A stretch of DNA of 64,000 nt from an uncultured Latescibacterota bacterium (GTDB lineage: Bacteria > Latescibacterota > UBA2968). The position numbers and the translations under genes are program-made. The DNA lies in contig OX638329.1 in NCBI GenBank assembly GCA_951812755.1, positions 5,355,563-5,419,562 on the forward strand, read 5' to 3'. Positions 1-64,000 of this stretch are shown here, piece by piece; within the stretch, counting starts at the first letter, position 1, and the number at the start of each line of letters is the position of its first letter. Under the pieces are notes generated by a model, which had not been told where the DNA came from, ran no database searches, and saw nothing but the letters and a program-made list of their open reading frames with translations.

Positions 1-146
1 TGTGGTTGCTAACTCTGGGTTTAATACTTTACGTTTGACCGCGCTTTTGTACGGGCGAAAAATCTTTCGCCCCTATCATTTTTCACCCCTGCACGCGGGC
101 ATTGTGAAAAGACTTTGTATTTTGTATTTTGACTCTGCCGATCGTT

Positions 147-174
147 TTTAATTCCTAATTCTTAATTCCTAATT
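147..174. repeat. Two tandem copies of a 14-mer (ttaattcctaattc) about 20 bp upstream of the sulfatase start; possible operator or slippage product
   Basis: Direct tandem duplication read from the sequence immediately upstream of the RBS (aaggag) and ATG at 196. Confidence 0.4.
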
Positions 175-195
175 CTTTTCACAAGGAGTTCCCGA

Positions 196-1764
196 ATGCC
201 AGAGCGACCAAATATTTTGCTGATTATGAACGACGATATGGGCTATTCTGATATTGGATGTTACGGAGGTGAAATCCACACGCCAAATTTAGATCGACTT
301 GCTGCCAATGGGTTGCGACTCACGCAATTTTACAACACGGCGCGGTGCTGCCCCACGCGGGCATCGCTGCTCACGGGATTGCATCCCCATCAAGCCAGTG
401 TGGGACACATGATGGATGACCGGGAATACGAAGGATATCGGGGCGATCTAAACTTCAGGAGCGCAACCATTGCCGAAGTGCTCAAAACTGTGGGATATGC
501 GACCTATATGAGCGGCAAATGGCATATCACGCGGCATACAGATGCGGATGGTCCCAAACACAGTTGGCCCTGTCAGCGCGGATTTGATCGCTTTTTTGGC
601 ATCATTACCGGTGCCGCCAATTTTTGGAAGCCGCAAACACTCACGCGGGACAACGAGCAAATTACAGTGGATGAATTTCCAGAGGATTTCTTTTTGACCG
701 ACGCCATCAGCGATCAGGCAGCGGATTATATCCGCGAACACGCGCAGGCAAATGGAGATCAGCCATTCTTTTTATACACCGCATATACCGCACCCCATTG
801 GCCCTTGCACGCGCATGATGAAGATATTGTAAAATACAAAGATCGTTTTGCCGCGGGATGGGATCAACTGCGCGAAGAGCGTTTGGCCCGCATGCGCGAA
901 ATGGGCATATTGAAACCCGAATGGGGATTGAGCGACCGCGATCCCTCTCAAGTGCCCTGGGAAGAAGCCGATCACAAGGCGTGGCAGCAGCGGCGCATGG
1001 AAGTTTATGCCGCGCAGGTTGACCGCATGGACCAGGGAATTGGGCGCATCGTCCAATCCCTCGAAGAGACCGGGCAACTGGACAACACCCTGATCGTATT
1101 TTTGGCCGACAATGGGGGATGCGCCGAAGAACTGGGAGGCGGCATGCGACGCAGCGCGATTGCCCCGGCCACCACGCGCGATGGTCGCCCAGTCCAACGC
1201 GGCAACGACCCAAACATAATGCCGGGAGACGAAACCACGTATCAAAGCTACGGCGTACCCTGGGCTAACGTATCCAACACCCCATTTCGCCTGTACAAGC
1301 ACTGGGTTCACGAAGGCGGCATTGCAACGCCCTTTATCGTACACTGGCCCGATCGCGTAACAGACGGCGGCGCATTGCGCGAGCAACCCGGCCAGCTCAC
1401 CGATGTCATGGCAACCTGCCTCGATATAGCGGGCGCCGAATATCCCGAGACCTATAATGGACACGAGATTTTACCACTCGAAGGCACGTCGCTGACGCCG
1501 ATCTTTGACAACCGGGACAACGGCAAAGAATATCTAATCTGGGAACACGAAGGCAATGGCGCTGTTCGCAAAGGCAAGTGGAAACTCGTAAAGCGCTACC
1601 CGGGCGATTGGGAACTATACGATATTGAAGCCGACAGATCGGAACTCGACAATCTGGCAAATGAAAATCCCGATGTCGTATCCGAACTCGCGGCAATTTA
1701 CGACGCCTGGGCAGAGCGTTGTGGGATTGAGCCCTGGGATAATATCCTCGCAAAGCGTGGATAA
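196..1764 (+). CDS. Arylsulfatase, Cys-type (formylglycine-dependent sulfatase family)
   Basis: 522 aa. Sulfatase signature C-C-P-T-R-A-S-L-L-T-G near the N-terminus, a GKWH motif and the overall sulfatase architecture. Good SD (aaggag) upstream. Confidence 0.9.
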   Translation: MPERPNILLIMNDDMGYSDIGCYGGEIHTPNLDRLAANGLRLTQFYNTARCCPTRASLLTGLHPHQASVGHMMDDREYEGYRGDLNFRSATIAEVLKTVGYATYMSGKWHITRHTDADGPKHSWPCQRGFDRFFGIITGAANFWKPQTLTRDNEQITVDEFPEDFFLTDAISDQAADYIREHAQANGDQPFFLYTAYTAPHWPLHAHDEDIVKYKDRFAAGWDQLREERLARMREMGILKPEWGLSDRDPSQVPWEEADHKAWQQRRMEVYAAQVDRMDQGIGRIVQSLEETGQLDNTLIVFLADNGGCAEELGGGMRRSAIAPATTRDGRPVQRGNDPNIMPGDETTYQSYGVPWANVSNTPFRLYKHWVHEGGIATPFIVHWPDRVTDGGALREQPGQLTDVMATCLDIAGAEYPETYNGHEILPLEGTSLTPIFDNRDNGKEYLIWEHEGNGAVRKGKWKLVKRYPGDWELYDIEADRSELDNLANENPDVVSELAAIYDAWAERCGIEPWDNILAKRG

Positions 1765-1781
1765 GTAAAAAGGAAAAAACC

Positions 1782-2537
1782 ATGACACCAACAGATATCA
1801 CAGATGAAATGCTGGCAACATACCGGCGCGATGGCGTCATAAAAATCCCGCAAATTATCTCGCCGGATGAAGTGGCGAAATTCCGTCAAGCATCCCTGGA
1901 TATACTCGAAGCCATGCCAAAAGATCCAAACCGGCCATTTAATCAAAAAGTGAATGTGTGGCGAGAAGACGAGATATTGAGAGAATTGACACAGCATCCA
2001 AATGTCGCCGCAGTCGCAGAGAAAATTGCGGGTGTGCGATTGCGGATCTGGCACGATCACATCCTGGCAAAAATGCCAGAGCTCGAAGTGCCGACAGCAT
2101 TCCATCAAGACCTCGTAAAATGGCCATATAGTCGCAATTCCAATGCCCTATCGGCGTGGGTCGCATTGCAGGATACACCCGTAGAAATGGGATGCATGTC
2201 ATTCGTGCAGGGATCGCACGAAATGAAAAATGTACCGGACATGGCGACAAATAACCAGGAGGGATGGCGGGAATTCGCACCAGAAATCGCGTGGCGCACC
2301 CGCGTAACACATCCGCTTCAAGCGGGGGATTGTACATTTCACCACGGCATGACATTTCACACCGCGGGACCAAATAAAACCGATGATTGGCGGGTGGGAT
2401 ACGTGATTATTTTTGTCGATGCAACAGCGAAATACACCGGAAAAAAGCATGTGGTGACAGATCCCCTGAGTATAGCCCCCAACACATTGCCGCCAGATGA
2501 TTATTTTCCACCCGTAGCGCGATTTTATGGAGACTAA
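1782..2537 (+). CDS. Phytanoyl-CoA dioxygenase (PhyH) family Fe(II)/2-oxoglutarate oxygenase
   Basis: 251 aa with an H-x-D...H facial triad (FHQD...HHGMTFH) typical of the PhyH family. It sits between two sulfatase genes. Confidence 0.75.
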   Translation: MTPTDITDEMLATYRRDGVIKIPQIISPDEVAKFRQASLDILEAMPKDPNRPFNQKVNVWREDEILRELTQHPNVAAVAEKIAGVRLRIWHDHILAKMPELEVPTAFHQDLVKWPYSRNSNALSAWVALQDTPVEMGCMSFVQGSHEMKNVPDMATNNQEGWREFAPEIAWRTRVTHPLQAGDCTFHHGMTFHTAGPNKTDDWRVGYVIIFVDATAKYTGKKHVVTDPLSIAPNTLPPDDYFPPVARFYGD

Positions 2538-2540
2538 AAA

Positions 2541-3947
2541 ATGAGCACCCCCAATATAATTTTAATGATGTGTGACGACCTGGGATATGGCGATGTGGGA
2601 TTTAACGGGAATGAAGTGATCAAAACCCCAAATTTGGACCGCTTGGCGAACAATGGGATCCGGTTCACGCGATTTTATGCAGGAGGACCCGTGTGTTCCC
2701 CAACGCGAGGGACGTGTTTGACTGGACGGCATTATTTTCGATATGGCGTAACACATGCCAATCGCGGACACTTGCCCGCACAGGAAATAACACTGGCGCG
2801 AATGTTAAAATCCTTCGGCTATGCGACTGGACACTTTGGCAAATGGCATCTGGGAACACTGGACCCGAATTATTCGGGCAAGGCCAATCGCAATCCAGCG
2901 CGCAACTACGCCCCGCCGTGGGAGCGGGATTACGATGCATCTTTTGCCACGGAGTACGCGGTTCCCACCTGGGATCCGGTAGTAGATATTAACCAGAGAA
3001 CCGGAGAGCGACTGGACCGCCCCTGGGCCTCGCCCTATTACGAAAATGGAAAACTGGCAACGGAAAATCTGGAAGGATGCGACTCCCGGGTATTGATGGA
3101 TCGCGCAATTCCATTTATCGAACAGACTGTTGAAAATGGCGAGCAGTTCCTTACGACAATCTGGTTTCACGCACCGCATAGCCCGGTCGTTGCGGGACCG
3201 GAATATCGGGCAATGTACGCCGAGTACAGCGAGGATGAACAGCACTACTACGGCTGTATTACCGCTATAGACGATCAGGTGGGGCGATTATACCAAACCC
3301 TCGAAACACTGGGCGTAGCCGACAACACCATGATCTGGTTCTGTTCGGATAACGGCCCTGAAGGTCGCACAGGTCAAGACGGCCGCAACCGGGGATCAAC
3401 AGGCGGCTTGCGCGGGCGAAAACGATCTCTATTTGACGGCGGCGTGGGCGTACCCGCGTTATTGCACTGGCCGGGTCATGCAGAACCCGGGCGCACAGTG
3501 AAAATGCCGTGCAGTACACTGGATTACTTCCCGACAATCGCCGAGGTCATGGGATATGAAATGCCCGATGATCGCCCCATTGACGGAATTAGCCTAATAC
3601 CGACGATTGAGGGAAAAATGACAGAACGCCCCGCCCCCATTCCGTATCGGTTCAACAGTCCCAAAAACGCGATGTTTGGCGCCCCGACCATATCAATGAT
3701 CGACAATCGCTATAAATGCTTGACCAACCTATCGCGCGACGGCAGCGAAGATCTGTGTTTTGATATGATTGAAGACCGCGCAGAAACGACCAATTTGGCA
3801 AATGATCAACGAGAACGCATGGGACAAACTCGCGAGACCCTGCGCCAATGGCTCCGCTCCTGCGAAGCCAGCCACAACGGTGGGGATTACGACGAGGCAT
3901 TTGAACCGGTCGCGCCATTTGAAGAAGTCACCGGAGACTGGCGCTAA
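2541..3947 (+). CDS. Sulfatase (Cys-type, second paralog)
   Basis: 468 aa with the C-S-P-T-R-G-T-C-L-T-G signature, GKWH and CSDNGP motifs. Confidence 0.9.
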   Translation: MSTPNIILMMCDDLGYGDVGFNGNEVIKTPNLDRLANNGIRFTRFYAGGPVCSPTRGTCLTGRHYFRYGVTHANRGHLPAQEITLARMLKSFGYATGHFGKWHLGTLDPNYSGKANRNPARNYAPPWERDYDASFATEYAVPTWDPVVDINQRTGERLDRPWASPYYENGKLATENLEGCDSRVLMDRAIPFIEQTVENGEQFLTTIWFHAPHSPVVAGPEYRAMYAEYSEDEQHYYGCITAIDDQVGRLYQTLETLGVADNTMIWFCSDNGPEGRTGQDGRNRGSTGGLRGRKRSLFDGGVGVPALLHWPGHAEPGRTVKMPCSTLDYFPTIAEVMGYEMPDDRPIDGISLIPTIEGKMTERPAPIPYRFNSPKNAMFGAPTISMIDNRYKCLTNLSRDGSEDLCFDMIEDRAETTNLANDQRERMGQTRETLRQWLRSCEASHNGGDYDEAFEPVAPFEEVTGDWR

Positions 3948-3974
3948 AGAGAAAATAGAAATTAGAGGTACCGA

Positions 3975-5213
3975 ATGGCAACTCAATTTGGCGATGAACG
4001 CGATTGGTTTTTGGAAAAACGACTTGGTCTATTCGTCCATTGGGGAATTTACGCAATCCCCGGATGGCAAGAACAGCACCAGTGGCGCGGACGTATGCCC
4101 GCAAATGAATACGTGAAATTAGCCGAGCAATGGAATCCCACAAACTTCAACCCCGACGCGTGGTTAGATCTCGCAGAAGAAGCCGGGATGCAATACATCA
4201 TCGTCACAACCAAACACCACGATGGATTTTGCTTGTGGGACACATCACATACGGCATTCAACACAATGAATACGCCATATGGAAAAGACCTGATGGCAAT
4301 GCTCGCCGATGCCTGTCACAAACGCAACTTCCCCCTGGGCTTTTATTATTCAATTGCCGACTGGCACCACCCCAATTATCCCAATCAGGGACGACATCAC
4401 GAACTGCCCCAACCCAAGCCGGGAGATGATCCCGACTTGATGAAATATCTGGATTTTCTAAAGGCGCAAGTATGGGAATTGTGTACCCATTACGGAAAAT
4501 TGCACGCATTCTGGTGGGATATGAACGTGGATGAACACTTCGACCCATCCGTCAACGCGATGATTCGGTCACTACAACCCGCGGCAGTAATCAACAATCG
4601 GGGATTTGACCCCGGTGATTTTGGCACGCCCGAGCGCGATCATGTGCAAGGCATAGATACCCAACAGTCATTTGATCGGCTGACAGAAGCGTGTCAATCT
4701 GTCGGATTCGAAAGCTGGGGCTATCGGATAGATGAGGATTATTATACAGATCGCCATTTGATACGGAGCATCGATCGATATCTCGCGCGCGACGCAAACT
4801 ATTTGCTCAACGTAGGTCCCAAATCCGACGGCACAATTCCAGACGCATCCAGAGACATTTTGAAGCGCATTGGAAAATGGTATCACGCCATAGAAGAAGC
4901 GGTCAAAGACGTAGAACCGTCGTCGCACCTGACGCGCAATCGCGATATATTATTGACGCGCCGGGACAATGTGATCTACGTACATCTGGTAAACGATCCG
5001 CGAACAAGTGGCGTAAAACTCGACCCAATTGACGCCGCGCCAAAAAGTGCAACCTTACTAAACACAGGTGAACCTGTGGATTTCACCGTAGATCTGGTAC
5101 CGACCAATCACATAGAGCACAAACCCTATTTGCGATTACAGAACTTACCAGTAAATGAACTGGTCAACACGGTAATGGTGGTAAAACTCGAATTTGATGA
5201 AGTAATTGAATAA
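3975..5213 (+). CDS. Alpha-L-fucosidase, glycoside hydrolase family 29
   Basis: 412 aa. HHDGFCLWDT and WWD motifs and overall GH29 organisation. No obvious signal peptide. Confidence 0.85.
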   Translation: MATQFGDERDWFLEKRLGLFVHWGIYAIPGWQEQHQWRGRMPANEYVKLAEQWNPTNFNPDAWLDLAEEAGMQYIIVTTKHHDGFCLWDTSHTAFNTMNTPYGKDLMAMLADACHKRNFPLGFYYSIADWHHPNYPNQGRHHELPQPKPGDDPDLMKYLDFLKAQVWELCTHYGKLHAFWWDMNVDEHFDPSVNAMIRSLQPAAVINNRGFDPGDFGTPERDHVQGIDTQQSFDRLTEACQSVGFESWGYRIDEDYYTDRHLIRSIDRYLARDANYLLNVGPKSDGTIPDASRDILKRIGKWYHAIEEAVKDVEPSSHLTRNRDILLTRRDNVIYVHLVNDPRTSGVKLDPIDAAPKSATLLNTGEPVDFTVDLVPTNHIEHKPYLRLQNLPVNELVNTVMVVKLEFDEVIE

Positions 5214-5283
5214 AGTGCAAGGTGGGATGACTTAGGGTGTATTGTATTGCTGGCGAGCAAGGACTTGATATAACTCAGTACTA

Positions 5284-5394
5284 TTTCAAATAAGTCTCGT
5301 GTCTAAACCCACTGGACTCCGGCTTCCGCCGGAGTGACGAACGACAGTTGTCATTGCGGCAGGGGGTTAGCCGCAATCCAGTCTATCGAAAAAA
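5284..5394 (+). repeat. Repeat family A, copy 1 (about 110 bp, structured, non-coding)
   Basis: About 90% identical to the reverse complement of 20713-20824. Contains two conserved hairpin stems (ctccggc/gccggag and ttgcggc/gccgcaa) whose loops differ between the two copies. Confidence 0.8.
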
Positions 5395-5455
5395 CATATC
5401 AACAAATTTTTTTGACAGACCACTCAGAACTTCCTTGCAACATGTATCAAAACAG

Positions 5456-6505
5456 CTACTCATTCATTGTCTCCAACAGTCGGGCTATTTCCTGCGGTGA
5501 CGGCAACTGTCCTTCGAGTTCTTTTGGCAACTGCCTGCTGACACGGTAGGTTGCCACGCCAATGGGCTTTCGGGCATCGTGCAGAGCGTATTCGACCACG
5601 GTGCGGTTCTTTTCCTTACACAGGATGATACCGATGGATGGACCTTCACTCTCTTCGCGCACCTGTCGGTCGAGAGCAGTCAGGTAAAACTGCATTTTTC
5701 CCACGAACTCCGGTCGAAATTTTCCAACCTTCAGTTCAATTGCCACCAGGCAACGCAGGCGACGGTGGAACAAAAGCAAGTCAATAAAGAACTCCTCACC
5801 ACCTACCTCCAGCCGAAACTGGCTTCCCATGAAGGCAAACATCCCACCCATGGCACGCAGAAAGTCCTCAACACGGGCAATGAGAGCCGTTTCCAGTTCT
5901 CTTTCGCTGTGTTCATCGCCTAATCCGAGGAAGTCAAAAGTATATTCGTCTCGCACCGCCAGTTCAGCCTGTGCGCGGAGTTTTGGCGTCAGGGCCTGAT
6001 CGAAGTTAGTCTGTCCCAACAAGGACTTTTCATAACTCTGGTTCTCAATTTGATGTATAAGAACATTCTTCGTCCAGCCGAACTTGCGGGTCATGCGAAT
6101 ATAAAATTCCCGCTCCAGCGGATCCTTGCAGCGTCCCATTATGATCAAGTTCTTGGCCCAACTGATTTCTCCAACCAGCGGTTGGAGTTTTACATTTTCG
6201 TGGTATTCCAGAAAGAACTGCCGCATATACCACAGGTTCTGGGCAGAGTAACCCTGCATACCGGGAAACTCAGCCTGTAGGTCCGCGGCAAGTTGCTGTA
6301 CCACTGACTTTCCCCAACCTTCAACCTTTTGCCGCTCTGCGATCATCCGACCTATGTCCCAGTACAGACCGACCAATTCCTTATTCACTGCTTTGAGTGC
6401 CGCATATCGGGCAGCACGGACGCGCTCCTTTACTTCCGCAAGAAGACCTGCGTAATCTGGTGGTACATTTTTACTCATTGGCACTCTCCTCAATGTTATC
6501 GACAT
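5456..6505 (-). CDS. YhcG-like PDDEXK nuclease (DUF1016 family)
   Basis: 349 aa. N-terminal helical region and C-terminal PD-(D/E)xK core (…IELKVGKF…) characteristic of the DUF1016/YhcG family. Confidence 0.75.
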   Translation of the reverse strand: MSITLRRVPMSKNVPPDYAGLLAEVKERVRAARYAALKAVNKELVGLYWDIGRMIAERQKVEGWGKSVVQQLAADLQAEFPGMQGYSAQNLWYMRQFFLEYHENVKLQPLVGEISWAKNLIIMGRCKDPLEREFYIRMTRKFGWTKNVLIHQIENQSYEKSLLGQTNFDQALTPKLRAQAELAVRDEYTFDFLGLGDEHSERELETALIARVEDFLRAMGGMFAFMGSQFRLEVGGEEFFIDLLLFHRRLRCLVAIELKVGKFRPEFVGKMQFYLTALDRQVREESEGPSIGIILCKEKNRTVVEYALHDARKPIGVATYRVSRQLPKELEGQLPSPQEIARLLETMNE

Positions 6506-6745
6506 TTAATTTTTCTTGCTGAAACACGCCTACAACTGTTAGATTACTGCTGCCCAAATATCCAATGGTTAACCACAGACTACGATCAAAACAAAATATA
6601 ACATTTTGCGTGAAGAGGATGGCATAAATACAACTTGACGATCACTATATTTTCTTTGAAATGCGAGTCGGTACAATCTCATCGGCGTTTTTTGTACCCA
6701 GAAATATAAAACAATTTTGGAAAATAAAAATTGTGAAAGATCCCA

Positions 6746-6800
6746 AATGGCAACTTGATTTAGAAATGAACGCGATTGGTTTTTGAAAAAAAGCGTGATG
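6746..6800 (+). pseudogene. Remnant 5' end of a second alpha-L-fucosidase gene (about 55 bp, premature stop after 3 codons)
   Basis: atggcaacttgatttagaaatgaacgcgattggtttttgaaaaaaagcg aligns to the first roughly 55 nt of the GH29 gene at 3975 (atggcaactcaatttggcgatgaacgcgattggtttttggaaaaacga), with caa changed to tga. Confidence 0.7.
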
Positions 6801-6809
6801 GAGTGAAAC

Positions 6810-7769
6810 ATGATGACTATTAGATCAATAGTTCTATATAAAGCCTTTGAAAAGGCGAGGAGTTCGGCTAGCGCATCTGTCCAAACTCTCCTGGAACACA
6901 AGCACCTCTACCAGAGTGTTGAGGTGAACATTTCCGTGGACCGTGAAGAGGTCAAAAATTTGGTAGATATGGGTGACGAGTATGCTACTGAGGATCTCCT
7001 ATTTGTCGTTCCGAGAGGTCAGTATGATAAATACATTGATGCCGGATTGGACCACAGCCGCGAGACCTTAGAAGCGGTACCATGGCGTTTTTGGATTGAC
7101 CAGCCGGATCCAGGCGACATCAACTCTGCTTCACTGGAGTACAAATTTCTCGACATTCAGCTTCCCTATATCAAGGTTGCGTGTGATTTCTGCGACGACA
7201 CAGTTCAACCTCACAATCCTGTCCAAGTAAACGGACTGAAAGATGGGGTAGCCGCTGAATTGGGATCCCAGAAACAACTCTTTTTCTTTTCTTATCTGTG
7301 CCAGTCCTGCAAACGTGAAAGTGTGATTTACGTCGTAAGACGGGAAGGAAAGAGACTGACGATTGTAGGTAGAAGCCGCTTCGAATCTGTACCTATACCA
7401 AAAGCGATGAAGAAACTACCGGAGGCCCGACGATTCTATCGGAATGCGATAATCGCTTTCAACACTGGAAGAACCTTAGCATCACTGTTTTACCTGAGGA
7501 CCCTGATAGAGCAGTACTTCCGACGTGTTATCGCAGTGGATAATGACGAGAGAATTAGTGGAGAGGATCTTGCGAAGAGCTATCGGAAGCTACTGGATAA
7601 AGAATTCCCCATGAAATTTGACACTCTGGGAAACACCTACGACTCCTTGAGCGATGCCTTGCACGCAGCATGTGATGATGAGGAACTATACACCAGCGCA
7701 AGGGCCAACATCGAAAAACATTTTGAAGCCCTTGCTCGTCTCCCCATTTCACAGGCGGCTGGAGCGTGA
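6810..7769 (+). CDS. Hypothetical protein with a two-CxxC zinc-ribbon motif (CDFCDD … CQSCKRE) and a helical C-terminal region; possibly DUF4145-like
   Basis: 319-aa ORF preceded by an AT-rich intergenic region. Cys pairs are spaced as in zinc ribbons. Family assignment is tentative. Confidence 0.45.
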   Translation: MMTIRSIVLYKAFEKARSSASASVQTLLEHKHLYQSVEVNISVDREEVKNLVDMGDEYATEDLLFVVPRGQYDKYIDAGLDHSRETLEAVPWRFWIDQPDPGDINSASLEYKFLDIQLPYIKVACDFCDDTVQPHNPVQVNGLKDGVAAELGSQKQLFFFSYLCQSCKRESVIYVVRREGKRLTIVGRSRFESVPIPKAMKKLPEARRFYRNAIIAFNTGRTLASLFYLRTLIEQYFRRVIAVDNDERISGEDLAKSYRKLLDKEFPMKFDTLGNTYDSLSDALHAACDDEELYTSARANIEKHFEALARLPISQAAGA

Positions 7770-7798
7770 GTAGATGTCTGATACCTTCGGAGAAAATC

Positions 7799-8524
7799 AT
7801 GTTTGGAGAAATCCGAAATAAAAACGGCGAAAAACTGGATTATGCTTTTCACTGTGGAAATGCCGAAAGCAAACACATCGTCGTCCTGGGCCACGGCGTA
7901 ACCGGCAATAAAGACAGGCCATTTTTGGTCGCGCTATCACAGGCATTGGAAGCCGAAGGAATCAACGTCCTGCGATTTTCTTTCGCAGGTAATGGAGATT
8001 CAGAAGGTCGGTTTGAGGATGCTACAATAACAAAAGAAGTAGATGATCTGGGTTCAGTCCTGGATGCCATAAACGGATATACAATCTGTTATGCCGGACA
8101 CAGCATGGGAGGTGCCGTAGGCGTATTGCGGGCGAGCACAGATGCGCGCATTCAGCATCTCATCTCTCTGGCAGGCATGGTAGATACAAAGGGATTTGCA
8201 CAGCGCGAATTTGGAGATGTCACCCCCGACAAAGGCAACATGTGGGATGACCCGGATTGCCCGCTATCCAGCGCGTATATGGACGACTTAACGGCCATTG
8301 ACACCGTCGTAGATCGCGCATCTCAAATCTCGGTCCCCTATTTGCTCGTACACGGCACAGAGGACGATGTAGTACCCATTGAAGACTCCCAGGCAATATT
8401 CGAGCAAGCCAACGGACCAAAAGAACTGGTCGTCCTGAACGGGGCAGATCACGTATTCAGCGATGACGCAACACCCGCCATGATACAGGCCGTTATAGAT
8501 TGGATTGCAAAACAGGAAAGCTAA
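7799..8524 (+). CDS. Alpha/beta-fold hydrolase (esterase/lipase-like)
   Basis: G-H-S-M-G-G nucleophile elbow and a C-terminal HGxxD motif. Start placed at the ATG with the GGAG SD; the track ORF begins at 7766. Confidence 0.75.
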   Translation: MFGEIRNKNGEKLDYAFHCGNAESKHIVVLGHGVTGNKDRPFLVALSQALEAEGINVLRFSFAGNGDSEGRFEDATITKEVDDLGSVLDAINGYTICYAGHSMGGAVGVLRASTDARIQHLISLAGMVDTKGFAQREFGDVTPDKGNMWDDPDCPLSSAYMDDLTAIDTVVDRASQISVPYLLVHGTEDDVVPIEDSQAIFEQANGPKELVVLNGADHVFSDDATPAMIQAVIDWIAKQES

Positions 8525-9561
8525 TGCCTCCAAAAACATACCGAGCCGCGGTAATTGGTCTGGGAATGATCGGCGGAGCTGATCAAGTCTCAGGAGATAT
8601 ATTGGGTCAGCGCGTGGACAGTATGGATGGCACGCATACTTTTGCGTATCAGAACCATCCGCGTATCGACCTCGTAGCCGGTGCAAGCCGCGACCAGGGG
8701 CGGCGCGAGCGCTATGAAGCGCGCACGGGTGCTGTAACTTATGAGAGTTGGCGTGAAATGATCGCCAACAAAACACTCGATATTATCAGCATAGCGACCT
8801 ACACCCCTACCCACGCGGAAATTGCCATAGCCTGTGCCGAGCACGGAATTCCCGTCATCTATTGCGAAAAACCCGCGGCAACCACGGTTATAGATGCCCA
8901 GCGCATGCTCGAAGCGCAAAAACACGGGTTATTGGTCTTTAACCACCAGCGAAGATTTGATCCCAATTACCACCGGCTTAGCGCACTAATTGCCGAAGGA
9001 AAACTCGGCACACTTATTTCCGCCTCTCTCCAATGGCCGACGGGACGATTGGGCAATGTGGGAACCCATGCAATCGACGCGCTCTTAATGCTCACCGGGC
9101 ATCGCGTTCAATCGGTCTCTGCAACCCTTGACCTGGCGGGAAAGCCAGATTGCCGCGGCGAGGCATTTCACGATCCCGGGGGATGGGGCGTCATGCGTAT
9201 GGACGGAGGACTAATGGTCACAGTGAGCGCACCCGATTATTCCACAGCACCGCCGCGCACGGAAATTAACGGACATAAGGGACGGGCAATTATTGAGGCA
9301 AAAGGCATCACACTCGAATACTGGACAGGAGAAACAGAACAGTGGCCACCTCATAAGGATAGCGTTTCAGGGATGGACCGCGCCGTATCGGAAATCGTCG
9401 CCTATCTCGATGATCGCGTCCCATTCTCTTATAACCCCGAAGAAGCCGTTCATACACTCGAAGCCATTGTCGCTTTCCACGCCTCTCACAAACAAAACGC
9501 AGCCTATATTGACCTACCCCTGTCAGGAAGCGACCGCGAGATTGTCGTACTAAGCGGATAA
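8524..9561 (+). CDS. Gfo/Idh/MocA family NAD(P)-dependent oxidoreductase
   Basis: N-terminal Rossmann motif AAVIGLGMIGG, an EKP motif and the C-terminal alpha/beta domain. The track ORF begins at 8500. Confidence 0.8.
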   Translation: MPPKTYRAAVIGLGMIGGADQVSGDILGQRVDSMDGTHTFAYQNHPRIDLVAGASRDQGRRERYEARTGAVTYESWREMIANKTLDIISIATYTPTHAEIAIACAEHGIPVIYCEKPAATTVIDAQRMLEAQKHGLLVFNHQRRFDPNYHRLSALIAEGKLGTLISASLQWPTGRLGNVGTHAIDALLMLTGHRVQSVSATLDLAGKPDCRGEAFHDPGGWGVMRMDGGLMVTVSAPDYSTAPPRTEINGHKGRAIIEAKGITLEYWTGETEQWPPHKDSVSGMDRAVSEIVAYLDDRVPFSYNPEEAVHTLEAIVAFHASHKQNAAYIDLPLSGSDREIVVLSG

Positions 9562-9573
9562 TGAAAGGAATAT

Positions 9574-10755
9574 ATGCCGACCATTGGAACACCGCTTTCA
9601 CCCACTGCAAATAGAGTACTCATGTGTGGCTCTGGCGAATTGGGAAAAGAAGTTGTAATTGAACTCCAGCGCTATGGCGTTGAAGTAATTGCCGTAGATC
9701 GCTATGCCAATGCGCCCGCGATGCAAGTAGCGCATTGGTCGCATGTCATTACCATGCTGGATGGGGACGCCCTGCGCGAAGTCATAGAAAAAGAACAGCC
9801 CGACTTAATCGTACCCGAAATTGAAGCAATCGCCACAGACACACTCATCGAATTGGAAAGCGAAGGATTCACAGTAATCCCAACAGCCCGAGCAACCCGA
9901 CTGACAATGAACCGCGAAGGCATCCGTCGCCTGGCTGCCGAAGAACTGGGACTAAAAACATCACCTTACCGATTTGCCTCAAATTTAGAAGAATACCGCG
10001 CAGCAGTCCAAGAAATCGGCATGCCGTGTGTCATAAAACCTACCATGAGTTCATCGGGCAAAGGGCAAAGCACCGTAAAAAACATAGCCGATGCCGAAAA
10101 ATCGTGGACCTATGCACAGGAAGGTGCGCGCGGGGGTGCAGATGCGGTCATCGTGGAAGGATTTGTGGATTTTGATTATGAAATTACGCTATTGACCCTG
10201 CGCTATGAAGGAGGCACGAGTTTTTGCGCGCCAATAGGACATCGACAGGTAGATGGTGACTATCGCGAATCGTGGCAACCACAACCGATGAGCGAGGCCG
10301 CACTTGCAGAATCACAACGGATGGGCAAAGCCATCACCGACGCATTGGGCGGCCGCGGCATATTTGGAGTGGAATTATTTGTCAAAGGCGACGACATCTA
10401 CTTCAGCGAAGTATCACCTCGCCCACATGACACGGGCATGGTAACCATGATATCGCAAGACCTCTCCGAATTTGCCCTGCATGCGCGGGCAATTTTGGGA
10501 TTGCCTGTTCCAAACATCAAACACCACGGTCCCTCTGCCTCGCATGTGATCCTGGTAGAAGGACATTCGCAACAGGTGAAATTCGGCAACCTGAGCGCAG
10601 CACTCGCCGCACCCGATACAGAAATTCGCTTATTTGGCAAACCCGAAGTACAGGGAGAACGGCGAATGGGCGTCGTCCTTGCAAGGGGCGCGACACTGCA
10701 AGAAGCGCGTAAAAAGGCAAAAGCGGGAGCGGAAGCCGTTAGCATCGCGCTTTGA
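9574..10755 (+). CDS. purT: Formate-dependent phosphoribosylglycinamide formyltransferase (GAR transformylase 2)
   Basis: 393 aa with full-length similarity to PurT (ATP-grasp; N-terminal motif [12 protein letters not shown]…). Confidence 0.9.
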
Positions 10756-10778
10756 GAAATCTCTTGTGGTATGTAAAA

Positions 10779-10807
10779 TTGCCGCGCTTATCGCGCGGCA
10801 GTTTTTG
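10779..10807. terminator. Bidirectional intrinsic terminator between the convergent purT and enolase-superfamily genes
   Basis: The tgccgcgc-ttatc-gcgcggca hairpin is followed by a gttttt tract on the + strand and an A-tract on the - strand. Confidence 0.6.
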
Positions 10808-10808
10808 T

Positions 10809-12020
10809 TTATGAAAGGATCAATCGCGCAACAGCATCTTCATCAAGCGTAATACCCAAACCGGGTTTTTCCGTCAAAGTAATATGCCCATTTTCAAGCA
10901 ACAAAGGCTCTGTAAGAAGTCCATTGCCAAAAGGACCGCGTGCAAAACCGCTGGGACATTCGGAGATAAAGCAATTGGGAGTAGCAGCACCGACATGCAG
11001 CCCCGCCATGAGATGAATAGGCGTGCTGGTACTCACATGAGACGCCCACGACACACCAAACACATCGGCTAATTGTGCAATACGCAGCGTTTCAGAAATA
11101 CCTCCAGCCCGACAAACATCCGGAAGAATGAGATCGCATTCCTTGTTCAGCAAACGATCTCGCACAACATAGCGGTTGCAGTCTGTCTCCCCAACAGCGA
11201 TCCGAATAGAAGTCGATTGGGTCAACTGCCGATACCCCTGATGATCTTCGGGCACCAGAGCATCCTCAAACCATTCTACATTGCCGAGATCCTCGAGCAA
11301 CCGGACAAAGCGGAGAGCGTCTTTAATATCGAATCCGCCATGCGCGTCAACGAGCAGCTTGCCGCGATCTCCCACAGCGCGGGACATCTCGCGGACAACG
11401 TGCATTTGTTCGTCTATCGTCCCTCGTCCACAAGAAGTTTTCACAACAGAAAAACCTTCATCCAGAACCCTTTCAATCCCCTCGCAACGAGACTCAATAG
11501 TCTGACCCGGCGTCCCCGATGAATACACGGGTATTTGCAAACGATAAGGACCTCCGAGCAAGCGCCAGATCGGTTCATTGTAATATTTGCCGAGTATATC
11601 CCAAAGCGCGATATCGACCCCCGCAATCGCCTCCAGCGTAAATCCCTGCGTATGGGAACGCAGGCGCATCGTCGAAAACATGCGTTCCCACAAAACGTCG
11701 ATTGAGCGCGGATCCTCCCCAATGAGCACAGGACTCAACAGATCTTCAACAATCGTTTTTACAACACGAGGCGCAGCCGGGGCATGAGCTTCGCCAATGC
11801 CCTCAATACCATCATCTGCACACACGCGAATAAGCGCTGTCGATCGCCCCGAAGGATAGACACAGAGATGTCGCGTATCGGCTCTGCCGAGAAAGGCCTG
11901 TGTGGATTGGGGCGCGACTTGCGGAAATTTTAATCCTGCGGTATCTTCATATCGCGTCGCACCCTGCTGGCGAGCGGTAGAGAGAATATCGCAGGTAATA
12001 GCGGTAATTTTCATTTTCAC
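10809..12020 (-). CDS. Enolase-superfamily enzyme (mandelate racemase/muconate lactonising enzyme family; dehydratase or epimerase)
   Basis: 403 aa with the MR/MLE N-terminal capping domain and a barrel domain carrying conserved KxK and metal-binding D/E/D residues. Confidence 0.75.
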   Translation of the reverse strand: MKMKITAITCDILSTARQQGATRYEDTAGLKFPQVAPQSTQAFLGRADTRHLCVYPSGRSTALIRVCADDGIEGIGEAHAPAAPRVVKTIVEDLLSPVLIGEDPRSIDVLWERMFSTMRLRSHTQGFTLEAIAGVDIALWDILGKYYNEPIWRLLGGPYRLQIPVYSSGTPGQTIESRCEGIERVLDEGFSVVKTSCGRGTIDEQMHVVREMSRAVGDRGKLLVDAHGGFDIKDALRFVRLLEDLGNVEWFEDALVPEDHQGYRQLTQSTSIRIAVGETDCNRYVVRDRLLNKECDLILPDVCRAGGISETLRIAQLADVFGVSWASHVSTSTPIHLMAGLHVGAATPNCFISECPSGFARGPFGNGLLTEPLLLENGHITLTEKPGLGITLDEDAVARLILS

Positions 12021-12121
12021 CTCTTGGGGTGTGTTATCGTGGAATATATCGAAAAGTAAAAATAGGATGGAAATCTGCTATTTGCAAATCTCTGTCAAAA
12101 AAATTTTAACAGGAGGTAGCC

Positions 12122-13483
12122 GTGGCCGAACAATCACATTTATTAAATGACGAAGCAATATTGCATTTTATAGCGCGGGGATATTGCGTGGTCAAGACCA
12201 GTGTCACGCCGCATATCCACGCACAAATACTGACAGATGCAAAAAAAACCCTGGCAGAGGGAAACCCGGGCAATGACATATTACACGCCGCACCGGGATT
12301 GCGCGAAATTTTTGACGACGAAGCAATGGTTGGCGCGCTATCGAGCCTCCTCGGCGATTCCTATGTCATGCACTGCCACAGGCATTGCCATCGCAATATC
12401 GCGGGCACAGAAGGCCGAAATTTTCATCAGGACGGATCAACGCGTCGATTCGCTGGCTGGAGCCGACCCTGGCGGCGTCACCATCGCCCCCGAACAGTAA
12501 TGGCGATTTGTTATCCACACCAGACGCCGATTGAAATGGGACCCACTGGCGTGATACCCGGAACGCAGTATTACAGCGCGAAACCCAAAAATGAGTTCGA
12601 TTACGAATTCCCATTTGCGGTTGTCGATCCCGGCGATGTATTGCTCGTACACTTTGATTTATTTCATCGGGTATCCAGCAACACAAGCGACCGCGATCGG
12701 TACATGATGAAATTTTTGTTCAAGCGCACAGAAGAGTCAACAGCCCCGAGTTGGCATGCCGCATCAAATTTTGACCCCAACTTCGACACCCTTGCCCATC
12801 GGATAGAACCCGACCATCCCTCCGACGTCTTATTGCGCCACCCCCACGTATGGGAATTTATGTGGCGCTGGATGCGCGGTGAACCCCTGCCCGAATGGAG
12901 TGATGACGCACCCGTCTCTATAGGCGATATGATGCACAACCTGAACAGCGACGACTCAGGCGTCGCACTCAATGCCACCTACGCACTGGGACGATTGGGC
13001 AAGCGCGCAGTACCCGCATTGATGGATGTATTGCTGGGACAAGATGAAGCACTGCGAGAGCGAGTTCCCGCGGCACTATCAGCAGCGGGCGGACACGCAG
13101 TAGATGCACTCGTCCATGCATTAACACACTCTGATGACTGGGTGCGCGCAACCGCTGCGGATACCCTGGGCGACATTGGTTTGCCGGCCCTCGACGCGCT
13201 ACCCGCTATTCGCAACGCACTATCAGACCGCGACGACTGGGTGCGCCACAATGCCACGCGCGCATTGACTATCTGGAGCAAAGCTGCCGAAATCGCCCGC
13301 GATGACTTGCTCACAGCACTAAAAGACGAGGAGCCTTTTGTCGGCTTCAACGCGCTAACAGCTCTGGAACACATGGACTGCGTTGACGATACACAGGTAC
13401 TGCCATTGCTAAAAGCAATGCAACACCACGAACACACGCGATTGCGCTATCAGGTGAACGAAATGCTACAGCGCGTAGCCTGA
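12122..13483 (+). CDS. Fusion of a PhyH-family dioxygenase domain with C-terminal HEAT/PBS-lyase repeats
   Basis: The N-terminal 250 aa or so is PhyH-like. The C-terminal part carries repeated DDWVR(A/H)xAxxAL HEAT-like motifs. Confidence 0.65.
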   Translation: MAEQSHLLNDEAILHFIARGYCVVKTSVTPHIHAQILTDAKKTLAEGNPGNDILHAAPGLREIFDDEAMVGALSSLLGDSYVMHCHRHCHRNIAGTEGRNFHQDGSTRRFAGWSRPWRRHHRPRTVMAICYPHQTPIEMGPTGVIPGTQYYSAKPKNEFDYEFPFAVVDPGDVLLVHFDLFHRVSSNTSDRDRYMMKFLFKRTEESTAPSWHAASNFDPNFDTLAHRIEPDHPSDVLLRHPHVWEFMWRWMRGEPLPEWSDDAPVSIGDMMHNLNSDDSGVALNATYALGRLGKRAVPALMDVLLGQDEALRERVPAALSAAGGHAVDALVHALTHSDDWVRATAADTLGDIGLPALDALPAIRNALSDRDDWVRHNATRALTIWSKAAEIARDDLLTALKDEEPFVGFNALTALEHMDCVDDTQVLPLLKAMQHHEHTRLRYQVNEMLQRVA

Positions 13484-13510
13484 TCAATTGTTAAAAATAT
13501 ATTACAAGTA

Positions 13511-13537
13511 TTGACTTTTGCGCCGAATACTTATAAT
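13511..13537 (+). promoter_or_regulatory. Putative sigma-70 promoter (TTGACT … TATAAT) for the small CBM48 gene
   Basis: TTGACT at about 13511 and TATAAT at about 13532 (15-17 nt spacer, depending on register), about 55 nt upstream of the ATG at 13592. Confidence 0.45.
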
Positions 13538-13591
13538 GTTGCCCGTGATTGAGATAAATTTCCACAATTTAACACTCTGTGAGGAACGAAC

Positions 13592-13849
13592 ATGGCAGAC
13601 AAAAAACGGGTTTACTTTCAAGTGGAAGCACCCAGAGCGGGTGATGTTGTCGTATCGGGCGACTTTAACAACTGGGAACAACGGTCTTTGAAACCCAATA
13701 AAAAGGGCCAATGGACAACCTGGACAACCCTGACACCTGGGCGATATGAATATCGGTATCAGATCGACGGTGAATGGCGCAATGATCCCGAAGCACCTGC
13801 TGTGCCCAATGAATTTGGGTCGGAGAACAATGTTGTGGTCGTAGGTTAA
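13592..13849 (+). CDS. Standalone CBM48-like (AMPK-beta/isoamylase N-terminal, glycogen-binding) domain protein
   Basis: 85 aa; the signature FxxxxxxAxxVxVxGxFNNW…W…GxYEYRYxIDG…W is typical of CBM48/E-set domains. Confidence 0.7.
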   Translation: MADKKRVYFQVEAPRAGDVVVSGDFNNWEQRSLKPNKKGQWTTWTTLTPGRYEYRYQIDGEWRNDPEAPAVPNEFGSENNVVVVG

Positions 13850-13873
13850 AACCCTCTCAAAATTCCAACACAG

Positions 13874-13910
13874 AATCGCCTGTCCTCTATATCGGGCAGG
13901 CGATTTTTGC
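13874..13910 (+). terminator. Intrinsic terminator after the CBM48 gene
   Basis: Hairpin aatcgcctgtcc…ggcaggcgatt followed by tttt. Confidence 0.65.
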
Positions 13911-13980
13911 GTTTTTTAGCACTTTCATATATTTTCTCGTATGTGTATTTTGCACGACCATAAGGCATCGAGGAGGTATA

Positions 13981-14808
13981 ATGTCTTCCAAACGCAAACA
14001 GTTAATTCGAGACGGATTCTGTGTATTTAAAAAAGTACTCACTCCCGAGATGGTCAGGCGCACAAATGAGGCATCCAATCACCTATTAGACGCGCAAGAT
14101 GCCGAGTACTTTGAGGCACAGAAATCCACGGGAAGTTTGATTAGCATTTACCATGACGACTTTTTTTCCGAACTGGTCACATGGCCAAAAGCACTAAATG
14201 CTCTGCGGGAAATGGGCTTTGATCAACCCACTTTCTCCTCGGGTTTTATAATCAGCAAACCCCCGCACAGCCCACCCCTATTCTGGCATCAAGATTGGTG
14301 GGGATGGAATGATCCCATAAGTTATGAACCCCTGCCGCAACAGGTATTTTTGATGTACTATCTCGTAGATACCTCGCGTGAAAATGGATGTTTAAGGTTA
14401 ATCGAAGGTTCGCACTTAAAACGACATCCCCTGCACGATATAACCCCCGAAGCACATACTGAAGATTTGAGGCGCGTATCCGATCCAGACCATCCGGCCT
14501 ATCAGTCGTATCCCGACGAGCGGGATGTTCCCGTGCGTGCTGGCGATCTGGTCATCGGCGATTCGCGGCTATTGCACAGCGCACACGCCAACAAAACGGA
14601 CCAACGGCGGACAGTCATCACACTGTGGTACCACCCGATATATAACGAACTGCCCGACGGCATGCGCGCTCGCCTGGCGAACCGACACCCGATTCCAGAT
14701 CACTGGTCTGAAGAAGCCGCCCACAAAATCGCGCCACTGATGCCCATTTACGAAGGCGAATGCGAAGAACTCGAATGGAATCGTGTCCCAGGACCAGCGT
14801 TAGTGTGA
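13981..14808 (+). CDS. Phytanoyl-CoA dioxygenase (PhyH) family protein
   Basis: 275 aa with the HQDWW…D and LHSAHAN motifs of the PhyH family. Confidence 0.75.
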   Translation: MSSKRKQLIRDGFCVFKKVLTPEMVRRTNEASNHLLDAQDAEYFEAQKSTGSLISIYHDDFFSELVTWPKALNALREMGFDQPTFSSGFIISKPPHSPPLFWHQDWWGWNDPISYEPLPQQVFLMYYLVDTSRENGCLRLIEGSHLKRHPLHDITPEAHTEDLRRVSDPDHPAYQSYPDERDVPVRAGDLVIGDSRLLHSAHANKTDQRRTVITLWYHPIYNELPDGMRARLANRHPIPDHWSEEAAHKIAPLMPIYEGECEELEWNRVPGPALV

Positions 14809-15068
14809 TGATTATGACCAAACCAAAACTATATGAAGAAGTGGCACTGACGCGCAACATCCCGAAAGAAAACTTAAAACAGGGTGATGTTGCTGTCGTG
14901 GTCGAGTACGTACCACATCCTGCGGGTGGAGAAGAAGGAGCAATTTTAGAAATTTTTAATGCCATTGGCGAATCCGTAGCCGTGGTCACAGTACCCATCT
15001 CCGCGATTAAATCGCTACGTGCTGATCAAGTGTTGATGGTCCGAGAGATGGCTCCTGCAAGATCGTAA
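14808..15068 (+). CDS. DUF4926-like small protein
   Basis: About 86 aa from ATG ATT ATG (MIMTKPKLYEEVALTR…), with a conserved hydrophobic core. The track ORF starts at 14760. Confidence 0.45.
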   Translation: MIMTKPKLYEEVALTRNIPKENLKQGDVAVVVEYVPHPAGGEEGAILEIFNAIGESVAVVTVPISAIKSLRADQVLMVREMAPARS

Positions 15069-15089
15069 AAACCACAAAGCGAAAACAAC

Positions 15090-16142
15090 ATGAAAATCGC
15101 CGCTCTCATCTCCGGTGGTGTCGATAGTTCGGTGGCTTTGAACATATTAAAAAACGAAGGCCACGACCTGACGGCATATTACTTAAAAGTATGGCTCGAA
15201 GACGAACTCGCTTTCCTGGGGGAGTGTCCCTGGGAAGCCGACCTGAAATTCGTCCGATCCGTATGTGACCAACTCAATGTACCCCTAAAAGTAATCTCCC
15301 TGCAATCGGAATACCTCGAACGCGTCGTATCTTATGCACTCGAAGAACTACGCGCTGGACGCACACCCAGTCCAGATATATTTTGCAATCAGCGGATCAA
15401 ATTCGGCGCATTCTTTGACCACATCGACAGCAGTTATGAAAAAGTGGCAACCGGGCACTACGCACAAATCGCACAGAGCAATGGAACTTATCATCTAAAA
15501 CGCGCCCCCGATCCCATCAAAGATCAGACCTACTTCTTATCCGGCATGTATCAATCACAGGTCGCGCGGGCATTATTTCCCATCGGAAACATGATGAAAA
15601 ACGAAGTGCGCCAACTCGCCCGGGATTTTGACCTGCCAAATCAAGCGCGAAAAGACAGCCAGGGAATATGCTTCCTGGGCAAAATCAGATACCCGGACTT
15701 TATCGCATTTCACCTGGGCGAAAAAAAAGGCGATATTATCAATAGAGAAACCGGACAAATCCTGGGACCTCATCGGGGCTACTATTATTGCACAATTGGA
15801 CAACGGTATGGCCTGGGATTGAGCGGGGGACCCTGGTACGTCGTACAAAAAGATGTTGAACGCAACATCATATTTGTATCTCACGCCACGAGGTACAAGA
15901 ACACATCGCGGAACCAATTTGTCGCGACAAATCCCAATTGGATAGCAAAACCACCAGACAAAACCGCCCTGCAATTAAAACTGCGTCACGGGCCAGAACT
16001 GATCAACTGCGAAATCGAAACAACAGACGACAACAGCTTATCCGTAACCATAGCAGAAAAAGACTCCGGCATTGCGCCCGGACAATTCGCCGTATTTTAT
16101 GACGGCGACCTCTGCCTCGGCAGCGCGGTAATTGACCACTAA
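15090..16142 (+). CDS. mnmA: tRNA 2-thiouridine(34) synthase
   Basis: 350 aa. N-terminal PP-loop SGGVDSSV and full-length MnmA similarity. Confidence 0.9.
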   Translation: MKIAALISGGVDSSVALNILKNEGHDLTAYYLKVWLEDELAFLGECPWEADLKFVRSVCDQLNVPLKVISLQSEYLERVVSYALEELRAGRTPSPDIFCNQRIKFGAFFDHIDSSYEKVATGHYAQIAQSNGTYHLKRAPDPIKDQTYFLSGMYQSQVARALFPIGNMMKNEVRQLARDFDLPNQARKDSQGICFLGKIRYPDFIAFHLGEKKGDIINRETGQILGPHRGYYYCTIGQRYGLGLSGGPWYVVQKDVERNIIFVSHATRYKNTSRNQFVATNPNWIAKPPDKTALQLKLRHGPELINCEIETTDDNSLSVTIAEKDSGIAPGQFAVFYDGDLCLGSAVIDH

Positions 16143-16157
16143 AAAAGAGAGGGCACA

Positions 16158-16493
16158 ATGAGCATTGAACAGGCGCGGGCCGCCGTTGAATCCGGCGATA
16201 TAGACACCCTTAAAAGACTGATAGCAGAAGATCCACAACTGGTCAATAAAACCACAGCGGACAATCCCCGCACACTTTTGCACACACTCTGCGATTATCC
16301 CGCGCACAGACCCAGATACCGCGAATCCGCAGAAATTTTGATACGTTCAGGTGCGGATGTCAATGCGCGGGCAAAGTTCGAGAGAAAAACCGACCCTGGC
16401 GAAACACCTCTGGATCAAGCTGTGGACAGAAAACACACCGAAGTTGCGAACTGGTTGATGACAATTGGCGCGAAACGATCCGTGAACTTATAA
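16158..16493 (+). CDS. Ankyrin-repeat protein
   Basis: 111 aa with two or three ankyrin repeats (…TLLHTL…AEILIRSGADVNA…). Confidence 0.7.
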   Translation: MSIEQARAAVESGDIDTLKRLIAEDPQLVNKTTADNPRTLLHTLCDYPAHRPRYRESAEILIRSGADVNARAKFERKTDPGETPLDQAVDRKHTEVANWLMTIGAKRSVNL

Positions 16494-16519
16494 TGTCATG
16501 GCATTGAAGGAAACCCAAC

Positions 16520-17464
16520 ATGAACAAAGTAGGCTTAGTTCAACATCCTGATTTTCAAAAACACGACACGGGAGGCGCGCATCCCGAGCGACCCGAGCGA
16601 TTAAAAACACTGCATGCCCATCTGGATGCAACGGGCCTGACAAAAGACCTCATAACACTCGAGCCCCGACATGTCGATACCTCCTGGCTGGAAAAAGCAC
16701 ACACCCCCGAGCATATTGCAAATGTGAAAGCGCGATGTACACAGGGCATCACGTACATGGACGATTTCGACACCAGAATCTGTCCACTATCTTTTGACAT
16801 TGCCCGACTCGCTGTCGGTGCGACATTTGAAGCCATTGACGCGGTCATGGACGCGCGCGTACACACGACTTTTTGTGCCGTGCGCCCCCCCGGGCACCAT
16901 GCCGAACGCGATCACGCAATGGGATTTTGCCTATTTAGCAACGCGGTCATTGCCGCGCGATATATTCAAGAAACATATTCCCTTGAACGCATAGCAATTG
17001 TAGATTGGGATGTACATCACGGCAATGGCACACAGCACATTTTAGAAACCGACCCCTCAGTATTCTTCTTTAGCATCCACCAATACCCCCATTATCCCGG
17101 CACGGGACGAACTGACGAAACAGGTATTGGCGCAGGAGAAGGATTCACACTAAATGCACCCGTACCTGCAGGCAGCGATGACGCCGTGTATTTGCGCATA
17201 TTCGACGACATATTTTTGCCCGCCATGCACACATTTAAACCGCAATTTGTCATTATCTCCGCTGGATTTGACGCGCATCGGTCCGACCCCTTATCGGCCA
17301 CTCAAGTGACAGAATCTGGTTTTGCCGAAATGACAAAGCGCGTAATGGCTGTCGCACAAGATCACGCAGAGGGAAGGCTAATCTCTCTCCTGGAGGGTGG
17401 ATATGATCTGGGCGGCCTCTCGCGCAGCGTCGAATCCCATATAAAGGAGCTAATGAATGGGTGA
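16520..17464 (+). CDS. Histone deacetylase-family (class I/II HDAC, AcuC/AphA-like) deacetylase
   Basis: 314 aa. Zinc-site motifs DWDVHHGNGTQ and SAGFDAH. Confidence 0.85.
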   Translation: MNKVGLVQHPDFQKHDTGGAHPERPERLKTLHAHLDATGLTKDLITLEPRHVDTSWLEKAHTPEHIANVKARCTQGITYMDDFDTRICPLSFDIARLAVGATFEAIDAVMDARVHTTFCAVRPPGHHAERDHAMGFCLFSNAVIAARYIQETYSLERIAIVDWDVHHGNGTQHILETDPSVFFFSIHQYPHYPGTGRTDETGIGAGEGFTLNAPVPAGSDDAVYLRIFDDIFLPAMHTFKPQFVIISAGFDAHRSDPLSATQVTESGFAEMTKRVMAVAQDHAEGRLISLLEGGYDLGGLSRSVESHIKELMNG

Positions 17465-18347
17465 AACAAAAAAAATAATCGTAGCATTTCAAGGTGAACA
17501 CGGCGCATTCAGTGAAATGGCCGCGCGTTCGTACTTTGGCAAAGATGTGGAAGTCGTACCACAACGCGATTTTTCAGCCCTGTTCGCAGCTGTCGCACAC
17601 GGAGAGTGTACACACGGCATAGTGCCGATTGAAAATTCATTAATGGGTAGCATTCACGAAAATTACGATCACCTATCGGCGCACCATTTACAGATCATCG
17701 GCGAACTGAAATTGCGCATCGTACACAATCTAATTGTAAACCCAGGTGTAAAATTAGAAGACATCCGCCATATCTATTCCCAGGCACCTGCACTGGCCCA
17801 GTGTACGCAATTCACTGCATCCCTGTCACGCGCCGAAACAATTATGACCGCCGATACCGCAGGAGCCGTAAAGGCTTTGAAAACATCGGGCGCACGCGAT
17901 GCCGCTGCAATAGCGAGTGCCCAGGCAGCCTGGGATTACGATCTGGAAATTTTGCAGGCGGGCATTGAAGACGACCACCAAAATTACACGCGATTTTTAG
18001 TCGTCACATCCGAGGCTATAGCACCTGAAAATCCGGATATCCAGATGCCCGCAAAAACATCGATCGTATTCGCCATGAAAAATGTGCCCGGCGCATTGTT
18101 TAAAAGTCTGAGCGTATTTGCATTGCGCGACCTCAATCTGCTCAAAATAGAATCTCGCCCCCTTGCGGGCAAACCCTGGGAATACGCCTTCTCGCTCGAC
18201 TTTGAAGGCCATATCCGTCAAGAACCCTGCGCCCGCGCCATTGAACACCTGCGCGAAATCGCGACCTTTGTAAAAATTCTCGGTTCTTATCGACAAGGAG
18301 AAATGGTCGAAGGCAAAGTTTGGAAAGACGTAAAACGTAAGACGTAA
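17457..18347 (+). CDS. pheA: Prephenate dehydratase
   Basis: 296 aa. PDT domain (TRF and ESRP motifs) plus a C-terminal ACT domain. Confidence 0.85.
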   Translation: MGETKKIIVAFQGEHGAFSEMAARSYFGKDVEVVPQRDFSALFAAVAHGECTHGIVPIENSLMGSIHENYDHLSAHHLQIIGELKLRIVHNLIVNPGVKLEDIRHIYSQAPALAQCTQFTASLSRAETIMTADTAGAVKALKTSGARDAAAIASAQAAWDYDLEILQAGIEDDHQNYTRFLVVTSEAIAPENPDIQMPAKTSIVFAMKNVPGALFKSLSVFALRDLNLLKIESRPLAGKPWEYAFSLDFEGHIRQEPCARAIEHLREIATFVKILGSYRQGEMVEGKVWKDVKRKT

Positions 18348-18395
18348 AACGTGAGACGTAAAAAGCACCCCCCTCTCACCTCTTACGTCTCACCT
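18330..18395 (+). repeat. Three tandem 14-nt repeats (agacgtaaaacgtr) spanning the pheA stop codon, followed by a long hairpin (gtgagacgtaa … ttacgtctcac)
   Basis: Read directly from the sequence. The repeat encodes the C-terminal residues (VKRKT*). Confidence 0.6.
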
Positions 18396-18419
18396 CTCAC
18401 CTTCTTTTAAGGATTTTAC

Positions 18420-20534
18420 ATGGCAAGCCAAAGATACAAAAATCTGTATGCACAAATAGAAACAGCACTGCGAGAAAAACCCAAACGCACACAGCTCTAC
18501 AACGCAGTCAAACGGGCGCGAGATGCACGGCGCACGGCAATTGATATTTTGCCACAAGGAGAGGCATTTCGCAAAGAAGTCCGCGACATCAAAGTGCGGT
18601 GCCTGCACAATCTGGACGACCTGGTCGATCAATTTGCCGCAAAAGTCGAATCGCGCGGAGCAAAGGTCTTTCTCGCAAAAGACGGTGCTGCTGCGATTGA
18701 CTATATCTTAAAGCTATCAGCAGAGAAAAATGCCGAGACAGTGGCAAAATCAAAATCGCTAACAAGCGAAGAGATCGAAGTCAATCACCCGATGGAGGAC
18801 GCGGGCTTAGAAGTAATCGAGACCGACCTCGGCGAGCTTATTATCCAGAAAGTCCACGAAAAACCATTCCATCTGGTATTTCCCGCAGTTCATAAAACCG
18901 CAGTTGAAGTAGCCGAAATATTTAAAAAAGAAACAGGTGAGGATGTCCCCAACGATGTAGATGCAATTATGAAAATCGTACGCAAATACCTGCGACCGAT
19001 TTTTCTCAACGCCGATATCGGCATGACAGGCGCGAATGTCGGCGTTGCCGAATCGGGCACTATCCTGATCGAAACCAACGAAGGCAATGCCCGTCTGGTA
19101 TCGAGCATTCCAGATGTACACATCTGCATTATGGGACGCGAAAAAGTAGTGGAAACAGTAGATGATGCGTTGCAAATGATGTTGGCACATCCCGTCAGCG
19201 CAGTCGGCCAACACACGACAACCTATGTAACGTGGATGAGTGGCAGATCGCCTCTGGGGCAGGGCGAGGGACGCGCACCGCGAGAATCGCATATCATCAT
19301 CCTGGACAATGGCCGCACCAGAATGCAAGAAGACCCCCTCTTTTCAGACGCACTCAACTGCATCCGCTGCGGCGCCTGTATGAATATCTGCCCGACATAC
19401 GGCGTGGTCGGCGGACATACATTTGGATACATATACCCCGGACCGATAGGCATACCCTGGACAGCTGAAGTTCACGGCGTAGATAAGGCCGGCGACTTCG
19501 CCCCGCTGTGTATCTCGTGTGGATTGTGCAAAGAAATATGCCCGGCAGAAATCGATATCCCGATGATGATAGCCGGGGTAAAAGACCGCGACAGCGAAGT
19601 CAACCCGCATCCGCGCGTCAACAAAATGCTGATGGCCGCTGAAAAAGCCGCAAAAATGGGCAGCTTGACAGCACCCATATCCAATTGGATAATGGGCATT
19701 GGATTGGTGCGATGGGCAATGGGTATTGATCGGCGGCGTCAGCTACCCAAATTCAGCCGAAAAACACTCGTAAAACGCTTCGCAAAACGCGGGCCGTCTC
19801 CCGTATCGAACCCCGTTCGCAAAGTAGCTTTTTTTACAGACCTATTTGCCAATTACAACGACCCCGACCTGGGAATGGCGGCAATCGAACGCTTGGAAGC
19901 ACTCGGTTGCGAAGTCATCATCCCCCCGCAAAAAAGCAGCGGATACCCCTACATCGGCTACGGCGACCTGAAAAACGCGAAAAAAATTGCACGCGAGAAC
20001 GTAGATCTCCTCTTGCCCTATATACAGCAGGGCTATGAGGTGGTTGCAACAGAACCCACGGCAACGTATTGCCTGAAAATTTCATACCCCAAATTGCTCG
20101 ATAAAGCAGAAGATGTCGTCTCTGTCGCCGAACACACGTATGAGTTCTTCGAGTTCCTATCCCTGCTCGAAAGCAATATTGAAGATAGTGAGCAAAATAC
20201 TCTGCGCGGACGCGCATTTGGATTCCACATCCCTTGCCACCAGCGTCCTCTGGGTGCAGGCGAACACGCAATGGCATTCTTGCGCCAGCGGGGTGCAGAC
20301 GTCGCCCTCATAGAAACAGGCACCTGCTGCGGCATGGCGGGAACATTTGGCCTGAAAGCCGGACCTCTCGGCTACGAACTCGCACAGGCTGTTGGAGAGC
20401 CACTCTTCGAAGGCTTTCGCGAAGCCAACGTAGAAGCCATCGTAACAGAAAGCAGCGTGTGCGCCATCCACCTCTCAGAAGGAACCGAACTCGAAGTCTG
20501 GCATCCCTTAAACCTGCTTCGTCTCCTGGAGTAG
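18420..20534 (+). CDS. Fused LutB/LldF-like and LutA/LldE-like Fe-S oxidoreductase (LUD domain, two 4Fe-4S ferredoxin motifs, cysteine-rich CCG domains)
   Basis: 704 aa. CIRCGACMNICPTY and CISCGLCKEICPAE ferredoxin motifs. The C-terminal half carries CCG-type motifs (…GTCCGMAG…). Confidence 0.75.
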   Translation: MASQRYKNLYAQIETALREKPKRTQLYNAVKRARDARRTAIDILPQGEAFRKEVRDIKVRCLHNLDDLVDQFAAKVESRGAKVFLAKDGAAAIDYILKLSAEKNAETVAKSKSLTSEEIEVNHPMEDAGLEVIETDLGELIIQKVHEKPFHLVFPAVHKTAVEVAEIFKKETGEDVPNDVDAIMKIVRKYLRPIFLNADIGMTGANVGVAESGTILIETNEGNARLVSSIPDVHICIMGREKVVETVDDALQMMLAHPVSAVGQHTTTYVTWMSGRSPLGQGEGRAPRESHIIILDNGRTRMQEDPLFSDALNCIRCGACMNICPTYGVVGGHTFGYIYPGPIGIPWTAEVHGVDKAGDFAPLCISCGLCKEICPAEIDIPMMIAGVKDRDSEVNPHPRVNKMLMAAEKAAKMGSLTAPISNWIMGIGLVRWAMGIDRRRQLPKFSRKTLVKRFAKRGPSPVSNPVRKVAFFTDLFANYNDPDLGMAAIERLEALGCEVIIPPQKSSGYPYIGYGDLKNAKKIARENVDLLLPYIQQGYEVVATEPTATYCLKISYPKLLDKAEDVVSVAEHTYEFFEFLSLLESNIEDSEQNTLRGRAFGFHIPCHQRPLGAGEHAMAFLRQRGADVALIETGTCCGMAGTFGLKAGPLGYELAQAVGEPLFEGFREANVEAIVTESSVCAIHLSEGTELEVWHPLNLLRLLE

Positions 20535-20564
20535 AGCGCATCCTATAGGACCTATTCCCCTAAC

Positions 20565-20605
20565 CCCCTTCCCGTCTCGGGGAGGGGTCAGAATTATTTT
20601 TGAAA
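20565..20605 (+). terminator. Intrinsic terminator after the Fe-S oxidoreductase gene
   Basis: ccccttcccgtctcggggagggg hairpin followed by tcagaattattttt. Confidence 0.6.
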
Positions 20606-20712
20606 CAATTCAAAAAAAACTTGCATTTTAATACAAGTGTATTATATTAGTAATACAGTAATTCACTTATTGGAAAAATACCTCATTGGTCTTGCAAAAA
20701 AATCTGCTAACA

Positions 20713-20824
20713 TTTTTTCTAATAGACTGGATTGCGGCTTAAAGCATGCCGCAATGACAACCGTCGTTCGTCACTCCGGCGCAGGCCGGAGTCCAGTGGA
20801 TTTAGACACGAAACTTATTTGAAA
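20713..20824 (-). repeat. Repeat family A, copy 2 (inverted relative to copy 1)
   Basis: Reverse complement matches 5284-5394. Both stems are conserved while the loops differ (ttcc vs gcag; agggggtta vs ttaaagcat). Ends 9 bp before the gntR start codon. Confidence 0.8.
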
Positions 20825-20832
20825 GACCACTC

Positions 20833-21228
20833 ATGTTGATCTCAATTGACCATCACAATGGCATACCCGTTTTTCGTCAGATCATCGACCAGGTGAAATT
20901 TCACGTAGTCAGCGGGCTACTCGCGCCGGGTGATGAACTGCCCTCGACCCGTGCATTATCGGGACAACTGGGACTCAACCCAATGACAGTGAGCAAAGCG
21001 TACAGCTTATTGGAAGCAGAGGGATTGGTAGAGCGGCGGCGCGGACGACCCTTAACCGTAAAACCCTTACGAGATCAGACCGTACACGCCGAAAAACTGG
21101 CACAACTCAAACCACAACTCACACAATTGGCAACAATGGTTCGGCAGTTGGGGGTTGATCGGGCGGAAGTCGTAGATCTTTTTCTCTCCATCTTAGATAC
21201 CCTGGAGGAAGACAATGATGGCACATGA
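20833..21228 (+). CDS. GntR-family transcriptional regulator (short, YtrA-like)
   Basis: 131 aa with the N-terminal winged HTH motif LPSTRALSGQLGLNPMTVSKAYSLLEAEGLVERRRG. Confidence 0.85.
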   Translation: MLISIDHHNGIPVFRQIIDQVKFHVVSGLLAPGDELPSTRALSGQLGLNPMTVSKAYSLLEAEGLVERRRGRPLTVKPLRDQTVHAEKLAQLKPQLTQLATMVRQLGVDRAEVVDLFLSILDTLEEDNDGT

Positions 21229-22108
21229 CCAGACATCTGTATTTGAAGCCACATCACTGACCAAAAAATTCGATGACATCATAGCTCTCAATTCCGTAAC
21301 ACTCTCTCTTGGGGCGCATCGCGTAATTGGATTGATCGGACGCAATGGCGGCGGCAAAACCACCTTAATCCAGCACATGATCGGCCTGTATTTGCCCACA
21401 GAGGGAACGTGTAAAACACTGGGACGCACATGCGATCAATTGGGGGCAAACGAACTTTCGCGCATAGGCGTGGTACACCAGGAAAATCGCTTTTTTGAAT
21501 GGATGACCGTCAAACAGCATCTGCACTACGTGTCTTCATTTTACGAGGTCTGGGACCGCGACCTGGAAGCGCATCTGCTGCGCGAACTCGAACTGGAAAC
21601 ATCTGCACGCGTGGGCAACCTGTCTTCGGGTAACATGCAAAAATTGGGAATCATTCTGGCAGTATGTCATCATCCCGAGTTATTGATCTTAGATGAGCCG
21701 GTCAGTGGCCTGGACCCCATTGCCCGAGAGACACTGTTGAAATTTCTAATGACACTCCTGGCTGAAGACCAAAACACAATCGTGATCTCCTCGCACATTC
21801 TGCGAGACATCGAAAAAATAGTAGATTGGGTCGTATGCCTCGACGAAGGTGTGGTCAAAGCCGACAAGTCCCTGGACGATCTGCACCAGACCTACGCAAA
21901 GTGGACAGTCACAGGAAACAACCTGCCCCAGCAATTTTCCGAACCTTATATCCTGTCGCAAACAGTGAACGGAGTACAGGCACAATTGATCGTCAACCAG
22001 ACACTGGGCAATGCAGATCAATTCAAACGGACTTATCAAGCTGATATCACCAGTCAGTCTCTGAACCTCGACCAGCTATTTCCCATCCTGATTCGGGAGG
22101 GTGCGTAA
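21215..22108 (+). CDS. ABC transporter ATP-binding protein
   Basis: 297 aa. Walker A GRNGGGKTT, signature LSSGNMQK and Walker B LLILDEP. Confidence 0.9.
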   Translation: MMAHDQTSVFEATSLTKKFDDIIALNSVTLSLGAHRVIGLIGRNGGGKTTLIQHMIGLYLPTEGTCKTLGRTCDQLGANELSRIGVVHQENRFFEWMTVKQHLHYVSSFYEVWDRDLEAHLLRELELETSARVGNLSSGNMQKLGIILAVCHHPELLILDEPVSGLDPIARETLLKFLMTLLAEDQNTIVISSHILRDIEKIVDWVVCLDEGVVKADKSLDDLHQTYAKWTVTGNNLPQQFSEPYILSQTVNGVQAQLIVNQTLGNADQFKRTYQADITSQSLNLDQLFPILIREGA

Positions 22109-23592
22109 TGGGTATTCTTCCGTTCTTCACATTTTTGCGAAGCCCTGTTCACATTATCATCTCATTTTTTGCATGTCTGTTACTCGCCCATGTCTCGTGG
22201 ACTGCCGACAGAGATCAGTTCTTTGTGTTTCTCGTATTTCTGCTATTCTTCTTCAGTGGATTTTGGGGCTATGCTATCGGCGGTATTGTAGCGGAGAACC
22301 AGCATCGGATACTCACATGGACCCTGCCGTATTTTCGCAAGCGTCTGCTGATCTGGTCAATAATTGTCGGACTATTTTCCGTTGTAGTGTGGACGGCAGC
22401 GCTGACGTTTGCACCCCTCAATGCATCCTGGTCAACAATCTTGCTAATAAACTTGGGCTTTTATTGTTTCGGATTTGTCTGTACAGCAGGTTGGGATTTT
22501 GGTGTTTATCATTCTATGGCGATCCAGGCATGTCAGACCATATTAATGTTTTTATTTCTCATATTGGCTTTTTTTTGGCAAGAGGTGCTCGCCTTTGGAG
22601 AGCAACAAAAATTGGGGTTGGCTCTCATCGCATTCGCCATCACAATTGCGGCTTATTATTTTTCGTTTAAGCAGACAACTTTTCGGAGAAAGCCTCTTTA
22701 CTTGCTTTGGTCACTGCGCTCGGTTTTTTATCCTCATATCTGGGAGATGTGGAAAAGGGATACAATGAAGAGGCGAAGGCCGAGTACCAGGGTATGGCAT
22801 CTTGATCACATCGGTACAGGCATCTTCAATTGGCTACGTGCGGGCCGGTATGAAAATAGTGGTGGCAAGCTATGGCTATGGCTGCTCCCCGGGTTTAGTG
22901 CAGCATTGGCAATGGTGTTCTATTTCATTGGCATGATGACGAATGGATTCGGGATATTGGGTCGGTCTCCTTACGATTTTGAGACCGTATTGAAAACGAT
23001 TTATCACATGACCTTTTATTTCGACCAGTTGGACTCTAAAATCGCCATCAATATATCTCTTTCAGCGTTTTTCGGCCTTTGGGCGTATGTGACGTATATT
23101 TGGAGTCATCCTTTTTTCTTAAAAAAAGGGTATGTGTATCCGCTTTCTCGCACCCAGCGGATGTGGATTTGGTATTGTGGTTTTCTGGTGCAAAATATTT
23201 CTTTTTTTGCAACATCTATTCTGGTGTTGGGTGTTCTGGGCATCCTGGCGGGAGCGAAGATCGGATTTGTGTCTGAAGGGAATATTTCCTTGAGAATACT
23301 TTGTGTCTTTGGGTGGGCAGTGGTTCTTTGGCCGATGTTTCAGTGGCTACAAGTCAAATATCACCTATATGAATTTCCAAGAACGCGGCGACAAATATGG
23401 GGGATGGCTTTTCTGTTCTTGATCATGATTTTGGCTTGTGGAATCGCTGGTTTTGCTGCCCTGATGCGTAATCTATACCCCGACCTATCACTGACCTTTG
23501 AAGTGCCGATCCTTTTTGTCTGTTTTATTCTCTTACAATGGTTCCTGTTAGCCCGGCTTAAACGGTATTACGCCACACAGGATCTGGTTTAG
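22108..23592 (+). CDS. Polytopic membrane protein (putative ABC-2-type permease partner of the upstream ATPase)
   Basis: 494 aa, at least 10 predicted TM segments, translationally coupled to the ATPase (the ATG overlaps its stop). About 70% identical to the paralog at 24813-26279. Confidence 0.6.
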   Translation: MGILPFFTFLRSPVHIIISFFACLLLAHVSWTADRDQFFVFLVFLLFFFSGFWGYAIGGIVAENQHRILTWTLPYFRKRLLIWSIIVGLFSVVVWTAALTFAPLNASWSTILLINLGFYCFGFVCTAGWDFGVYHSMAIQACQTILMFLFLILAFFWQEVLAFGEQQKLGLALIAFAITIAAYYFSFKQTTFRRKPLYLLWSLRSVFYPHIWEMWKRDTMKRRRPSTRVWHLDHIGTGIFNWLRAGRYENSGGKLWLWLLPGFSAALAMVFYFIGMMTNGFGILGRSPYDFETVLKTIYHMTFYFDQLDSKIAINISLSAFFGLWAYVTYIWSHPFFLKKGYVYPLSRTQRMWIWYCGFLVQNISFFATSILVLGVLGILAGAKIGFVSEGNISLRILCVFGWAVVLWPMFQWLQVKYHLYEFPRTRRQIWGMAFLFLIMILACGIAGFAALMRNLYPDLSLTFEVPILFVCFILLQWFLLARLKRYYATQDLV

Positions 23593-23600
23593 CAACCAAA

Positions 23601-23607
23601 TTAAGAA
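23601..23607. repeat. Target-site duplication TTAAGAA, left copy (transposon family B, copy 1)
   Basis: An identical 7-mer flanks the element on the right at 23855-23861. Confidence 0.7.
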
Positions 23608-23854
23608 CTGACGTTACGCATAGGTAGAATATAATGGGCCTGTCATTCTGAGCCTTTCGGCTACGCTCAAGATAAACTCCGCGCAGCGGAGTCGAAGGAG
23701 CGGGGTACAACTGGCCGGTGAACGAGCCTGAAAAGCGGCTCGTTGTACACCATCCTCAGGCTAGTTCATCTCTTACCAACACAGGTGGAACAGATGCTTC
23801 GGCTCCGTTTCACTCCGCTCAGCATGACAAAAACCCAAACCTGCGTAACATCAG
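23608..23854 (+). mobile_element. Miniature inverted-repeat transposable element (MITE-like), family B copy 1, 247 bp
   Basis: 13-bp terminal inverted repeats (CTGACGTTACGCA … TGCGTAACATCAG) flanked by a 7-bp direct repeat TTAAGAA. A second copy with different flanks lies at 59989-60211. It has internal hairpins and no ORF of meaningful size. Confidence 0.8.
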
Positions 23855-23871
23855 TTAAGAAGGAAAAAGAG

Positions 23872-24711
23872 ATGGCATATCCAAATCTGAAGCAGTCTAT
23901 TTGGCTGCTGGTATTATTGGTCCTTATTAGCGCTGGTTTGGGGATACCTGTTGCGATCCTGGGAACGATTATTGACCAGCCGTTGCACAAAAGTCCTTAT
24001 GCGCTCTGGCCATTGACACTGGTGAGTTTTGTTTTGGTCGTACACTATGTTTTGCGTCGAACCAATCGGACCTGGGCTTCGTGGTCTGATATCATGCCCA
24101 TAAAAGCCATTTCGTGGCAATTGCTACTGCCACTTGTGGTATCTATCCTTGGATTGTTGATCGTCTCTCTGGAATTGGGAAAAGTGATGATGTCTTTGGC
24201 CCCAACGCCCGAGGTAGTGAAAGATACACTCCGCGGGTTGGTCGGCAAAAAAACCTCTTATTGGTTGGCCTTTTACGGCGCGGTGATTCAAACACCTGTC
24301 ATAGAAGAGGCACTTTTTAGAGGTATTATTGTGGGTGGTTTGTTGGCGTATTGGTCAAAGTATAAGGCTGCTATTTGGTCGGCAATTTTGTTTGGCATAT
24401 ATCACCTGAACCCAGCGCAATTTCCCGTGGCCTTCATATTGGGGCTTGTATTCGCATGGTGGATTATTCAAACGGGATCTTTATTACCTTGTATCCTGGG
24501 ACACGCATTGAACAATTTTCTGGCTATTACCCTGGCACGATCGGGAATACCGGGCTTTAAAAATCCAAAAGCTCTGATCTTTCTGCCGTGGTGGGTGGTC
24601 GTGTGTGCCGTACTATTGGCCGCGATTGGGTTGTGGTGGTTCTATCAAGTAGCAAAGCGCGAAGAAACAGATCTGCTTAAAGCGGAAGTTGAACCCGAGA
24701 GACATTGTTGA
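23872..24711 (+). CDS. CPBP-family (CAAX protease/Abi-type) intramembrane metalloprotease
   Basis: EEALFRG, FGxxH and HALNN motifs. The true start is most likely ATG 23872 (MAYPNLK, SD aaggaaaaagag). The track ORF's 5' extension to 23743 lies inside the transposon. Confidence 0.8.
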   Translation: MAYPNLKQSIWLLVLLVLISAGLGIPVAILGTIIDQPLHKSPYALWPLTLVSFVLVVHYVLRRTNRTWASWSDIMPIKAISWQLLLPLVVSILGLLIVSLELGKVMMSLAPTPEVVKDTLRGLVGKKTSYWLAFYGAVIQTPVIEEALFRGIIVGGLLAYWSKYKAAIWSAILFGIYHLNPAQFPVAFILGLVFAWWIIQTGSLLPCILGHALNNFLAITLARSGIPGFKNPKALIFLPWWVVVCAVLLAAIGLWWFYQVAKREETDLLKAEVEPERHC

Positions 24712-24812
24712 AATTTCTAATGACACTTTTGGCTGAGGATGAAAACACAACCATGACATCATGCACTAAACCTCGACCAGCTATTCCCCATCCTGATACG
24801 GGAGGACATGTA
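24690..24812 (+). pseudogene. Remnant of a duplicated ABC ATPase gene (two segments homologous to 21727-21790 and 22049-22110, joined by an internal deletion)
   Basis: …ETLLKFLMTLLAED(E/Q)NT… followed by …LNLDQLFPILIREG… and then the permease ATG, mirroring the ATPase-permease junction at 22108. Confidence 0.75.
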
Positions 24813-26279
24813 ATGGGTATTCTTCCCTTTTTCACATTTTTGCGAAGCCCTGTTTACATTATCATCGCATTTTTTGCATATCTGTTGCTCGCTCACGTCT
24901 GGATGTCTTCCCAAGCAGATCGGATCTCTGTCTTCGTTTTGTTTTTCTTTATTGAATTTTGGGGCGGGACTATCGGCAGTATGGTAGGAGAGAACCAGTA
25001 TCGGATGCTCACATGGACCCTGCCACATTTTCGCAAGCGTCTGATGATGTGGTCGGCAATAGTCGGACTATTTTCCATTGTAGCCTGGACAGATGCGCTA
25101 ACTTATGCACCTCTCAATGCGTCCTGGTCAACGATTTTGCTGTTGAATCTGGGCCTCTATTGTATCGGATTTGCCTTTTCAGGAGGTTGGAGTTTTGGTA
25201 TCCAGCACCCCGGGTTGGCTTCTGTGTGCCGGGGCCTCATCGTGTTTCTGGGACTGGCATCAGCCTATTTTTGGCAAGAGGTGCTCGCTTTTGGAGAGCA
25301 ACAAAAGTTGGGGTTGGCTCTCATCGCATTCGCCATCGCAATTGGAACTTATCATTTCGCCTTTAACCAGACAACTTTTCGGAGGAAGCCATTCTCTTTG
25401 GTTCTTCCACTGCGCTTAACCCTTTTTCCCCAAACCCGGGAGTTTTGGGAAAGGAATGCAATGAACAGGCGAAAGCCGAGTACCAGAATATGGCATCTCG
25501 ATCACGTCGGTACAGGCATCGTCAATTGGCTGCGTGCCGGTCAGTATGAAAATTCTGGTCTGGGTGGGTGGAGATGGCCACTTTCCGCGTTTACTGCAGT
25601 ATCAGCAATGGTGTTTTTTTTTCTTGGCATGATAACGTCTATGTTCGGGTTGTCGGATCGATCTCCGTACGATTTTGAGACCGTCTTGAAAATGATTTAT
25701 CATATGATTTTTTATTTTAACCAGTTGGACTCCAAGGTCACCGGGGATATATTCGCTGCCGTATTTTTCGGCATTTGTATGTATATTTTTATTTCTCCTA
25801 TTTCACTTAAAAAAGGGTACGTCTATCCGCTTTCTCGCACCCAGCGGATGTGGATTCGGTATAGCAGTTTGCTGGTGCAAAATATTTCTTTTTTTGCAGC
25901 GTCTATTCTGATATTGGGGGTTCTGGGCATCCTGGCGGGGGCAAAGATCGGGTTTGTGTCTGAAGGGGATATTTCCCTGAGAATACTCTGTGTCCTGGGG
26001 TGGTGGGTCGTTCTTTTACCGCTATTGCAGTGGTTGCAAGTCAAATATGACCTGTATGATTTTCAAAGAACGCGGCAACAGGTATGGGGGATGGCTTGTC
26101 TGATCCTGATCCTGATTTTGTCTCTTGGATTCACTGGTTTTACCAGTCTGATGCGTGTCCGCTATCCCGATTTGATGCTGACCTATGAAGCGCCGATCCT
26201 TTTTCTCTCTTTTATTCTGTTGCAATGGTTTCTATTGAATCGGCTCAAACGGTATTATGCCACACAGGACCTGATTTAG
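24813..26279 (+). CDS. Polytopic membrane protein, paralog of 22108-23592
   Basis: 488 aa from ATG 24813. Colinear with the upstream permease at about 70% identity. The ORF-track extension to 24705 corresponds to the ATPase remnant. Confidence 0.6.
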   Translation: MGILPFFTFLRSPVYIIIAFFAYLLLAHVWMSSQADRISVFVLFFFIEFWGGTIGSMVGENQYRMLTWTLPHFRKRLMMWSAIVGLFSIVAWTDALTYAPLNASWSTILLLNLGLYCIGFAFSGGWSFGIQHPGLASVCRGLIVFLGLASAYFWQEVLAFGEQQKLGLALIAFAIAIGTYHFAFNQTTFRRKPFSLVLPLRLTLFPQTREFWERNAMNRRKPSTRIWHLDHVGTGIVNWLRAGQYENSGLGGWRWPLSAFTAVSAMVFFFLGMITSMFGLSDRSPYDFETVLKMIYHMIFYFNQLDSKVTGDIFAAVFFGICMYIFISPISLKKGYVYPLSRTQRMWIRYSSLLVQNISFFAASILILGVLGILAGAKIGFVSEGDISLRILCVLGWWVVLLPLLQWLQVKYDLYDFQRTRQQVWGMACLILILILSLGFTGFTSLMRVRYPDLMLTYEAPILFLSFILLQWFLLNRLKRYYATQDLI

Positions 26280-26503
26280 TTTAGGTGGATTAATAAATCA
26301 ATCGGATGGTATAGTGATTGCAATGCGTTCAACTCGAATTTCGTAGGACAAAAGCACAATTTTTGCATGATTATGCATATATGCATTTGTTTTCTCATAG
26401 ATTTTTTAATTTTTTATACATGCTAATAGCGTTTAATATTTTGGTGCGGATTATCCATCCTTTTGCACACGTATGTATTTCTATACCTGAAAAAATAACG
26501 TGT

Positions 26504-29500
26504 ATGTTTGAAAACGGAACGATTCTCGACGAAAGATATCAAATCCAGACGCACCTGGGAACCGGGGGCATGGGCGAAGTCTATCGGGTTTTAGACCTGG
26601 ACCAAAACCAGGCGTGCGCGCTCAAAATTTTGAATACCATGGTGGATCACAAGGCGGTACATCGCCGTTTTCACAGAGAATTTCAAGTGTTGAACAGATT
26701 CCATCACCCGCGCCTGGTCCGCACATACACCTGGGGCTTTGCCGAAGATCGCCCTTATTTTACGATGGAATATTTACCCGGAAAGACATTGGAAAAAGTA
26801 ATTGCCGATCATGCGCTATTAGGGCAATTCCAGGCTTCGTACTTTTTTCCCCTGATGGAACAACTTGCCGAAGGATTGGCATATATCCACGCGCAGGGTG
26901 CGGTACATCGCGATCTCAAACCATCCAATATTATGGTATTGGAAACAGAAGAGGGGATCAAGATCACGATCCTGGATATGGGACTGGCGAAACTCCGACA
27001 TCTGCATAGTGCCTCCATTACGCAGACGGGCACAGCCATTGGCACGGCAGAATATATGTCACCAGAGCAAGGTAAGGGATTATGGGTAGATCATCGATCA
27101 GATTTGTACTCATTGGGCATAATTTTATACGAGATGCTCACGGGCACACCGCCTTTTTCGGGACAAAATCCCATATCTGTTATTATGAAGCACATTCGAG
27201 AGATACCGCCCTCAATGGGCGAAATCAATATCGCTGTTCCTGATGAGATACAACAAATTGTGTTGAAGTTGCTGGCAAAGGAGCCTGTTGATCGTTTTCA
27301 GTCCGCAGACGAAGTATTGCGTGCCTTACCATCGGAGTTTGTGCTACCGGATGACGAGCAGCGCGATGTGCATAGAAAAGTTATGCGGCCGCAATTTATC
27401 GGGCGCGAATCCGAAATGAAGACATTGCGCGCAATGTTGCAGGATGTACAGGCTGGCGAACAGCGCGTGATTCTAATCTCCGGTGAATCTGGTGTGGGAA
27501 AAACGAGATTGGTTGAAGAACTATTGGGCGATGCGCTAATCCATGACTTTCTGTGTTTGAAAAGCGCAGGCCAGGAAGAGGGTGGACAAATATACGGTGC
27601 GTTGATTGATGCTTTTCAAGGAACGACGGATTTGGTTAGAAGGGAAACAGACAAGTTTTCTGTTATGGAGCGTTGGTTGCAGTTATTAAAAAGTCTGCGA
27701 CAGAAACAGCCCATCGTGTTGTGTTTAGAAAATATTCAATGGCTTGACGAATTGACCCTGGAATTTTTGCAGTATGTATTACGCGATCCAGACCCGTGTC
27801 CGTTTTTGTTATGTCTGACCTGTCAATGGTCCAACCTGGAACCGCTTTCAGAGGAAATTAAAAATTTTATACACAGTAATGAATTTGCCGAGGCGACCCG
27901 GATTCAGTTGGAGAATCTACCGCGTAAAGAGATGGGGTATTTAGCAGCGTCGATGTTGGGGGAGCGATCCATACCTCGAGATGCATTGCAAACCCTGTTC
28001 AGAGAAACGGGTGGGCAACCCCTGTTTGTCGTAGAGGCTGTGAGGACACTGGTGAATGCCGATGTGGTTCGGCAGAATGTATTTGGCGATTGGCAGTGGG
28101 GAGAATTTCCCCAAACATTATTATCCGATGATATTTCAGAGATTTTGCACAGACGCATAGCTACCCTGCCTGCTGTGCAACAGCGAGTGCTGGAATACGC
28201 CTGTGTTTTTCTCAATGATTTTTCTTTTGACTTATTGGCTGCGGTTTGGCGCGGTGATGAGTTGGAATTGTTGGATGTGCTGGACGACCTGATTGCAGAA
28301 GGGCTTTTAGCCGCCTGTGGAGAGGCTGAAGATCGATATCGTTTTTCACAGGGTCTGTATCGGCGGGCAATTTACGATCGCATGCAAAATGTGCGGCGAC
28401 GGCTGTTGCATCGAGAAATTGGCAATGCTTTGGAAAAGATGGATGATGCAGAAGAATTGACAGAAGAATTGGCGGATCATTTTGCGGCGGCGAAAGAACA
28501 AGATAAAGCTATAAAATATACGCGTCTATCAGGCAAAAAAGCATTGGAGGTACAAGCGTATCGCCAGGCATTGAGACGGTTTGAGGCTGTGCGAGGCTGG
28601 ACATCAGATGACGCTTTTGAATCACCTGCAGATACCATCGTTTTTTTATGCGATTATGCAAACGTTTTACGCTGTTGTAGTCAGCACAATAGCGCACTGG
28701 AACTTTTAGACGAGGCAAAAGCGTTATTGCCCGATAATCGGAAAGATTTAAAGGCGCGTATTTTGTGGAATGAAGGCATTATTCACAGCGTACTTCAACA
28801 TGGGAAAGTAGCAGAAGAATATATGCTGGAGGCATTGCGATTTTACCGGGAATTGGGTGATCTCGACGGAGAAATTCAGGCGTTGGGGAGTTTGGCTCAT
28901 TTATGCGATGTGTCTGAGCGTCACGAAGAAGCGATTGCATATATGTGTCGAGAAATAGAGAAATATGCTGCTCTGGGAGAAGCCCAGAACAAGGCTATTG
29001 TACAAGTCCGAGAAGGTATGGTTGCATTGGTGGAATTTCGATTTGGGACGGCCAAAGTACACCTAAAAGCGGCTGTAAAAACATCTCAGAAATTGGGACT
29101 TGAACACCATCGCATTGGAGCACTCAATTTACTTTTAAGAGTTTATTTTTATTCAGGTGATCTCGACCAAGCAGAAGCCGTTTGCCACGAAGTCATTGGT
29201 GAGTGGCAGAAGCGAGGCATTGTGTATTGGGAGGCAATGAATTTTCTCCGGTTGGGAGAATTGGCTCTGGAACGCGATGGTTTTTCAGAAGCATTGGAAT
29301 ATGCCGAGACCTCAGCAGAGCGATTTTTGGAAACACCGCGAAGAGATTACGTCTATCGCGCTTATGCGATAGCAGCAACGGCTGCTGCGAGAATGGGAGA
29401 TACAGAGACAGCTCTTGAATGGGCAGAAAGAGCCAGTGAAGGTGTGCAACAAACATCGGGTATGTACACGGGCATATTGCCCCTGGTGTATTGTGGTATA

Positions 29501-31297
29501 GGTGTTGCTTTAGACAAAGCAGGGCGAATTGCTGAGGCTGAAGAGGCTTTTGAGCAGGCTATTGAATGCCGGGGAGAATCTAAAGGCGATCACTGGGCGC
29601 GTGCGCTGCTGATGGCTGGGGAGTTTTATCTCGAGCGCGATGATATGGCAAAAGCGCAAGCCCATCTCGAAGCGGCAAAACAGGCGTTTGGAGAAATGGA
29701 AATGTCCTATTTTTTGGAGAAAACACAGATGTTATTAAATCAATTATCTCGCGACAAAGATGGTCGCGGCAGAAATGCCGCACTTAGCTCTGAGATTTCA
29801 GTCGATACGTTGTCTGTTGATCGCTGGCGCTTGCTTTACGATGTGAGCAGGGAATTGACAACAGAGCGCGATGTCAAAGTGTTATTGGATCGAACTTTGG
29901 GTAACTTGTTGGTTGTCTATCCAGCAGAGCGAGTACTTATTGCGGTGAAAAATGAGACCCCAAAAAGCTTTGTGGTTGATGCGGTACGTTACCACAATGT
30001 AGAAGCAGATGATGCGGAAGCACTGAGCCGGGGTATTATTCGTCGGGTTATTGAAACAAATGAACCCGTTTTGAGCGTTGATGCTCAGACAGACGACAGG
30101 CTAAATCAATATCAAAGCGTGATGGACTACAATATTCGGTCTGTATTGTGCGTACCCCTATTTCATGTTAGCGAAGGTGTGATGGGTGCACTGTATGTGG
30201 ATCATCGCGGCATTGACAACGCATTTTCTGAAGCAGATCAGACGTTTTTACAGGCATTTGCGAATCTGGTGGGGGTGGCACTGGTCAATGCGAGAATGTA
30301 TGAACAATTAGAAGATAAAGCGCGATATTTGCAGCAAGAGGTCGAAAGACAGTACCAGCTTGACGACCTGGTCGGGCAAAGTGATGCTATGCAGACGATC
30401 TACTATCTTATCGAACGCGCTTCACAAAGTGATATACCCGTGCTTGTGCAGGGCGAAACAGGTACAGGCAAAGAATTGGCGGCGCGTGCCATACACTACA
30501 ATAGCAGACGCAAAGACCAGCCATTTTTGTCTCAAAATTGTGCCGCACTATCACCAGAGTTGTTGCAAAGTGAGTTGTTCGGACACAAAAAAGGGGCGTT
30601 TACTGGCGCGACAGCAAATCACACGGGGATTTTTGAAGCAGCCAATGGCGGTACGGTTTTTTTAGATGAAATCGCCGATGCTTCACCACAGTTGCAAAGG
30701 AGCTTGTTGCGGGTGTTGCAAGAGGGTGAGATTCGGCGCGTGGGAGAAACAGAGGATCGCGCAGTGGATGTACGCATTATTGCAGCGACCAATCAAGACT
30801 TAAAAAAAGAAGTAGAAAACAGATCCTTCCGCGAAGATTTGTATTACCGATTGCATGTGATTCAGATCAATATGCCGCCTTTGCGAGAACGCATTGAAGA
30901 TGTGCCATTATTGGCTGAACATTTGCTCATTCGGGCAAAAGAAGATGCAAACAAGTCGGTTGGGGGACTGACAGTAGGTGCGATAAAGGTGCTTGTAAGT
31001 TACAACTGGCCTGGCAATGTGCGCGAGTTGGAGAATGAGATTCGGCGTGCAATTGCATTGGCAGAGCCAGATAGTGAAATTACGCCCGATTTGTTTTCAG
31101 AATCCATTGGGCACACAGTGTCAGATATCCCTGTCGAATCCCAGGGACGTTTACAAGACCGTGTTCAGGAGTATGAAAAACGAGTGATTCGAGACGCGCT
31201 CGAGAAATGTGTGGGCAATATTACGCATACGGCTAAAGAACTGGGAATAACGCGCGCTGGCCTGCAGAAAAAGATCAATCGTTTGGGGTTGAGATAG
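26504..31297 (+). CDS. Giant sigma-54-dependent transcriptional activator fused to a Ser/Thr protein kinase. Domain order: kinase, P-loop NTPase, TPR repeats, GAF domain, sigma-54 AAA+ activator domain, Fis-type HTH
   Basis: Kinase motifs GTGGMGEVY, HRDLKPSN, DMG and SPE. P-loop GESGVGKTRL. TPR-like helical repeats. GAF region. sigma-54 module GETGTGKELAARAIH, ESELFGHKKGAFTGA and GTVFLDEI. C-terminal HTH TAKELGITRAGLQKKI. Probable start ATG at about 26504 (MFENGTILDERYQ); the track ORF starts at 26318. Confidence 0.8.
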   Translation: MFENGTILDERYQIQTHLGTGGMGEVYRVLDLDQNQACALKILNTMVDHKAVHRRFHREFQVLNRFHHPRLVRTYTWGFAEDRPYFTMEYLPGKTLEKVIADHALLGQFQASYFFPLMEQLAEGLAYIHAQGAVHRDLKPSNIMVLETEEGIKITILDMGLAKLRHLHSASITQTGTAIGTAEYMSPEQGKGLWVDHRSDLYSLGIILYEMLTGTPPFSGQNPISVIMKHIREIPPSMGEINIAVPDEIQQIVLKLLAKEPVDRFQSADEVLRALPSEFVLPDDEQRDVHRKVMRPQFIGRESEMKTLRAMLQDVQAGEQRVILISGESGVGKTRLVEELLGDALIHDFLCLKSAGQEEGGQIYGALIDAFQGTTDLVRRETDKFSVMERWLQLLKSLRQKQPIVLCLENIQWLDELTLEFLQYVLRDPDPCPFLLCLTCQWSNLEPLSEEIKNFIHSNEFAEATRIQLENLPRKEMGYLAASMLGERSIPRDALQTLFRETGGQPLFVVEAVRTLVNADVVRQNVFGDWQWGEFPQTLLSDDISEILHRRIATLPAVQQRVLEYACVFLNDFSFDLLAAVWRGDELELLDVLDDLIAEGLLAACGEAEDRYRFSQGLYRRAIYDRMQNVRRRLLHREIGNALEKMDDAEELTEELADHFAAAKEQDKAIKYTRLSGKKALEVQAYRQALRRFEAVRGWTSDDAFESPADTIVFLCDYANVLRCCSQHNSALELLDEAKALLPDNRKDLKARILWNEGIIHSVLQHGKVAEEYMLEALRFYRELGDLDGEIQALGSLAHLCDVSERHEEAIAYMCREIEKYAALGEAQNKAIVQVREGMVALVEFRFGTAKVHLKAAVKTSQKLGLEHHRIGALNLLLRVYFYSGDLDQAEAVCHEVIGEWQKRGIVYWEAMNFLRLGELALERDGFSEALEYAETSAERFLETPRRDYVYRAYAIAATAAARMGDTETALEWAERASEGVQQTSGMYTGILPLVYCGIGVALDKAGRIAEAEEAFEQAIECRGESKGDHWARALLMAGEFYLERDDMAKAQAHLEAAKQAFGEMEMSYFLEKTQMLLNQLSRDKDGRGRNAALSSEISVDTLSVDRWRLLYDVSRELTTERDVKVLLDRTLGNLLVVYPAERVLIAVKNETPKSFVVDAVRYHNVEADDAEALSRGIIRRVIETNEPVLSVDAQTDDRLNQYQSVMDYNIRSVLCVPLFHVSEGVMGALYVDHRGIDNAFSEADQTFLQAFANLVGVALVNARMYEQLEDKARYLQQEVERQYQLDDLVGQSDAMQTIYYLIERASQSDIPVLVQGETGTGKELAARAIHYNSRRKDQPFLSQNCAALSPELLQSELFGHKKGAFTGATANHTGIFEAANGGTVFLDEIADASPQLQRSLLRVLQEGEIRRVGETEDRAVDVRIIAATNQDLKKEVENRSFREDLYYRLHVIQINMPPLRERIEDVPLLAEHLLIRAKEDANKSVGGLTVGAIKVLVSYNWPGNVRELENEIRRAIALAEPDSEITPDLFSESIGHTVSDIPVESQGRLQDRVQEYEKRVIRDALEKCVGNITHTAKELGITRAGLQKKINRLGLR

Positions 31298-31308
31298 GCG
31301 GTGAACAG

Positions 31309-31347
31309 GTGCATCCAGATGTATGCAGTGCATCCTGGCGGATGCAC
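31309..31347. promoter_or_regulatory. Upstream activator sequence: perfect 20-bp palindrome GTGCATCC-TGGC-GGATGCAC (31328-31347), overlapped by a degenerate third copy (31309-31328)
   Basis: Read directly from the sequence. About 200 bp upstream of the sigma-54 promoter. Confidence 0.7.
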
Positions 31348-31408
31348 TTTGTCTATCCTTATATAATTCAGATAGTTGTGCTTATTTTCTTTAAATAGGC
31401 GATCATAA

Positions 31409-31428
31409 GTGCATCCTATCGGATGCAC
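31409..31428. promoter_or_regulatory. Upstream activator sequence: second perfect 20-bp palindrome GTGCATCC-TATC-GGATGCAC
   Basis: Has the same half-sites as 31328-31347 and lies 81 bp downstream of it. An AT-rich tract follows, plausibly bendable or IHF-binding. Confidence 0.7.
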
Positions 31429-31537
31429 TTACACCTGAATCTCGCAGGTGTAGCACAAATAATCCTTAATTTTTATCTCTTTGTTTTTCAAGCACTTGAG
31501 AATTTTCATGTGCTTTTTTTTTGCTGAGACGATTTTG

Positions 31538-31552
31538 GGCACGGATCTTGCA
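31538..31552 (+). promoter_or_regulatory. sigma-54 (RpoN) promoter GGCACG-N4-TTGCA
   Basis: Exact match to the -24 GG / -12 GC consensus (tGGGCACGgatcTTGCAtc) with correct spacing, about 55 nt upstream of the small peptide ATG. Confidence 0.75.
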
Positions 31553-31608
31553 TCATAAAAAGGGCAAACCGTTATGGCACAGGATTTTTCCATTATAAGG
31601 AGGATAAC

Positions 31609-31788
31609 ATGGCAACACGACGCAAATTGACTTTGGTCAACGGTGCAATAGATCAAGAAGGTAGCATTCTTATGTATCAGACTGTAAAGAGTGTAGAGGT
31701 TCACTGCGAGCCTTATACTTTTGCTGTTCCCCTCCTTCCCTTCCCCGATAATGATCCCGATTGGGACGATTTTGATCAGTCTGAGTAA
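31609..31788 (+). CDS. Small peptide (59 aa), candidate RiPP precursor (MATRRKLTLVNGAIDQEGSILMYQTVKSVEVHCEPYTFAVPLLPFPDNDPDWDDFDQSE)
   Basis: Missing from the track (below 60 aa). Excellent SD AAGGAGG 6 nt upstream of the ATG. Sits between a sigma-54 promoter and a radical-SAM/SPASM gene. Basic N-terminus, single Cys, Pro-rich and acidic C-terminus. Confidence 0.7.
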   Translation: MATRRKLTLVNGAIDQEGSILMYQTVKSVEVHCEPYTFAVPLLPFPDNDPDWDDFDQSE

Positions 31789-31816
31789 ATCATCTCTATT
31801 TTAAGGAGTACTTGAC

Positions 31817-33253
31817 ATGCTATGCATTCAGAAATGCGAAATGCATCTTTTTCAAACGGAAGAACAAAAACAGCCGATTGTCTATCAGACTGAGACAGGT
31901 CTGTTTTTTACACTGGATACCCTTTTCCAGGCGATTTTAGCGTGTTGCGAGGGGCTGTCCGATTCTCAGGTTGTTCAGAGGTTGACCGATCAATACGAGG
32001 CAGAGGAAGTTGTCGAGGCTATCGAGGAATTGGCTCAGGTGGGTTTGATTTCGGATGGTGCTCTACCTGTGGTATCCAATGTGCCGACAACAGAAGGGGT
32101 GGCAGCCTGCGGCGTATCGCAGACTGATCGTTTGCAGGTGTCGTTGCACGTTTCGCATACGTGCAATATTCAGTGTGCTTATTGCTTTGCCCACGGCGGG
32201 GATTACGGCGGTAAGGCGATGCTGATGCAACCGGACGTTGCCGAGCAAGCGATACGCTGGATCATCTCCGAGGCTCAGGTGTTCGGACGGTGCCAGATCG
32301 ATTTTTTTGGCGGGGAACCGCTTCTGAATTTTCCGCTGATGCAGAAGCTGGTGCCGTTTGCCAAATCCCTGGGAGCGCGATTGGGTGTGCAGGTTGGTTT
32401 TGGCATTGTGACCAATGGCACCTTGTTGACCGACGAGATGAAGCAGTTTTTGGTTAATAAAAAGTTTCAGATTAAGGTCAGCCTGGATGGTGGACGTAAG
32501 ACACAGGACCGCATTCGCAAGTTTCACAATGGTTCTGGTACTTATGATGTTGTGGCAAAGAATGTAAAGAAATTGACTGCTGAGGCACCTGAGCGCGTGT
32601 ATTTGCAGGCTGTTATGACAGCTTATGACCTGAACGAGGATCAGATTGCCGATGAGTTGCGTTCGCTGGGTACTGAAAATGCGCTCATCGGTCCGGCGGT
32701 TGTCTCCCCCGATAAACCTTATGCTGTTCGAGAAGAACACATACCCGCTTTGAAGCAACAAATTCACAAGCGGAGCCGGCACGCGCTCAAAGCTATTCTA
32801 AATGGTGAAGAGGGTGAAGATGAAGAGTTTGATCCGAGGATTCAAAAACTTTTGACGCGCCAAAAATCTTGTCACGGATGCCTCGGCGGTAAGCAGTATT
32901 TGGCAATTGCAGCGGACGGGTCGATTTATTTTTGCTCGAGCTTAGCCGACGCGCCCGAGTTTAAGATGGGTGATGTGTTTGCGGGTATTGATCGCGAAAA
33001 GCAGCAGTATTTTGACGCGCAGTTCAATGTGAATAATCGTCCTGAGTGCAAAACGTGCTGGGCGCGCAATTTGTGTGGTGGCGGATGTCTTTGGGAGGCA
33101 CGGACAACAACGGATGATCCAATGTCTCCGAACCCGGTTTATTGTGAACAGACGCGCTATCGCTATGAACTGGCAATGGAGATGTGTATGGAGATAGCAG
33201 AAACGGATGCGTCTTTGTTGCAGCGACGATATGATCTGGAAGTGGTATCATAA
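31817..33253 (+). CDS. Radical SAM/SPASM-domain peptide-modifying enzyme with an N-terminal RRE-like extension (sactipeptide/ranthipeptide-maturase-like)
   Basis: CNIQCAYC (CxxxCxxC) radical-SAM cluster motif. C-terminal Cys-rich SPASM region (CHGC…FCSS…CKTCWARNLCGGGC). A roughly 110-aa N-terminal domain resembling the RiPP recognition elements of sactisynthases. SD aaggag upstream. Confidence 0.8.
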   Translation: MLCIQKCEMHLFQTEEQKQPIVYQTETGLFFTLDTLFQAILACCEGLSDSQVVQRLTDQYEAEEVVEAIEELAQVGLISDGALPVVSNVPTTEGVAACGVSQTDRLQVSLHVSHTCNIQCAYCFAHGGDYGGKAMLMQPDVAEQAIRWIISEAQVFGRCQIDFFGGEPLLNFPLMQKLVPFAKSLGARLGVQVGFGIVTNGTLLTDEMKQFLVNKKFQIKVSLDGGRKTQDRIRKFHNGSGTYDVVAKNVKKLTAEAPERVYLQAVMTAYDLNEDQIADELRSLGTENALIGPAVVSPDKPYAVREEHIPALKQQIHKRSRHALKAILNGEEGEDEEFDPRIQKLLTRQKSCHGCLGGKQYLAIAADGSIYFCSSLADAPEFKMGDVFAGIDREKQQYFDAQFNVNNRPECKTCWARNLCGGGCLWEARTTTDDPMSPNPVYCEQTRYRYELAMEMCMEIAETDASLLQRRYDLEVVS

Positions 33254-33287
33254 GCAAATAAGTTCTGATGAAAACCTGGTATCCAAT

Positions 33288-33345
33288 ACGGCATCCAAAT
33301 AGGGATGATAACGCCCTGTTAGATGCCGTTTATTTTGCTTTTTGG
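33288..33345 (+). terminator. Probable intrinsic terminator after the radical-SAM gene
   Basis: Long hairpin acggcatcc…ggatg…gatgccgt followed by ttattttgcttttt. The stem contains GCATCC/GGATG half-site-like sequences. Confidence 0.5.
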
Positions 33346-34349
33346 GTGGAATTCTCGTGGAAGAAATATATCAATCAAAAAAATCCGGCCTCGATAAATG
33401 GCCGCTCATTGGACAGCACCCCATACTCTTAGACGTGCAAAAGCGTGCGTACCGCGTGGCGAATAGCGAATTACCCGTCAACATCAGTGGAGAGACTGGC
33501 ACGGGCAAGGAATTGCTCGCCCGTTATATCCACGGCATTAGCCACCGCAACAGAGGACCATTTGTAACCGTTGACTGCGGCCTCCTCTCTTCTGAAATGG
33601 CGCGCAGCGAGTTATTTGGACATGTTCGAGGTGCTTTTACTGGCGCCAGCCAAACGCGCACCGGACTGGTTGAATCTGCCCACGGCGGTACGCTATTCTT
33701 CGATGAAGTAGGCGAATTGCCAGCCAATCTTCAGTTGCAATTGCTACGCCTGGTACAGGAACAGGAATTTCGCCGCATAGGCGAAGTATCCATGCGCCGG
33801 TCCGATGTGCGCCTGATCACTGCGACACACTGCAACTTGAAAAAAATGATGCGAACAGGAACTTTCCGAGAAGACCTCTATTACCGCTTAACTGTCGTAC
33901 CCCTGTATTTGCCACCCTTGCGGAAGCGACTGAGCGATTTGCCACTTTTGATCACGCATTTTTGCAAAAGTATGAAAGGATACACGCGCGCGTTTTCCCC
34001 CGAAGTAATTCAAAGGATGTCGCATTATGCCTGGCCTGGCAATGTTCGGGAACTACAAAACGAAGTCGCCCGATTGATGGTCATGAGCGAAGGGAAAATT
34101 ATCCGAGTATCCGACCTGCACCCTCGCATTCGGGGATCCAAACCCGAGGTTGATGTATTTGACCTCCCATTTAAGGAAGCCAGGCAACTGGCAAACAGCC
34201 GATTTATGCGGGAGTATCTCGACAGAGCTTTGCAGCGAACACAGGGCAATGTAACCCAGGCAGCGCAACAATGCGGGATTGGCCGACAGTACTTCCAGTT
34301 GCGTATGTCCGAGTACGGTCTGAAGTCGGCATTTTACAAGAAAAAATAA
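33342..34349 (+). CDS. sigma-54-dependent transcriptional activator lacking an N-terminal sensory/receiver domain (PspF/HrpR-like AAA+ plus HTH only)
   Basis: 335 aa. GETGTGKELLARYIHG, ELFGHVRGAFTGA, a GAFTGA loop, C-terminal Fis-type HTH. Non-ATG start (TTG 33342 or GTG about 33357). Confidence 0.8.
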   Translation: MGGILVEEIYQSKKSGLDKWPLIGQHPILLDVQKRAYRVANSELPVNISGETGTGKELLARYIHGISHRNRGPFVTVDCGLLSSEMARSELFGHVRGAFTGASQTRTGLVESAHGGTLFFDEVGELPANLQLQLLRLVQEQEFRRIGEVSMRRSDVRLITATHCNLKKMMRTGTFREDLYYRLTVVPLYLPPLRKRLSDLPLLITHFCKSMKGYTRAFSPEVIQRMSHYAWPGNVRELQNEVARLMVMSEGKIIRVSDLHPRIRGSKPEVDVFDLPFKEARQLANSRFMREYLDRALQRTQGNVTQAAQQCGIGRQYFQLRMSEYGLKSAFYKKK

Positions 34350-34376
34350 TGCCTCGCGGTGTACTAAAAAACGTCA

Positions 34377-37300
34377 ATGGAAAAACTCATTGACGTTTTT
34401 ACTTGCAGGACGTTTCTTGAGCTTATCATGCAATACATCGCCGACATACACCTGCACTCGCGTTTTGCCCGCGCAACCAGCAAAACCTTGAACCCCGAAA
34501 ACCTGTATCGGTGGAGCCTCATCAAAGGTCTAACCGTGGTAGGCACCGGAGATTTCACCCATCCCGTATGGTATGAAGAACTGCGCGACCAGCTCGAACC
34601 AGCCGAAGAAGGACTATACCAATTGCGACCAGACCTCAGGCGAGGTATCGACGCCGAATTGCCACCAGCCTGCCGCGGACAAATGCGATTTGTACTCTCC
34701 GTCGAAATCAGCCTCATCTACAAAAAAAACGACAAAACCAGAAAAATACATCACGTCGTCACAATGCCAAATTTTGACGCCGTAGCGCGTTTGAACGCGC
34801 GACTCGGTGCAATAGGCAATCTGAAATCGGACGGACGCCCCATCCTCGGCCTGGACAGCCGGGACCTGGTAGAAATTTGTCTGGAAGCGTGTGACGAGGT
34901 ACTCTTTATACCCGCGCACATCTGGACCCCTCATTTTGCGGTCCTGGGTGCAAGTTCCGGGTTCGACACCCTCGAAGAATGTTTTGAAGACATGCTGCCC
35001 CACATCTTCGCCGTAGAAACCGGCCTGTCTTCCGACCCACCGATGAACTGGCGCCTATCCATGCTGGACAACTACGCAATCGTCTCCAATTCAGACGCAC
35101 ATTCCCCGCAAAAGCTCGCCCGCGAAGCCACCTGCTTCAATACCGAATTATCCTTCCGCGGAATGTATAACGCATTAAAAGACCGCGACCCAACGCGCTT
35201 TACGGGCACTCTGGAATTTTATCCCGAAGAAGGCAAATATCACTTCGACGGACACAGAAAATGCGATATATGCTGGAAACCCGCACAAACCCTCGACGCA
35301 GACGAAATCTGCCCGGTATGTAACCGCAAATTGACCGTTGGCGTACTCCACCGCGTTGAAAAACTCGCTGACCGCGCAGAAGGCGACCGCCCCGATGTCG
35401 CGATGCCCTTTGAAAATCTGATCCCACTGCCAGAAATCATCGGCTCAGTCCTCCAGGTGGGACCCACCAGCAAACGCGTACAAACCGTGTACGAACAAAT
35501 GCTCGCAACACACGGAGCAGAACTAAAAATCTTGCGCCAACTGCCCATCGCAGAAATAGCCAAAACCGGAGACCCCCTCATCGCCGAAGGCATTCGACGC
35601 ATGCGCGAAGGCACAGTTCACATCGATCCGGGATACGATGGCGTGTACGGAAAAATTCAAGTCTTCTCCGACGAAGACCGCGCACTCCTGAGCGGACAGG
35701 AATCGCTATTTCACATACCAGCCGCAGAGCCTTTCAGGGACAAAGCTGAGACCGCGCGTCCAAATAAAAGTACAAAAGCCGCGGCGGACGCCCCTTTCAC
35801 ACTTCACACTTCTCACTTCTCACTTCTCACTTCACACCAGCAAGCAGCCGTAACAATGGAAAAAGGTCCCGTAATCGTAACAGCGGGACCCGGCACCGGA
35901 AAAACCCGAGTACTCACCCATCGCGTAATCGACCTGATCCAGAACCGCGGCGTATCACCCGCTTCTGTAATGGCCGTAACATTCACCAACCGCGCCGCAA
36001 CTGAAATGTGGGAACGCATCGTATCACTATCCTCCGGAGGCGAAGAACTGGTCCCCATGCGCGTAGGCACATTCCACCGCCTATCATTAGACCTCTTGCG
36101 AGAATATGCCCCCGAACGCCTGGGCGCAATTGCCGACCGAGGAGAAGCCCGCGCCGTCTTACAGGAAGTAATCGCCGACATCGACACCGAAATATCGGTT
36201 GATGACGCGCTCTCCCAGATCTCACTATGCAAAGCCCATGGACATGAAATATCCGACATCACCGACACCGAACTTCAAACCATTTACACAAATTATCAAC
36301 AACGCCTCACCGCTTATGGCCTGATGGACTTTGACGACATCTTGCTCATACTCCACGATGTACTCTGCGGCGATATTCTACAGACAGTGCAAGCGCGTTT
36401 CTCCCATGTACTCGTCGATGAATTTCAAGATGTCAACGCCATACAATACGCACTGATTCAAAAATTGGCCGGGGATGGATCGGGCCTCTTCGTCATAGGC
36501 GATCCCGATCAAGCCATCTACGGTTTTCGAGGCGCGAGCGCGGAATATTTTGAACAGTTAAAAACGAACTTTCCCAAAACAAACGAAGTCATCTTACAGC
36601 ACACATTTCGCTCCACCCCTCAGATTATCTCCGCAGCATCCAGTCTGCTTCGCGGACGATCGTACGATCCCGTGCGAGAAAACGGCCCGAACCTGAGAGC
36701 CTTATCCACACCCGGCGAAACTGGCGAAGGCATCGCCATAGTAGAAGAAATCTCTCGGATGGTCGGCGGCGCAGACCTATTGCAAGCCAACGAAGAAGGC
36801 AAACGCAGCCTGGACGACTTCGCCATCTTGTTCCGCACCGGACGCCAGGCAGACGCCCTGGAAACGTGCTTCTTACAGGCCGGGATCCCCTATCGCGTCG
36901 TCGGCCAGAAAAATTATCTGGATGCGGCTTCGGTACAGCACGCCCTATCGTTTTTTAAGTGTGTCCTGAGAGATGACATTTCCAGCGTCCCAATCACCAG
37001 AGACATGATCGACCTCCTCTCCATCCCCGCATTTGACCCCGGCCGGGAAGCGCGCGCATCAATACGCCAACAAATTCAAGACAACGCACTATCAGACACT
37101 GTACAGGAAAAATTGGACGCCGCGATGGAAGCTGTGAATCGCTTCCGCAATGAAACATCCCACTTATCACCCGCTGAACTCATCGCGAAGTGGGCAGACG
37201 AATTTGCGACATCAAACGATATCGACCTCGAGCGATTGGGCCTATTGGCTCAGAGCGTGGATTCCATCGCAGAGCTATTGGAAATCATCACCCTCGGACA

Positions 37301-37655
37301 GGATGGCGACTTTGTGCGTCGTGGAAAAATTGCGCGTCCCGAAGCCGTCACGCTCATGACCTTGCATGCGTCTAAGGGCCTGGAATTCCCCGTGGTATTT
37401 ATCTGTGGGGTTGAGGAAGGATTGATACCGCATGCCGAAGCGGATATCGAAGAAGAGAAACGCCTGTTTTTTGTCGGTATAACCCGCGGACAAGACGAAG
37501 TGATCTTAACCCGCGCCCGAAGCCGCAGGCGATTTGGCGAACGCATTGCGCCCGAGATATCGCGCTTTGTCACCGACATACCCGAAGACATCATCGACTT
37601 TGTCGATCTGCGAACCCAAAGACGCAAACCCGCCGAACAATTATCCCTGTTTTAA
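34377..37655 (+). CDS. Fusion protein: N-terminal Endonuclease-Q-like PHP-domain nuclease with zinc finger, low-complexity linker, C-terminal UvrD/PcrA-type superfamily-1 DNA helicase
   Basis: N-terminus YIADIHLHSRFARATS…GTGDFTHP (PHP/TIGR00375/EndoQ-like) and a CDICW…CPVCNRKL zinc ribbon. Linker PFTLHTSHFSLLTSHQ encoded by a (cacttct)n microsatellite at about 35795-35830. Helicase motifs TAGPGTGKTRVL (I), VDEFQDVN (III) and HASKGLEFPVVF (VI). Confidence 0.75.
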   Translation: MEKLIDVFTCRTFLELIMQYIADIHLHSRFARATSKTLNPENLYRWSLIKGLTVVGTGDFTHPVWYEELRDQLEPAEEGLYQLRPDLRRGIDAELPPACRGQMRFVLSVEISLIYKKNDKTRKIHHVVTMPNFDAVARLNARLGAIGNLKSDGRPILGLDSRDLVEICLEACDEVLFIPAHIWTPHFAVLGASSGFDTLEECFEDMLPHIFAVETGLSSDPPMNWRLSMLDNYAIVSNSDAHSPQKLAREATCFNTELSFRGMYNALKDRDPTRFTGTLEFYPEEGKYHFDGHRKCDICWKPAQTLDADEICPVCNRKLTVGVLHRVEKLADRAEGDRPDVAMPFENLIPLPEIIGSVLQVGPTSKRVQTVYEQMLATHGAELKILRQLPIAEIAKTGDPLIAEGIRRMREGTVHIDPGYDGVYGKIQVFSDEDRALLSGQESLFHIPAAEPFRDKAETARPNKSTKAAADAPFTLHTSHFSLLTSHQQAAVTMEKGPVIVTAGPGTGKTRVLTHRVIDLIQNRGVSPASVMAVTFTNRAATEMWERIVSLSSGGEELVPMRVGTFHRLSLDLLREYAPERLGAIADRGEARAVLQEVIADIDTEISVDDALSQISLCKAHGHEISDITDTELQTIYTNYQQRLTAYGLMDFDDILLILHDVLCGDILQTVQARFSHVLVDEFQDVNAIQYALIQKLAGDGSGLFVIGDPDQAIYGFRGASAEYFEQLKTNFPKTNEVILQHTFRSTPQIISAASSLLRGRSYDPVRENGPNLRALSTPGETGEGIAIVEEISRMVGGADLLQANEEGKRSLDDFAILFRTGRQADALETCFLQAGIPYRVVGQKNYLDAASVQHALSFFKCVLRDDISSVPITRDMIDLLSIPAFDPGREARASIRQQIQDNALSDTVQEKLDAAMEAVNRFRNETSHLSPAELIAKWADEFATSNDIDLERLGLLAQSVDSIAELLEIITLGQDGDFVRRGKIARPEAVTLMTLHASKGLEFPVVFICGVEEGLIPHAEADIEEEKRLFFVGITRGQDEVILTRARSRRRFGERIAPEISRFVTDIPEDIIDFVDLRTQRRKPAEQLSLF

Positions 37656-38954
37656 AATACCGAGCATCTCGTGTACAGCGTTGTGAATGCGGTCTTCTGT
37701 ATCTTCAACAAAGGGACCCGTGCGCTTCCAGTGTTGCTGGTTGAGCCAGACCTCGTAGCCCCCTTCTGAAATCTGCCGTTTGACGGGAATATAACCGATA
37801 ATATCATTCGTATAAGCCGCCACTAGAAGATTGTCAAAATAAGGCGCCAGTTCTCTTTTCAAACGCAACCCGTGCTCTACATTCATTTCCGCGGCAAGCC
37901 CGACTATTGCCAGCGCATCGCCAAAACGCACCGTCTGGATCTCAAATGGGAAGCTGGTCACAACGGGAATATTGTTTTCAACGCTATCGAACAAGTGTCG
38001 CGCCCATGCCCGTACATACTCCGGACCATCGTCCAGGCTGGAAGTGACCAGATCCATATCAATGGGTTCGGTCTCTATATTCAGCACCGTCTGATCAACA
38101 GAAATCGGACCGCTTATGGGCTGTAGTTGCGAAGCGAGTACCCGGGTAACGGACTCCCCCAATTCGACGCCAATATCCCGGATCTCATCAACCTCCCGCT
38201 GAACAAAAACATTTGACGTCGGATCGACGGGCTTCGTCTTCTGATCTCCGGCACAGCCCTGCAAAAAACAAGTCGCGACATCGGGATACACCGCTTCGAT
38301 ATGGTCGCACGCAAAACACACGTAGTCTCCCCCAATAAGGGTCCCGCTGCGGCTGGTGGGGTGACAGGCATAAGAAAAAATAACACATCGCAACTCGCCT
38401 TCGGGAGATTCGACCGCAATAACCGGAACATCGTGGTCGTGAGGCGCTTCCAAAGAGGGTACCCACGCCACACCGCCCTTTCCATCTGGCTTACGACGGG
38501 ACCTCGCAATACCGCAACTCCCCGTACCAAAACCAAGGCGTGCGGGAGACCGATCTTCCCAGGCTATTTTTGCACAGCGCGCGACATTTTCAAAAAGATC
38601 TTCGAGATAATCATCGTCCAGTTCCCCGTGCCGCTCCCTGTCCATCTCCCGGATACAGGGACCGCAGTGCGTATGCGAACCATTGAGAATAATATGTGCC
38701 GGATCAATACCCGTAGCCGCGTTAATTCTGCTTCTCACCTCTTCGGTGCGTTCGTAAAAACCCAGAATCTCGGCACCGACAATAATCAGCGGTGTCTGAC
38801 CGTCGTCTATCGCAACCGCCGTAGCCTTCAAAGGATGATAAACTTCGGTAGAAGGCTCTTGCCGCGCCGCGAATCCAGCGAGATAAATCCCCACGGGCGG
38901 GGTAATATCGACAGTGCTAACGCCGACTTGATAGGTATTATTGGACGATGACAT
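37641..38954 (-). CDS. Neutral/alkaline ceramidase-like hydrolase
   Basis: 437 aa. Its N-terminal segment (…VGVSTVDITPPVGIYLAGF…) resembles the neutral ceramidase N-terminal domain. Moderate confidence. Confidence 0.5.
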   Translation of the reverse strand: MSSSNNTYQVGVSTVDITPPVGIYLAGFAARQEPSTEVYHPLKATAVAIDDGQTPLIIVGAEILGFYERTEEVRSRINAATGIDPAHIILNGSHTHCGPCIREMDRERHGELDDDYLEDLFENVARCAKIAWEDRSPARLGFGTGSCGIARSRRKPDGKGGVAWVPSLEAPHDHDVPVIAVESPEGELRCVIFSYACHPTSRSGTLIGGDYVCFACDHIEAVYPDVATCFLQGCAGDQKTKPVDPTSNVFVQREVDEIRDIGVELGESVTRVLASQLQPISGPISVDQTVLNIETEPIDMDLVTSSLDDGPEYVRAWARHLFDSVENNIPVVTSFPFEIQTVRFGDALAIVGLAAEMNVEHGLRLKRELAPYFDNLLVAAYTNDIIGYIPVKRQISEGGYEVWLNQQHWKRTGPFVEDTEDRIHNAVHEMLGILKQG

Positions 38955-38966
38955 GTCATGTATTCC

Positions 38967-40100
38967 TTATAAAAATCGCGTAATTTGATACGCATCAATA
39001 TCTATCTCAAGCTCTCTCCCCAGAACCAGATCCGCGATGAGCTTGCCGCTATAGGGACCGAGTTGTAAGCCCGTGGGACCGTGTCCGGTTGCAAGATAAA
39101 TATTTTGAATATTGGGAACAAACCCCAGCACTGGCAAATGATCCTCTGTGTAAGGACGCAACCCAACCCGAACCTCGCGCACCTCTGCCTGTGCCAGACC
39201 CGGCGCAACCCGCAGAGCCTCTGCGAGAACCTCAAGCACCCCCGCGGCAGTCGTGCGAGCCTCAAAACCGGATCCCGTCTCCCGCGTCGCCCCCACAACC
39301 ACGCGACCATCCGGCCAGGGAACCATGTAATGACCCCTCACAGCACTGATAATGGGCCAGGACGACGTATCCGTATCGCCCAGACCCAGATGGATAATCT
39401 GACCGCGCTGGGGTTCAACCGGGATATGAACACCAAGCTGATCCCCAAATGCCTGCGACCATGCCCCACCCGCGATCACAACTTTACCGGCGGAGATCGT
39501 TTCTCCGCCTGTTATAACACCCGTAACCGAATCACCCTGGATCAATAACTGTTCAACGCCAGCGTGTTTAACCGCAAGTCCTCGACCTTCCGCGGCTCGA
39601 TGCAGGGCAGCCGCCAGAAGCCGACCATCCACGCGGGCGGCATCGCGGTAATAAATCGCACCGCGCACATCCCCCAGAGCAGGAAAGCACCTGCGTGCCT
39701 CATCCGATGAAATCTCGTACAAATCTTCCTCAGCGGGTTCACCGCGTTGATCCCGGCGATTAAAAATGTGCTGCCGCGCAATAGCAAAGGACTCTATCTC
39801 ATCGTACGAAACAGCGACCAGCATCATACCACAAGTTGCAAAACCCGTATCCCCATCCTGTTCCGCCTGCAAATTATCCACCAACTGTGGATAATATTCA
39901 AAAGCAAACGCAGCAAGACGCAACCAGGGATCCGGATCGCGAGTATTAGTAGCAGGCGAAAGAATCCCCGCCCCTGCATCCGTAGCACGGCCCGCATCTC
40001 TCCGATCAACGAGCAGGGTCTTTACACCGTCACACACCAGATGATACGCGGCAGAAATCCCGACAACACCGCCGCCGATAACAATAGCGTCATAACTCAT
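38967..40100 (-). CDS. FAD-dependent oxidoreductase (DAO/ThiO/DadA-like)
   Basis: Dinucleotide-binding motif DAIVIGGGVVG at the N-terminus (start taken at MSYDAIVIGGG; the track ORF extends to 40157). Confidence 0.75.
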   Translation of the reverse strand: MSYDAIVIGGGVVGISAAYHLVCDGVKTLLVDRRDAGRATDAGAGILSPATNTRDPDPWLRLAAFAFEYYPQLVDNLQAEQDGDTGFATCGMMLVAVSYDEIESFAIARQHIFNRRDQRGEPAEEDLYEISSDEARRCFPALGDVRGAIYYRDAARVDGRLLAAALHRAAEGRGLAVKHAGVEQLLIQGDSVTGVITGGETISAGKVVIAGGAWSQAFGDQLGVHIPVEPQRGQIIHLGLGDTDTSSWPIISAVRGHYMVPWPDGRVVVGATRETGSGFEARTTAAGVLEVLAEALRVAPGLAQAEVREVRVGLRPYTEDHLPVLGFVPNIQNIYLATGHGPTGLQLGPYSGKLIADLVLGRELEIDIDAYQITRFL

Positions 40101-40119
40101 TTTTTCATCTCTTTCAGTA

Positions 40120-40962
40120 TCATCCCGACAGACCCCATATCTCAGCCGCGGTCCCACCCAGAATGCGTTCTATATCCCCATCCGTCAGAAAGGGCAACCC
40201 CTCGCGAATGAGACGGAGTTCATCGGCAAGCGTGGGCCACTTGTGCTTGACCCGGTGATGCCCGGGATAACCAGTCCCCCAGACCGTACGCTGTGCAGTA
40301 AAAACCGCCAGCGCCGCCTCAATATACGGATGCACATCTTCGTACGGATGAACTTTTTGCGAACGTCCAGCCACATCCGAGAGTTTAAAAAACACATTGT
40401 CAAAACGCGCCAGATCCAGAATGGGCTGATAATCAGCAAGCGGGCGATCTATTTCTGGATATCCCATGTGATCCAGGATAAGAACAGTATTCGGATACCG
40501 CCGCGCAATCGCAGCGATTTGATCGGCATCTCCTGGCCGCAAATGAAACTGGATAATCGCATCGAGAGCCGCGATCTCTTCCCACATCGGACCGTTTTGT
40601 TCCACAAGCAGAATCTTTTCATCGGGATAATACATCGGATGCAAACGGAACCCAACCAGACCGCGCTCTCGAACCCAGTAACGCACCTGCTCGGCATTGT
40701 CGGGATCCTGGGGATCAATAAGACCGTGCCCGATAAATCGATCCGGGTATCGAACAACCGAGTCCGCGATATAACCGTTATCCCATGTGGACCAGCTCGT
40801 TTGCACGAGTACAGTCCAATCCACCCCTTCGGCATCCATATCAGCCAAGAGTTCCTCGGCAGTACCCGGTTCATCCGGATAGCTATTCCACGTCGGCGCA
40901 GTGGGACCAATCGGATACTTATCCGAAATTTCCCAAATGTGAACGTGCGTATCGACAATCAT
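40120..40962 (-). CDS. Amidohydrolase-2 family metal-dependent hydrolase
   Basis: 280 aa. N-terminal DTHVHIW metal-binding motif and TIM-barrel architecture. Confidence 0.75.
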   Translation of the reverse strand: MIVDTHVHIWEISDKYPIGPTAPTWNSYPDEPGTAEELLADMDAEGVDWTVLVQTSWSTWDNGYIADSVVRYPDRFIGHGLIDPQDPDNAEQVRYWVRERGLVGFRLHPMYYPDEKILLVEQNGPMWEEIAALDAIIQFHLRPGDADQIAAIARRYPNTVLILDHMGYPEIDRPLADYQPILDLARFDNVFFKLSDVAGRSQKVHPYEDVHPYIEAALAVFTAQRTVWGTGYPGHHRVKHKWPTLADELRLIREGLPFLTDGDIERILGGTAAEIWGLSG

Positions 40963-41048
40963 AAAGAAGTCCTATAAGAAGCAAAAGCCCGATAGAATCG
41001 GGCTTATTCATATAGTTTGAAAGATATGCATAATTCCATATAATCGCG

Positions 41049-42014
41049 TCACGCATCCAACGCTTGCTCAAATGCCTCAAGGCTGGACACTTGTATCGCG
41101 GCACGGAGCAACTGCTTGAGACGTTGCAAATCGTCAATGACCGCAATGCGGGCAGAGAGCGGGTGGGCTTCACTCAGATCAAATCGAATCTCCAACACGT
41201 CGAGGATCGCTTCAATCGTGCTTCTTCTTTCGCCTTGTTCAATACCTTGCTCAATGCCTTGCCCAATACCTTGCTTCATGCCTTCCTCTCTGCCCTGCTC
41301 TCTGCCTTGCTCTCTGCCTTGCTCAATACCCAATTGCTTAATGTATTGTGCAAACGATGATTCACGCATAATTGCGTCCATGAGACCCTCCTGTAATAGA
41401 ATACGATTGATCAGTGTCGGATCATACTCTAATCCACCTAATATCATCAACTTGCCCAAAATGTCAACTTTTATTGATTCATCCACCGCCAGAGCATTCG
41501 TCGCGTCAACACAGTGATGCAACCACCCCTCAGAATCTATTCCAACAGGACGTTTCATCAACGGGACGAATGGAAACAAGCCCGAAGGTCCGCCATCAAT
41601 AATGTCCTGTCCCTCGATCTCACTCAGCCGAACCACTGTGTATTTTATCAAAACGCGATGGCCGGATATATCATGAATAAAGTACCCCGGATCGCGCCGA
41701 CCGGCATCGTGCCGCAAGTAGATCACACTGGAATAAATCGGCAAGTCGTGCTGCTCTATCGCACGTATAATATAGCCCGCCATGCGGAGCGGCATAGATG
41801 GATCGTCAGTCGTTTGAAACTCATGATGCACCAATGTCTCCTTGCCTGAGATATGGACGCGGATGAGGCTATCGGTATGTCGTGTATCAACCGTGTTTTG
41901 CTCTGTGTCGAGTATGTTGAGGACCTCTACATCGTCCTGTTCAAGTGTGAGGCGGATAAAGTCTTTGGGATAGGTCTGGATCAGATCTTTGGAGACAGAG
42001 TCATATTCGGCCAT
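41049..42014 (-). CDS. Rpn-family recombination-promoting nuclease/putative transposase (YhgA-like PD-(D/E)xK) with a C-terminal DUF4351 domain
   Basis: 321 aa. YhgA-like N-terminal nuclease region, a (EQGR)n / GIEQG low-complexity linker, and the conserved C-terminal domain …LDVLEIRFDL…LKQLLRAAIQVSSLEAFEQALDA. Confidence 0.8.
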   Translation of the reverse strand: MAEYDSVSKDLIQTYPKDFIRLTLEQDDVEVLNILDTEQNTVDTRHTDSLIRVHISGKETLVHHEFQTTDDPSMPLRMAGYIIRAIEQHDLPIYSSVIYLRHDAGRRDPGYFIHDISGHRVLIKYTVVRLSEIEGQDIIDGGPSGLFPFVPLMKRPVGIDSEGWLHHCVDATNALAVDESIKVDILGKLMILGGLEYDPTLINRILLQEGLMDAIMRESSFAQYIKQLGIEQGREQGREQGREEGMKQGIGQGIEQGIEQGERRSTIEAILDVLEIRFDLSEAHPLSARIAVIDDLQRLKQLLRAAIQVSSLEAFEQALDA

Positions 42015-42417
42015 GTAGGATGCCCTGGGTCTGATGAGTGAATTTTACATGCAACAGTCAGACCCTGAGCAAATATCAAGCCAACGCCACAGAAATTGAG
42101 CGATAAATTGTATGGGCAGAAATTCAAGAACCCTCATCATGCTTTTAATATGCTGTATTGCGCCCTTAGCTTGAATATAAGGATCGCCTTTGGAGGCACA
42201 TACAAACGGAATGCACCGGGATACAAAAGTGTACGTTTTGATCCATGAATGATGGGGTTCGTGAAAAATTTTTACATTTAAAAAAATAGTGGGCTACGCT
42301 GTATTCAATGTTTTTTTGAGATTGGCTGATGGCATAAACAAAAGCCCGATGGATAACCAGTCCACCGGGCTTATTCATATCGTTTGAGGGATGTGCATAA
42401 TTCCACATATAATCGCG

Positions 42418-42801
42418 TCACGCATCCAACGCTTGCTCAAATGCTTCAAGGCTGGACACCTGGATCGCCGCACGATGCAACTGCTTGAGCAGTTGCAAAT
42501 CTTCAATAGCTGCAATGCGAGCAGATAGGGGGTCTGATTCATCCAGATCAAATCGAATCTCCAACACATCCAGGAGGTCTTCAATAGCGCGTTCTCTACT
42601 TCCTTCCTCAATACCTTGTTGAGTCAAGGATTGGTAAAAGGATGACTCGCGGACGAGATCCATGACGCCCTCTTTGATGAGCGCTTTAGAAATGGTTTCA
42701 GCGTCGTAATTCAATCCGCTCAAGATCGCCATGCTTGCGAGATTATTGGCCTTAGCTAACCGAGCCGCATGGATGTGACGCTGTGCTTTCTCGTCAGGCA
42801 T
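42418..42801 (-). pseudogene. Standalone fragment encoding only the Rpn C-terminal (DUF4351) domain, duplicate 1
   Basis: 127-aa ORF at about 75% identity to the C-terminal 120 aa or so of the Rpn gene. The 3' flank (42376-42465) duplicates 41012-41100. Could be a functional small protein rather than a dead remnant. Confidence 0.6.
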
Positions 42802-42813
42802 TGTAAAACCCCC

Positions 42814-43146
42814 TTAATCCGTTTCATCTAATATTTGCTGAAATGCTTCGAGATTAGACACTTGGACCGCTGCGCGGTGCAACTGCTTGAGGCGTTGCAC
42901 ATCGTTGATAGTGGCAATGCGAGCAGATAGAGGATCTGATTCATCCAGATCAAATCGAATTTCTAATACGTCGAGAAGATTTTCAATAGCGCGTTTTCTA
43001 ATCCCTTGCTCAATGCCCTGTTGCTTAATGTATTGAGCAAACGATGACTCGCGCATAATAGCGTCCATAAGACCCTCCTGTGACACGATACGACTGATTG
43101 TGCCTGGCGCGTAATCCAACCCACTCAAGATCGCCAAACCGCCCAA
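42814..43146 (-). pseudogene. Standalone fragment encoding only the Rpn C-terminal (DUF4351) domain, duplicate 2
   Basis: 110-aa ORF colinear with the Rpn C-terminal domain. Lies in tandem with 42418-42801. Confidence 0.6.
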
Positions 43147-43222
43147 ATGTCAACCTTAATTGAAGCATTCAAAGACGCTGCGAATCGGTCTCCCGCGCTG
43201 TGTTTAACGGCTTTTTTAAATC

Positions 43223-44332
43223 TCATCCATAAGTCCACCCGCAGTGAAATCCTTGCTGCTCTGCAATCGACATGAGAGGCTCCAGGGTTCTGCGATAGGC
43301 AAATCTCAATATTTCAAAATCCAGAGTGTGCTCGGGCTTTTCAATATGCAGATCTGTAATATAAGGCTCCACCTTCTTTTTCCATTCATTATTGCTAAAA
43401 ATATCTCGGGCGATAGACAGCGCGTTGCACTGGGTTTTAGCCAAGCAGTCAATATATTTTTCCGACGGGAGCCAGTCACGTTTAGAACTATTTGCCTGGG
43501 GATCAACGGGAATGAGATTCCACAACTGATTGTGCGCCACAAATTTCCAGGGCAAAAAGTGATCCAATGCATAATCGCTATTCAGATCTTTTCCCGTGTA
43601 AATACATTGGATATTTTTTTTGCTAATAACCTGTTTCCAAAACTTTCGCTGTACATCAGGATTCCCTCTCTGCGGGTCTGGAGGAAACAATTTTTGCGTC
43701 ACAGCAGGAATACTGGGATTGCGTCGCTGCATATAATCTGCCCAGTGCCACAGTGCCCAGCCCTCAATAATTGTCTGGTGTTGTTGCAAATAAGCAATCC
43801 AGTCTGGATGCAAAAAAATACACTTTCGGGCATCGTCAAAACGGTAAAGAGGGCGTCGTTTTCGAAAATGTTCAGCAGCAAGTTCGACAATTTTCTGATC
43901 TACTCCTTGCTCCGATCCGCTGGTCTCTGCGTCAAAAAACGGGCGCAAAATTCGCTTGGAGACATAACGCATCAATCCGTAATCCGACTTTTCGCGAGAA
44001 ACATCAACGTGTTTACGCAATTTTTTGAGTCCAGTTTTAGATAGAAAATTTTTATCATGGTCAAAATTTGGAATCCGTTCCCAAACGGAAGCAATTTTAT
44101 CCTGAATGCCAAATGACAGTTTGGAAAAGACATTTGGGTACCATGCAGTAACCAGCATCTCAATCTCTATATCTCTCAGCGAAATACCATCATCAATCTC
44201 GAAATCTCTGTCCTTTAGCAAAGTCAATAGAGAAAGAAAAAAGAGATACTTGTACGAAGTGGCCTTATTTCTAAACAATCTACTCAGTGCTGCAATATCA
44301 AGTTGATCTGAATGTGGTAATTGTTGAGTCAT
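43223..44332 (-). CDS. Uncharacterised protein with a C-terminal HNH-nuclease-like motif (possible defence-associated nuclease)
   Basis: 369 aa with a C-terminal …ALDHFLPWKF…HNQLWNLIPVDPQANSSKRD (H-N-N-type) motif. The N-terminal domain has no family I can name. Confidence 0.45.
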   Translation of the reverse strand: MTQQLPHSDQLDIAALSRLFRNKATSYKYLFFLSLLTLLKDRDFEIDDGISLRDIEIEMLVTAWYPNVFSKLSFGIQDKIASVWERIPNFDHDKNFLSKTGLKKLRKHVDVSREKSDYGLMRYVSKRILRPFFDAETSGSEQGVDQKIVELAAEHFRKRRPLYRFDDARKCIFLHPDWIAYLQQHQTIIEGWALWHWADYMQRRNPSIPAVTQKLFPPDPQRGNPDVQRKFWKQVISKKNIQCIYTGKDLNSDYALDHFLPWKFVAHNQLWNLIPVDPQANSSKRDWLPSEKYIDCLAKTQCNALSIARDIFSNNEWKKKVEPYITDLHIEKPEHTLDFEILRFAYRRTLEPLMSIAEQQGFHCGWTYG

Positions 44333-44355
44333 AGAGGATCATTCCGTTACAGATG

Positions 44356-44631
44356 TCAGACTTTACCACCCGTACCAGAAGGTACTGCGCTATTTTCTTT
44401 TGTGACGCGAATCAAAAATCGCAGTGCCTCATTTACAGACTCTGCGTCTGGAAACACCTCGGCAACATCGGGCGCTAACTGGACAACGGATCTACCAAAG
44501 TGCTTGCGCTCGGGGCCAACCCTTCTCACCTCTAAGGCTCGCAAATCATACTCTGACCGAAGTTCATCCTGTGTTGTTGTCTCATCCTTCTTCATAAGCT
44601 TGTCTCTCCTTGCGGGTTGTTTCTCTTGCAC
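44356..44631 (-). CDS. brnA: BrnA-family antitoxin
   Basis: Small ORF directly downstream of, and overlapping, the BrnT gene. Sequence: MKKDETTTQDELRSEYDLRALE…RFLIRV. Probable start at about 44595. Confidence 0.7.
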   Translation of the reverse strand: MQEKQPARRDKLMKKDETTTQDELRSEYDLRALEVRRVGPERKHFGRSVVQLAPDVAEVFPDAESVNEALRFLIRVTKENSAVPSGTGGKV

Positions 44632-44860
44632 TAATCAAACGAATCGCATCTTCGCGCTCAGCGTATGATACAATTAACAAACGACCGAGCTTTGATTGTC
44701 CGACGATAATATACCGATGCTCATCATAAGAGTGGTCGGGATCGTAGAAATCAACATAAAGTGCATCTTCAAAGACAGTTTTTGCTTCATCAAATGCCAC
44801 ACCGTGCTTTGACAGATTCGCGGCTGCTTTATTCTTATCCCACTCAAATTCCATTGACAT
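44582..44860 (-). CDS. brnT: BrnT-family ribonuclease toxin
   Basis: 92 aa; MSMEFEWDKNKAAANLSKHGVAFDEA… matches the conserved BrnT N-terminus. Confidence 0.8.
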   Translation of the reverse strand: MSMEFEWDKNKAAANLSKHGVAFDEAKTVFEDALYVDFYDPDHSYDEHRYIIVGQSKLGRLLIVSYAEREDAIRLISARETTRKERQAYEEG

Positions 44861-44918
44861 AAGCCAAAAACCCGATATATCAGAGAGATCGCTCCCTGCG
44901 CTTCAGCGATCAAAATTA

Positions 44919-45161
44919 TCATTTTAGTGTGTCGGACATTTCTACGATTCGATCAATGAGTGGGCGATAAGTCGAGTTATGTAAATGTTCTTTGTACCAT
45001 TCCGAATATGTTCCTGCTTCTAAGTGTTCTTGAATCATTCGATTTTCTTCCAGTAATGTCCATAGATTATGGGTAGCTCGGTTACAACAGCCATAGATAC
45101 GGTTTGCTTTAAGACCATCTATCCCATATTGTTGACAGACGGGACATTGACATTCTATCAA
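44919..45161 (-). pseudogene. C-terminal remnant (about 80 aa) of queuine tRNA-ribosyltransferase (tgt)
   Basis: Zinc motif CQCPVCQQ…H and a THNLWTL segment matching the Tgt C-terminus. No N-terminal catalytic barrel is present. Confidence 0.55.
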
Positions 45162-45358
45162 TCTTTTCCATGCTCGTTGACTTGGCTTGTGTATTTTCCA
45201 ATTACCAAGTTCAGCCTACTGCACGATCTCCAATGCCCGGCAGGCACTAATCAATATACTCAAGGGGTTGAGATTCCACAAGTTGACAGACAGTTCCACA
45301 CAACAATAGCCCGATGAATAACTGATCCCCCGGGCTATTGTTTTTTCATTATCCCAAT

Positions 45359-47815
45359 CTATTCATGCCGTAGTGCTTCCACCGGATTGGACAGAGCTAC
45401 GCGAAGGGCGTGAAAACTCACAGTAAATAACGCAATCGCCAATGCAACCGCGCCACTCAAAACAAATATCCACCATGAAAGATCCGTGCGATACGCAAAG
45501 CCATCCAGCCAACTTCGCATCGCAAAATACGCAACCGGCCATGCAAACAGATTCGCAATCAAAACCATAATTGCAAATGTTCTGGAAACCAAAATCACAA
45601 TATTTGACACACTCGCACCCAAAACCTTTCGCACCCCAATTTCTTTCACGCGCTGCTCAATCGCAAATGCCGCAAGACCAAACAGCCCCATACACGCGAG
45701 CAAAATCGCCATTCCTGAAGAGAGTAATGTAAGTGCCTGCGCCCGTTGTTCTGCAGAGTACATATATTCAAACTGCTGATCCCACATCATATATTCAAAT
45801 GCCTGATCCGCAGGGGCGAAACGCTTCCAGGTCTTTTCAAAAAAAACGAGCGTCTCTTCCATGCCTTCGGCTTTGACGCGCACGCCCAAACTGTAAAATT
45901 GCTGGTGCCGAAGCGTCAGTGCAACAGGACCAATTTTTTCTTGCAACGGACCGTAGTGAAAGTCTTGCACAACGCCAATCACCGTCCCCTTTCGATTTCT
46001 CTCTCGATCAACCCACTCAAAAGACTTGCCAATGGGATCATCCCAGCCGAGCCGCTCAACTGCCGTTTCATTGATGATAAAGGCTTTTGACGTATCTGTG
46101 GGAAATGCAATCGGATCAAATTTGCGTCCTTCTACCAATTCAACTTGAAACACATCGAGATAATCTTCATCGACCTCCAGAAGCGGCATGCGCCAGTCTG
46201 TACCCTCATGCCCCTCTGCTCGAATCGTTCGGATAATACCTCCACTCCATCCAACCCGCCAGCGATAAGCCGTTGCTTCGAGCGCGTTCGGATGGGCGAG
46301 GAATGCTTCTTTCACCGTAGCATAACGGGCAGCGAGCTTTTGCTCCGGATCCAATTTTGTTTCCTGATCGAGAACAAATATGGGCATGAGCACCATCTGC
46401 TCCATATTAAGACCCAGATGTTTATTTTTAATATAATCGAGTTGCTGATAAATCACCCCCGTACTCGCGATCAGAATAATTGAAATAGCAAATTGTGCCA
46501 CCACCAATCCCCTCCGAATCCACTGCCCCCGCGAACCCGCACGGAATGCCCCTTTTAGCGTTTCTGTGGGTTCATACGCAGAAAGAAAAAACGCGGGATA
46601 GACACCGGCAAATATCCCGACGAATACAGCAATACCAATCAAGGCAATTGCGAGCAAGGGATCACTCGACAAATTGAACTCGATCTGCTTGTAGAAAAAG
46701 GCATTAAACTCGGGAAGCACAAGTTCGACGGCACTAAGCGCGAGAACAAGCGCAATCAATGCCATGAGAACAGACTCGCCCAAAAACTGACTCATCAGTT
46801 GTGAACGATACGCACCCGACACCTTTCGCAAACCCACCTCGTGCGCCCTGCGAGCCGATTGCGCCGTAGTCAAATTTGTAAAATTAATACATCCAATCGC
46901 GAGCACCAGAACTGCAATAGCACCAAATTGATAGACGCGATCAATATCGCCGTACCAATCCAGATTGTAGTCCTGTCTCGAATAGAGATGAATGTGGTCA
47001 AGAGGCTGGAGATGATACGCATTTGTGCGCGCGATCTCTGCGCCCATATAGCGATCCATAAATTCGGGGAGCTTTGCGGACAGCGCCCTGAGATCCGCCC
47101 CTTCTCGCAGCAGAAGATATGTATTGACGGGACGCCAGCCATCGGTTGGTATCCAATCTTCCCAGAGGTATTTCGCGCCTTCGGACGCGAATCCGCCTGT
47201 TCCGATATAATCGATATAATCGGTTTCACCGTAGCGACTGAGTGTAGAATTGCGAGGCACATCTTTTATTATAGCAGTGATGGTGCGCTCGCCTCCGTGA
47301 TGCTTGCTTTCAGAGGTAATGGTCTTGCCAATCGGATCTTCGTCTCCAAATAACCGCTTTGCCCCTGATTCTGTTATAGCAATGGCATTGGGATTGGGAA
47401 ATGCAGTTTCGAGATTGCCACGCACAAATGGAAAGTCGAAAATTTCAAACAACTCGGGATCAACAATACAGATGCTCAGTGGAAATTTTTTTTCTCCCAG
47501 GCTTACGTCTATGAAATCGACCCATACGCGCACGGCTTTCTCCACTTCGGGAAAATCCCGCTCAAGTGCCCCTGCCAGTGCGCCCGACGTATCGGGCAAA
47601 TAATTCGATTGTCCCCCAGCCTTAGTCTCCCGCATCACGCGATAGATCCGATCACCTTTTGCATGCCAACTGTCAAAACTCAACTCGTCCTGAATATAGA
47701 GCACGATCAAAATGCACGTGCTCAAACCAATGGCAAGCCCCAGAATATTAATAGCACTAAAGGTTTTTTGCCGCTTGAGATTTCTTAGAGCGATAATCAG
47801 GTAATTTCTGAACAC
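45359..47815 (-). CDS. ABC transporter permease, MacB/FtsX-like with two FtsX domains
   Basis: 818 aa. The N-terminus MFRNYLIIALRNLKRQKTFSAINILGLAIGLS is typical of this family. Two four-TM FtsX modules. Confidence 0.85.
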   Translation of the reverse strand: MFRNYLIIALRNLKRQKTFSAINILGLAIGLSTCILIVLYIQDELSFDSWHAKGDRIYRVMRETKAGGQSNYLPDTSGALAGALERDFPEVEKAVRVWVDFIDVSLGEKKFPLSICIVDPELFEIFDFPFVRGNLETAFPNPNAIAITESGAKRLFGDEDPIGKTITSESKHHGGERTITAIIKDVPRNSTLSRYGETDYIDYIGTGGFASEGAKYLWEDWIPTDGWRPVNTYLLLREGADLRALSAKLPEFMDRYMGAEIARTNAYHLQPLDHIHLYSRQDYNLDWYGDIDRVYQFGAIAVLVLAIGCINFTNLTTAQSARRAHEVGLRKVSGAYRSQLMSQFLGESVLMALIALVLALSAVELVLPEFNAFFYKQIEFNLSSDPLLAIALIGIAVFVGIFAGVYPAFFLSAYEPTETLKGAFRAGSRGQWIRRGLVVAQFAISIILIASTGVIYQQLDYIKNKHLGLNMEQMVLMPIFVLDQETKLDPEQKLAARYATVKEAFLAHPNALEATAYRWRVGWSGGIIRTIRAEGHEGTDWRMPLLEVDEDYLDVFQVELVEGRKFDPIAFPTDTSKAFIINETAVERLGWDDPIGKSFEWVDRERNRKGTVIGVVQDFHYGPLQEKIGPVALTLRHQQFYSLGVRVKAEGMEETLVFFEKTWKRFAPADQAFEYMMWDQQFEYMYSAEQRAQALTLLSSGMAILLACMGLFGLAAFAIEQRVKEIGVRKVLGASVSNIVILVSRTFAIMVLIANLFAWPVAYFAMRSWLDGFAYRTDLSWWIFVLSGAVALAIALFTVSFHALRVALSNPVEALRHE

Positions 47816-48154
47816 GATAACCCTCCCCCGTTACAAGTAGAACGAATTAAAAACTATTAACCCATTAGACACACCAGAAAAATAATGGGGTGGAAAGTTT
47901 CCACCCAAAAAGAAAGCAATTTCTGTGCCAAAATTCTCTTCTCTATATTTTACAATCAGTTATGAAATTTGTGTCCTGAGCGCAGTTTAATAAGTGTCCG
48001 ATTTTGATACAGTGGTGTCCGAAAATGAACACCTAAAATAAAAATCAGGCACATTGTTTTGATCTCAATGTGCCTGCTGTATTACCCACAGAACTATTAT
48101 TTATTAGAATGGATTCAAAGTTTTTAGTCATGCCTCCATTACCTGGATTGACGA

Positions 48155-49066
48155 TCAGCGCTGGATACGCAATGCTTCCATCTTGCTCTTTATGAGCGCA
48201 ACCAATTCTTGATTCCCTGATCGGACAGCATACCCCAGGGCAGTCCATCCCTCGAAGTCTTGCTCATACACATCTGCGCCGTAACTGAGCAAGAGACGCG
48301 CCATAGCAATATCTCCCATCATGGCAGCTTGCATCAGGGGCGTCTGTCCCTTTGCCCCCTGCACATTAATATTCATCCCATCTTCTCGACTGAGAAGTGC
48401 TTCCACTAAGTCCAGGCGACCAGACTCAACAGCCACAATCAGCACCAAAGAATCACCCTGCGTTCTAACTATGGTACACGCGGTGCGAGAGATGCTATTA
48501 TCTGTCTTCGCCTCAAAGTAGTACACCCCTGAGGGAATTATCTCGCCGGCTGAAGTTACCCCATTCCAGAAATAGGCATCGTCCCAAACCTTTCCATCCT
48601 CCCTTGTTTCCGAATAAATGATCTTACCTTCTATAGAGCGGACTGATACAGATGTTGCAGCATTGGTGGTCATGTTCACGTCTAAGTCACCAGTGCCATC
48701 CCAGGTTATTAGCTGATGATTGGGCAGTCCATTTCTCACGAGTGGAAGAAAATAGGGGTTAAGCATTGTAGAAGACTCTGCAATATCCAAAATTGTCTGC
48801 CCATCTTGATCTATCGCAAGACGATCCGCGCCAGCCTCAAGAAGAGCCCTTATTATTCCACCAAAGTTTTCCCCAACCGCATAATAGAGCGGCGTCCTAC
48901 CACCGCCATCGAATATTGTGTCTGGATCTGCACCCAACGCGATTAAACGTCGTACCTCCTGCACATTTCTACCGAGAATTGCTTGAAACAGATCATTGAC
49001 TTCTGCATCTGCATCCCCGCAAAGCCCACATAAAAAGAAACTCACAAACAGAATCCTGATAATCAT
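48155..49066 (-). CDS. Secreted ankyrin-repeat protein with an inserted Ig-like (FlgD-like) beta domain
   Basis: Signal-peptide-like N-terminus MIIRILFVSFFLCGLCG. Multiple ankyrin repeats. The central segment (…GVYYFEAKTDN…) resembles FlgD-type Ig-like folds. Confidence 0.6.
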   Translation of the reverse strand: MIIRILFVSFFLCGLCGDADAEVNDLFQAILGRNVQEVRRLIALGADPDTIFDGGGRTPLYYAVGENFGGIIRALLEAGADRLAIDQDGQTILDIAESSTMLNPYFLPLVRNGLPNHQLITWDGTGDLDVNMTTNAATSVSVRSIEGKIIYSETREDGKVWDDAYFWNGVTSAGEIIPSGVYYFEAKTDNSISRTACTIVRTQGDSLVLIVAVESGRLDLVEALLSREDGMNINVQGAKGQTPLMQAAMMGDIAMARLLLSYGADVYEQDFEGWTALGYAVRSGNQELVALIKSKMEALRIQR

Positions 49067-49096
49067 TGGTCACTCCCAATAGCAAAACACAACAGG

Positions 49097-50881
49097 TCAA
49101 ATCACCAACCGCTTCATCTCGTGCTTCTTAGCGAAATACACATTATTTCCCATCACAGGACCGGGGACTTGGAAAGCGCCTTCTTCCTCGTAAAGGGAAG
49201 TAATCGCGCGGTGGGCTGGATCGAACGCATAAAAAGACCCCGTCGTAAAACCGTATATCTTCCCATCTGGACCATTCTGAAGACCCAGATCCAGAGGACG
49301 CCCATCTAAGGGAACCGCATAGAGAAACGCCCGCGAAACAGGATCAAACGCAAACAGAACAGGACCATCATCGCCCAGAGCAGTCCCATACAACAAACCA
49401 TCCTCACCGACAACAAGCGCATTAATCGCCGAAATCTGCCTATCCAGCGTCCCCTCCCAAGCCTTCTCTTCCCGCTCATAATCCCACAAAAACAACACCG
49501 CCTGTGAAACCCGCGGACGGGTACCAGACCCGCCGTTAATCGTCGTCCCCACAGCAAGCAAACCCTGGCGAGACAGCCATGCCAGCGACCAGCAACTCGC
49601 CTCACCAGCAATATCGCGGTAAGACCCAAACTGCTCCGTGCCCGGATCAAACCACGACAACGGACCGCCCCACAGGCCGTAATCCGGAACAGACGCAATC
49701 CACACCCGCCCCATCGGACCCGTCACCATCGAACGAGGGCGATAAGACACCTCATCTACACGCTCCAGGTCACGCGGATTGCTATCAGCCTCCAACCCAA
49801 AACGGTACGGACGCGAAGGATCATACACCGACAGCCTGGCACCGGGATAAGAACAAATATAGAGCTTCCCATCCAAATTCCCCATCGAATACGCCTCTCC
49901 GGTCGCCGTAGAACAAACCCCCAGATCCGTCATCTCACCCGAAGAAGGCACATACCGAAACAAATGCAACGGCAAAATACTCGACCCGTAGATATTGTCA
50001 TCCGGACCGCGATGCATCAAAAACAACTCGCTCCCCGCCGATTTGTATGTAATAGGCAACCGCCTCGTCTCGCCCGTCTCGGGCTGTCTCATCTCAACCA
50101 CGCGGTACATCTGCTCATCACGATCCGCAAAATCCACAACCGCGCCATCGGACATCGTCGGCAACGACGCAGGCTCGGGAAGCGACGCCACCCGAACCGC
50201 CTCAAACCCCGCCAGGCGAAAATTGCCCTCAGACGACTGAATATAAAGCGATCCATCGGACGCCCGCATCAACGACGACGCCCCACCATCCTCCTTCGAC
50301 ACAACCGGTCCCACCGCTTGACGAACACCCGTCCTCGGATCGAGCACCACCACATGGGGTCGCGTCATCTTAATATCGCATGCAATCGTCCCATCGGGAG
50401 CACACATCGGATAACAATACATATCCGTCTCATCCATCCGCCCATATCGCACAAACTCACCCGTCTTCGGATCGTAACTCGTCAGCCCCGCCGAACCGTA
50501 ACATCCGATCCACAGCACCCCCTGGGCATCCTCATCAATACGGCAGGGAAACGTATCATCCGGCAAATTAATCGCCCCCAAATTATCCAAACACCCTGCC
50601 TTTGGATCATAGCAAAACAAATAACCCGCGTACGCCGCCCCAATATAAATCACACCACTTCGGCTCAGCAGCATAGCCGTCGGATAATGCGCCGAAGGCA
50701 GCATCGCCGTCACCTGATCCGTATCACCCGTAATCGGATCCACCTTCACCACCATAAAACCATCTGCCTGCTGGCCCATCACAGCCACCAGACAATCGCG
50801 AGCCTCTGCATCCAGCGCCGGAAAAATACGCACCCAGTTGACACTGCGGATCGGCACGCCAAGAGTATGGACAGAAGACAC
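49097..50881 (-). CDS. Hypothetical protein (594 aa), possibly a beta-propeller fold
   Basis: Long ORF with coding-like composition and repeated Gly/aromatic-rich segments. No motif I can name confidently. Confidence 0.4.
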   Translation of the reverse strand: MSSVHTLGVPIRSVNWVRIFPALDAEARDCLVAVMGQQADGFMVVKVDPITGDTDQVTAMLPSAHYPTAMLLSRSGVIYIGAAYAGYLFCYDPKAGCLDNLGAINLPDDTFPCRIDEDAQGVLWIGCYGSAGLTSYDPKTGEFVRYGRMDETDMYCYPMCAPDGTIACDIKMTRPHVVVLDPRTGVRQAVGPVVSKEDGGASSLMRASDGSLYIQSSEGNFRLAGFEAVRVASLPEPASLPTMSDGAVVDFADRDEQMYRVVEMRQPETGETRRLPITYKSAGSELFLMHRGPDDNIYGSSILPLHLFRYVPSSGEMTDLGVCSTATGEAYSMGNLDGKLYICSYPGARLSVYDPSRPYRFGLEADSNPRDLERVDEVSYRPRSMVTGPMGRVWIASVPDYGLWGGPLSWFDPGTEQFGSYRDIAGEASCWSLAWLSRQGLLAVGTTINGGSGTRPRVSQAVLFLWDYEREEKAWEGTLDRQISAINALVVGEDGLLYGTALGDDGPVLFAFDPVSRAFLYAVPLDGRPLDLGLQNGPDGKIYGFTTGSFYAFDPAHRAITSLYEEEGAFQVPGPVMGNNVYFAKKHEMKRLVI

Positions 50882-50934
50882 GACACACCCCCAAAAAAAA
50901 TGGAATGACCCGTTTTTGGATCATCCCACAACAA

Positions 50935-53196
50935 TCAAAACTGATATTCTCGCTTAGTCTTTTTCGGTTGACTGGGCGTCGGCAAAGACTGTGTATTCGA
51001 AGTATGTATATGACACGGACGTTTGGGTTCAGTACCCGGCTTAAACACCTCGGTATAGCGCTTAGAACAATAAATAGACGCCACCTCATAAGTCTCCCCA
51101 CAAACCTCCACCTTTGGAATATCCTCCGGCAACACAAAATTTTCAACCGGCAGCCTCAGCATGGCATGGGCACGCTGCATAAACTCCGCCCAAATCGGCA
51201 ACGCCACAGCCGCGCCCGACATTCGGCTGCCCATCGACACCTTGGAATCAAACCCCACCCAAACCCCACACACAATCTGCGGCGTAAACCCGATAAACCA
51301 CGCATCGGCATACTCCTGCGTCGTACCCGTCTTCCCCGCGGCGGGACGACGAAAACCAAAAGCCGTGCGCGCAATCCGCCCCGTACCAGTCAAAACCGCG
51401 TAATTTTCACCCGCCCGCATATCCAGAATCGACTGCATCAGATTCACCGTCACAGCCGCAGTCTCCTCACTCAGCACAACTTCTTCTCGCCCCTGCACAT
51501 TCTCCTCGAGCACATTGCCATTCTTATCCTCAATCTTCAAAATCGACATCGGCGTCACCCGAATACCCTTATTCGCCAGCGTCCCATAAGCCGACACCAA
51601 CTCCAACAACTTGACCTCACTCGTACCCATCCCCAAAGACAAAACCGGTTGAACCTGTGAATCAATACCCATCCTCATAGCGTATTGCACCACCGTCTTC
51701 GGACCCACCGCTTGCAACACCTGAGTCGTCACCACATTGCGAGAACCGGCAAGCCCCTCGCGCATCGTCATCCACCCCAAAAATTTTCGGTCGTAATTCT
51801 CCGGCTGCCAATACGTCCCGTCGAACATCTTGACCGACACAGCCGTATCGGGCAACCGCCAGGTGGCCGTATGGCCCTTATCAACCGCAGCCGTATAAAT
51901 AAAAGGCTTAAAAGCAGACCCCGGCTGACGCAACGCCTGCGTTGCGCGATTGAACTTGCTCTCTTCAAAATTGCGCCCGCCCACCATCGCCAAAACATGT
52001 CCCGTATGCGGATCCAGCGCCACCAGCGCCCCCTGCAACACCAGATTGGCCAGCGTATCCTGATGCGTCTTAATCTTCGCAAAAAATGCCGCACCCGGAG
52101 GATCGCGCTTCCAATTGGCAGCCACGCGATCTTTCAGTCCCATCAATTTTTTCGACACCACATTTTCTGCAATCTCCTGTAACCGACTATCCAGCGTCGT
52201 GGTTACAGTCGCACCATCGTAAAGCACACTCAGCCCATAGGTATATTCCAAATACTTGCGAATATCCTCTGTAAAATAGGGCGCTTCTCCCGCCTCCTCG
52301 CGATTCTCCTTCAAAACAATTGGACGCTGGGCAATCGAATCGTATTCCGCCGATGTAATCTTGCCCGACCCCCGCAAATTGTACAACACCACATTATTGC
52401 GCCTATCCAGCGACCGCTCGGGATGATAAATCGGCGAATAGGGCGTCGGACCTTTCAAAAGCCCGACCAACAACGCACCCTCATCCAGCGTCAAACTTTC
52501 GACATCCTTCCCAAAAAAACGACGCGCAGCAGTCTGAATACCGTAAGCACTATTGCCAAAATACATCTGATTGAAATACATCGTAATAATTTCGCGCTTG
52601 GTATAAGTACGCTCCAAAAGCACGGCAGTCAATTGCTCCTGAATTTTGCGTGTCCACGTTGGATCCAGCGTCAAAAAAATATTGCGCGCCAGTTGTTGCG
52701 TCAGCGTACTGGCACCGTGTCCTTTTAAAGTACCCGACGTATAAACATTGCGGAACACCACGCGGATAATATCTGGAACACTCACCCCCCAGTGCCCCCA
52801 AAAACGCTGGTCTTCGGTCACGACCAGAGCGTCAATCACAGCACGCGGCAACTGCTCAAACGCAATGGGATCGCGCCTCTGCACCCAGAACTTCTTCAAC
52901 TCCACCCCATCTCGAGAAAAAATATTAGTCGTCTGCGCGGGATCCACATCCTCTAACTTATCAAAAGACGGCAAGCCATCTTTGTACCCATAAATCACCG
53001 CAACAGCAATGGTCAAATACCCCACCGCACAAATCACACAATAGATCGCCATACGGAAGAGATGGGGCCTTATCCCATAGATATACGGCTTTATCTGATC
53101 GATATATGGTTTTATGCGATCAATATATGGTTTTATCTTATCCATTTTGACCATCCTATTATTCTGCTCAGGATTTACACGACTTGAAGATATCAC
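50935..53196 (-). CDS. Penicillin-binding protein 1A (bifunctional glycosyltransferase/transpeptidase)
   Basis: GT51 motifs (EDQRFWGHWG, RKIQE) and the transpeptidase SxxK motif. The N-terminal cytoplasmic tail contains a tandem KPYID repeat. Confidence 0.85.
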   Translation of the reverse strand: MISSSRVNPEQNNRMVKMDKIKPYIDRIKPYIDQIKPYIYGIRPHLFRMAIYCVICAVGYLTIAVAVIYGYKDGLPSFDKLEDVDPAQTTNIFSRDGVELKKFWVQRRDPIAFEQLPRAVIDALVVTEDQRFWGHWGVSVPDIIRVVFRNVYTSGTLKGHGASTLTQQLARNIFLTLDPTWTRKIQEQLTAVLLERTYTKREIITMYFNQMYFGNSAYGIQTAARRFFGKDVESLTLDEGALLVGLLKGPTPYSPIYHPERSLDRRNNVVLYNLRGSGKITSAEYDSIAQRPIVLKENREEAGEAPYFTEDIRKYLEYTYGLSVLYDGATVTTTLDSRLQEIAENVVSKKLMGLKDRVAANWKRDPPGAAFFAKIKTHQDTLANLVLQGALVALDPHTGHVLAMVGGRNFEESKFNRATQALRQPGSAFKPFIYTAAVDKGHTATWRLPDTAVSVKMFDGTYWQPENYDRKFLGWMTMREGLAGSRNVVTTQVLQAVGPKTVVQYAMRMGIDSQVQPVLSLGMGTSEVKLLELVSAYGTLANKGIRVTPMSILKIEDKNGNVLEENVQGREEVVLSEETAAVTVNLMQSILDMRAGENYAVLTGTGRIARTAFGFRRPAAGKTGTTQEYADAWFIGFTPQIVCGVWVGFDSKVSMGSRMSGAAVALPIWAEFMQRAHAMLRLPVENFVLPEDIPKVEVCGETYEVASIYCSKRYTEVFKPGTEPKRPCHIHTSNTQSLPTPSQPKKTKREYQF
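53058..53135. repeat. Three imperfect tandem 24-bp repeats inside the 5' end of the PBP1A gene (encoding IKPYIDRIKPYIDQIKPYIYG)
   Basis: gatcgatatatggttttat-type units read directly from the sequence. Confidence 0.6.
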
Positions 53197-53271
53197 AGGA
53201 ATCCTCTCACCACTCCGAATCGGTGGAAGGAAGGGGCATCCTGATCATCCTTGCATCCTGTTAATCCTGAT

Positions 53272-54879
53272 CTAATCCGGGTAAAGCCACGGCACGCGGC
53301 TGATGAGATAATCGCGTTGTTCCTGCATCATCACCTCAATCACAGTAGGACCTTCCAAACCCAGCGTATCGGCAAAAACAGCTTCAAAACGATCGGGATC
53401 ATCCACGCGGATACCCCGCGCCCCCAAAGACCGCGCGAGATCCGCAAGACGAGGCGTCTTCATATCAGTATCGATCACCCGACCATCAAAAGCCTTCACC
53501 TGAGAACCGCGAATCGCCGAAAGACTACCATCATTGGAAACAACCGAAACCGTCCCAACACCGTGTTCCGCCGCAGTAGCCAGTTCACTCGCCGTCATCT
53601 GAAACCCGCCATCGCCACAAAACGCGACAACCTGCTGATCCGGACAGGCGAGCTTCGCGCCAATAGCAGCGGGAACCGCAAATCCCAGCGTAACCGAATG
53701 ACTGGGATAGAGAAACGTGCGCGGAATAGTAATCGGATACTCGTCAAACGCGCGATACCCAATAGACGTAACATCCACCACAATAATCGTATCTTCGGGA
53801 AGCGAATTGCGCGTAACGCCCATAATCGGCACTGGCTCGCGATTAGACGTGGCTTCAACCCGCGTGCGATCAATAAAATCGCCCCAATCAGCCGTATAAC
53901 CAGCCGCTACCCCTGCGAGTTGGGGAATCGATTGCGCCAGATCGCCCGCAACACCCGCCTCAATCGGATACTCGCGCCCAAGCTCCCGCGGATCGGGGTC
54001 GAGCTGAACCTGGCGATCCGGCAAAGGCAGCGACCAACCCCGCGTATCAATCTGCGTAAAGCGACAACCAATACCGAGCAGCAAATCGGCACTACCGAGA
54101 ATCGTCTTACCCGCCTGCGCCGAACAATGCCCCACAGTCAGGGGATGCCCATCTGGCATAACCCCCTTTCCCAAACGGGAATAAACAACCGGAATATTGA
54201 GACCCTCTGCGAGAGAACAAAGCGCATCGGTCGCATTGGCGTGAATAACCGCGCTACCCGCCAGAATAACCGGACGCACAGCCGCGCGAAGCACCGCGGC
54301 CACGCGGTCAATATCCGCGCTATCGGGACAAAGGCGATCCCCCTCAACCACAGGTGGAATATCCGCCATACCCTCCTCCGCGGCAACATCAGTCGGCAAT
54401 TCAATAACCGCAGGACCGGGACGCGGGGCGCGCAATGCTTTGAACGCACCGATAACAGCATCGGGAATTTCATCAACAGATTTGGGACGCGCAAAAAAGT
54501 GCGTAATAGACTTAAAAAAAGTCTCCTGATCCAAACCGTGAAAACACTTGGCGCGATCCCGCCCATCAAAAGCCACCTCTGTCCCCCCGGTAATCAACAG
54601 CACGGGAACGCAATCTGTATGGGCATCCACCAGACCCGTAGAGGCATTTGTCGAACCGGGACCCGGAACAGTAAGCGCGACCCCAACGCGCCCAGACGCA
54701 CGCGCATACCCGTTCGCAATCAGAGTCGCCCCCTGTTCGTGGCGGATAAGCAGATGGCGAATGCCACCGGCGCGCAGCACCGCATCGTACAGATGAATAT
54801 TCTGATTGCCGGGCATACCAGTAAGCGTATCAACACCCTGCGCTTTCAGGCTTTGGATAAGTATATCAGCACCGGTCAT
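53272..54879 (-). CDS. Thiamine-pyrophosphate-dependent enzyme (acetolactate-synthase-large-subunit-like)
   Basis: 535 aa with three-domain TPP-enzyme architecture and a GDG(G/S)F TPP-binding motif (FCGDGGFQM). Confidence 0.8.
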   Translation of the reverse strand: MTGADILIQSLKAQGVDTLTGMPGNQNIHLYDAVLRAGGIRHLLIRHEQGATLIANGYARASGRVGVALTVPGPGSTNASTGLVDAHTDCVPVLLITGGTEVAFDGRDRAKCFHGLDQETFFKSITHFFARPKSVDEIPDAVIGAFKALRAPRPGPAVIELPTDVAAEEGMADIPPVVEGDRLCPDSADIDRVAAVLRAAVRPVILAGSAVIHANATDALCSLAEGLNIPVVYSRLGKGVMPDGHPLTVGHCSAQAGKTILGSADLLLGIGCRFTQIDTRGWSLPLPDRQVQLDPDPRELGREYPIEAGVAGDLAQSIPQLAGVAAGYTADWGDFIDRTRVEATSNREPVPIMGVTRNSLPEDTIIVVDVTSIGYRAFDEYPITIPRTFLYPSHSVTLGFAVPAAIGAKLACPDQQVVAFCGDGGFQMTASELATAAEHGVGTVSVVSNDGSLSAIRGSQVKAFDGRVIDTDMKTPRLADLARSLGARGIRVDDPDRFEAVFADTLGLEGPTVIEVMMQEQRDYLISRVPWLYPD

Positions 54880-54961
54880 AAAAAGTTCCTTATTAGTTGT
54901 CAGTTGTCAGTCCCACACAACAACCACCCAGTCCCTCTTTTTTTCATGCATTCATCTGCGT

Positions 54962-56077
54962 TCATCTGCGTTCATCTGCGGATTGCTTTGCCTTTCCCAC
55001 AAAAAGATCGAAATATTCTGCAGCAGTCTTATCCCACGTAAATTCAGAACGCACATAATCGCGGGCTTCGCGCTCTATTTGCTCGCGCTCTGTTGCGGAC
55101 AACTCAAAAAATGCGTGAATCTGATCGACAAACGCCTGGTAATCATTGGGCGGGATCAAATAACCGCCCTTACTAACACTCTCTGTAAGCGCATCCACAG
55201 CAAAAGCAACAACGGGCGTAGCATCGTACATACATTCGAGAGGAGCGATACCAAATCCCTCCACATCGTTGGGATAGGGCACATTGGGCATGATAAAAAG
55301 ATCGGCTTCTCCTCTGATAAAACCCAATTCTTCATCGCTTAGATAAAGTAACAACACCCGATCTCGAAGACTGTTTTCTTCCCAAATCTCGCGAATGCGC
55401 TCGGCATCTGGCCCAGAACCGCTAACGATCAGTTTGATATCTCGATCGAGCAACGGCACGCCGCATTCCAAAAATTTGGACACGCCTTTTCGGGGCACTT
55501 GCCTGCCGAAATTTAGAAGAATTTTGTCCCGCCCAAATTGAATACCGTGTTTGGCCTCAAATTGCGCCTTGAGTGTCTCGCGCCGTCCTTCGGGATTACT
55601 CGGCGGATCAATCCCATTATAGACAATATCAATCTTTTCAGCAGGCACTCCCCCCTGAATAGTAATCGCTCTGGTAATTTGACTAACGACAGCCACCCTG
55701 TCACAAAACGAAACCCCAAAGCGCATCATGCGGCTAAATATCGGATTGGAATACGTCATTTCCAAACCGTGAATCGTCACCACAAAACGCATGCGCGTAA
55801 ACAGCCTCAGAAATGGCGCAATAGAACAAATCACACCATCGCTAAAATAAATTGCATCCACCCGCCTGAAAATAATAGAAAAAAAAGAAATAAAAAACGC
55901 ATAAGGCACAAACCAGATAAGATGCAAAAGCGAGTCTCTACCCAATGCGACCAGTCTTACCGAGCACATCTCAACCAGGCGATCATAGAGATTATAACAA
56001 AACGTCTCCACACCACCTATGCTGGGCGGGTAGCGACGCGCGAGAAAAAGGATGCGGGTGCTGTTTTTAGAAGACAT
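54962..56077 (-). CDS. Glycosyltransferase family 4 (GT-B fold)
   Basis: 371 aa. N-terminal GGVETF-type motif and C-terminal EGFGIAPLE. Confidence 0.8.
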   Translation of the reverse strand: MSSKNSTRILFLARRYPPSIGGVETFCYNLYDRLVEMCSVRLVALGRDSLLHLIWFVPYAFFISFFSIIFRRVDAIYFSDGVICSIAPFLRLFTRMRFVVTIHGLEMTYSNPIFSRMMRFGVSFCDRVAVVSQITRAITIQGGVPAEKIDIVYNGIDPPSNPEGRRETLKAQFEAKHGIQFGRDKILLNFGRQVPRKGVSKFLECGVPLLDRDIKLIVSGSGPDAERIREIWEENSLRDRVLLLYLSDEELGFIRGEADLFIMPNVPYPNDVEGFGIAPLECMYDATPVVAFAVDALTESVSKGGYLIPPNDYQAFVDQIHAFFELSATEREQIEREARDYVRSEFTWDKTAAEYFDLFVGKAKQSADERR

Positions 56078-56079
56078 AG

Positions 56080-57135
56080 CTATGCAATATCCGCCTGCTC
56101 ACTGCGCTGAATCAATTCTCGTTCCGCTCGCTTTCGGTCCGCTGCGTTTTCAAGCGGAATAACAGTCGCGCCGGGACAGGGCTTGGGATATAAAATGCGA
56201 CTGGCGCCAGCCTGCTTCATAGCCTCGACAACCGGTTTTGTGTCACACGCAAGCGCGATAATCGTGCCGCCACCCCCTGCGCCGGCGAGCTTTGCGCCCA
56301 GTGCGCCGCCGTCTAATGCAGCCTGAATCAGCCGTTCATTTTCCGGTCCCGATCCGCCCAGATCGCGCTGGATCTCGTGATTCTCAATCATCAGCGCGCC
56401 CAAATGCGCCCAATCTTTGGCGAGAATCGCGCGTTTGCCCATACGCGCCAGATGGGCAACCCGCAAATAACAACGCCTGACCTCTCTATCGCCCTCTAAC
56501 CACCGCTCTCGAATCGGCAGATGGACTGTACCCGACGAGCGCTGGACACCCGTATGCCCCAACACAAAGGGATAATCCCCGACATATTCGTGGAGCGGTT
56601 CAACAGTAGCATAAGGTTCATCGCCAAACGCGCGATAAAATTGTTTGCCATTGAAATCCATATAATTCAAGCCGCCAAACATGCACATATACGCATCTTG
56701 ATACCCGCACAAAGCCATATAGTTCAACTCAATATGCCGCGCCATCTCAGCGCAAAAAAAAGGATGCTCATCGCGTCCCAGAAATGCAAAAATCGCGTTG
56801 AGAATAGACACGCTCATAGCAGATGAACTGGAAAGCCCGGCGGAAAAAGGCACATTGCACGCCCAGCGCAGAGAAAACTTCGCACTGCCGAGATCCAGAA
56901 AATGGACAATAGCCTTAGCCACATCAAAATAGCCGCCATCCGGATACAGATCTTCGGGGCGATGCACTTCAAAGCGCTGCCCGGCAACTTCAAAACTGAG
57001 CACATCGGAAGGCTCAATCAGAACCGCGGCGCGTTCTTGTGTCGAACACGAAATAACGCTGCCACCGTACATATCGGTGGGATTTCCAATAATGCCACAG
57101 CGCCCTGGGGCAGTGGAAAAAAACGCATGGGTCAT
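56080..57135 (-). CDS. GHMP-family sugar kinase
   Basis: 351 aa with a GHMP motif (PFSAGLSSSSAMSVS) and a glycine-rich ATP loop. Confidence 0.75.
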   Translation of the reverse strand: MTHAFFSTAPGRCGIIGNPTDMYGGSVISCSTQERAAVLIEPSDVLSFEVAGQRFEVHRPEDLYPDGGYFDVAKAIVHFLDLGSAKFSLRWACNVPFSAGLSSSSAMSVSILNAIFAFLGRDEHPFFCAEMARHIELNYMALCGYQDAYMCMFGGLNYMDFNGKQFYRAFGDEPYATVEPLHEYVGDYPFVLGHTGVQRSSGTVHLPIRERWLEGDREVRRCYLRVAHLARMGKRAILAKDWAHLGALMIENHEIQRDLGGSGPENERLIQAALDGGALGAKLAGAGGGGTIIALACDTKPVVEAMKQAGASRILYPKPCPGATVIPLENAADRKRAERELIQRSEQADIA

Positions 57136-58037
57136 TAGAATTGTCTCAGGCGCTTTTGCAGGTACTGCCGGAGAAGGTACCCATAGCGCTGATCAAAGAG
57201 GGTAAAATCAATGAAGGATTTGAAATACGACTCAAAATCGCCGATATCGTAGCGCAATTCTTCGGGATACAACTTGATACAACGAACAGAGTGTCCCATT
57301 TTGATAAGCGTCGAAATCGCATCTGTAAGCTCGAGCTTGCCCCTGTAACTGGGAGATGTGCGCTTGAGAGCAGTAAAAATTTCGGGATTAAAAATATAAC
57401 GCGCAGCCACACCGAGATTGCTCGGTGCATTTTCCGGTGCGGGCTTTTCCACAATATGCGCGATCTCAAAATCGTCTTCAGACTCACCATTCACAGGCTC
57501 GACAATACCATACTGGTTTTCTTCGCCCTGGAGCACTTCAACAACCGCAATAGTACAACTGGACCCATTTTCGCGGTGCGATTTGATCATCCGCCGCACG
57601 AGACCCGCATGATTGCCCGACTTTATAATCGTATCGCCAAACGCGACCACAAAGGGCTCGCCAGCAACAAAGTCCTCAGCCCTGCTAATAGCATCTCCTA
57701 TGCCCGCGGGCGTAATATGACCGGAAGGGATAATTTGTCGCGTATAGAAAAATTTGACCCCTTCTCTTTCATAATCGAGTTCATCGAGTGTGTGATCGCT
57801 CTCCGAGAGATAATTCTGCAATTCCGGATCCCGATCAAAATGATCTTCTATCGTGCGCTTATCCTTTCCCGTCACAAAGAGTATCTTCTTTAACCCTTGC
57901 TCAATCATCTCTTCAACCACATACTGAACCACGGGTTTTCGTCCCACTGGCAACATCTCTTTGGGTTGAGATTTGGTCGCAGGCAACAGACTCGTCCCCA
58001 AACCGGCAACCGGAATAACGACTTTTTCAATCTCCAT
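57135..58037 (-). CDS. galU: UTP-glucose-1-phosphate uridylyltransferase-like nucleotidyltransferase
   Basis: Sequence KVVIPVAGLGTSLLPATKSQPKEMLPV matches the GalU N-terminal signature. Start taken at MEIEK; the track ORF extends to 58055. Confidence 0.8.
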   Translation of the reverse strand: MEIEKVVIPVAGLGTSLLPATKSQPKEMLPVGRKPVVQYVVEEMIEQGLKKILFVTGKDKRTIEDHFDRDPELQNYLSESDHTLDELDYEREGVKFFYTRQIIPSGHITPAGIGDAISRAEDFVAGEPFVVAFGDTIIKSGNHAGLVRRMIKSHRENGSSCTIAVVEVLQGEENQYGIVEPVNGESEDDFEIAHIVEKPAPENAPSNLGVAARYIFNPEIFTALKRTSPSYRGKLELTDAISTLIKMGHSVRCIKLYPEELRYDIGDFESYFKSFIDFTLFDQRYGYLLRQYLQKRLRQF

Positions 58038-58066
58038 AGCGCGATGCTCCTCCAAATGCCAAACGC

Positions 58067-59086
58067 TTGACAGAGTGCAAATTGTCCCTTAGAATATCAG
58101 TCAAAATAACGGTAGAGCCTTGTAGAACGCAAGGTAAAAGCAGAGAACTTATCATGTTAAACAAACAAATAACAGATCCTCGCGCGTGGACTGCCGAGAC
58201 AATTGATGCGTCTTCTGAATGGTATTACACCTTATCCGAACGCTATTTATCTGCATTGGATAGCGAAGTGCGGAAAGCGGGCGCAATATCTGATCTCCGC
58301 GTTTCCAATACCATCGCTTGTGCGCCGTGTCTCCGGCCCGTCTCAGAGGCATTACAAACCGGACGCGGATTTGCCATCATTGAGCATTTACCCATAGAAT
58401 ATTACACACTGGACGAAGCACGCGCCGTATATTGGATGATCGGACAGTGTTTGGGCGTGCCCTTTGAACAAAATATCGAAGGCACACTACTCTACGACGT
58501 GCGAGACACCGGACGAGATGTAAAATCGGGCGCGCGTTTTTCTGTAACCAACGCAGAAAGTTCGTTTCACACAGATGGTGCGTTTGGAACGCAAGTACCC
58601 GAAATAGTAGGCTTGCTATGTATCAAAACCGCGCGGTCGGGTGGGCGCAGCCAACTGATCAGTGCCTGTGCAGTACACAATATATTACACCGACAAGCCC
58701 CTGATGTTCTAAACACACTTTACTCATCTTTCTATTTTGACCGACGCGGACAATATCTCCCGGGCGAAGCACCAATAACAAAAACGCCCATTTTTTCCTG
58801 GGATAAACAAACACTAATGATGCGCTACCTGCATTATTATATCCAGGTGGGACATCGAGAAGCAGATGTACCACTCACGTCAGAACAAGAGCGCGCACTA
58901 CAAGCCGTTGGAGACATATTAAAGCGTCCCGAAATACGTGTGGAATTTAATCTCACCCCAGGACAAATGCTATTTACCAACAACAAATGGATCCTGCACA
59001 ATCGAACGGCATTTGAAGACCATCCAGACCCAGACCAAAGACGACACTATGTGCGACTATGGCTAAAAAACAACACAAGGAGATAA
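58067..59086 (+). CDS. TauD/TfdA-family Fe(II)/2-oxoglutarate dioxygenase
   Basis: 339 aa with an HTD…H facial triad (FHTDGAF … H near the C-terminus). Confidence 0.7.
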   Translation: MTECKLSLRISVKITVEPCRTQGKSRELIMLNKQITDPRAWTAETIDASSEWYYTLSERYLSALDSEVRKAGAISDLRVSNTIACAPCLRPVSEALQTGRGFAIIEHLPIEYYTLDEARAVYWMIGQCLGVPFEQNIEGTLLYDVRDTGRDVKSGARFSVTNAESSFHTDGAFGTQVPEIVGLLCIKTARSGGRSQLISACAVHNILHRQAPDVLNTLYSSFYFDRRGQYLPGEAPITKTPIFSWDKQTLMMRYLHYYIQVGHREADVPLTSEQERALQAVGDILKRPEIRVEFNLTPGQMLFTNNKWILHNRTAFEDHPDPDQRRHYVRLWLKNNTRR

Positions 59087-59088
59087 TA

Positions 59089-59973
59089 ATGTCAACCTTC
59101 ACAGTTGGCCTACTCAGCCCCGGAGACATGGGACATGTCGTCGGACAAGTGGCAATCGCCTCTGGCGCTCGGGTAATAACCTGCTTGAATGGCCGCAGTG
59201 AGCGCACGCGCAAGCTCGCAGAAATAGCGGGTATCGAAGACGTACCCACATATTCCGATCTCGTGCGCGAAGCCTCACTCGTAATATGCATTCTCGTACC
59301 CGCAGCAGCAGAATCGGTAGCCACTCGCGTGGCTGACGCCCTGAAAGAGACAGATGAACAAATTGTATATACCGACTGCAATGCAATAGCCCCGACAACA
59401 ACTGTGCACATAGGAAAAATAATCGAAACCGCGGGCAGTGTATTTGTCGATGCGGGTATTATCGGCGGACCGCCGCGCCAACCTGGGGGTACGCGGTTTT
59501 ACTGTTCGGGCCCAGACACATCGGGCTTTGAAAAATTGAACAATTACGGGCTGGACGTGCGAAAAGTCGGCGATGAGATCGGACAGGCATCGGGATTAAA
59601 AATGTGCTATGCCGCACAGACCAAAGGAACGACCGCGCTACAAACGGAACTGCTCATCGCCGCGCGGCGCATGGGCCTGTACGAAGGATTGATCGCGGAG
59701 TGGGAAATGAGTCAGAAAGACCGGTTGGCGGGTATGGAGCGGGGCTTGCCGGGAATGCCGACCAAAGCAAAGCGGTGGATAGGTGAAATGGAAGAAATTG
59801 CCAAAACCTTTGGCGATTTGGGACTCACGCCAAAAATATACGAAGGCGCCGCAGACATGTACCGACTCGTCAGCGAAACACCACTGGCAGACGAAGCACC
59901 TGAAACCCGAGACAAGAGCCGATCACTCGCGCAGGTCATCGATATATTTGCCGAGCAATCTAAAAGTAAATAG
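59089..59973 (+). CDS. NAD(P)-binding oxidoreductase (6-phosphogluconate-dehydrogenase-like NAD-binding domain, DUF1932-type)
   Basis: N-terminal Rossmann motif VGLLSPGDMGHVVG and a C-terminal helical domain. Start taken at MSTF; the track ORF starts at 59059. Confidence 0.65.
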   Translation: MSTFTVGLLSPGDMGHVVGQVAIASGARVITCLNGRSERTRKLAEIAGIEDVPTYSDLVREASLVICILVPAAAESVATRVADALKETDEQIVYTDCNAIAPTTTVHIGKIIETAGSVFVDAGIIGGPPRQPGGTRFYCSGPDTSGFEKLNNYGLDVRKVGDEIGQASGLKMCYAAQTKGTTALQTELLIAARRMGLYEGLIAEWEMSQKDRLAGMERGLPGMPTKAKRWIGEMEEIAKTFGDLGLTPKIYEGAADMYRLVSETPLADEAPETRDKSRSLAQVIDIFAEQSKSK

Positions 59974-59988
59974 ATTACAAGTTATTGA

Positions 59989-60211
59989 CTGATGTTACGC
60001 ATGTCTGGGGTTTTGTCATGCTGAGCGGAGTGAAACGGAGCCGAAGCATCTGTTCCACCTGTGTTGGTAGGAGATGAACTGGCCTGAGGATGGTGTACAA
60101 CGAGCCGCTTTTCAGGCTCGTTCACCGGCCAGTTGTACCCCGCTCCTTCGACTCCGCTGCGCTTCGCTCAGAATGACAGGCGCATTGTATTGTACCTATG
60201 CGTAACGTCAG
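59989..60211 (-). mobile_element. Miniature inverted-repeat transposable element, family B copy 2 (223 bp, inverted relative to copy 1)
   Basis: Terminal inverted repeats CTGATGTTACGCA … TGCGTAACGTCAG flanked by the 7-bp direct repeat TTATTGA (59982-59988 and 60212-60218). About 90% identical to 23608-23854 apart from a 26-bp indel or so. Confidence 0.8.
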
Positions 60212-60219
60212 TTATTGAT

Positions 60220-60474
60220 ATGGCGTATGAGATGACAGAACATGCGCGTGATAGTTTGCGTAAGCGTCCCAATATTCGTACAGAGTGGATTGAAAGCGTA
60301 CTTGACCATCCCGAGCGCGTGGACCCCGATAAACATGACCCAGAATTAGAACACCGATTAGGGCGAATTCGGGAATATGATGGCCGAGTATTGCGTGTGA
60401 TCGTAAAAAAAGATACATTTCCGTTAAAAATCATCACATGCTATTTTGATCGCAATATGCGGAGGCAATTATGA
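60220..60474 (+). CDS. DUF4258-family protein (putative toxin-like component)
   Basis: 85 aa from ATG 60220 (MAYEMTEHARDSLRKR…). The track ORF's 5' extension lies inside the transposon. Overlaps the downstream DUF2283 gene by 4 nt. Confidence 0.6.
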   Translation: MAYEMTEHARDSLRKRPNIRTEWIESVLDHPERVDPDKHDPELEHRLGRIREYDGRVLRVIVKKDTFPLKIITCYFDRNMRRQL

Positions 60475-60689
60475 AATTAAAAATAGATGAAGAAGCTGAT
60501 GCTCTTCACCTTCAACTGGTAAATATTCCTGTTGAGGAGTCAGAGGAAGTTGCGCCTGGTGTCATCATCGACTACGATGCATCTGAACAGGTCGTCGGTC
60601 TTGAAATTTTGTATCTCTCCAAAAGAGAACAACCGATCAATCTTATGGATTTTCAATTTGAGACACGACCCAAAAAGTTAGCACGTTAA
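60471..60689 (+). CDS. DUF2283-family protein (putative partner of the DUF4258 protein)
   Basis: 72 aa (MKLKIDEEADALHLQL…VGLEILY). The DUF4258/DUF2283 gene pair is a recurrent two-gene module. Confidence 0.6.
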   Translation: MKLKIDEEADALHLQLVNIPVEESEEVAPGVIIDYDASEQVVGLEILYLSKREQPINLMDFQFETRPKKLAR

Positions 60690-60901
60690 GGTATAACAGG
60701 CAGTTCATCACCATGACGCGACGCAGAAAGAATCCAGTCTTGAAGTGCTGCCGCAAGTTCCTGACGGCATTCTTCAAGTGTCTGTCCAAAAGCAATCGTA
60801 CCTGGACATTTGGGAATTTCGCCAGAGAATGAGCTATCATCCAACTCTTCATAGATGGCGTATGTTAATGCCGCATTGATGTAGTCTTGAACCATCCTCA
60901 T
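60686..60901 (-). CDS. HicB-like (UPF0150) antitoxin-fold protein, with no HicA partner adjacent
   Basis: C-terminal 70 aa or so: MRMVQDYINAALTYAIYEELDDSSFSGEIPKCPGTIAFGQTLEECRQELAAALQDWIL… The track ORF extends to 61066, but that extension is non-conserved. Confidence 0.6.
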   Translation of the reverse strand: MRMVQDYINAALTYAIYEELDDSSFSGEIPKCPGTIAFGQTLEECRQELAAALQDWILSASRHGDELPVIP

Positions 60902-61119
60902 CTCCTTTGAAGTGTCTGGTAAGTTTACGCGATTTGTGAAGCGATAGCAAGACAAATGCATAATAATTGTGAACACAAAAAAAATTCCCTCTCCTATTAA
61001 ATGGAAAAGGGGTTTATTTTTTATAAAGATATGCCCAATGTCAAATTGACTTTTCGATGGTGACAAGCTATATTACGCGGTCATAATAAGTACGTGAAAC
61101 TTTAGACCGGGGAGACCAA

Positions 61120-62163
61120 GTGAAAGCAGCACAAATCGTCGCACCCAGACGCATCGTGGTCGTCGAAACAGACGAACCACAACTCATGGGTGCCGGACAA
61201 GTAAAAATCCAACTGGAACGGGCCTGTCTTTGCGGTTCTGACGTGCCATTATGGGATTACGACCACAATGAACTGGCAGAAAGCGCGCGCCTCAACCCGC
61301 GCAAAGCAAAACACGTACCATTTGTCGATTATGTCAATGGGGATCCGTATCCCCTGCGCGTCGGCCTCTCGATTCACGAATGCCTCGGCACAGTAGTTGA
61401 ATCGACATCTGACCAATTTCAAACTGGCGATTTTGTACTTGCATTGCCCGAAGCACATACGGGATTGAGCGAATATATTTGCGCCCTCGATAGCCGAACC
61501 ATTCCACTGCCAAAAGGTGCTGTACCCGACGAACAAATTCTGATGACCCAACCCCTGGGCACAGTCGTATGGGCGTGTCAAAAACTGGGCAATATCGTCG
61601 ATAGTGATGTGGCAATTGTCGGACAAGGCCCTATGGGATTGATGTTCACGCACATGCTGGCCAATTTGGGCGCGCGAACCGTAATTGGACTCGACAAATT
61701 GGATTACCGCTTACACACCGCAAAAGAAATGCACGCAACCCATACTGTCAACGTCGATAAAGTCGATCCCGTGGAAGCCATCCGCGAGATCACCAACGGC
61801 AAAATGGCGGATCTGGTGGTCGAAGCGGTCGGCCATCAGACAAAAACGCTCAATTCATGCATGGAACTCGTGCGCCACATGGGCACACTGCTGTGCTTTG
61901 GCGTGCCAGATGATGCGTATTACCCATTTGCATATCCCGAGTTTTTTAGATTAAATCTCAACCTGATTTCTACAGTTGGGCCCAATGTAGTGCCCAATTT
62001 TTCTCTTGCCCGCGACCTGATCGCACAAGGACGTGTTGACGTGGCACCTCTGGTAACACATGTGCTACCCTTTGAACAGATTCAGCACGGGTATGAGTTA
62101 TTTACCGATCGCCTGGATGGGGCCATTAAAGTGGTTATCGATTACAATTCGCTGCGGACCTGA
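61120..62163 (+). CDS. Zinc-dependent medium-chain alcohol dehydrogenase family protein
   Basis: 347 aa. Catalytic Zn motif CLCGSD and Rossmann motif VGQGPMG. Confidence 0.85.
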   Translation: MKAAQIVAPRRIVVVETDEPQLMGAGQVKIQLERACLCGSDVPLWDYDHNELAESARLNPRKAKHVPFVDYVNGDPYPLRVGLSIHECLGTVVESTSDQFQTGDFVLALPEAHTGLSEYICALDSRTIPLPKGAVPDEQILMTQPLGTVVWACQKLGNIVDSDVAIVGQGPMGLMFTHMLANLGARTVIGLDKLDYRLHTAKEMHATHTVNVDKVDPVEAIREITNGKMADLVVEAVGHQTKTLNSCMELVRHMGTLLCFGVPDDAYYPFAYPEFFRLNLNLISTVGPNVVPNFSLARDLIAQGRVDVAPLVTHVLPFEQIQHGYELFTDRLDGAIKVVIDYNSLRT

Positions 62164-62215
62164 CCAGCGGGACAACTTTGACAAACACAAAAGGAGGTTT
62201 TTACTTGTGGCAGCA

Positions 62216-63793
62216 ATGTTTGAATACGGCGCAGTGGTAGGACAACCCGAATCTGATTCTGCGGCTGTAAGCATATTGAGAAAGGGTGGCAATGCAGTTG
62301 ATGCCGCTGTAACAGCGGCATTTCTCGCGTGTGTTCTATCACCTAAATCCTGCGGAATTGGCGGTTATGGCGGCGCGATGACCGCTTATATTGATGGCAA
62401 AGTCGTCTGCGTTGACTTTAATACTGTCGCGCCCAAAGAGGCCCATGACAGAATGTTTCGCGTAACGCGCTCCGATGGGCGATTTGGTTCTGCTGTCAGC
62501 GGTTATGCCAATGCAATAGGTTATAAGGCGATCTCCGTTCCCGGCGTACTGGCAGGTCTTGCTCTGGCTCTGGAAAAGTTCGGCAAAATGCCACTATCCG
62601 AAGTACTCGCACCTGCTATTCGCGCATGTGAACGCGGTTTTCGGGTATCGGCAAACTACGCTGCGGGTGTTGCCCAAAGCGAAGCGCGCATTCGCGAATT
62701 CCCAGAAACAGCCCGCTTATTGATGATCAGTGGCGAAGTGCCCAAGAGTGGAGACCGTGCGCAAAACCCCTATTTGGGCAGAATGCTCAGTCAGATTGCA
62801 GACAAAGGCGTACGTGAATTTTATGAGGGACGCATCGCAGAGCGCATTGTCAAACACATTCGGGATAACGGGGGGATTTTAACCCGAGATGATCTGGCAA
62901 ATTACGAAGCTCAGATCGTTGACCCCGTACAAACGGCTTGCTTGGAATACGATGTGTACAGTTCGCCCCTTTGCAGTGCTGGATTGAGCCTGGCACAAAT
63001 GTGTGCCATAGCCGACGAAGCCGAATTAGATCTCTACGCGCGAGACTCCGCCCGATTGGCCCACGGCATGATTGAAATTATTCGCGCAGCATGGATGGAC
63101 CGCTATCGGCATTTTGGCGATCCAAAGCAAATACCTGTAGATACAGACATGTTGATGTCGGATATCAATATCGGTGCAAACGCCAAAGAAATTGCCACTT
63201 ATATTGCCGAAGGAAAACGCGGTCAATCATTATTGCGACCGTTTTATACGGGTGGCACGACACATATTTGCACAATAGACGCGCAAAGCAATATGGTCGC
63301 GCTTACCCTCACACACGGACCGGGCTATGGGTCTTTTGTAACAATTCCTCGCATGGGTCTATTGCTAAATGCGGGCATGTCGCGATTTGATCCCGGGGGA
63401 GGCTTAAAAAACTCAATTGCCCCCGGCAGAGCACCAATTATGAACATGTGCCCAACCATTGTGGTGCAAGATGGCGAGCCTGTCCTGACTGTGGGCGCAT
63501 CTGGTGGCACGCGCATCCCATCGTCTGTCTTTCAGGTTTTGGCGCGAAGATTAGTACTCGACGAAGACCCCGAATGGTCCATCGCAGCCCCTCGGGTACA
63601 TTCCGAAGGCAATGAATGGGTAGGCATAGAAGAAGAGTTCGGCGAAGCTGCGCCAGACTACCTCAAGTCAACCGGTTACAAAATAAATACAAAGGGCGCA
63701 GTCGCCGCCAATGTTCGGATGATTGAGATCGTGGAAGAAGGATTGCTGGCTATGTACGATCCGCGCATGAAGGCGCGAGAAAAAGGGTATTAA
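62216..63793 (+). CDS. ggt: Gamma-glutamyltransferase
   Basis: The track ORF starts at 62060; the probable start is the ATG at about 62216 (MFEYGAV…). Autoprocessing-site region (…GGTTHICTIDAQSNMVALT…) and full-length GGT similarity. Confidence 0.85.
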   Translation: MFEYGAVVGQPESDSAAVSILRKGGNAVDAAVTAAFLACVLSPKSCGIGGYGGAMTAYIDGKVVCVDFNTVAPKEAHDRMFRVTRSDGRFGSAVSGYANAIGYKAISVPGVLAGLALALEKFGKMPLSEVLAPAIRACERGFRVSANYAAGVAQSEARIREFPETARLLMISGEVPKSGDRAQNPYLGRMLSQIADKGVREFYEGRIAERIVKHIRDNGGILTRDDLANYEAQIVDPVQTACLEYDVYSSPLCSAGLSLAQMCAIADEAELDLYARDSARLAHGMIEIIRAAWMDRYRHFGDPKQIPVDTDMLMSDINIGANAKEIATYIAEGKRGQSLLRPFYTGGTTHICTIDAQSNMVALTLTHGPGYGSFVTIPRMGLLLNAGMSRFDPGGGLKNSIAPGRAPIMNMCPTIVVQDGEPVLTVGASGGTRIPSSVFQVLARRLVLDEDPEWSIAAPRVHSEGNEWVGIEEEFGEAAPDYLKSTGYKINTKGAVAANVRMIEIVEEGLLAMYDPRMKAREKGY

Positions 63794-63890
63794 ATGTAGG
63801 TGGCGGTTGAACTGCTATCGCAGTTGTACATCACTCCAAACCGCCACCTACCCTCACGTCATACGTCTCACCTTTTAAGGAGAGCACTCA

Positions 63891-64000
63891 TGGAAAACTA
63901 TCCCTTTGGCAGTGGGCGTCCCGATCCAGCATCGTTTCCCAAGCGGGAATTGGCCGAAGCCGCCATGCGTATTTTGCCCGAGATGGGCAATGAACTGGCA
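63891..64000 (+). CDS. PLP-dependent aminotransferase, partial 5' end (runs off the window)
   Basis: MENYPFGSGRPDPASFPKRELAEAAMRIL… resembles aminotransferase class I/II (MocR-like) N-termini. Confidence 0.5.

What the first reader, a model, noticed from the sequence alone, without database searches (positions are those of the whole stretch)
5284..5394. Repeat family A: 110-bp structured element present in two inverted copies, with conserved stems and divergent loops
5284-5394 and 20713-20824 (reverse strand) share about 90% identity. Where they differ, the differences fall in the loops of two hairpins (ctccggc-NNNN-gccggag and ttgcggc-N9-gccgcaa) while the stems stay perfectly complementary. 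That pattern is expected for selection on secondary structure, so this could be a small RNA, a REP-like protein-binding element or a transcription attenuator. No TIR or TSD is evident, so it differs from family B. Copy 2 ends 9 bp before the gntR start codon.
Basis: seen in the sequence. Interest (0 to 1): 0.55.

Follow-up and report, generated by a model that had tools for sequence, protein, structure and literature searches.

The report
Small non-coding transposon with conserved hairpins
The two "structured" repeats are copies of a 144-bp miniature transposon (MITE) moved by an IS630-family transposase. One copy landed 2 bases upstream of a gntR start codon. This is an ordinary kind of mobile DNA, but its core is an unusual pair of hairpins whose stems stay complementary.

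Summary
They differ at 23 positions, and none of these falls in the 54 stem positions (P about 6e-6).

- Each copy has about 13-16-bp terminal inverted repeats and a 5-bp target duplication (CTCAG and ATGAG).
- Two related metagenomic contigs that encode the identical GntR protein carry the precise empty site.
- A Latescibacteria MAG chromosome (OX638317.1) has at least 5 more copies. It also has a 1214-bp IS630-family insertion sequence whose two ends match the two ends of the element.

So this is a MITE, the same kind of element as pneumococcal RUP, mobilised in trans.

The core is two inverted hairpin modules of the form GTCA-stem-loop-stem-TCCAG. Across 12 module variants, 4 of the 7 stem pairs change on both sides and stay Watson-Crick. 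The same module also sits in a second MITE family with different ends. Stem complementarity is therefore maintained, probably at the DNA level, since both strands fold equally well and no G-U pairs occur.

There is no Rfam match and no promoter or terminator signal. I found nothing that supports an sRNA or an attenuator. Verdict: a new member of a known kind, of modest interest.

The parts
5274..5278 (+). Left target-site duplication of copy W1 (CTCAG)
   Evidence: Identical 5-mer at 5423-5427.
5279..5422 (+). MITE copy W1, 144 bp. Its ends are chimeric: the left end TACTATTTCAAATAAG is type 1, the right end TTTGACAGACCA is type 2.
   Evidence: Alignment with 6 other copies; nhmmer E = 3.7e-47.
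5279..5294 (+). W1 left terminal inverted repeat. It resembles the right (IRR) end of the IS630-family IS.
   Evidence: TIR pattern search; IS ends.
5311..5382 (+). W1 hairpin core, predicted to form a four-way junction. Closing helix ACTGGA/TCCAGT (5311-5316 with 5377-5382); hairpin 1 at 5317-5334; linker hairpin at 5335-5353; hairpin 2 at 5354-5376. It consists of two inverted GTCA-stem-loop-stem-TCCAG modules.
   Evidence: The DNA fold gives exactly this structure, z = -4.3; RNA fold; module scan.
5407..5422 (+). W1 right terminal inverted repeat. It resembles the left (IRL) end of the IS.
5423..5427 (+). Right target-site duplication of W1 (CTCAG)
20682..20686 (-). Target-site duplication of copy W2 (ATGAG on the - strand, CTCAT on +), distal copy
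   Evidence: Empty site ATACCTCATGTTGATC in L001 and L002.
20687..20829 (-). MITE copy W2, 143 bp, type 2 ends (TGGTC...GACCA). It lies between the gntR promoter/operator region and the gntR start codon.
   Evidence: nhmmer E = 3.4e-48.
20830..20834 (-). Target-site duplication of W2, proximal copy. It overlaps the first two bases of the gntR ATG (20833-20835).
20833..21228 (+). gntR-family regulator gene (131 aa) whose 5' leader received the W2 insertion. This is context, not part of the element.
   Evidence: Pfam GntR, E = 3.7e-16. The identical protein is encoded in two contigs that lack the insertion.
5215..7788 (.). A 2.57-kb strain-specific island that contains W1. This is context.
   Evidence: Absent from the closest relative L067, which is 96% identical on both sides.

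Best explanation
Both copies are a miniature inverted-repeat transposable element (MITE) of about 144 bp. It encodes nothing and is moved in trans by the transposase of an IS630-family insertion sequence that recognises its terminal inverted repeats.

Shown:
- The element carries 13-16-bp TIRs (T[A/G][C/G]TCTTTCAAA...).
- It is flanked by 5-bp duplications of an nTnAG target.
- At gntR the insertion is precise. Related contigs have the uninterrupted target.
- A 1214-bp IS has the same termini. The MITE's left end matches the IS right end over about 20 nt, and the MITE's right end matches the IS left end over about 15 nt. The IS makes the same kind of 5-bp duplications.
- That IS is present, in near-identical and therefore recently active copies, in a genome that holds at least 5 MITE copies.

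Inferred:
- The element moves by cut-and-paste, using transposase supplied from elsewhere in the genome. No transposase lies in this 64-kb window.
- The roughly 72-bp interior is not IS-derived. It is a head-to-head pair of REP-like hairpin modules (GTCA, 7-bp stem, loop, stem, TCCAG) that can fold or extrude into a four-way junction on either strand.
- Stem complementarity is maintained (compensated changes among module variants), while loops and the A/T-rich spacers drift.
- My preferred reading is a DNA-level constraint on the element. The cruciform or hairpin could act as a built-in hinge that lets the two ends of a 144-bp element synapse, or as a protein recognition site. Palindrome-templated correction may also contribute. 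I do not favour a host RNA function.
- At gntR the insertion adds a 148-nt leader that is predicted to be tightly folded and abuts the start codon. This probably alters gntR expression rather than creating a regulator.
For: - TIRs and TSDs appear in the 7-copy alignment. TSD pairs are CTCAG/CTCAG (W1), ATGAG/ATGAG (W2), TTAAG/TTAAG (L037), CTGAG/CTGAG (L018), GTCAG/ATCAG (L036) and ATAAG/ATAAG (L062).
- Empty site: L001 and L002 read ...ATACCTCATGTTGATC..., where the window reads ATACCTCAT[143 bp]CTCATGTTGATC. Both encode the identical GntR protein.
- Autonomous partner: a 1214-bp element at L018 418-1631 and L049 3744-4957 (0 differences between them) and at L070 (97%). Its orfA has HTH_32/HTH_23/HTH_29 and its orfB has DDE_3. 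Both ORFs match NCBIfam NF033545, IS630 family transposase, covering profile positions 2-107 and 130-299. An A8 slippery run sits at the ORF junction.
- IS TSDs are CTGAG, TTTAG, CTGAG, CTTAG and ATAAG.
- A variant IS (L061/L062) has TGGTC...GACCA ends, which match the type 2 MITE ends.
- There are 8 full copies in 3 genomes. The arrangement TSD-IS-TSD-MITE-TSD occurs at three loci.
- Only the TIR helix covaries among full copies.
- The hairpin modules are a distinct class. Of 90 stretches bounded by GTCA and TCCA, 15 had 7/7 stem pairs and 1 had 6/7; these 16 are the modules. The other 74 had 5 or fewer.
- Among 12 distinct modules, 4 of 7 stem pairs change on both sides and 98.8% of cells are paired. 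The covariation score is 0.511 against 0.165 in shuffles (0 of 500 reach it), and no one-sided (G-U) changes occur.
- Both strands fold equally well as DNA: -26.1 and -26.2 kcal/mol, z = -4.3 and -4.7.
- There is no Rfam, tRNA, promoter or terminator signal.
Against: - No transposase homologue lies in the window. Mobilisation in this genome is inferred from relatives.
- IS630-family elements classically duplicate TA (RUP/IS630-Spn1, PMC2229807). Here the duplication is 5 bp. Three more distant IS copies show only 4-bp matches (GTAC, ATAT, CTAT), so the cut geometry is not fully settled.
- W1 and the L018 MITE have mismatched end types yet intact TSDs. Either the transposase tolerates both end types or the copies recombine.
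- Only 8 full copies could be collected. The metagenome scan with a 20-specified-base pattern gave only a chance hit.
- The proposed role of the hairpins (hinge, protein site or templated correction) is untested. The roughly five compensatory events involve paralogous modules, not orthologous copies.
- No empty site could be obtained for W1, because it lies in a 2.57-kb strain-specific island.
Confidence: 0.93

Rival explanations
1. The element is a structured non-coding RNA gene or a cis-regulatory leader (sRNA, riboswitch or attenuator), and its stems are kept by selection on the RNA fold.
For: The predicted folds are stable (RNA z = -3.2 and -3.6). Stems are conserved and loops vary. Modules show compensatory changes. 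W2 lies in the gntR leader.
Against: No Rfam family matches at gathering or permissive thresholds. No promoter-like site and no hairpin-plus-T-run terminator is found in either copy. The two copies have opposite orientation and unrelated contexts: W1 lies between convergent genes inside an island, and W2 is antisense to that orientation within a 5' leader. Relatives with the identical GntR protein lack the element altogether. TIRs, TSDs and an autonomous IS explain its presence. No G-U pairs occur in 84 stem cells, and both strands fold equally, which fits a DNA palindrome rather than an RNA.
Confidence: 0.03
2. The hairpin core is an independent REP/REPIN-like unit: two inverted REP-like palindromes recognised by their own protein, for example a RAYT-type HUH transposase or a site-specific recombinase. 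This unit was captured by, or inserted into, the IS630-type MITE. Under this reading stem conservation reflects that protein's requirements, not those of the IS630 transposase.
For: - The same hairpin 2 module (33 nt, 97% identical) lies inside a second MITE family with different TIRs (ACGYSATGTGTGACTT) and an 8-bp TSD (L066).
- The module pair occurs without IS630-type TIRs in L061.
- A Chloroflexota MAG has 7 related hairpins (GTCAyTCCsGCGAAAGCsGGArTCC) in 8 kb, one sharing a 36-nt exact match.
- The flanks GTCA and TCCAG are conserved while the stems covary, as in REPs.
- The interior is absent from the IS.
Against: No RAYT or other candidate protein was identified, and the genome was not searched for one. 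In the window and the related loci the modules occur only inside MITE-like repeats, not as the hundreds of free intergenic copies typical of REPs. The whole element, not the core, is what is duplicated with TSDs. Module sharing could result from recombination between MITEs.
Confidence: 0.25
3. The stems are perfect not because of any function but because quasi-palindromes are self-correcting. Intramolecular template switching during replication copies one arm from the other. On this view the element is a purely neutral, decaying MITE.
For: All stem variants are strictly Watson-Crick, with no one-sided intermediates. Full-length copies show only uncompensated breaks in the internal helices (2 events) and no compensation, as expected if correction is occasional. 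Quasipalindrome-templated mutation is an established mechanism (my own knowledge, not checked in a paper here).
Against: The unpaired flanks GTCA and TCCAG and the linker are also strongly conserved, and arm-to-arm templating does not explain that. Over 7 copies, 2 of 40 stem columns vary against 27 of 62 non-stem, non-TIR columns (Fisher P = 1.2e-5). That implies overall constraint, not only symmetry.
Confidence: 0.15
4. Copy W2 has been domesticated as a regulatory module of the gntR-ABC transporter operon, for example as a leader structure that occludes the ribosome-binding region.
For: The insertion sits between the promoter/operator-like palindrome (TGTATTA-N8-TAATACA, 20628-20649) and the ATG. 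In the predicted leader fold the TIR stem sequesters the purine-rich GAAAGACCA just upstream of the start codon. The GntR protein sequence is intact and identical to that in contigs without the insertion.
Against: The insertion is polymorphic among close relatives and therefore recent. An identical protein across contigs shows only that the gene is not yet decayed. There are no expression data. The same element sits in a non-regulatory position at W1.
Confidence: 0.1

Closest known systems
RUP (repeat unit of pneumococcus), the MITE mobilised by IS630-Spn1 (Oggioni & Claverys 1999, as reviewed in PMC2229807)
   Same: Both are non-coding elements of about 100-150 bp. Their TIRs match those of an IS630-family IS in the same genomes, they have target duplications, and they are intergenic. 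RUP is reported to land at or near IS elements (PMC2229807). Here the MITE sits directly next to the IS at three loci.
   Different: RUP duplicates TA, whereas this element duplicates 5 bp at nTnAG. There is no sequence similarity and the host phylum differs (Latescibacteria-like). This interior is a pair of GC-rich REP-like hairpins that form a four-way junction, not a simple end-to-end stem.
Correia elements / NEMIS of Neisseria
   Same: Both are MITEs with TIRs and TSDs that are often co-transcribed with neighbouring genes. Correia elements have a functional internal DNA motif (an IHF bending site in the 155-bp form, PMC2229807) that is not needed for coding. That is analogous to the proposed hinge role of the hairpin core.
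   Different: Correia elements have 24-26-bp TIRs, a TA duplication, no identified autonomous partner, and outward promoters and RNase III sites (from my own knowledge). None of these is seen here.
REP / BIME / REPIN elements mobilised by RAYT (TnpA_REP) transposases
   Same: The core is two inverted copies of a short palindrome with conserved unpaired flanking bases and covarying stems, separated by a short spacer. This matches the layout of a REP doublet (REPIN).
   Different: The unit that moves here has TIRs and makes TSDs, which REPs and REPINs do not. No RAYT was identified. The conserved flank is GTCA/TCCAG, not the GTAG-type tetranucleotide. The copy number seen is low.
Neisserial dRS3-type hairpins (ATTCCC-N8-GGGAAT) and similar GTCATTCCCGCGAAAGCGGGAATCC hairpins seen in many genomes
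   Same: The architecture is the same: (GTC)ATTCC-GC-loop-GC-GGAATCC. The Chloroflexota locus L017 carries this form next to a 36-nt exact match to hairpin 1 of the element. The string ATTCCCGCGAAAGCGGGAAT occurs in a Neisseria gonorrhoeae paper (PMC7593972).
   Different: The link to dRS3 is a recollection, not a test. The stems here (TTGCGGC, CTCCGGC, CGCCTGC) differ in sequence, and no associated recombinase was examined.

Membership tests
Bacterial MITE (non-autonomous TIR transposon) | Small size (under about 300 bp) and no coding capacity | tested here: met
   143-144 bp. Only unconserved ORFs cross it. The element varies by indels and loop changes.
Bacterial MITE (non-autonomous TIR transposon) | Terminal inverted repeats | tested here: met
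   T[A/G][C/G]TCTTTCAAA... at both ends. The TIR helix is 88% paired over 7 copies, with both-sided changes at positions 2 and 3.
Bacterial MITE (non-autonomous TIR transposon) | Target-site duplications that differ between copies | tested here: met
   Five perfect 5-bp pairs (CTCAG, ATGAG, TTAAG, CTGAG, ATAAG) and one 4/5 pair. Two copies (L044, L049) are degenerate or truncated.
Bacterial MITE (non-autonomous TIR transposon) | Filled and empty site polymorphism | tested here: met
   W2 against L001 and L002 shows a precise 148-bp difference, equal to the element plus one TSD. W1 could not be tested because it lies in a strain-specific island.
Bacterial MITE (non-autonomous TIR transposon) | Ends shared with an autonomous IS encoding a transposase | tested here: met
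   A 1214-bp IS in L018, L049 and L070, with variants in L055-L066. The MITE's left end equals IRR for about 20 nt, and its right end equals IRL for about 15 nt.
IS630/Tc1-mariner-derived element (RUP-like) | Partner transposase belongs to the IS630 family (HTH plus DDE_3) | tested here: met
   Pfam HTH_32/23/29 and DDE_3 (E = 6e-21). NCBIfam NF033545 is matched by both ORFs at 66 and 111 bits. The family cut-off of 100 applies to the whole protein, so the N-terminal ORF alone falls below it.
IS630/Tc1-mariner-derived element (RUP-like) | Insertion at TA with a 2-bp TA duplication | tested here: not met
   The W2 target CTCATG contains no TA, and the duplication is 5 bp. IS copies give CTGAG, TTTAG, CTTAG and ATAAG. 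Only three distant IS copies are compatible with a TA reading.
REP / REPIN (RAYT-mobilised) | Short palindrome with conserved flanking bases, occurring as inverted doublets | tested here: met
   GTCA, 7-bp stem, loop, stem, TCCAG, with two inverted copies 11 nt apart.
REP / REPIN (RAYT-mobilised) | No TIRs and no target duplication | tested here: not met
   The mobile unit has both.
REP / REPIN (RAYT-mobilised) | Associated RAYT (Y1 HUH) gene, and hundreds of free intergenic copies | not tested
   Only 64 kb plus fetched loci were available. In 223 kb the modules were seen only inside MITE-like repeats. No genome-wide protein scan was possible.
Known structured RNA (Rfam family, riboswitch or attenuator) | Match to a curated covariance model | tested here: not met
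   There were 0 matches at gathering score for the window. The best permissive hit was FtrB at 22 bits against a gathering score of 66.
Known structured RNA (Rfam family, riboswitch or attenuator) | Own promoter or intrinsic terminator, and a fixed orientation relative to the regulated gene | tested here: not met
   There were 0 promoter-like and 0 terminator-like sites around both copies. The copies lie in unrelated contexts and orientations.

The most novel reading that the evidence does not exclude
The GTCA-stem-loop-stem-TCCAG hairpin is an independently maintained structural cassette. It would be a REP-like DNA (or RNA) module that moves between, or is repeatedly captured by, unrelated MITE families, and that has relatives in other phyla (Chloroflexota, Neisseria-type dRS3 hairpins). 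It would be recognised by a protein not yet identified. The IS630-type MITE would then be a vehicle for it. This would also be an IS630-family clade that makes 5-bp nTnAG duplications instead of TA duplications.
Probability: 0.2. Interest if true: 0.55.

Novelty: new member of a known kind. Interest (0 to 1): 0.3.

Why it matters
For annotation, these two loci should be labelled as MITE insertions, not as candidate sRNAs or riboswitches.

For the organism's biology:
- The MITE and its IS are recently active in this Latescibacteria-like lineage. The evidence is identical IS copies and an insertion polymorphism between contigs that encode the identical GntR protein.
- One insertion separates a GntR/ABC-transporter operon's start codon from its promoter and operator by a 148-nt structured leader. 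This is a natural experiment on MITE effects on expression.

Two features would interest transposon specialists:
- An IS630-family element that duplicates 5 bp at nTnAG rather than TA.
- A covarying REP-like hairpin module shared by two MITE families with different ends.

Neither feature changes the basic classification.

Tried and rejected
- Rfam at gathering score over the whole window, and at E up to 10 over 5150-5550: nothing credible.
- ARAGORN on the window: no tRNA or tmRNA, so the cloverleaf-like core is not tRNA-derived by that test.
- Promoter and terminator consensus scans around both copies: none found.
- Genome-contig scan with GCCGGAGTGACGAACGAC: 51 loci. 45 are chance matches, mostly in apparent coding sequence. 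Five are real copies in OX638317.1, and one is a related hairpin in a Chloroflexota MAG.
- Metagenome-contig scan with GACGAACGACNGTTGTCATTG: one chance hit in what appears to be coding sequence.
- Viral-contig scan for the hairpin 2 module: 0 hits.
- tblastn of the IS transposase against the window: no homologue.
- nhmmer profile of 6 copies against the window and 23 related loci: no additional diverged full copies.
- Empty site for W1: the exact fucosidase protein is not on record. Orthologous loci in L067-L069 show that W1 lies inside a 2.57-kb island absent from relatives, so no clean empty site exists.
- A TA (2-bp) or TNA (3-bp) reading of the duplications was considered and rejected for the MITE. 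The first base of the 5-mer varies between insertions yet matches on both sides, and the W2 target has no TA.
- Composite transposition of IS plus MITE was considered and rejected. In all three tandems the internal 5-mer equals both outer 5-mers.
- Literature searches for IS630 with 5-bp or CTNAG duplications found nothing relevant.
- One look-up of a cluster member (P0244) found nothing.

Full report
**1. Observation**

The two stretches exist as described and are inverted relative to each other. A pattern of 33 specified bases covering hairpin 1 and the linker occurs exactly twice in the window, against 0 expected in 100 dinucleotide-preserving shuffles. The repeat finder lists the pair as I2 (5277-5394 and 20714-20831, 86%).

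With flanks, the units are 5279-5422 (+, W1) and 20687-20829 (-, W2).

W1 and W2 differ at 23 of 144 aligned columns. None of these lies in the 54 columns of the four predicted internal helices (P = 5.9e-6). All 8 differences within the 72-column core lie in its 18 unpaired columns (P = 3.7e-6).

**2. What it is**

A scan of GTDB species representatives with the 18-mer GCCGGAGTGACGAACGAC gave 51 loci.
- 45 are chance matches, mostly in apparent coding sequence.
- Five lie in one chromosome, OX638317.1, labelled an uncultured Latescibacteria MAG. These are full-length copies at 82-95% identity.

- Every copy starts with T[A/G][C/G]T[C/A]TTTCAAATAAG and ends with the inverted TTTG[A/C][A/C/G][A/G]GA[G/C][T/C]A.
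- Similarity stops exactly there.
- Each copy is bracketed by a different 5-bp direct repeat: CTCAG (W1), ATGAG (W2), TTAAG (L037), CTGAG (L018) and GTCAG/ATCAG (L036).

Two ENA contigs encode a GntR protein 100% identical to the window's but have a much shorter upstream spacer. They read ...GAATACCTCATGTTGATC..., where the window reads ...AAATACCTCAT[143 bp]CTCATGTTGATC.... This is a precise empty site. The difference of 148 bp equals the element plus one 5-bp duplication.

A TIR search of the fetched loci revealed a 1214-bp element with the same ends at L018 418-1631 and L049 3744-4957. The two copies are identical, and a third copy at 97% identity lies in L070.
- It has two overlapping-frame ORFs: HTH_32/HTH_23/HTH_29, then DDE_3. 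Both match NCBIfam NF033545, IS630 family transposase.
- The ORFs are joined by an A8 slippery run.
- Reading inward, the IS right end (TACTCTGTCAAATAAGTTTATT) matches the MITE's left end for about 20 nt. The IS left end (TACTCTGTCAAAAAAGATATTTG) matches the MITE's right end for about 15 nt. The MITE interior has no counterpart in the IS.
- The IS makes the same 5-bp duplications: CTGAG, TTTAG, CTGAG, CTTAG and ATAAG.

A variant IS at 83% identity (L061/L062) has TGGTC...GACCA ends. These are the second end type seen in W2, L044 and half of W1 and L018. An eighth, more diverged MITE copy lies next to that variant IS in L062.

The element is therefore a MITE of an IS630-family IS. The window itself contains no transposase homologue, so mobilisation must be in trans from elsewhere in the genome. 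This last step is an inference.

**3. The stems and loops**

Among the seven full copies, the loop variants co-occur as subfamilies: TTCC with AGGGGGTTA, and CTGC or CTAC with ATGCTTTAA or ATGGTTTTA. Both subfamilies are present in both genomes. The W1/W2 loop differences are therefore inherited subfamily markers, not independent local changes.

Counting pairs on that alignment gives the following.
- 25 of the 27 internal pairs never vary.
- 2 pairs vary only by uncompensated breaks (L037 in hairpin 1, L036 in the closing helix).
- The only both-sided changes are in the TIR helix.

So full copies give no covariation support, only conservation. That conservation is nevertheless significant. Excluding the 18 columns fixed by my search pattern, 2 of 40 stem columns vary against 27 of 62 non-stem, non-TIR columns (Fisher P = 1.2e-5).

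The picture changes at the level of the hairpin module. The core is two inverted copies of one module, GTCA + 7-bp stem + loop + stem' + TCCAG(T):

[ACTGGA-CTCCGGC-TTCC-GCCGGAG-TGAC] GAACGACNGTT [GTCA-TTGCGGC-N9-GCCGCAA-TCCAGT]

I scanned 223 kb of related sequence for GTCA-N17-26-TCCA without requiring any pairing.
- There were 90 hits. Of these, 15 had 7/7 stem pairs and 1 had 6/7; these 16 are the modules.
- The other 74 had 5 or fewer pairs.

The real modules have four stem types: CTCCGGC, TTGCGGC, CGCCTGC (L062, L061) and TCGCGGC (L061). In an alignment of the 12 distinct modules:
- 4 of 7 pairs change on both sides and 98.8% of cells are paired.
- The covariation score is 0.511 against 0.165 in shuffles (0 of 500 reach it).
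- Slid controls give 20-45% paired.
- There are no one-sided (G-U) changes.

The caveat is that these are few events (about five) among paralogous modules.

The same hairpin 2 module (33 nt, 97% identical) also lies in a second MITE family in L066, with different TIRs (ACGYSATGTGTGACTT) and an 8-bp TSD. The module pair occurs without IS630-type TIRs in L061. A Chloroflexota MAG locus (L017) has seven related hairpins (GTCAyTCCsGCGAAAGCsGGArTCC) in 8 kb, one with a 36-nt exact match to hairpin 1.

**4. How it most likely works**

Shown: the element inserts at nTnAG with a 5-bp duplication and shares its ends with an IS630-family IS.

Inferred: it moves by cut-and-paste using that transposase.

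The internal hairpins are not IS-derived, and both strands fold equally well as single-stranded DNA. The energies are -26.1 and -26.2 kcal/mol, with z = -4.3 and -4.7. The + strand minimum-energy fold is exactly the four-way junction. Three points lead me to favour a DNA-level constraint over an RNA one:
- the strictly Watson-Crick stems;
- the inverted arrangement of the two modules;
- the lack of a consistent transcriptional context.

Candidate roles, all untested, are:
- a cruciform or hinge that helps the two ends of a sub-persistence-length element to synapse (compare the IHF site of Correia elements, PMC2229807);
- recognition by a separate REP-type protein;
- maintenance by palindrome-templated correction.

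At gntR, the insertion lies between a promoter/operator-like region (TTGCAT...; palindrome TGTATTA-N8-TAATACA at 20628-20649) and the ATG. The predicted leader folds into a closed multibranch structure whose TIR stem includes the purine-rich bases just upstream of the start codon. An effect on translation is plausible but is only an inference.

**5. Alternatives**

An sRNA, riboswitch or attenuator is unsupported.
- There is no Rfam match, no tRNA-like call, and no promoter or terminator consensus.
- The two copies lie in different contexts and orientations.
- The element is absent from contigs that encode the identical GntR protein.

A pure REP/REPIN reading fails on TIRs and TSDs, but it remains a reasonable description of the core.

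**6. Comparison and novelty**

The closest known element is pneumococcal RUP with IS630-Spn1 (PMC2229807). RUP also tends to sit at or near IS copies. Here three loci show TSD-IS-TSD-MITE-TSD with the same 5-mer three times. This indicates re-use of the target next to an existing element rather than composite transposition.

The differences from RUP are the 5-bp nTnAG duplication instead of TA, and the REP-like hairpin cargo. The TA feature of the IS630 family was tested here and not met. Three distant IS copies are ambiguous, with 4-bp matches or a possible TA reading. Literature searches found no description of such an IS630 clade or of this MITE, but ISfinder could not be consulted.

Verdict: a new member of a known kind. 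The finding is real but ordinary in class. Two side features, the TSD length and the shared covarying hairpin module, are worth a specialist's follow-up.

**7. Limits**

- Only 8 full copies from 3 genomes were obtainable. The contig look-ups and collection scans are exhausted.
- No empty site could be obtained for W1, because it lies in a 2.57-kb island absent from the closest relative, which is 96% identical on both sides.
- The organism label rests on one MAG title.

Noticed in passing
window 5215-7788: A 2.57-kb strain-specific island replaces 7 bp of the closest relative (L067, 96% identical on both sides). It carries MITE W1, a YhcG/DUF1016 PD-(D/E)XK gene (5456-6505, -), a remnant copy of the fucosidase 5' end (6720-6791, similar to 3957-4019; repeat D9) and a 319-aa ORF (6810-7769).
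   Followed up: partly
L018 418-1631, L049 3744-4957, L070 9428-10640, L058 9420-10640, L062 3137-4356: An IS630-family IS (1214 bp, two ORFs joined at an A8 slippery run) is flanked by 5-bp duplications (CTGAG, TTTAG, CTGAG, CTTAG, ATAAG) rather than the canonical TA. More distant copies (L061, L064/L065, L066) show only 4-bp matches (GTAC, ATAT, CTAT) that could also be read as TA with a 1-nt longer TIR.
   Followed up: partly
L018 413-1785, L049 3573-4962, L062 3132-4515: At three independent loci in two samples, the IS and the MITE sit head-to-head (IRR ends abutting), separated by the same 5-mer that flanks both outer ends. This implies repeated insertion into the target duplication of an existing element.
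   Followed up: partly
L066 about 6583-6783 (-), L049 about 3550-3580: A second MITE family of about 200 bp (TIR ACGYSATGTGTGACTT, 8-bp TSD TATTCTAA) carries the same hairpin 2 module as the studied element. One of its ends also truncates the right end of the L049 MITE copy.
   Followed up: partly
L017 1143-1209, 2257-2392, 5939-5963, 6821-6962 (Chloroflexota MAG OZ244775.1): Seven hairpins of the form GTCAyTCCsGCGAAAGCsGGArTCC occur in 8 kb, including a 36-nt exact match to hairpin 1 plus the linker of the element. This suggests a widespread REP-like hairpin class. A similar string appears in a Neisseria paper (PMC7593972).
   Followed up: partly
L036 6673-6717 and L049 (homologous position): A 45-nt insertion (23 nt in L049) lies inside the 3' side of hairpin 2, between GCCGC and AATCCAGT, and ends in ...GCCAGT. 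Two copies at different loci share it, so it marks a third subfamily that transposed after acquiring the insertion.
   Followed up: no
window 20541-20610: An indel of about 70 bp containing a GC-rich hairpin (CCCCTTCCCGTCTCGGGGAGGGG) lies downstream of the 704-aa LUD/Fe-S gene. It is present in the window and L002 and absent in L001. It may be another small mobile or terminator-like element.
   Followed up: no
It sits between two diverged tandem copies (75-87%) of the ABC-transporter and membrane-protein genes downstream of gntR.
   Followed up: no
window 20612-20680: A promoter-like TTGCAT and a perfect palindrome TGTATTA-N8-TAATACA lie upstream of the MITE insertion. They are conserved in L001 and L002. 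The palindrome is probably the GntR autoregulatory operator, now 148 bp further from the start codon.
   Followed up: no

What the first reader, a model, noticed from the sequence alone, without database searches (positions are those of the whole stretch)
20833..26279. GntR-ABC-permease module duplicated around a CPBP (Abi) protease: candidate export/immunity unit for the adjacent peptide system
The layout is GntR regulator, ABC ATPase, 494-aa permease, transposon, CPBP intramembrane protease, 120-bp remnant of a second ATPase gene copy, then a paralogous 488-aa permease. The remnant reproduces both ends of the ATPase gene (21727-21790 and 22049-22110), joined by an internal deletion. It also reproduces the stop/ATG overlap with the permease. 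So the ATPase-permease pair was tandemly duplicated and the second ATPase copy then collapsed. Short GntR regulators paired with ABC transporters, and CPBP/Abi proteases, are recurrent bacteriocin/RiPP immunity and export components. Their position directly upstream of the peptide-rSAM regulators makes a functional link plausible.
Basis: partly seen in the sequence, partly recalled or inferred. Interest (0 to 1): 0.6.

Follow-up and report, generated by a model that had tools for sequence, protein, structure and literature searches.

The report
Repressor-controlled ABC pump with swappable membrane subunits
A sponge-associated Latescibacterota bacterium carries a small self-repressed ABC pump operon in which one ATPase serves two fast-evolving, recombining membrane partners plus a membrane protease; it looks like a stand-alone envelope-defence module, and nothing found here ties it to the neighbouring modified-peptide operon.

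Summary
GntR (20833-21228), ABC ATPase (21215-22108), 494-aa membrane protein (22108-23592), a 247-bp MITE, CPBP protease (23872-24711), a 119-bp ATPase remnant (24694-24812) and a 488-aa paralogue (24813-26279) are all present.

The remnant also supplies the last codons and stop of the CPBP gene. The duplication is old. The same CPBP/remnant junction occurs in seven other Candidatus Latescibacterota genomes. Copy number ranges from a truncated fragment to three, with independent losses, swapped paralogue order and one recent chimeric gene.

The membrane protein belongs to an undescribed 12-helix family (no Pfam or NCBIfam match, no PDB fold match). In every informative context sampled it follows a short GntR and an ABC ATPase. 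It evolves about five times faster than its ATPase (dN/dS 0.31-0.52 versus 0.07).

The link to the peptide-rSAM operon is not supported. Each module occurs without the other elsewhere, each appears to have its own control sites, and permease type does not track peptide variant.

The best reading is a YtrA-type repressor/ABC extruder module, like MbrRAB or Pmt, with diversified membrane subunits and an accessory protease. Function is inferred, not shown.

The parts
20621..20657 (+). Promoter-like site (TTGCAT, 16 nt, TATATT) overlapped by a perfect palindrome TGTATTA-TATTAG-TAATACA (20638-20657), the probable GntR operator
   Evidence: Conserved across all 16 related loci with single-base variants only (L008 and L015), including those with only 81% ATPase identity. 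It is the only match in the window. The role as operator is inferred.
20672..20830 (+). About 159-bp repeated element inserted between the operator and the GntR start codon
   Evidence: Absent from the other loci that cover this site and present at the same site in L013. An 86% identical copy lies at 5284-5422 on the minus strand.
20833..21228 (+). Short (131 aa) GntR-family regulator of YtrA type
   Evidence: Pfam GntR E 3.7e-16. Near full-length alignments to the PmtR and Rv1152 models, both below their cut-offs. dN/dS 0.09.
21215..22108 (+). ABC ATPase (297 aa), the only complete copy
   Evidence: Pfam ABC_tran E 1.3e-24. Best NCBIfam match PmtA, 9e-50. Nearest solved sequences are ABCA-type nucleotide-binding domains and NosF. 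dN/dS 0.07.
22108..23592 (+). Membrane partner 1 (494 aa, type A), predicted 12 helices, undescribed family
   Evidence: No Pfam, NCBIfam or PADLOC match. AlphaFold2 pLDDT 84. No PDB fold match. The start codon overlaps the ATPase stop codon.
23608..23854 (+). MITE flanked by the 7-bp target duplication TTAAGAA (23601-23607 and 23855-23861)
   Evidence: 86% identical copy at 59982-60223 with its own duplication TCAATAA. Strong hairpin, z = -5.2. Absent from all related loci. Without it the permease stop and the CPBP start are about 25 nt apart.
23872..24711 (+). CPBP (Rce1-like) intramembrane protease, 279 aa
   Evidence: Pfam PF02517 E 1.8e-20. Motifs EEALFR, FGIYH and HALNN are intact. Best NCBIfam match is the ABC-permease/CPBP fusion family NF041647, below its cut-off. 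dN/dS 0.17.
24694..24812 (+). Remnant of a second ATPase copy: 24694-24756 matches 21723-21785, and 24766-24812 matches 22061-22107
   Evidence: The same left junction is found in L001, L002, L006 and L007. Shorter stubs remain in L008, L013 and L016.
24813..26279 (+). Membrane partner 2 (488 aa, type B), an intact paralogue
   Evidence: 67% identical to partner 1, with dN 0.20 and dS 0.48. Open reading frame intact and aligned over its full length with partner 1. Orthologues at 84-87% in L002, L005 and L009.

Best explanation
The block 20621-26279 appears to be one self-repressed operon. It encodes a YtrA-type GntR repressor, a single ABC ATPase, two paralogous 12-helix membrane partners of an undescribed family, and a CPBP intramembrane protease.

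Shown:
- The GntR-ATPase-membrane protein trio is an old, self-contained module found in many genomic contexts.
- In this Latescibacterota clade the membrane gene was duplicated, and a collapsed ATPase stub was left in front of the extra copy.
- The array keeps changing: one to three copies (plus one truncated fragment), independent deletions, swapped order and a recent chimera.
- The membrane subunit evolves much faster than the ATPase or the repressor, yet stays intact.

Inferred:
- The repressor binds the palindrome that overlaps the -10 element.
- Each membrane paralogue pairs with the shared ATPase to form alternative pumps.
- The pumps sense and expel membrane-active peptides or similar amphiphiles, as MbrRAB and Pmt do.
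- The CPBP protease (or, in relatives, a secreted HExxH peptidase in the same slot) helps to neutralise such peptides.
- The module works independently of the neighbouring sigma-54-controlled rSAM peptide operon.
For: - Gene content and family matches.
- Conserved promoter and palindrome in 16 loci. Single operator in the window.
- The trio is conserved in distant relatives with overlapping stop and start codons.
- Locus maps show one to three copies plus one truncated fragment.
- Paralogue types and their swapped order.
- dN/dS is 0.31-0.38 within types and 0.47-0.52 between types, against 0.05-0.09 for LUD, GntR and the ATPase.
- L002 copy 3 is a chimera. Its first ~650 nt are 93-100% identical to L002 copy 1 (mostly >=97%). 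Most of the remainder is 94-100% identical to copy 2, falling to 86-88% in the last windows.
- Two different deletions removed the second copy in L013 and in L008/L016.
- A conserved junction of about 100 nt precedes every copy.
- CPBP catalytic motifs are intact, and L002/L005 carry a secreted HExxH DUF1570 protein in the same slot.
- Published analogues: MbrRAB, whose regulon includes the CaaX protease MbrX (bioRxiv 10.64898/2026.02.18.706565), and PmtR/Pmt (PMC5080381).
Against: - No experiment or expression data exist for this system.
- The membrane protein has no detectable similarity to any known ABC permease. 'Permease' rests on context alone.
- NCBIfam matches to PmtR, PmtA and NF041647 are all well below the curated cut-offs.
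- The fast-evolving segments lie mostly in predicted membrane helices. High dN/dS may therefore reflect relaxed constraint rather than an arms race.
- The known analogues are from Gram-positive bacteria. Latescibacterota are presumably diderm (my own knowledge), so the substrate and its route may differ.
- The MITE between permease 1 and CPBP, and the frame-shifted remnant, could reduce expression of the distal genes.
Confidence: 0.5

Rival explanations
1. One reading: the module is the dedicated exporter and self-immunity unit for the adjacent rSAM-modified peptide.
For: Adjacency is conserved in 13 related genomes. No other transporter gene was seen in the peptide operon itself. Pmt shows that a YtrA-type ABC module can export a producer's own peptides.
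Against: Each module occurs without the other elsewhere. The conserved partner of the peptide and rSAM is the kinase/sigma-54 activator, not the ABC block. The two units have separate control sites. Permease type does not follow peptide variant. L017 keeps the peptide and rSAM although its ATPase is deleted and its permease is truncated. The closest NCBIfam models for the rSAM include the maturases for SCIFF and QhpC; neither peptide is known to need export (my own knowledge).
Confidence: 0.15
2. The module is an envelope-homeostasis device like Bacillus YtrBCDEF. The ABC complex acts mechanically or as a signal on cell-envelope synthesis, not as an efflux pump for peptides.
For: YtrA-type operons respond to cell-wall stress and alter wall thickness (PMC8060467 and PMC12772383, abstracts). 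The membrane protein does not resemble known exporters.
Against: Fast evolution, copy-number change, chimeras and exchangeable protease genes are unusual for a housekeeping envelope function.
Confidence: 0.2
3. The second permease is a redundant, decaying leftover of a duplication and has no function of its own.
For: The second copy was lost at least twice in relatives. Its ATPase partner has collapsed. In the window the remnant is frame-shifted and a MITE sits upstream.
Against: All 20 ingroup copies examined in 13 genomes have open reading frames without internal stops. The window copy aligns over its full length with its paralogue. dN/dS is 0.31-0.38 within types despite dS of about 0.23-0.29. 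The ribosome-binding site and start context are conserved.
Confidence: 0.08

Closest known systems
MbrRAB multi-bacteriocin resistance module of Streptococcus salivarius (bioRxiv 10.64898/2026.02.18.706565)
   Same: A YtrA-type GntR repressor, an ABC ATPase and a membrane component in one autoregulated operon. The repressor binds a palindrome. A CaaX/CPBP protease belongs to the same defence set.
   Different: A different phylum, probably with a different envelope type. The membrane subunit here is about 490 aa, with 12 predicted helices, in an undescribed family. Here the protease lies inside the operon and the membrane subunit is duplicated. Capture of the repressor by the ATPase was not tested.
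PmtR-PmtABCD phenol-soluble modulin exporter of Staphylococcus aureus (PMC5080381)
   Same: PmtR and PmtA are among the best NCBIfam matches for the repressor and the ATPase. The operon is repressed by a YtrA-type regulator and handles amphipathic peptides.
   Different: Scores are far below the equivalog cut-offs (49.7 vs 200 bits; 169.5 vs 350 bits). Pmt has two ATPases and two small permeases. No PSM-like genes were identified next to this module.
Bacillus subtilis YtrA / YtrBCDEF
   Same: The founding YtrA-type repressor with its ABC transporter operon, induced by envelope-active antibiotics.
   Different: Different subunit composition. No homology of the membrane parts was detected. Its function is also unresolved.
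NF041647 ABC transporter permease subunit / CPBP intramembrane protease fusion proteins
   Same: The window's CPBP protein aligns best to the C-terminal CPBP part of this fusion family (E 3e-25). This shows that ABC permease and CPBP functions are combined elsewhere.
   Different: Here the two are separate genes, and the score (89 bits) is far below the family cut-off (435 bits).

Membership tests
YtrA subfamily of GntR regulators | N-terminal GntR winged-helix domain | tested here: met
   Pfam PF00392, E 3.7e-16, residues 15-76.
YtrA subfamily of GntR regulators | Very short protein with only a small helical C-terminal part (about 120-130 aa) | tested here: met
   131 aa. Aligns along nearly the whole length of the PmtR (125 positions) and Rv1152 (120 positions) models. 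The size criterion is as described in PMC5080381.
YtrA subfamily of GntR regulators | Encoded next to, and regulating, an ABC transporter operon through a palindromic operator | tested here: inconclusive
   Adjacency and a conserved palindrome over the -10 element are shown. Binding and repression were not tested.
PmtR/PmtA (NCBIfam equivalogs NF047563, NF047565) | Score above the curated equivalog cut-off | tested here: not met
   49.7 bits against a cut-off of 200, and 169.5 bits against 350.
ABC-2 type (type V) exporter | ATPase of the DrrA/ABCA-like clade | tested here: met
   Best matches are PmtA, DrrA and lantibiotic-protection ATPases, and ABCA3/ABCA4/ABCA1 and NosF among solved structures.
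ABC-2 type (type V) exporter | Membrane subunit recognisable as an ABC-2 permease by sequence or fold | tested here: not met
CPBP / Rce1-like intramembrane glutamic proteases | Pfam PF02517 above the gathering score, with motifs EExxxR, FxxxH and HxxxN | tested here: met
   73.4 bits against a cut-off of 22.4. EEALFR at 145, FGIYH at 174, HALNN at 211.
Dedicated RiPP/bacteriocin export-immunity unit of the adjacent rSAM cluster | Co-occurrence with the peptide and maturase genes across relatives | tested here: not met
   Each module is found without the other. Adjacency occurs only within one fully syntenic clade.
Dedicated RiPP/bacteriocin export-immunity unit of the adjacent rSAM cluster | Shared regulation or co-variation with the peptide | tested here: not met
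   One GntR operator only. A separate sigma-54-like promoter serves the peptide. Permease types are mixed across peptide variants.
MITE (non-autonomous transposable element), for 23608-23854 | Terminal inverted repeats, target-site duplication, several copies, no transposase | tested here: met
   7-bp duplications TTAAGAA and TCAATAA at the two copies. No ORF resembling a transposase.

The most novel reading that the evidence does not exclude
The locus is a cassette array that diversifies the substrate-recognising membrane subunit of a defence pump. One conserved ATPase/repressor core serves interchangeable, rapidly evolving membrane subunits. The conserved junction of about 100 nt (the ATPase 3' stub plus the permease 5' end) acts as a portable recombination and translation-start adaptor. 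It lets copies be gained, lost, reordered and fused into chimeras. This would be functionally comparable to specificity-subunit shuffling in other conflict systems.
Probability: 0.2. Interest if true: 0.6.

Novelty: new variant of a known kind. Interest (0 to 1): 0.4.

Why it matters
YtrA-type repressor/ABC modules were only recently shown to be compact sensors and pumps against antimicrobial peptides, and so far mainly in Bacillota. This locus extends the layout to an uncultured sponge-symbiont phylum. It uses a membrane partner family with no annotation and no detected structural relative. It also shows a pattern not reported in the papers consulted here: one ATPase with several fast-evolving, recombining membrane subunits and exchangeable protease genes. 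If the subunits set substrate specificity, the array records peptide warfare inside sponge microbiomes and offers natural variants for mapping specificity. The analysis also warns against treating the ABC/CPBP block as part of the neighbouring rSAM peptide gene cluster when mining these genomes.

Tried and rejected
- AlphaFold2 with the narrow family alignment gave pLDDT 46 and was discarded. A deeper alignment with distant relatives gave pLDDT 84.
- A profile search against PDB sequences found nothing.
- A test for an internal duplication of the membrane protein (N-half against C-half with hhalign) was negative.
- PADLOC gave no defence-system match for the permeases, CPBP or DUF1570, and only generic ATPase hits.
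- Rfam found no RNA family in 20300-26700.
- The generic promoter/terminator scan was at background level and uninformative.
- An exact look-up of the window's permease found no public contig.
- A crossover point that would explain why type A is first in the window could not be located. The ATPase 3' end is of the 'first position' type right up to the ATG.
- A simple tandem duplication of the ATPase-permease pair does not by itself account for the junction inside CPBP. The exact order of events stays unresolved.
- Positive selection was considered. It is not claimed, because the segments with pN/pS near 1 are mostly membrane helices.
Full report
**What is in the window.** On the + strand lie a 131-aa GntR regulator (20833-21228) and a 297-aa ABC ATPase (21215-22108). 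Next is a 494-aa membrane protein (22108-23592) whose ATG overlaps the ATPase stop. A 279-aa CPBP/Rce1-like protease follows (23872-24711), then a 488-aa paralogue of the membrane protein (24813-26279). The two membrane proteins are 67% identical end to end.

Block 24694-24756 matches ATPase 21723-21785 at 87%. Block 24759-24835 matches 22054-22130 at 84%; the remnant portion of that block ends at 24812. About 268 bp is missing between the blocks, and the TAATG stop/start overlap is kept.

Three details needed correction:
- The 'transposon' is a 247-bp MITE (23608-23854). It has inverted ends and a 7-bp target duplication, and a second copy lies at 59982-60223. Without it the first membrane gene and CPBP are about 25 nt apart.
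- The remnant begins inside the CPBP gene and supplies its last six codons and stop, read in another frame.
- In this genome the deletion is out of frame. An ATG at 24720 therefore reads straight into the second membrane gene.

**Whose genome, and how old the event is.** Homologues of the membrane protein form a narrow group from Candidatus Latescibacterota MAGs. Some are labelled Gemmatimonadetes in NCBI, and I believe they are sponge-associated.

In 13 related genomes the region is syntenic: LUD-domain gene, GntR, ATPase, a variable stretch, then a kinase/sigma-54 activator, a small peptide and an rSAM enzyme. The variable stretch takes several forms:
- one membrane gene (L009-L012);
- membrane gene + CPBP (L008, L013, L016);
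- membrane gene-CPBP-remnant-membrane gene (L001, L006, L007 and the window);
- membrane gene-DUF1570-remnant-membrane gene (L005);
- three membrane genes (L002);
- a truncated fragment (L017).

Every CPBP gene ends in the same ATPase-derived sequence, even where no second membrane gene follows. L013 and L008/L016 show two different deletion junctions that removed the second copy. The stub after DUF1570 in L002 and L005 is the first 45 nt of CPBP fused to the same ATPase remnant, so all remnants share one origin. The duplication therefore predates these genomes and has been followed by repeated loss.

**A dynamic array.** The membrane genes fall into three types:
- type A: 494 aa, including the window's first copy;
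- type B: including the window's second copy;
- type C.

Types B and C sit directly after the ATPase in every genome except the window. Type A is a later copy everywhere except the window, where it is first.

The third copy in L002 is a recent chimera. Its first ~650 nt are 93-100% identical to that genome's type B gene (mostly >=97%). Most of the remainder is 94-100% identical to its type A gene, falling to 86-88% in the last windows. Every copy is preceded by the same ~47 nt of ATPase 3' sequence and begins with a conserved ~50 nt. Together these form a shared stretch suited to homologous recombination.

**Rates of evolution.** Median pairwise dN/dS values are as follows:

| Gene | dN/dS |
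|---|---|
| LUD | 0.05 |
| ATPase | 0.07 |
| GntR | 0.09 |
| rSAM | 0.11 |
| CPBP | 0.17 |
| Membrane protein, within a type | 0.31-0.38 |
| Membrane protein, between types | 0.47-0.52 |

For the window's two copies, dN is 0.20 and dS is 0.48. Silent divergence between paralogues is thus only slightly above that between genomes (0.25-0.45). Much of the difference between the paralogues is therefore extra amino-acid change.

All copies are open, and the window's second copy aligns over its full length with the first, so both are under selection. Segments with pN/pS near or above 1 (residues 11-35, 202-222, 319-330, 427-447) lie mostly in predicted membrane helices. I cannot separate relaxed constraint from diversifying selection.

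**What the membrane protein is.** It has no Pfam, NCBIfam or PADLOC family. A profile search of 1.8 billion representatives found 138 hits. About 100 are full-length proteins of 440-540 aa at 15-24% identity, also without Pfam families.

In the distant contexts sampled (L018, L019, L023) the gene follows a short GntR gene and an ABC ATPase gene with overlapping stop and start. In L024, which is cut at the contig end, it follows an overlapping unidentified gene fragment consistent with an ATPase 3' end. The same trio occurs in L003, L014 and L015.

With these relatives in the alignment, AlphaFold2 gives a confident 12-helix model (pLDDT 84, pTM 0.76). Foldseek finds no PDB match for it (best E 0.2). 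A profile search of PDB sequences also finds nothing, and no internal repeat is detectable. 'Permease' is therefore an inference from context.

The ATPase is of the DrrA/ABCA-like kind.

**Regulation.** Upstream of GntR, all 16 loci share TTGCAT, 16 nt, TATATT. A perfect palindrome TGTATTA-TATTAG-TAATACA lies over the -10 element (window 20638-20657). This is the only such site in the 64-kb window. It looks like a GntR operator for self-repression, but that is inferred.

The window and L013 carry a ~159-bp repeated element between this site and the GntR start.

**The proposed link to the peptide-rSAM operon.** rSAM homologues of 42-57% identity were sampled in three other contexts. In L021 and L022 the kinase/sigma-54 activator, small peptide and rSAM sit together with no GntR, ABC or CPBP gene nearby. 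L020 shows the same peptide and rSAM but is cut inside the regulator gene, so it is uninformative upstream. The ABC trio likewise occurs without the rSAM unit.

In the window the peptide has its own sigma-54-like promoter (31537-31551). Two palindromes (31328-31347 and 31409-31428) lie upstream of it.

Peptide core variants do not track membrane-protein types. The 'C-x-PY-(S/T)F' group occurs with A+B, C+A and C alone. The 'CPSG' group occurs with B, C, C+A and B+A.

L017 keeps the peptide and rSAM while its ATPase is deleted and its membrane gene is truncated.

Adjacency in one fully syntenic clade therefore gives no support for a functional link. A link is not excluded, but nothing favours it.

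**Most likely function.** The closest described systems are YtrA-type repressor/ABC modules.
- In MbrRAB the membrane component senses incoming bacteriocins and the ATPase captures the repressor. The regulon includes a CaaX protease (bioRxiv 10.64898/2026.02.18.706565).
- In Pmt a YtrA-type repressor controls a pump for amphipathic peptides (PMC5080381).

NCBIfam's best matches here are PmtR, PmtA and an ABC-permease/CPBP fusion family, all below their cut-offs. The CPBP catalytic motifs are intact. In L002 and L005 a secreted HExxH DUF1570 protein occupies the same slot.

Several features fit a conflict-type module: fast evolution, variable copy number, chimeras and an exchangeable protease gene. 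My best reading is an envelope-defence pump with alternative membrane subunits sharing one ATPase. Confidence is 0.5 for the function and much higher for the anatomy and history.

**Verdict.** The evolutionary reading is broadly right, but the event is older and more complex than stated. The functional link to the rSAM peptide is not supported. This is a new variant of a known kind of system, of moderate interest.

Noticed in passing
window 59982-60223 (minus strand): Second copy of the 247-bp MITE (86% identical, lacking about 24 bp internally). It has its own 7-bp target duplication TCAATAA, so the element family has been mobile in this genome.
   Followed up: partly
window 20672-20830 and 5284-5422 (minus strand); L013 8542-8723: A different ~159-bp repeated element sits between the GntR operator and the GntR start codon. 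The window and L013 have it at this site. A copy lies elsewhere in the window. It lengthens the 5' leader of the operon and replaces the sequence just before the ATG.
   Followed up: partly
window 31328-31347, 31409-31428 and 31537-31551: Two palindromes (GTGCATCC-N4-GGATGCAC) and a sigma-54-like promoter (GGGCACGGATCTTGC) lie upstream of the 59-aa peptide gene. This fits control by the neighbouring sigma-54 activators.
   Followed up: partly
window 31609-31788; L001-L016 peptide genes: The rSAM substrate peptides share a conserved N-terminal part (MATRRKLTL(V/I)NG..) and an acidic tail (PFPDDDDDWDDF). Between these lies a variable core with a single Cys. dN/dS is 0.36, the highest in the region apart from the membrane proteins.
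   Followed up: partly
L020, L021, L022: The trio of giant Ser/Thr kinase-AAA16-TPR-GAF-sigma-54 activator, small peptide and rSAM/SPASM enzyme recurs at 42-57% rSAM identity in unrelated genomic contexts. It is probably the true conserved unit of that peptide system.
   Followed up: partly
L002 6491-7354; L005 8970-9830: A secreted DUF1570 protein with an HEASH zinc-peptidase motif occupies the slot after the first membrane gene. It is followed by the first 45 nt of a deleted CPBP gene fused to the ATPase remnant.
   Followed up: yes
L001, L006, L007 at 9900-10001: In these genomes the ATPase remnant is an in-frame 33-codon mini-ORF (MTLLTEDENT...LFPILIREDM). Its stop overlaps the permease ATG, which might preserve translational coupling. 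In the window and L002 the frame differs and the ATG is in frame with the permease.
   Followed up: partly
L017 9893-10357: In this genome most of the ATPase gene and the first ~350 codons of the membrane gene are deleted. GntR, the kinase/activator, the peptide and the rSAM are retained.
   Followed up: no
L002 11742-16481; L005 11723-16518: The kinase/sigma-54 activator gene is split into two ORFs (L002) or matched in two overlapping pieces (L005). This suggests a frameshift or a natural split in that lineage.
   Followed up: no
L001, L011, L016, upstream of the GntR promoter: A G+C-rich palindromic insert (CCCCCCTAACCCCCCTTCCTGCGAGGAAGGGGGG...) lies between the LUD gene and the promoter. 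It is absent from the other loci that cover this site; the window sequence examined did not reach it.
   Followed up: no

What the first reader, a model, noticed from the sequence alone, without database searches (positions are those of the whole stretch)
23601..23861. Non-autonomous transposon (MITE-like) with 13-bp terminal inverted repeats and 7-bp target-site duplications, two copies in this window
Copy 1 (23608-23854) and copy 2 (59989-60211, inverted) are about 90% identical. Both begin and end with CTGA(C/T)GTTACGCA / TGCGTAAC(A/G)TCAG inverted repeats. Each is flanked by its own perfect 7-bp direct repeat (TTAAGAA for copy 1, TTATTGA for copy 2). That is the signature of independent transposition events with 7-bp target duplication. 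Neither copy encodes a transposase, so an autonomous IS with the same ends should exist elsewhere in the genome. Both insertions are intergenic, immediately upstream of genes (the CPBP protease and the DUF4258 toxin-like gene). The ORF-track 5' extensions of those genes are artefacts of reading into the element. The element also carries internal hairpins (for example gaacgagcc-tgaaaagc-ggctcgtt).
Basis: seen in the sequence. Interest (0 to 1): 0.7.

Follow-up and report, generated by a model that had tools for sequence, protein, structure and literature searches.

The report
Small non-autonomous transposon, two copies
Two copies of a roughly 230-base mobile DNA element with no transposase gene sit between genes of an uncultured Latescibacterota bacterium; closely related genomes have the same sites unoccupied, so this is a real but ordinary miniature transposon (MITE).

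Summary
Copy 1 (23608-23854) and copy 2 (59989-60211, inverted) are 96% identical apart from a 24-nt indel. Each ends in CTGAYGTTACGCA inverted repeats and is flanked by its own perfect 7-bp duplication (TTAAGAA, TTATTGA). The decisive evidence is empty sites. Ten related contigs (91-98% identical flanks) carry the copy-2 site with a single TTATTGA and no element. Four related contigs lack copy 1, and one metagenome contig shares it. The family is abundant: 45 distinct small elements (96-247 bp) turned up in Latescibacterota genomes and metagenomes, with a few in other phyla. Of these, 24 have perfect 7-bp duplications, with a palindromic target consensus TTANTAA. The elements are built from hairpin modules whose stems co-vary. 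No transposase gene and no full-length partner IS was found in any sequence I could reach. The 7-bp duplication, the AT-rich target and the 5'-CT ends resemble the ISPepr1 subgroup of the IS4 family, but that is an untested lead. Verdict: a new member of a known kind, of modest interest.

The parts
23601..23607 (.). Target-site duplication of copy 1, left (TTAAGAA)
   Evidence: Related contigs L056-L059 have no element at this intergenic position.
23608..23854 (+). MITE copy 1 (247 nt), orientation A end to B end
   Evidence: The B end and its flank recur at the same site in metagenome contig L124.
23608..23620 (+). Terminal inverted repeat, A end (CTGACGTTACGCA)
23642..23697 (+). Hairpin module A: GTCATTCTGAG, then a loop that here carries the 24-nt extra segment, then CGAAG
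   Evidence: The same long loop variant is seen in L007 and L036 and, in the unpaired ends, in L001, L015 and L025.
23705..23766 (+). Central nested hairpin (AACTGGCC ... GGCTAGTT enclosing gaacgagcc-tgaaaagc-ggctcgtt). The outer stem also occurs in L003 and L033; most family members have no central hairpin.
23793..23828 (-). Hairpin module B (GTCATGCTGAG ... CGAAGCATC on the minus strand)
23842..23854 (-). Terminal inverted repeat, B end (CTGATGTTACGCA on the minus strand)
23855..23861 (.). Target-site duplication of copy 1, right (TTAAGAA). The CPBP ribosome-binding region and ATG (23872) follow intact.
23824..23851 (+). Outward-reading promoter-like site at the B end (ATGACA-16-TAACAT), pointing at the CPBP gene. 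Consensus match only.
   Evidence: The same site is in copy 2.
59982..59988 (.). Target-site duplication of copy 2, left (TTATTGA)
59989..60211 (-). MITE copy 2 (223 nt), inverted relative to copy 1 (B end at 59989, A end at 60211)
   Evidence: The site is empty in L051, L052, L100, L102-L106, L108 and L109.
59989..60001 (+). Terminal inverted repeat, B end of copy 2
60199..60211 (-). Terminal inverted repeat, A end of copy 2
60212..60218 (.). Target-site duplication of copy 2, right (TTATTGA). The DUF4258 ATG is at 60220.

Best explanation
Both features are copies of a non-autonomous cut-and-paste type transposable element (a MITE). It belongs to a family that is highly amplified in Latescibacterota.

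Anatomy. Each element has 13-bp terminal inverted repeats (CTGAYGTTACGCA). A second inverted block (TGTCATKCTGAGC) lies 12 nt (B end) or 20 nt (A end) further in. The interior is made of stem-loops.

Mechanism (inferred). A transposase supplied in trans binds the two ends and inserts the element at a 7-bp staggered cut. It prefers the AT-rich palindromic target TTANTAA. Repair of the stagger gives the 7-bp duplication.

What is shown. The ends, the duplications, the target consensus, many copies, occupied versus empty orthologous sites, and the absence of coding capacity.

What is inferred. The DDE-type chemistry and the identity of the transposase. The best lead is an IS4-family element of the ISPepr1 subgroup, because of the 7-8 bp duplication, the AT-rich target and the 5'-CT ends. 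I put that lead at about 0.25.

Local consequences. Both insertions sit in very short spacers inside operon-like gene rows (25-28 nt and 16 nt before insertion). They therefore place a strongly folding 223-247 nt sequence between co-oriented genes. Any effect on expression, including the outward promoter-like site facing the CPBP gene, is conjecture.
For: - Anatomy of the two copies.
- Exact empty site for copy 2 in L051 and L052 and in eight further related contigs, all reading TAGATTACAAGTTATTGATATGG with one TTATTGA.
- Copy 1 is absent from L056-L059 but present at the same site in L124.
There were 22 more loci in metagenomes.
- 45 distinct paired elements of 96-247 bp. 24 have perfect and 31 have at most 1-mismatch 7-bp duplications. 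Consensus is T-T-A-N-T-A-A, against 2% perfect under shuffled pairing.
- All members share one architecture with distinct A and B ends.
- No ORF longer than 50 aa inside.
- Strong self-folding, z about -6 on either strand.
- No Rfam family matches.
- ISPepr1 features are taken from PMC2266710.
Against: - No autonomous element with these ends was found. The window has only the four ends. No pair of ends more than 400 bp apart occurs in any locus fetched with the module-containing pattern. The one viral scan on the terminal repeat alone gave no pair of ends enclosing an ORF.
- Apart from that viral scan, the scans required the subterminal hairpin module. A partner IS that shares only the 13-bp ends would have been missed.
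- The terminal sequence matches only 6 of the 8 conserved positions of the published ISPepr1 end consensus.
- The promoter-like sites are sigma-70 consensus matches in a phylum whose promoters are uncharacterised.
Confidence: 0.9

Rival explanations
1. It is a REP/BIME-like or IS200/IS605-type palindromic element. In that case a HUH (Y1) transposase that recognises the hairpins would move it, not a transposase acting on terminal inverted repeats.
For: - The interior is made of conserved hairpin modules whose stems co-vary perfectly.
- The same module occurs without the terminal repeats in Hymenobacter plasmids and in an Armatimonadota chromosome.
Against: - By established knowledge, HUH-mobilised elements make no target duplication and have no terminal inverted repeats.
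- Here 24 of 45 copies have perfect 7-bp duplications of differing sequence, and the empty sites hold exactly one copy of the 7-mer.
- In Latescibacterota loci the modules are found almost only inside elements bounded by the 13-bp ends.
Confidence: 0.03
2. It is a structured non-coding RNA or regulatory cassette. On this reading the terminal repeats are just the base of a long stem, and it spreads by recombination or gene conversion rather than transposition.
For: - Very stable fold on both strands.
- Promoter-like hexamers are conserved in both copies.
- Stem covariation in the modules.
Against: - No Rfam match even at permissive thresholds.
- Copies lie in either orientation relative to neighbouring genes.
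- The precise gain of element plus a 7-bp duplication at unrelated sites is a transposition footprint.
- An RNA-level role could still be a secondary property of a MITE.
Confidence: 0.04
3. Each copy is the in-situ remnant of a full-length IS that lost its transposase gene by internal deletion at that locus. On this reading it is not a small element that itself transposed.
For: MITEs originate this way. The A end carries an inward promoter-like site of the kind found in the left end of an IS.
Against: - 45 distinct copies in many genomes share the same A module, linker and B module junction. That requires the short form itself to have spread.
- No longer intermediate was seen.
- The two window copies share the same internal junctions and the same rare central hairpin.
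Confidence: 0.03

Closest known systems
Bacterial MITEs in general (for example Correia elements of Neisseria, RUP of Streptococcus pneumoniae, Nezha of cyanobacteria). These examples are from my own knowledge; the class is reviewed in PMC10969869.
   Same: Small size (96-247 bp). Terminal inverted repeats. Fixed-length target duplication. No coding capacity. Many copies. Mostly intergenic. Strong self-complementarity. Possible promoter or structure effects on neighbouring genes.
   Different: The ends, the 7-bp duplication and the TTANTAA target differ from those families (Correia and RUP duplicate TA). The host is an uncultured phylum. The interior is assembled from interchangeable hairpin cassettes.
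IS4 family, ISPepr1 subgroup (De Palmenaer et al. 2008, PMC2266710)
   Same: Published hallmarks are 7-8 bp direct repeats, a preference for AT-rich targets and 5'-CT ends. The published end consensus is YT-AA-YTT---A. The element's CTGAYGTTACGCA matches 6 of its 8 conserved positions. This comparison rests.
   Different: No transposase is present or was found, so relatedness cannot be tested. Two conserved end positions do not match. ISPepr1 itself could not be retrieved for a direct end comparison.
MIC231, the mobile insertion cassettes mobilised in trans by the IS231A transposase (IS4 family) in Bacillus cereus. From my own knowledge, not checked here.
   Same: It is the precedent for short non-autonomous cassettes carrying IS4-family ends and moved in trans.
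   Different: MIC231 elements carry passenger genes and give 10-12 bp duplications. These elements are non-coding and give 7 bp.
REP/BIME elements and their RAYT transposases
   Same: Short conserved imperfect palindromes repeated through a genome. The hairpin modules inside this element look like such units, and some stand alone in other phyla.
   Different: REPs have no terminal inverted repeats and make no target duplication. The complete element here has both.

Membership tests
MITE (non-autonomous element with terminal inverted repeats) | Small size, well under the length of an IS, with no transposase ORF | tested here: met
   The copies are 247 and 223 nt, and the family range is 96-247 nt. 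The longest internal ORF is 50 aa.
MITE (non-autonomous element with terminal inverted repeats) | Terminal inverted repeats | tested here: met
   The 13-bp CTGAYGTTACGCA is at all four ends. It is conserved in 45 paired family members, allowing up to 2 mismatches.
MITE (non-autonomous element with terminal inverted repeats) | Target-site duplication of fixed length that differs in sequence between copies | tested here: met
   The duplication is 7 bp. 24 of 45 are perfect and 31 of 45 have at most 1 mismatch, against 2% perfect under shuffled pairing.
MITE (non-autonomous element with terminal inverted repeats) | Multiple dispersed copies | tested here: met
   The genome scan was cut off at 50 loci, with at least 17 in the single chromosome OX638317.1. 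22 further metagenome loci were found.
MITE (non-autonomous element with terminal inverted repeats) | Insertion polymorphism: an orthologous empty site holding one copy of the duplicated target | tested here: met
   Copy 2: 10 related contigs have a single TTATTGA and no element. Copy 1: absent in L056-L059 and present in L124.
MITE (non-autonomous element with terminal inverted repeats) | A cognate autonomous IS with matching ends that supplies the transposase | tested here: inconclusive
   None was found in the window or in any fetched locus. The whole genomes could not be searched, and apart from one viral scan on the terminal repeat alone the scans required the subterminal module.
IS4 family, ISPepr1 subgroup (as the parent) | Direct repeats of 7-8 bp | tested here: met
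   7 bp, compared with the table in PMC2266710.
IS4 family, ISPepr1 subgroup (as the parent) | Insertion preference for AT-rich sequence | tested here: met
   The target consensus is TTANTAA. The published preference is stated in the paper.
IS4 family, ISPepr1 subgroup (as the parent) | End consensus YT-AA-YTT---A with 5'-CT | tested here: inconclusive
   CTGAYGTTACGCA has the 5'-CT and matches 6 of the 8 conserved positions. Positions 5 and 9 differ (comparison by eye).
IS4 family, ISPepr1 subgroup (as the parent) | A DDE transposase with the Y-(2)-R-(3)-E-(6)-K motif encoded between the ends | not testable with these tools
   No full-length element was recovered. A regular-expression screen of ORFs in the window and the first 50 loci found only two unrelated enzymes.
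REP/BIME or IS200/IS605-type palindromic elements | No terminal inverted repeats and no target-site duplication | tested here: not met
   Both are present.
Any described RNA family (Rfam 15) | A covariance-model match at the gathering score | tested here: not met
   There were no matches in the window. Only noise-level hits appeared at E up to 10.

The most novel reading that the evidence does not exclude
The family could be a cross-phylum, modular kind of MITE with two unusual properties.
- Its body is assembled from REP-like hairpin cassettes. The cassette has a GTCA-TNNT-GAG box, a variable loop and a CGA-ANNA-TC box, and the stems show perfect compensatory covariation.
- The cassettes also exist free-standing in Bacteroidota and Armatimonadota.

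On this reading the hairpins would be functional parts, for example extra transposase-binding sites or RNA-level regulatory or stability modules delivered to operons. The mobilising transposase would be a lineage not yet catalogued, since no partner IS was seen next to any of the copies sampled, 45 of them complete pairs.
Probability: 0.15. Interest if true: 0.55.

Novelty: new member of a known kind. Interest (0 to 1): 0.3.

Why it matters
- It gives clean, sequence-level proof of recent transposition in Latescibacterota, a phylum known only from metagenomes. Occupied and empty alleles occur among strains that are 91-98% identical.
- It defines a repeat family that breaks short-read assemblies. 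Contig L124 ends inside the element.
- The family inflates ORF calls. Both neighbouring genes acquire false 5' extensions, and spurious small 'proteins' are read from the element.
- The family's ends and its TTANTAA target are a ready handle for finding the responsible transposase.
- The family can also serve for strain typing in these populations.
- Beyond that, it is a typical MITE.

Tried and rejected
- Rfam at gathering and permissive thresholds: nothing meaningful.
- Other ends or a full IS in the window: only the four ends.
- The Rpn-like 'putative transposase' gene at 41049-42014 as the partner.
  - Its L008 homologue has a truncated element end 36 bp past its stop.
  - Neither gene is bracketed by two ends.
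  - The protein scores below the TIGR01784 cut-off.
  - Rejected as coincidental neighbourhood.
- Recurrent ORFs across the first 50 loci: only housekeeping paralogue families, no transposase.
- A YREK-motif screen: two hits, both ordinary enzymes.
- Viral contigs:
  - No family copies.
  - 35 matches to the terminal repeat alone. Most are single matches, several of them lying in a sequence shared by related contigs. The one apparent pair I read (L072) lies in a uniform stretch with no element features. One is a related 216-bp element in L070 with CTCACGTTACGCA ends.
- Plasmid collection: only the bare hairpin module, in Hymenobacter.
- Fetching ISPepr1 from the Pelobacter propionicus plasmids pPRO1 and pPRO2 for an end comparison. 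It is not on them. ISPepr2 (IS1595-like) has unrelated GGAACTATCACC ends.
- A metagenome scan for the A-end spacer not followed by the module, aimed at a parent IS: no hits.
- Literature:
  - No paper contains the module sequences other than as unrelated primers.
  - No paper linking Latescibacterota with MITEs appeared among the top results of a loose search.
- Exact-protein look-ups for four window proteins failed. For the DUF1932 gene the reason was a start-codon choice: relatives use the ATG at 59089.

Full report
**What is in the sequence**

- Copy 1 is 23608-23854 (247 nt). It is flanked by TTAAGAA at 23601-23607 and 23855-23861.
- Copy 2 is 59989-60211 (223 nt) in the opposite orientation. 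It is flanked by TTATTGA at 59982-59988 and 60212-60218.
- All four ends read CTGA(C/T)GTTACGCA.
- A global alignment gives 215 matches, 8 mismatches and one 24-nt indel. That is 96.4% identity over aligned positions and 87% with the gap.
- The window holds no further copy. The four exact terminal matches are the only ones, and the repeat finder links only these two regions (pairs I1 and I3).
- No internal ORF exceeds 50 aa.

**The neighbouring genes**

- Copy 1 lies between an ABC-type permease-like gene (stop at 23592) and an Rce1/CPBP-type protease gene (ATG 23872).
- Copy 2 lies between a DUF1932/NAD-binding dehydrogenase gene (stop at 59973) and a DUF4258-DUF2283 gene pair (ATG 60220).
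- Homologues of the protease are 279 aa with full coverage. The 84-aa DUF4258 product occurs identically on other contigs.

**Empty sites**

This is the decisive result.
- An exact-protein look-up for DUF4258 returned two contigs of 5.8-5.9 Mb (L051, L052). Their flanks are 96-97% identical to the window.
- In both, the dehydrogenase stop is followed by ATTACAAGTTATTGAT and then the DUF4258 ATG. There is one TTATTGA and no element.
- The window differs by exactly the 223-nt element plus a second TTATTGA.
- A look-up for the adjacent DUF2283 protein gave ten more contexts, 91-98% identical. All eight that contain DUF4258 have the same intact site, and none has a terminal-repeat match.
- For copy 1, four contigs encoding a 95-96% identical protease (L056-L059) have a 28-nt spacer and no element. 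There the spacer sequence itself has diverged.
- Conversely, a JGI metagenome contig (L124) with 95% identical flanking sequence ends inside the B end of an element at exactly the copy-1 position.
- So both insertions are polymorphic in natural populations. Copy 2 appears specific to the window's strain, and copy 1 is shared with at least one other population.

**Organism**

- The identical DUF2283 protein and close DUF4258 relatives are named by NCBI from Candidatus Latescibacterota MAGs. Some older records say Gemmatimonadota.
- One of the empty-site contigs (L106) belongs to assembly GCA_022821275.1. Its contig accessions (JAJEDY01) are those of a Latescibacterota MAG that itself carries family copies.

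**The family**

- I scanned one genome per species for the end plus the subterminal block (CTGAYGTTACGCA, 8-30 nt, GTCATNCTGAG).
- 45 of the 50 rows were in Latescibacterota MAGs, at least 17 of them in the single chromosome OX638317.1.
- Single hits came from MAGs labelled Chitinophagaceae, Bacteroidetes and Chlorobiota, and from a complete Armatimonadota chromosome.
- JGI metagenomes gave 22 more loci. Viral contigs gave none.
- Pairing ends within 400 bp gives 45 non-identical elements of 96-247 nt, median about 164. The two window copies are the longest.
- 24 elements have perfect 7-bp flanking repeats and 31 have at most one mismatch. Shuffled pairing of the same flanks gives 2% perfect.
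- The duplicated 7-mers differ from copy to copy. They follow a palindromic consensus T-T-A-N-T-A-A, with positions 1, 3, 5 and 7 at 75-92%.
The duplications are not part of a longer conserved flank.

**Architecture**

Every member has two distinguishable ends.
- The A end is the terminal repeat, then a roughly 20-nt spacer, then TGTCATTCTGAG.
- The B end is the terminal repeat, then a roughly 12-nt spacer, then TGTCATGCTGAG.
- Each subterminal block is the 5' half of a hairpin module that closes with CGAAGAATC (A) or CGAAGCATC (B).
- The loops between the two halves vary widely. Copy 1's extra 24 nt is one recurrent loop variant, also seen in L007 and L036 and in the unpaired ends of L001, L015 and L025.
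- The window copies additionally carry a nested central hairpin (23705-23766). Its outer stem also occurs in L003 and L033.
- Across 43 distinct modules, the two variable stem positions are always complementary: TGCT/AGCA 19, TTCT/AGAA 17, TTTT/AAAA 5, TCCT/AGGA 2. The stem is therefore maintained by compensatory change.
- The whole element folds far better than shuffled controls on either strand, with z about -6. It matches no Rfam family.

**Mechanism**

- Terminal inverted repeats, a fixed 7-bp duplication, a weakly palindromic target and precise occupied/empty alleles are the footprint of a transposase making a 7-bp staggered cut. By established knowledge this is DDE-type.
- Because the elements are non-coding, the enzyme must act in trans.
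- I could not find it. There is no second pair of ends in the window. No pair of ends more than 400 bp apart occurs in any locus fetched with the module-containing pattern, and the viral matches to the terminal repeat alone gave no pair of ends enclosing an ORF. No transposase recurs among the first 50 loci.
- A metagenome scan designed to catch an A end not followed by the hairpin module found nothing.
- An Rpn-like gene (41049-42014) drew attention because its L008 homologue has a truncated element end just past its stop. Neither gene is bracketed by ends, so I treat this as neighbourhood only.

**Closest described relatives**

- The published survey of the IS4 family gives these hallmarks for its ISPepr1 subgroup: 7-8 bp direct repeats, AT-rich targets, 5'-CT ends and the end consensus YT-AA-YTT---A (PMC2266710).
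- The element meets the first three and matches 6 of the 8 conserved end positions.
- That makes an ISPepr1-like transposase the best lead, at about 0.25. It is not a finding.
- ISPepr1 itself could not be retrieved for a direct comparison.

**Possible local effects (conjecture)**

- Both copies carry the same two sigma-70-like sites.
  - One reads inward from the A end, with the -35 hexamer in the terminal repeat and TATAAT or TACAAT 16 nt on.
  - One reads outward through the B end (ATGACA-16-TAACAT).
- In copy 1 the outward site faces the protease gene 17 nt away, whose ribosome-binding region is intact.
- In copy 2 the outward site faces away from DUF4258, antisense to the dehydrogenase gene.
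- No terminator-like site lies within either element; the one site the scans reported (23891-23909) is inside the protease gene.
- Before insertion the two gene pairs were separated by only 25-28 and 16 nt. The elements therefore now sit inside probable operons.

**Verdict**

- This is a well-behaved MITE of a family that seems undescribed. The literature searches found nothing for it.
- It is abundant in an uncultured phylum. It is a new member of a known kind, of modest interest.
- The open points are the identity of the transposase and the role of the co-varying hairpin modules.

Noticed in passing
window 23642-23697, 23793-23828, 60015-60050, 60130-60177; loci L001-L050, L055, L110-L131: The hairpin module has a GTCA-TNNT-GAG box, a variable loop and a CGA-ANNA-TC box. 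In 43 distinct modules the two variable stem positions are always complementary, in four variants. The same module stands alone, without the terminal repeats, in Hymenobacter plasmids and in an Armatimonadota chromosome (L028). It may be a widespread REP-like unit in its own right.
   Followed up: partly
window 5277-5394 and 20714-20831: A second short repeat family is present as an inverted pair, 86% complementary. It has two hairpins (ACTCCGGC..GCCGGAGT and ATTGCGGC..GCCGCAAT) bracketed by ACTGGA/TCCAGT. Related copies occur in L040, L043, L021 and other Latescibacterota loci.
   Followed up: partly
L001, L002, L011, L015, L018, L023, L024, L039, L048, L050 (OX638317.1 and OZ242195.1); L110, L114, L126: This is a chimeric repeat. 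A copy of the element that lacks its A-end terminal repeat is nested in a different small element. That outer element has ends AGARRCTGTTTTAAAA and a 3-bp TNA duplication, which is IS5-like by my own knowledge. The chimera has itself multiplied to at least 10 copies.
   Followed up: partly
window 41049-43146, minus strand: There is a remote Rpn-family (PD-(D/E)XK 'putative transposase') gene of 321 aa. It scores 33.8 bits against TIGR01784, below the cut-off. Two tandem copies of its C-terminal third follow at 42418-42801 and 42814-43146. An HNH endonuclease gene lies next door at 43223-44332. The region is 87% identical to L008, where a truncated element end abuts the gene.
   Followed up: partly
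window 60686-61013, minus strand: A small HicB/UPF0150-like gene lies downstream of DUF2283. It is present in the window, L104 and L105 but absent from L051, L052 and L054. This is a second strain-variable insertion about 500 bp from copy 2.
   Followed up: partly
window 22054-23393 versus 24759-26080: The permease-like gene is duplicated in tandem (75-85% identical) on either side of the CPBP protease gene. A 63-nt remnant of the ABC ATPase 3' end lies at 24694-24756. The permease-protease-permease order is also present in L056 and L057, so it predates the insertion.
   Followed up: partly
L070 6456-6671 (IMG/VR contig): A 216-bp element has related ends (CTCACGTTACGCA) and a perfect TTACTTTGA flank repeat. 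That reads as 9 bp, or as 7 bp if the inverted repeat is taken one base longer. It is probably a sister family.
   Followed up: no
L101 and L107: In two related contigs the DUF4258 gene is missing altogether and DUF2283 follows the dehydrogenase gene directly. The toxin-like partner of this pair is therefore itself variable.
   Followed up: no
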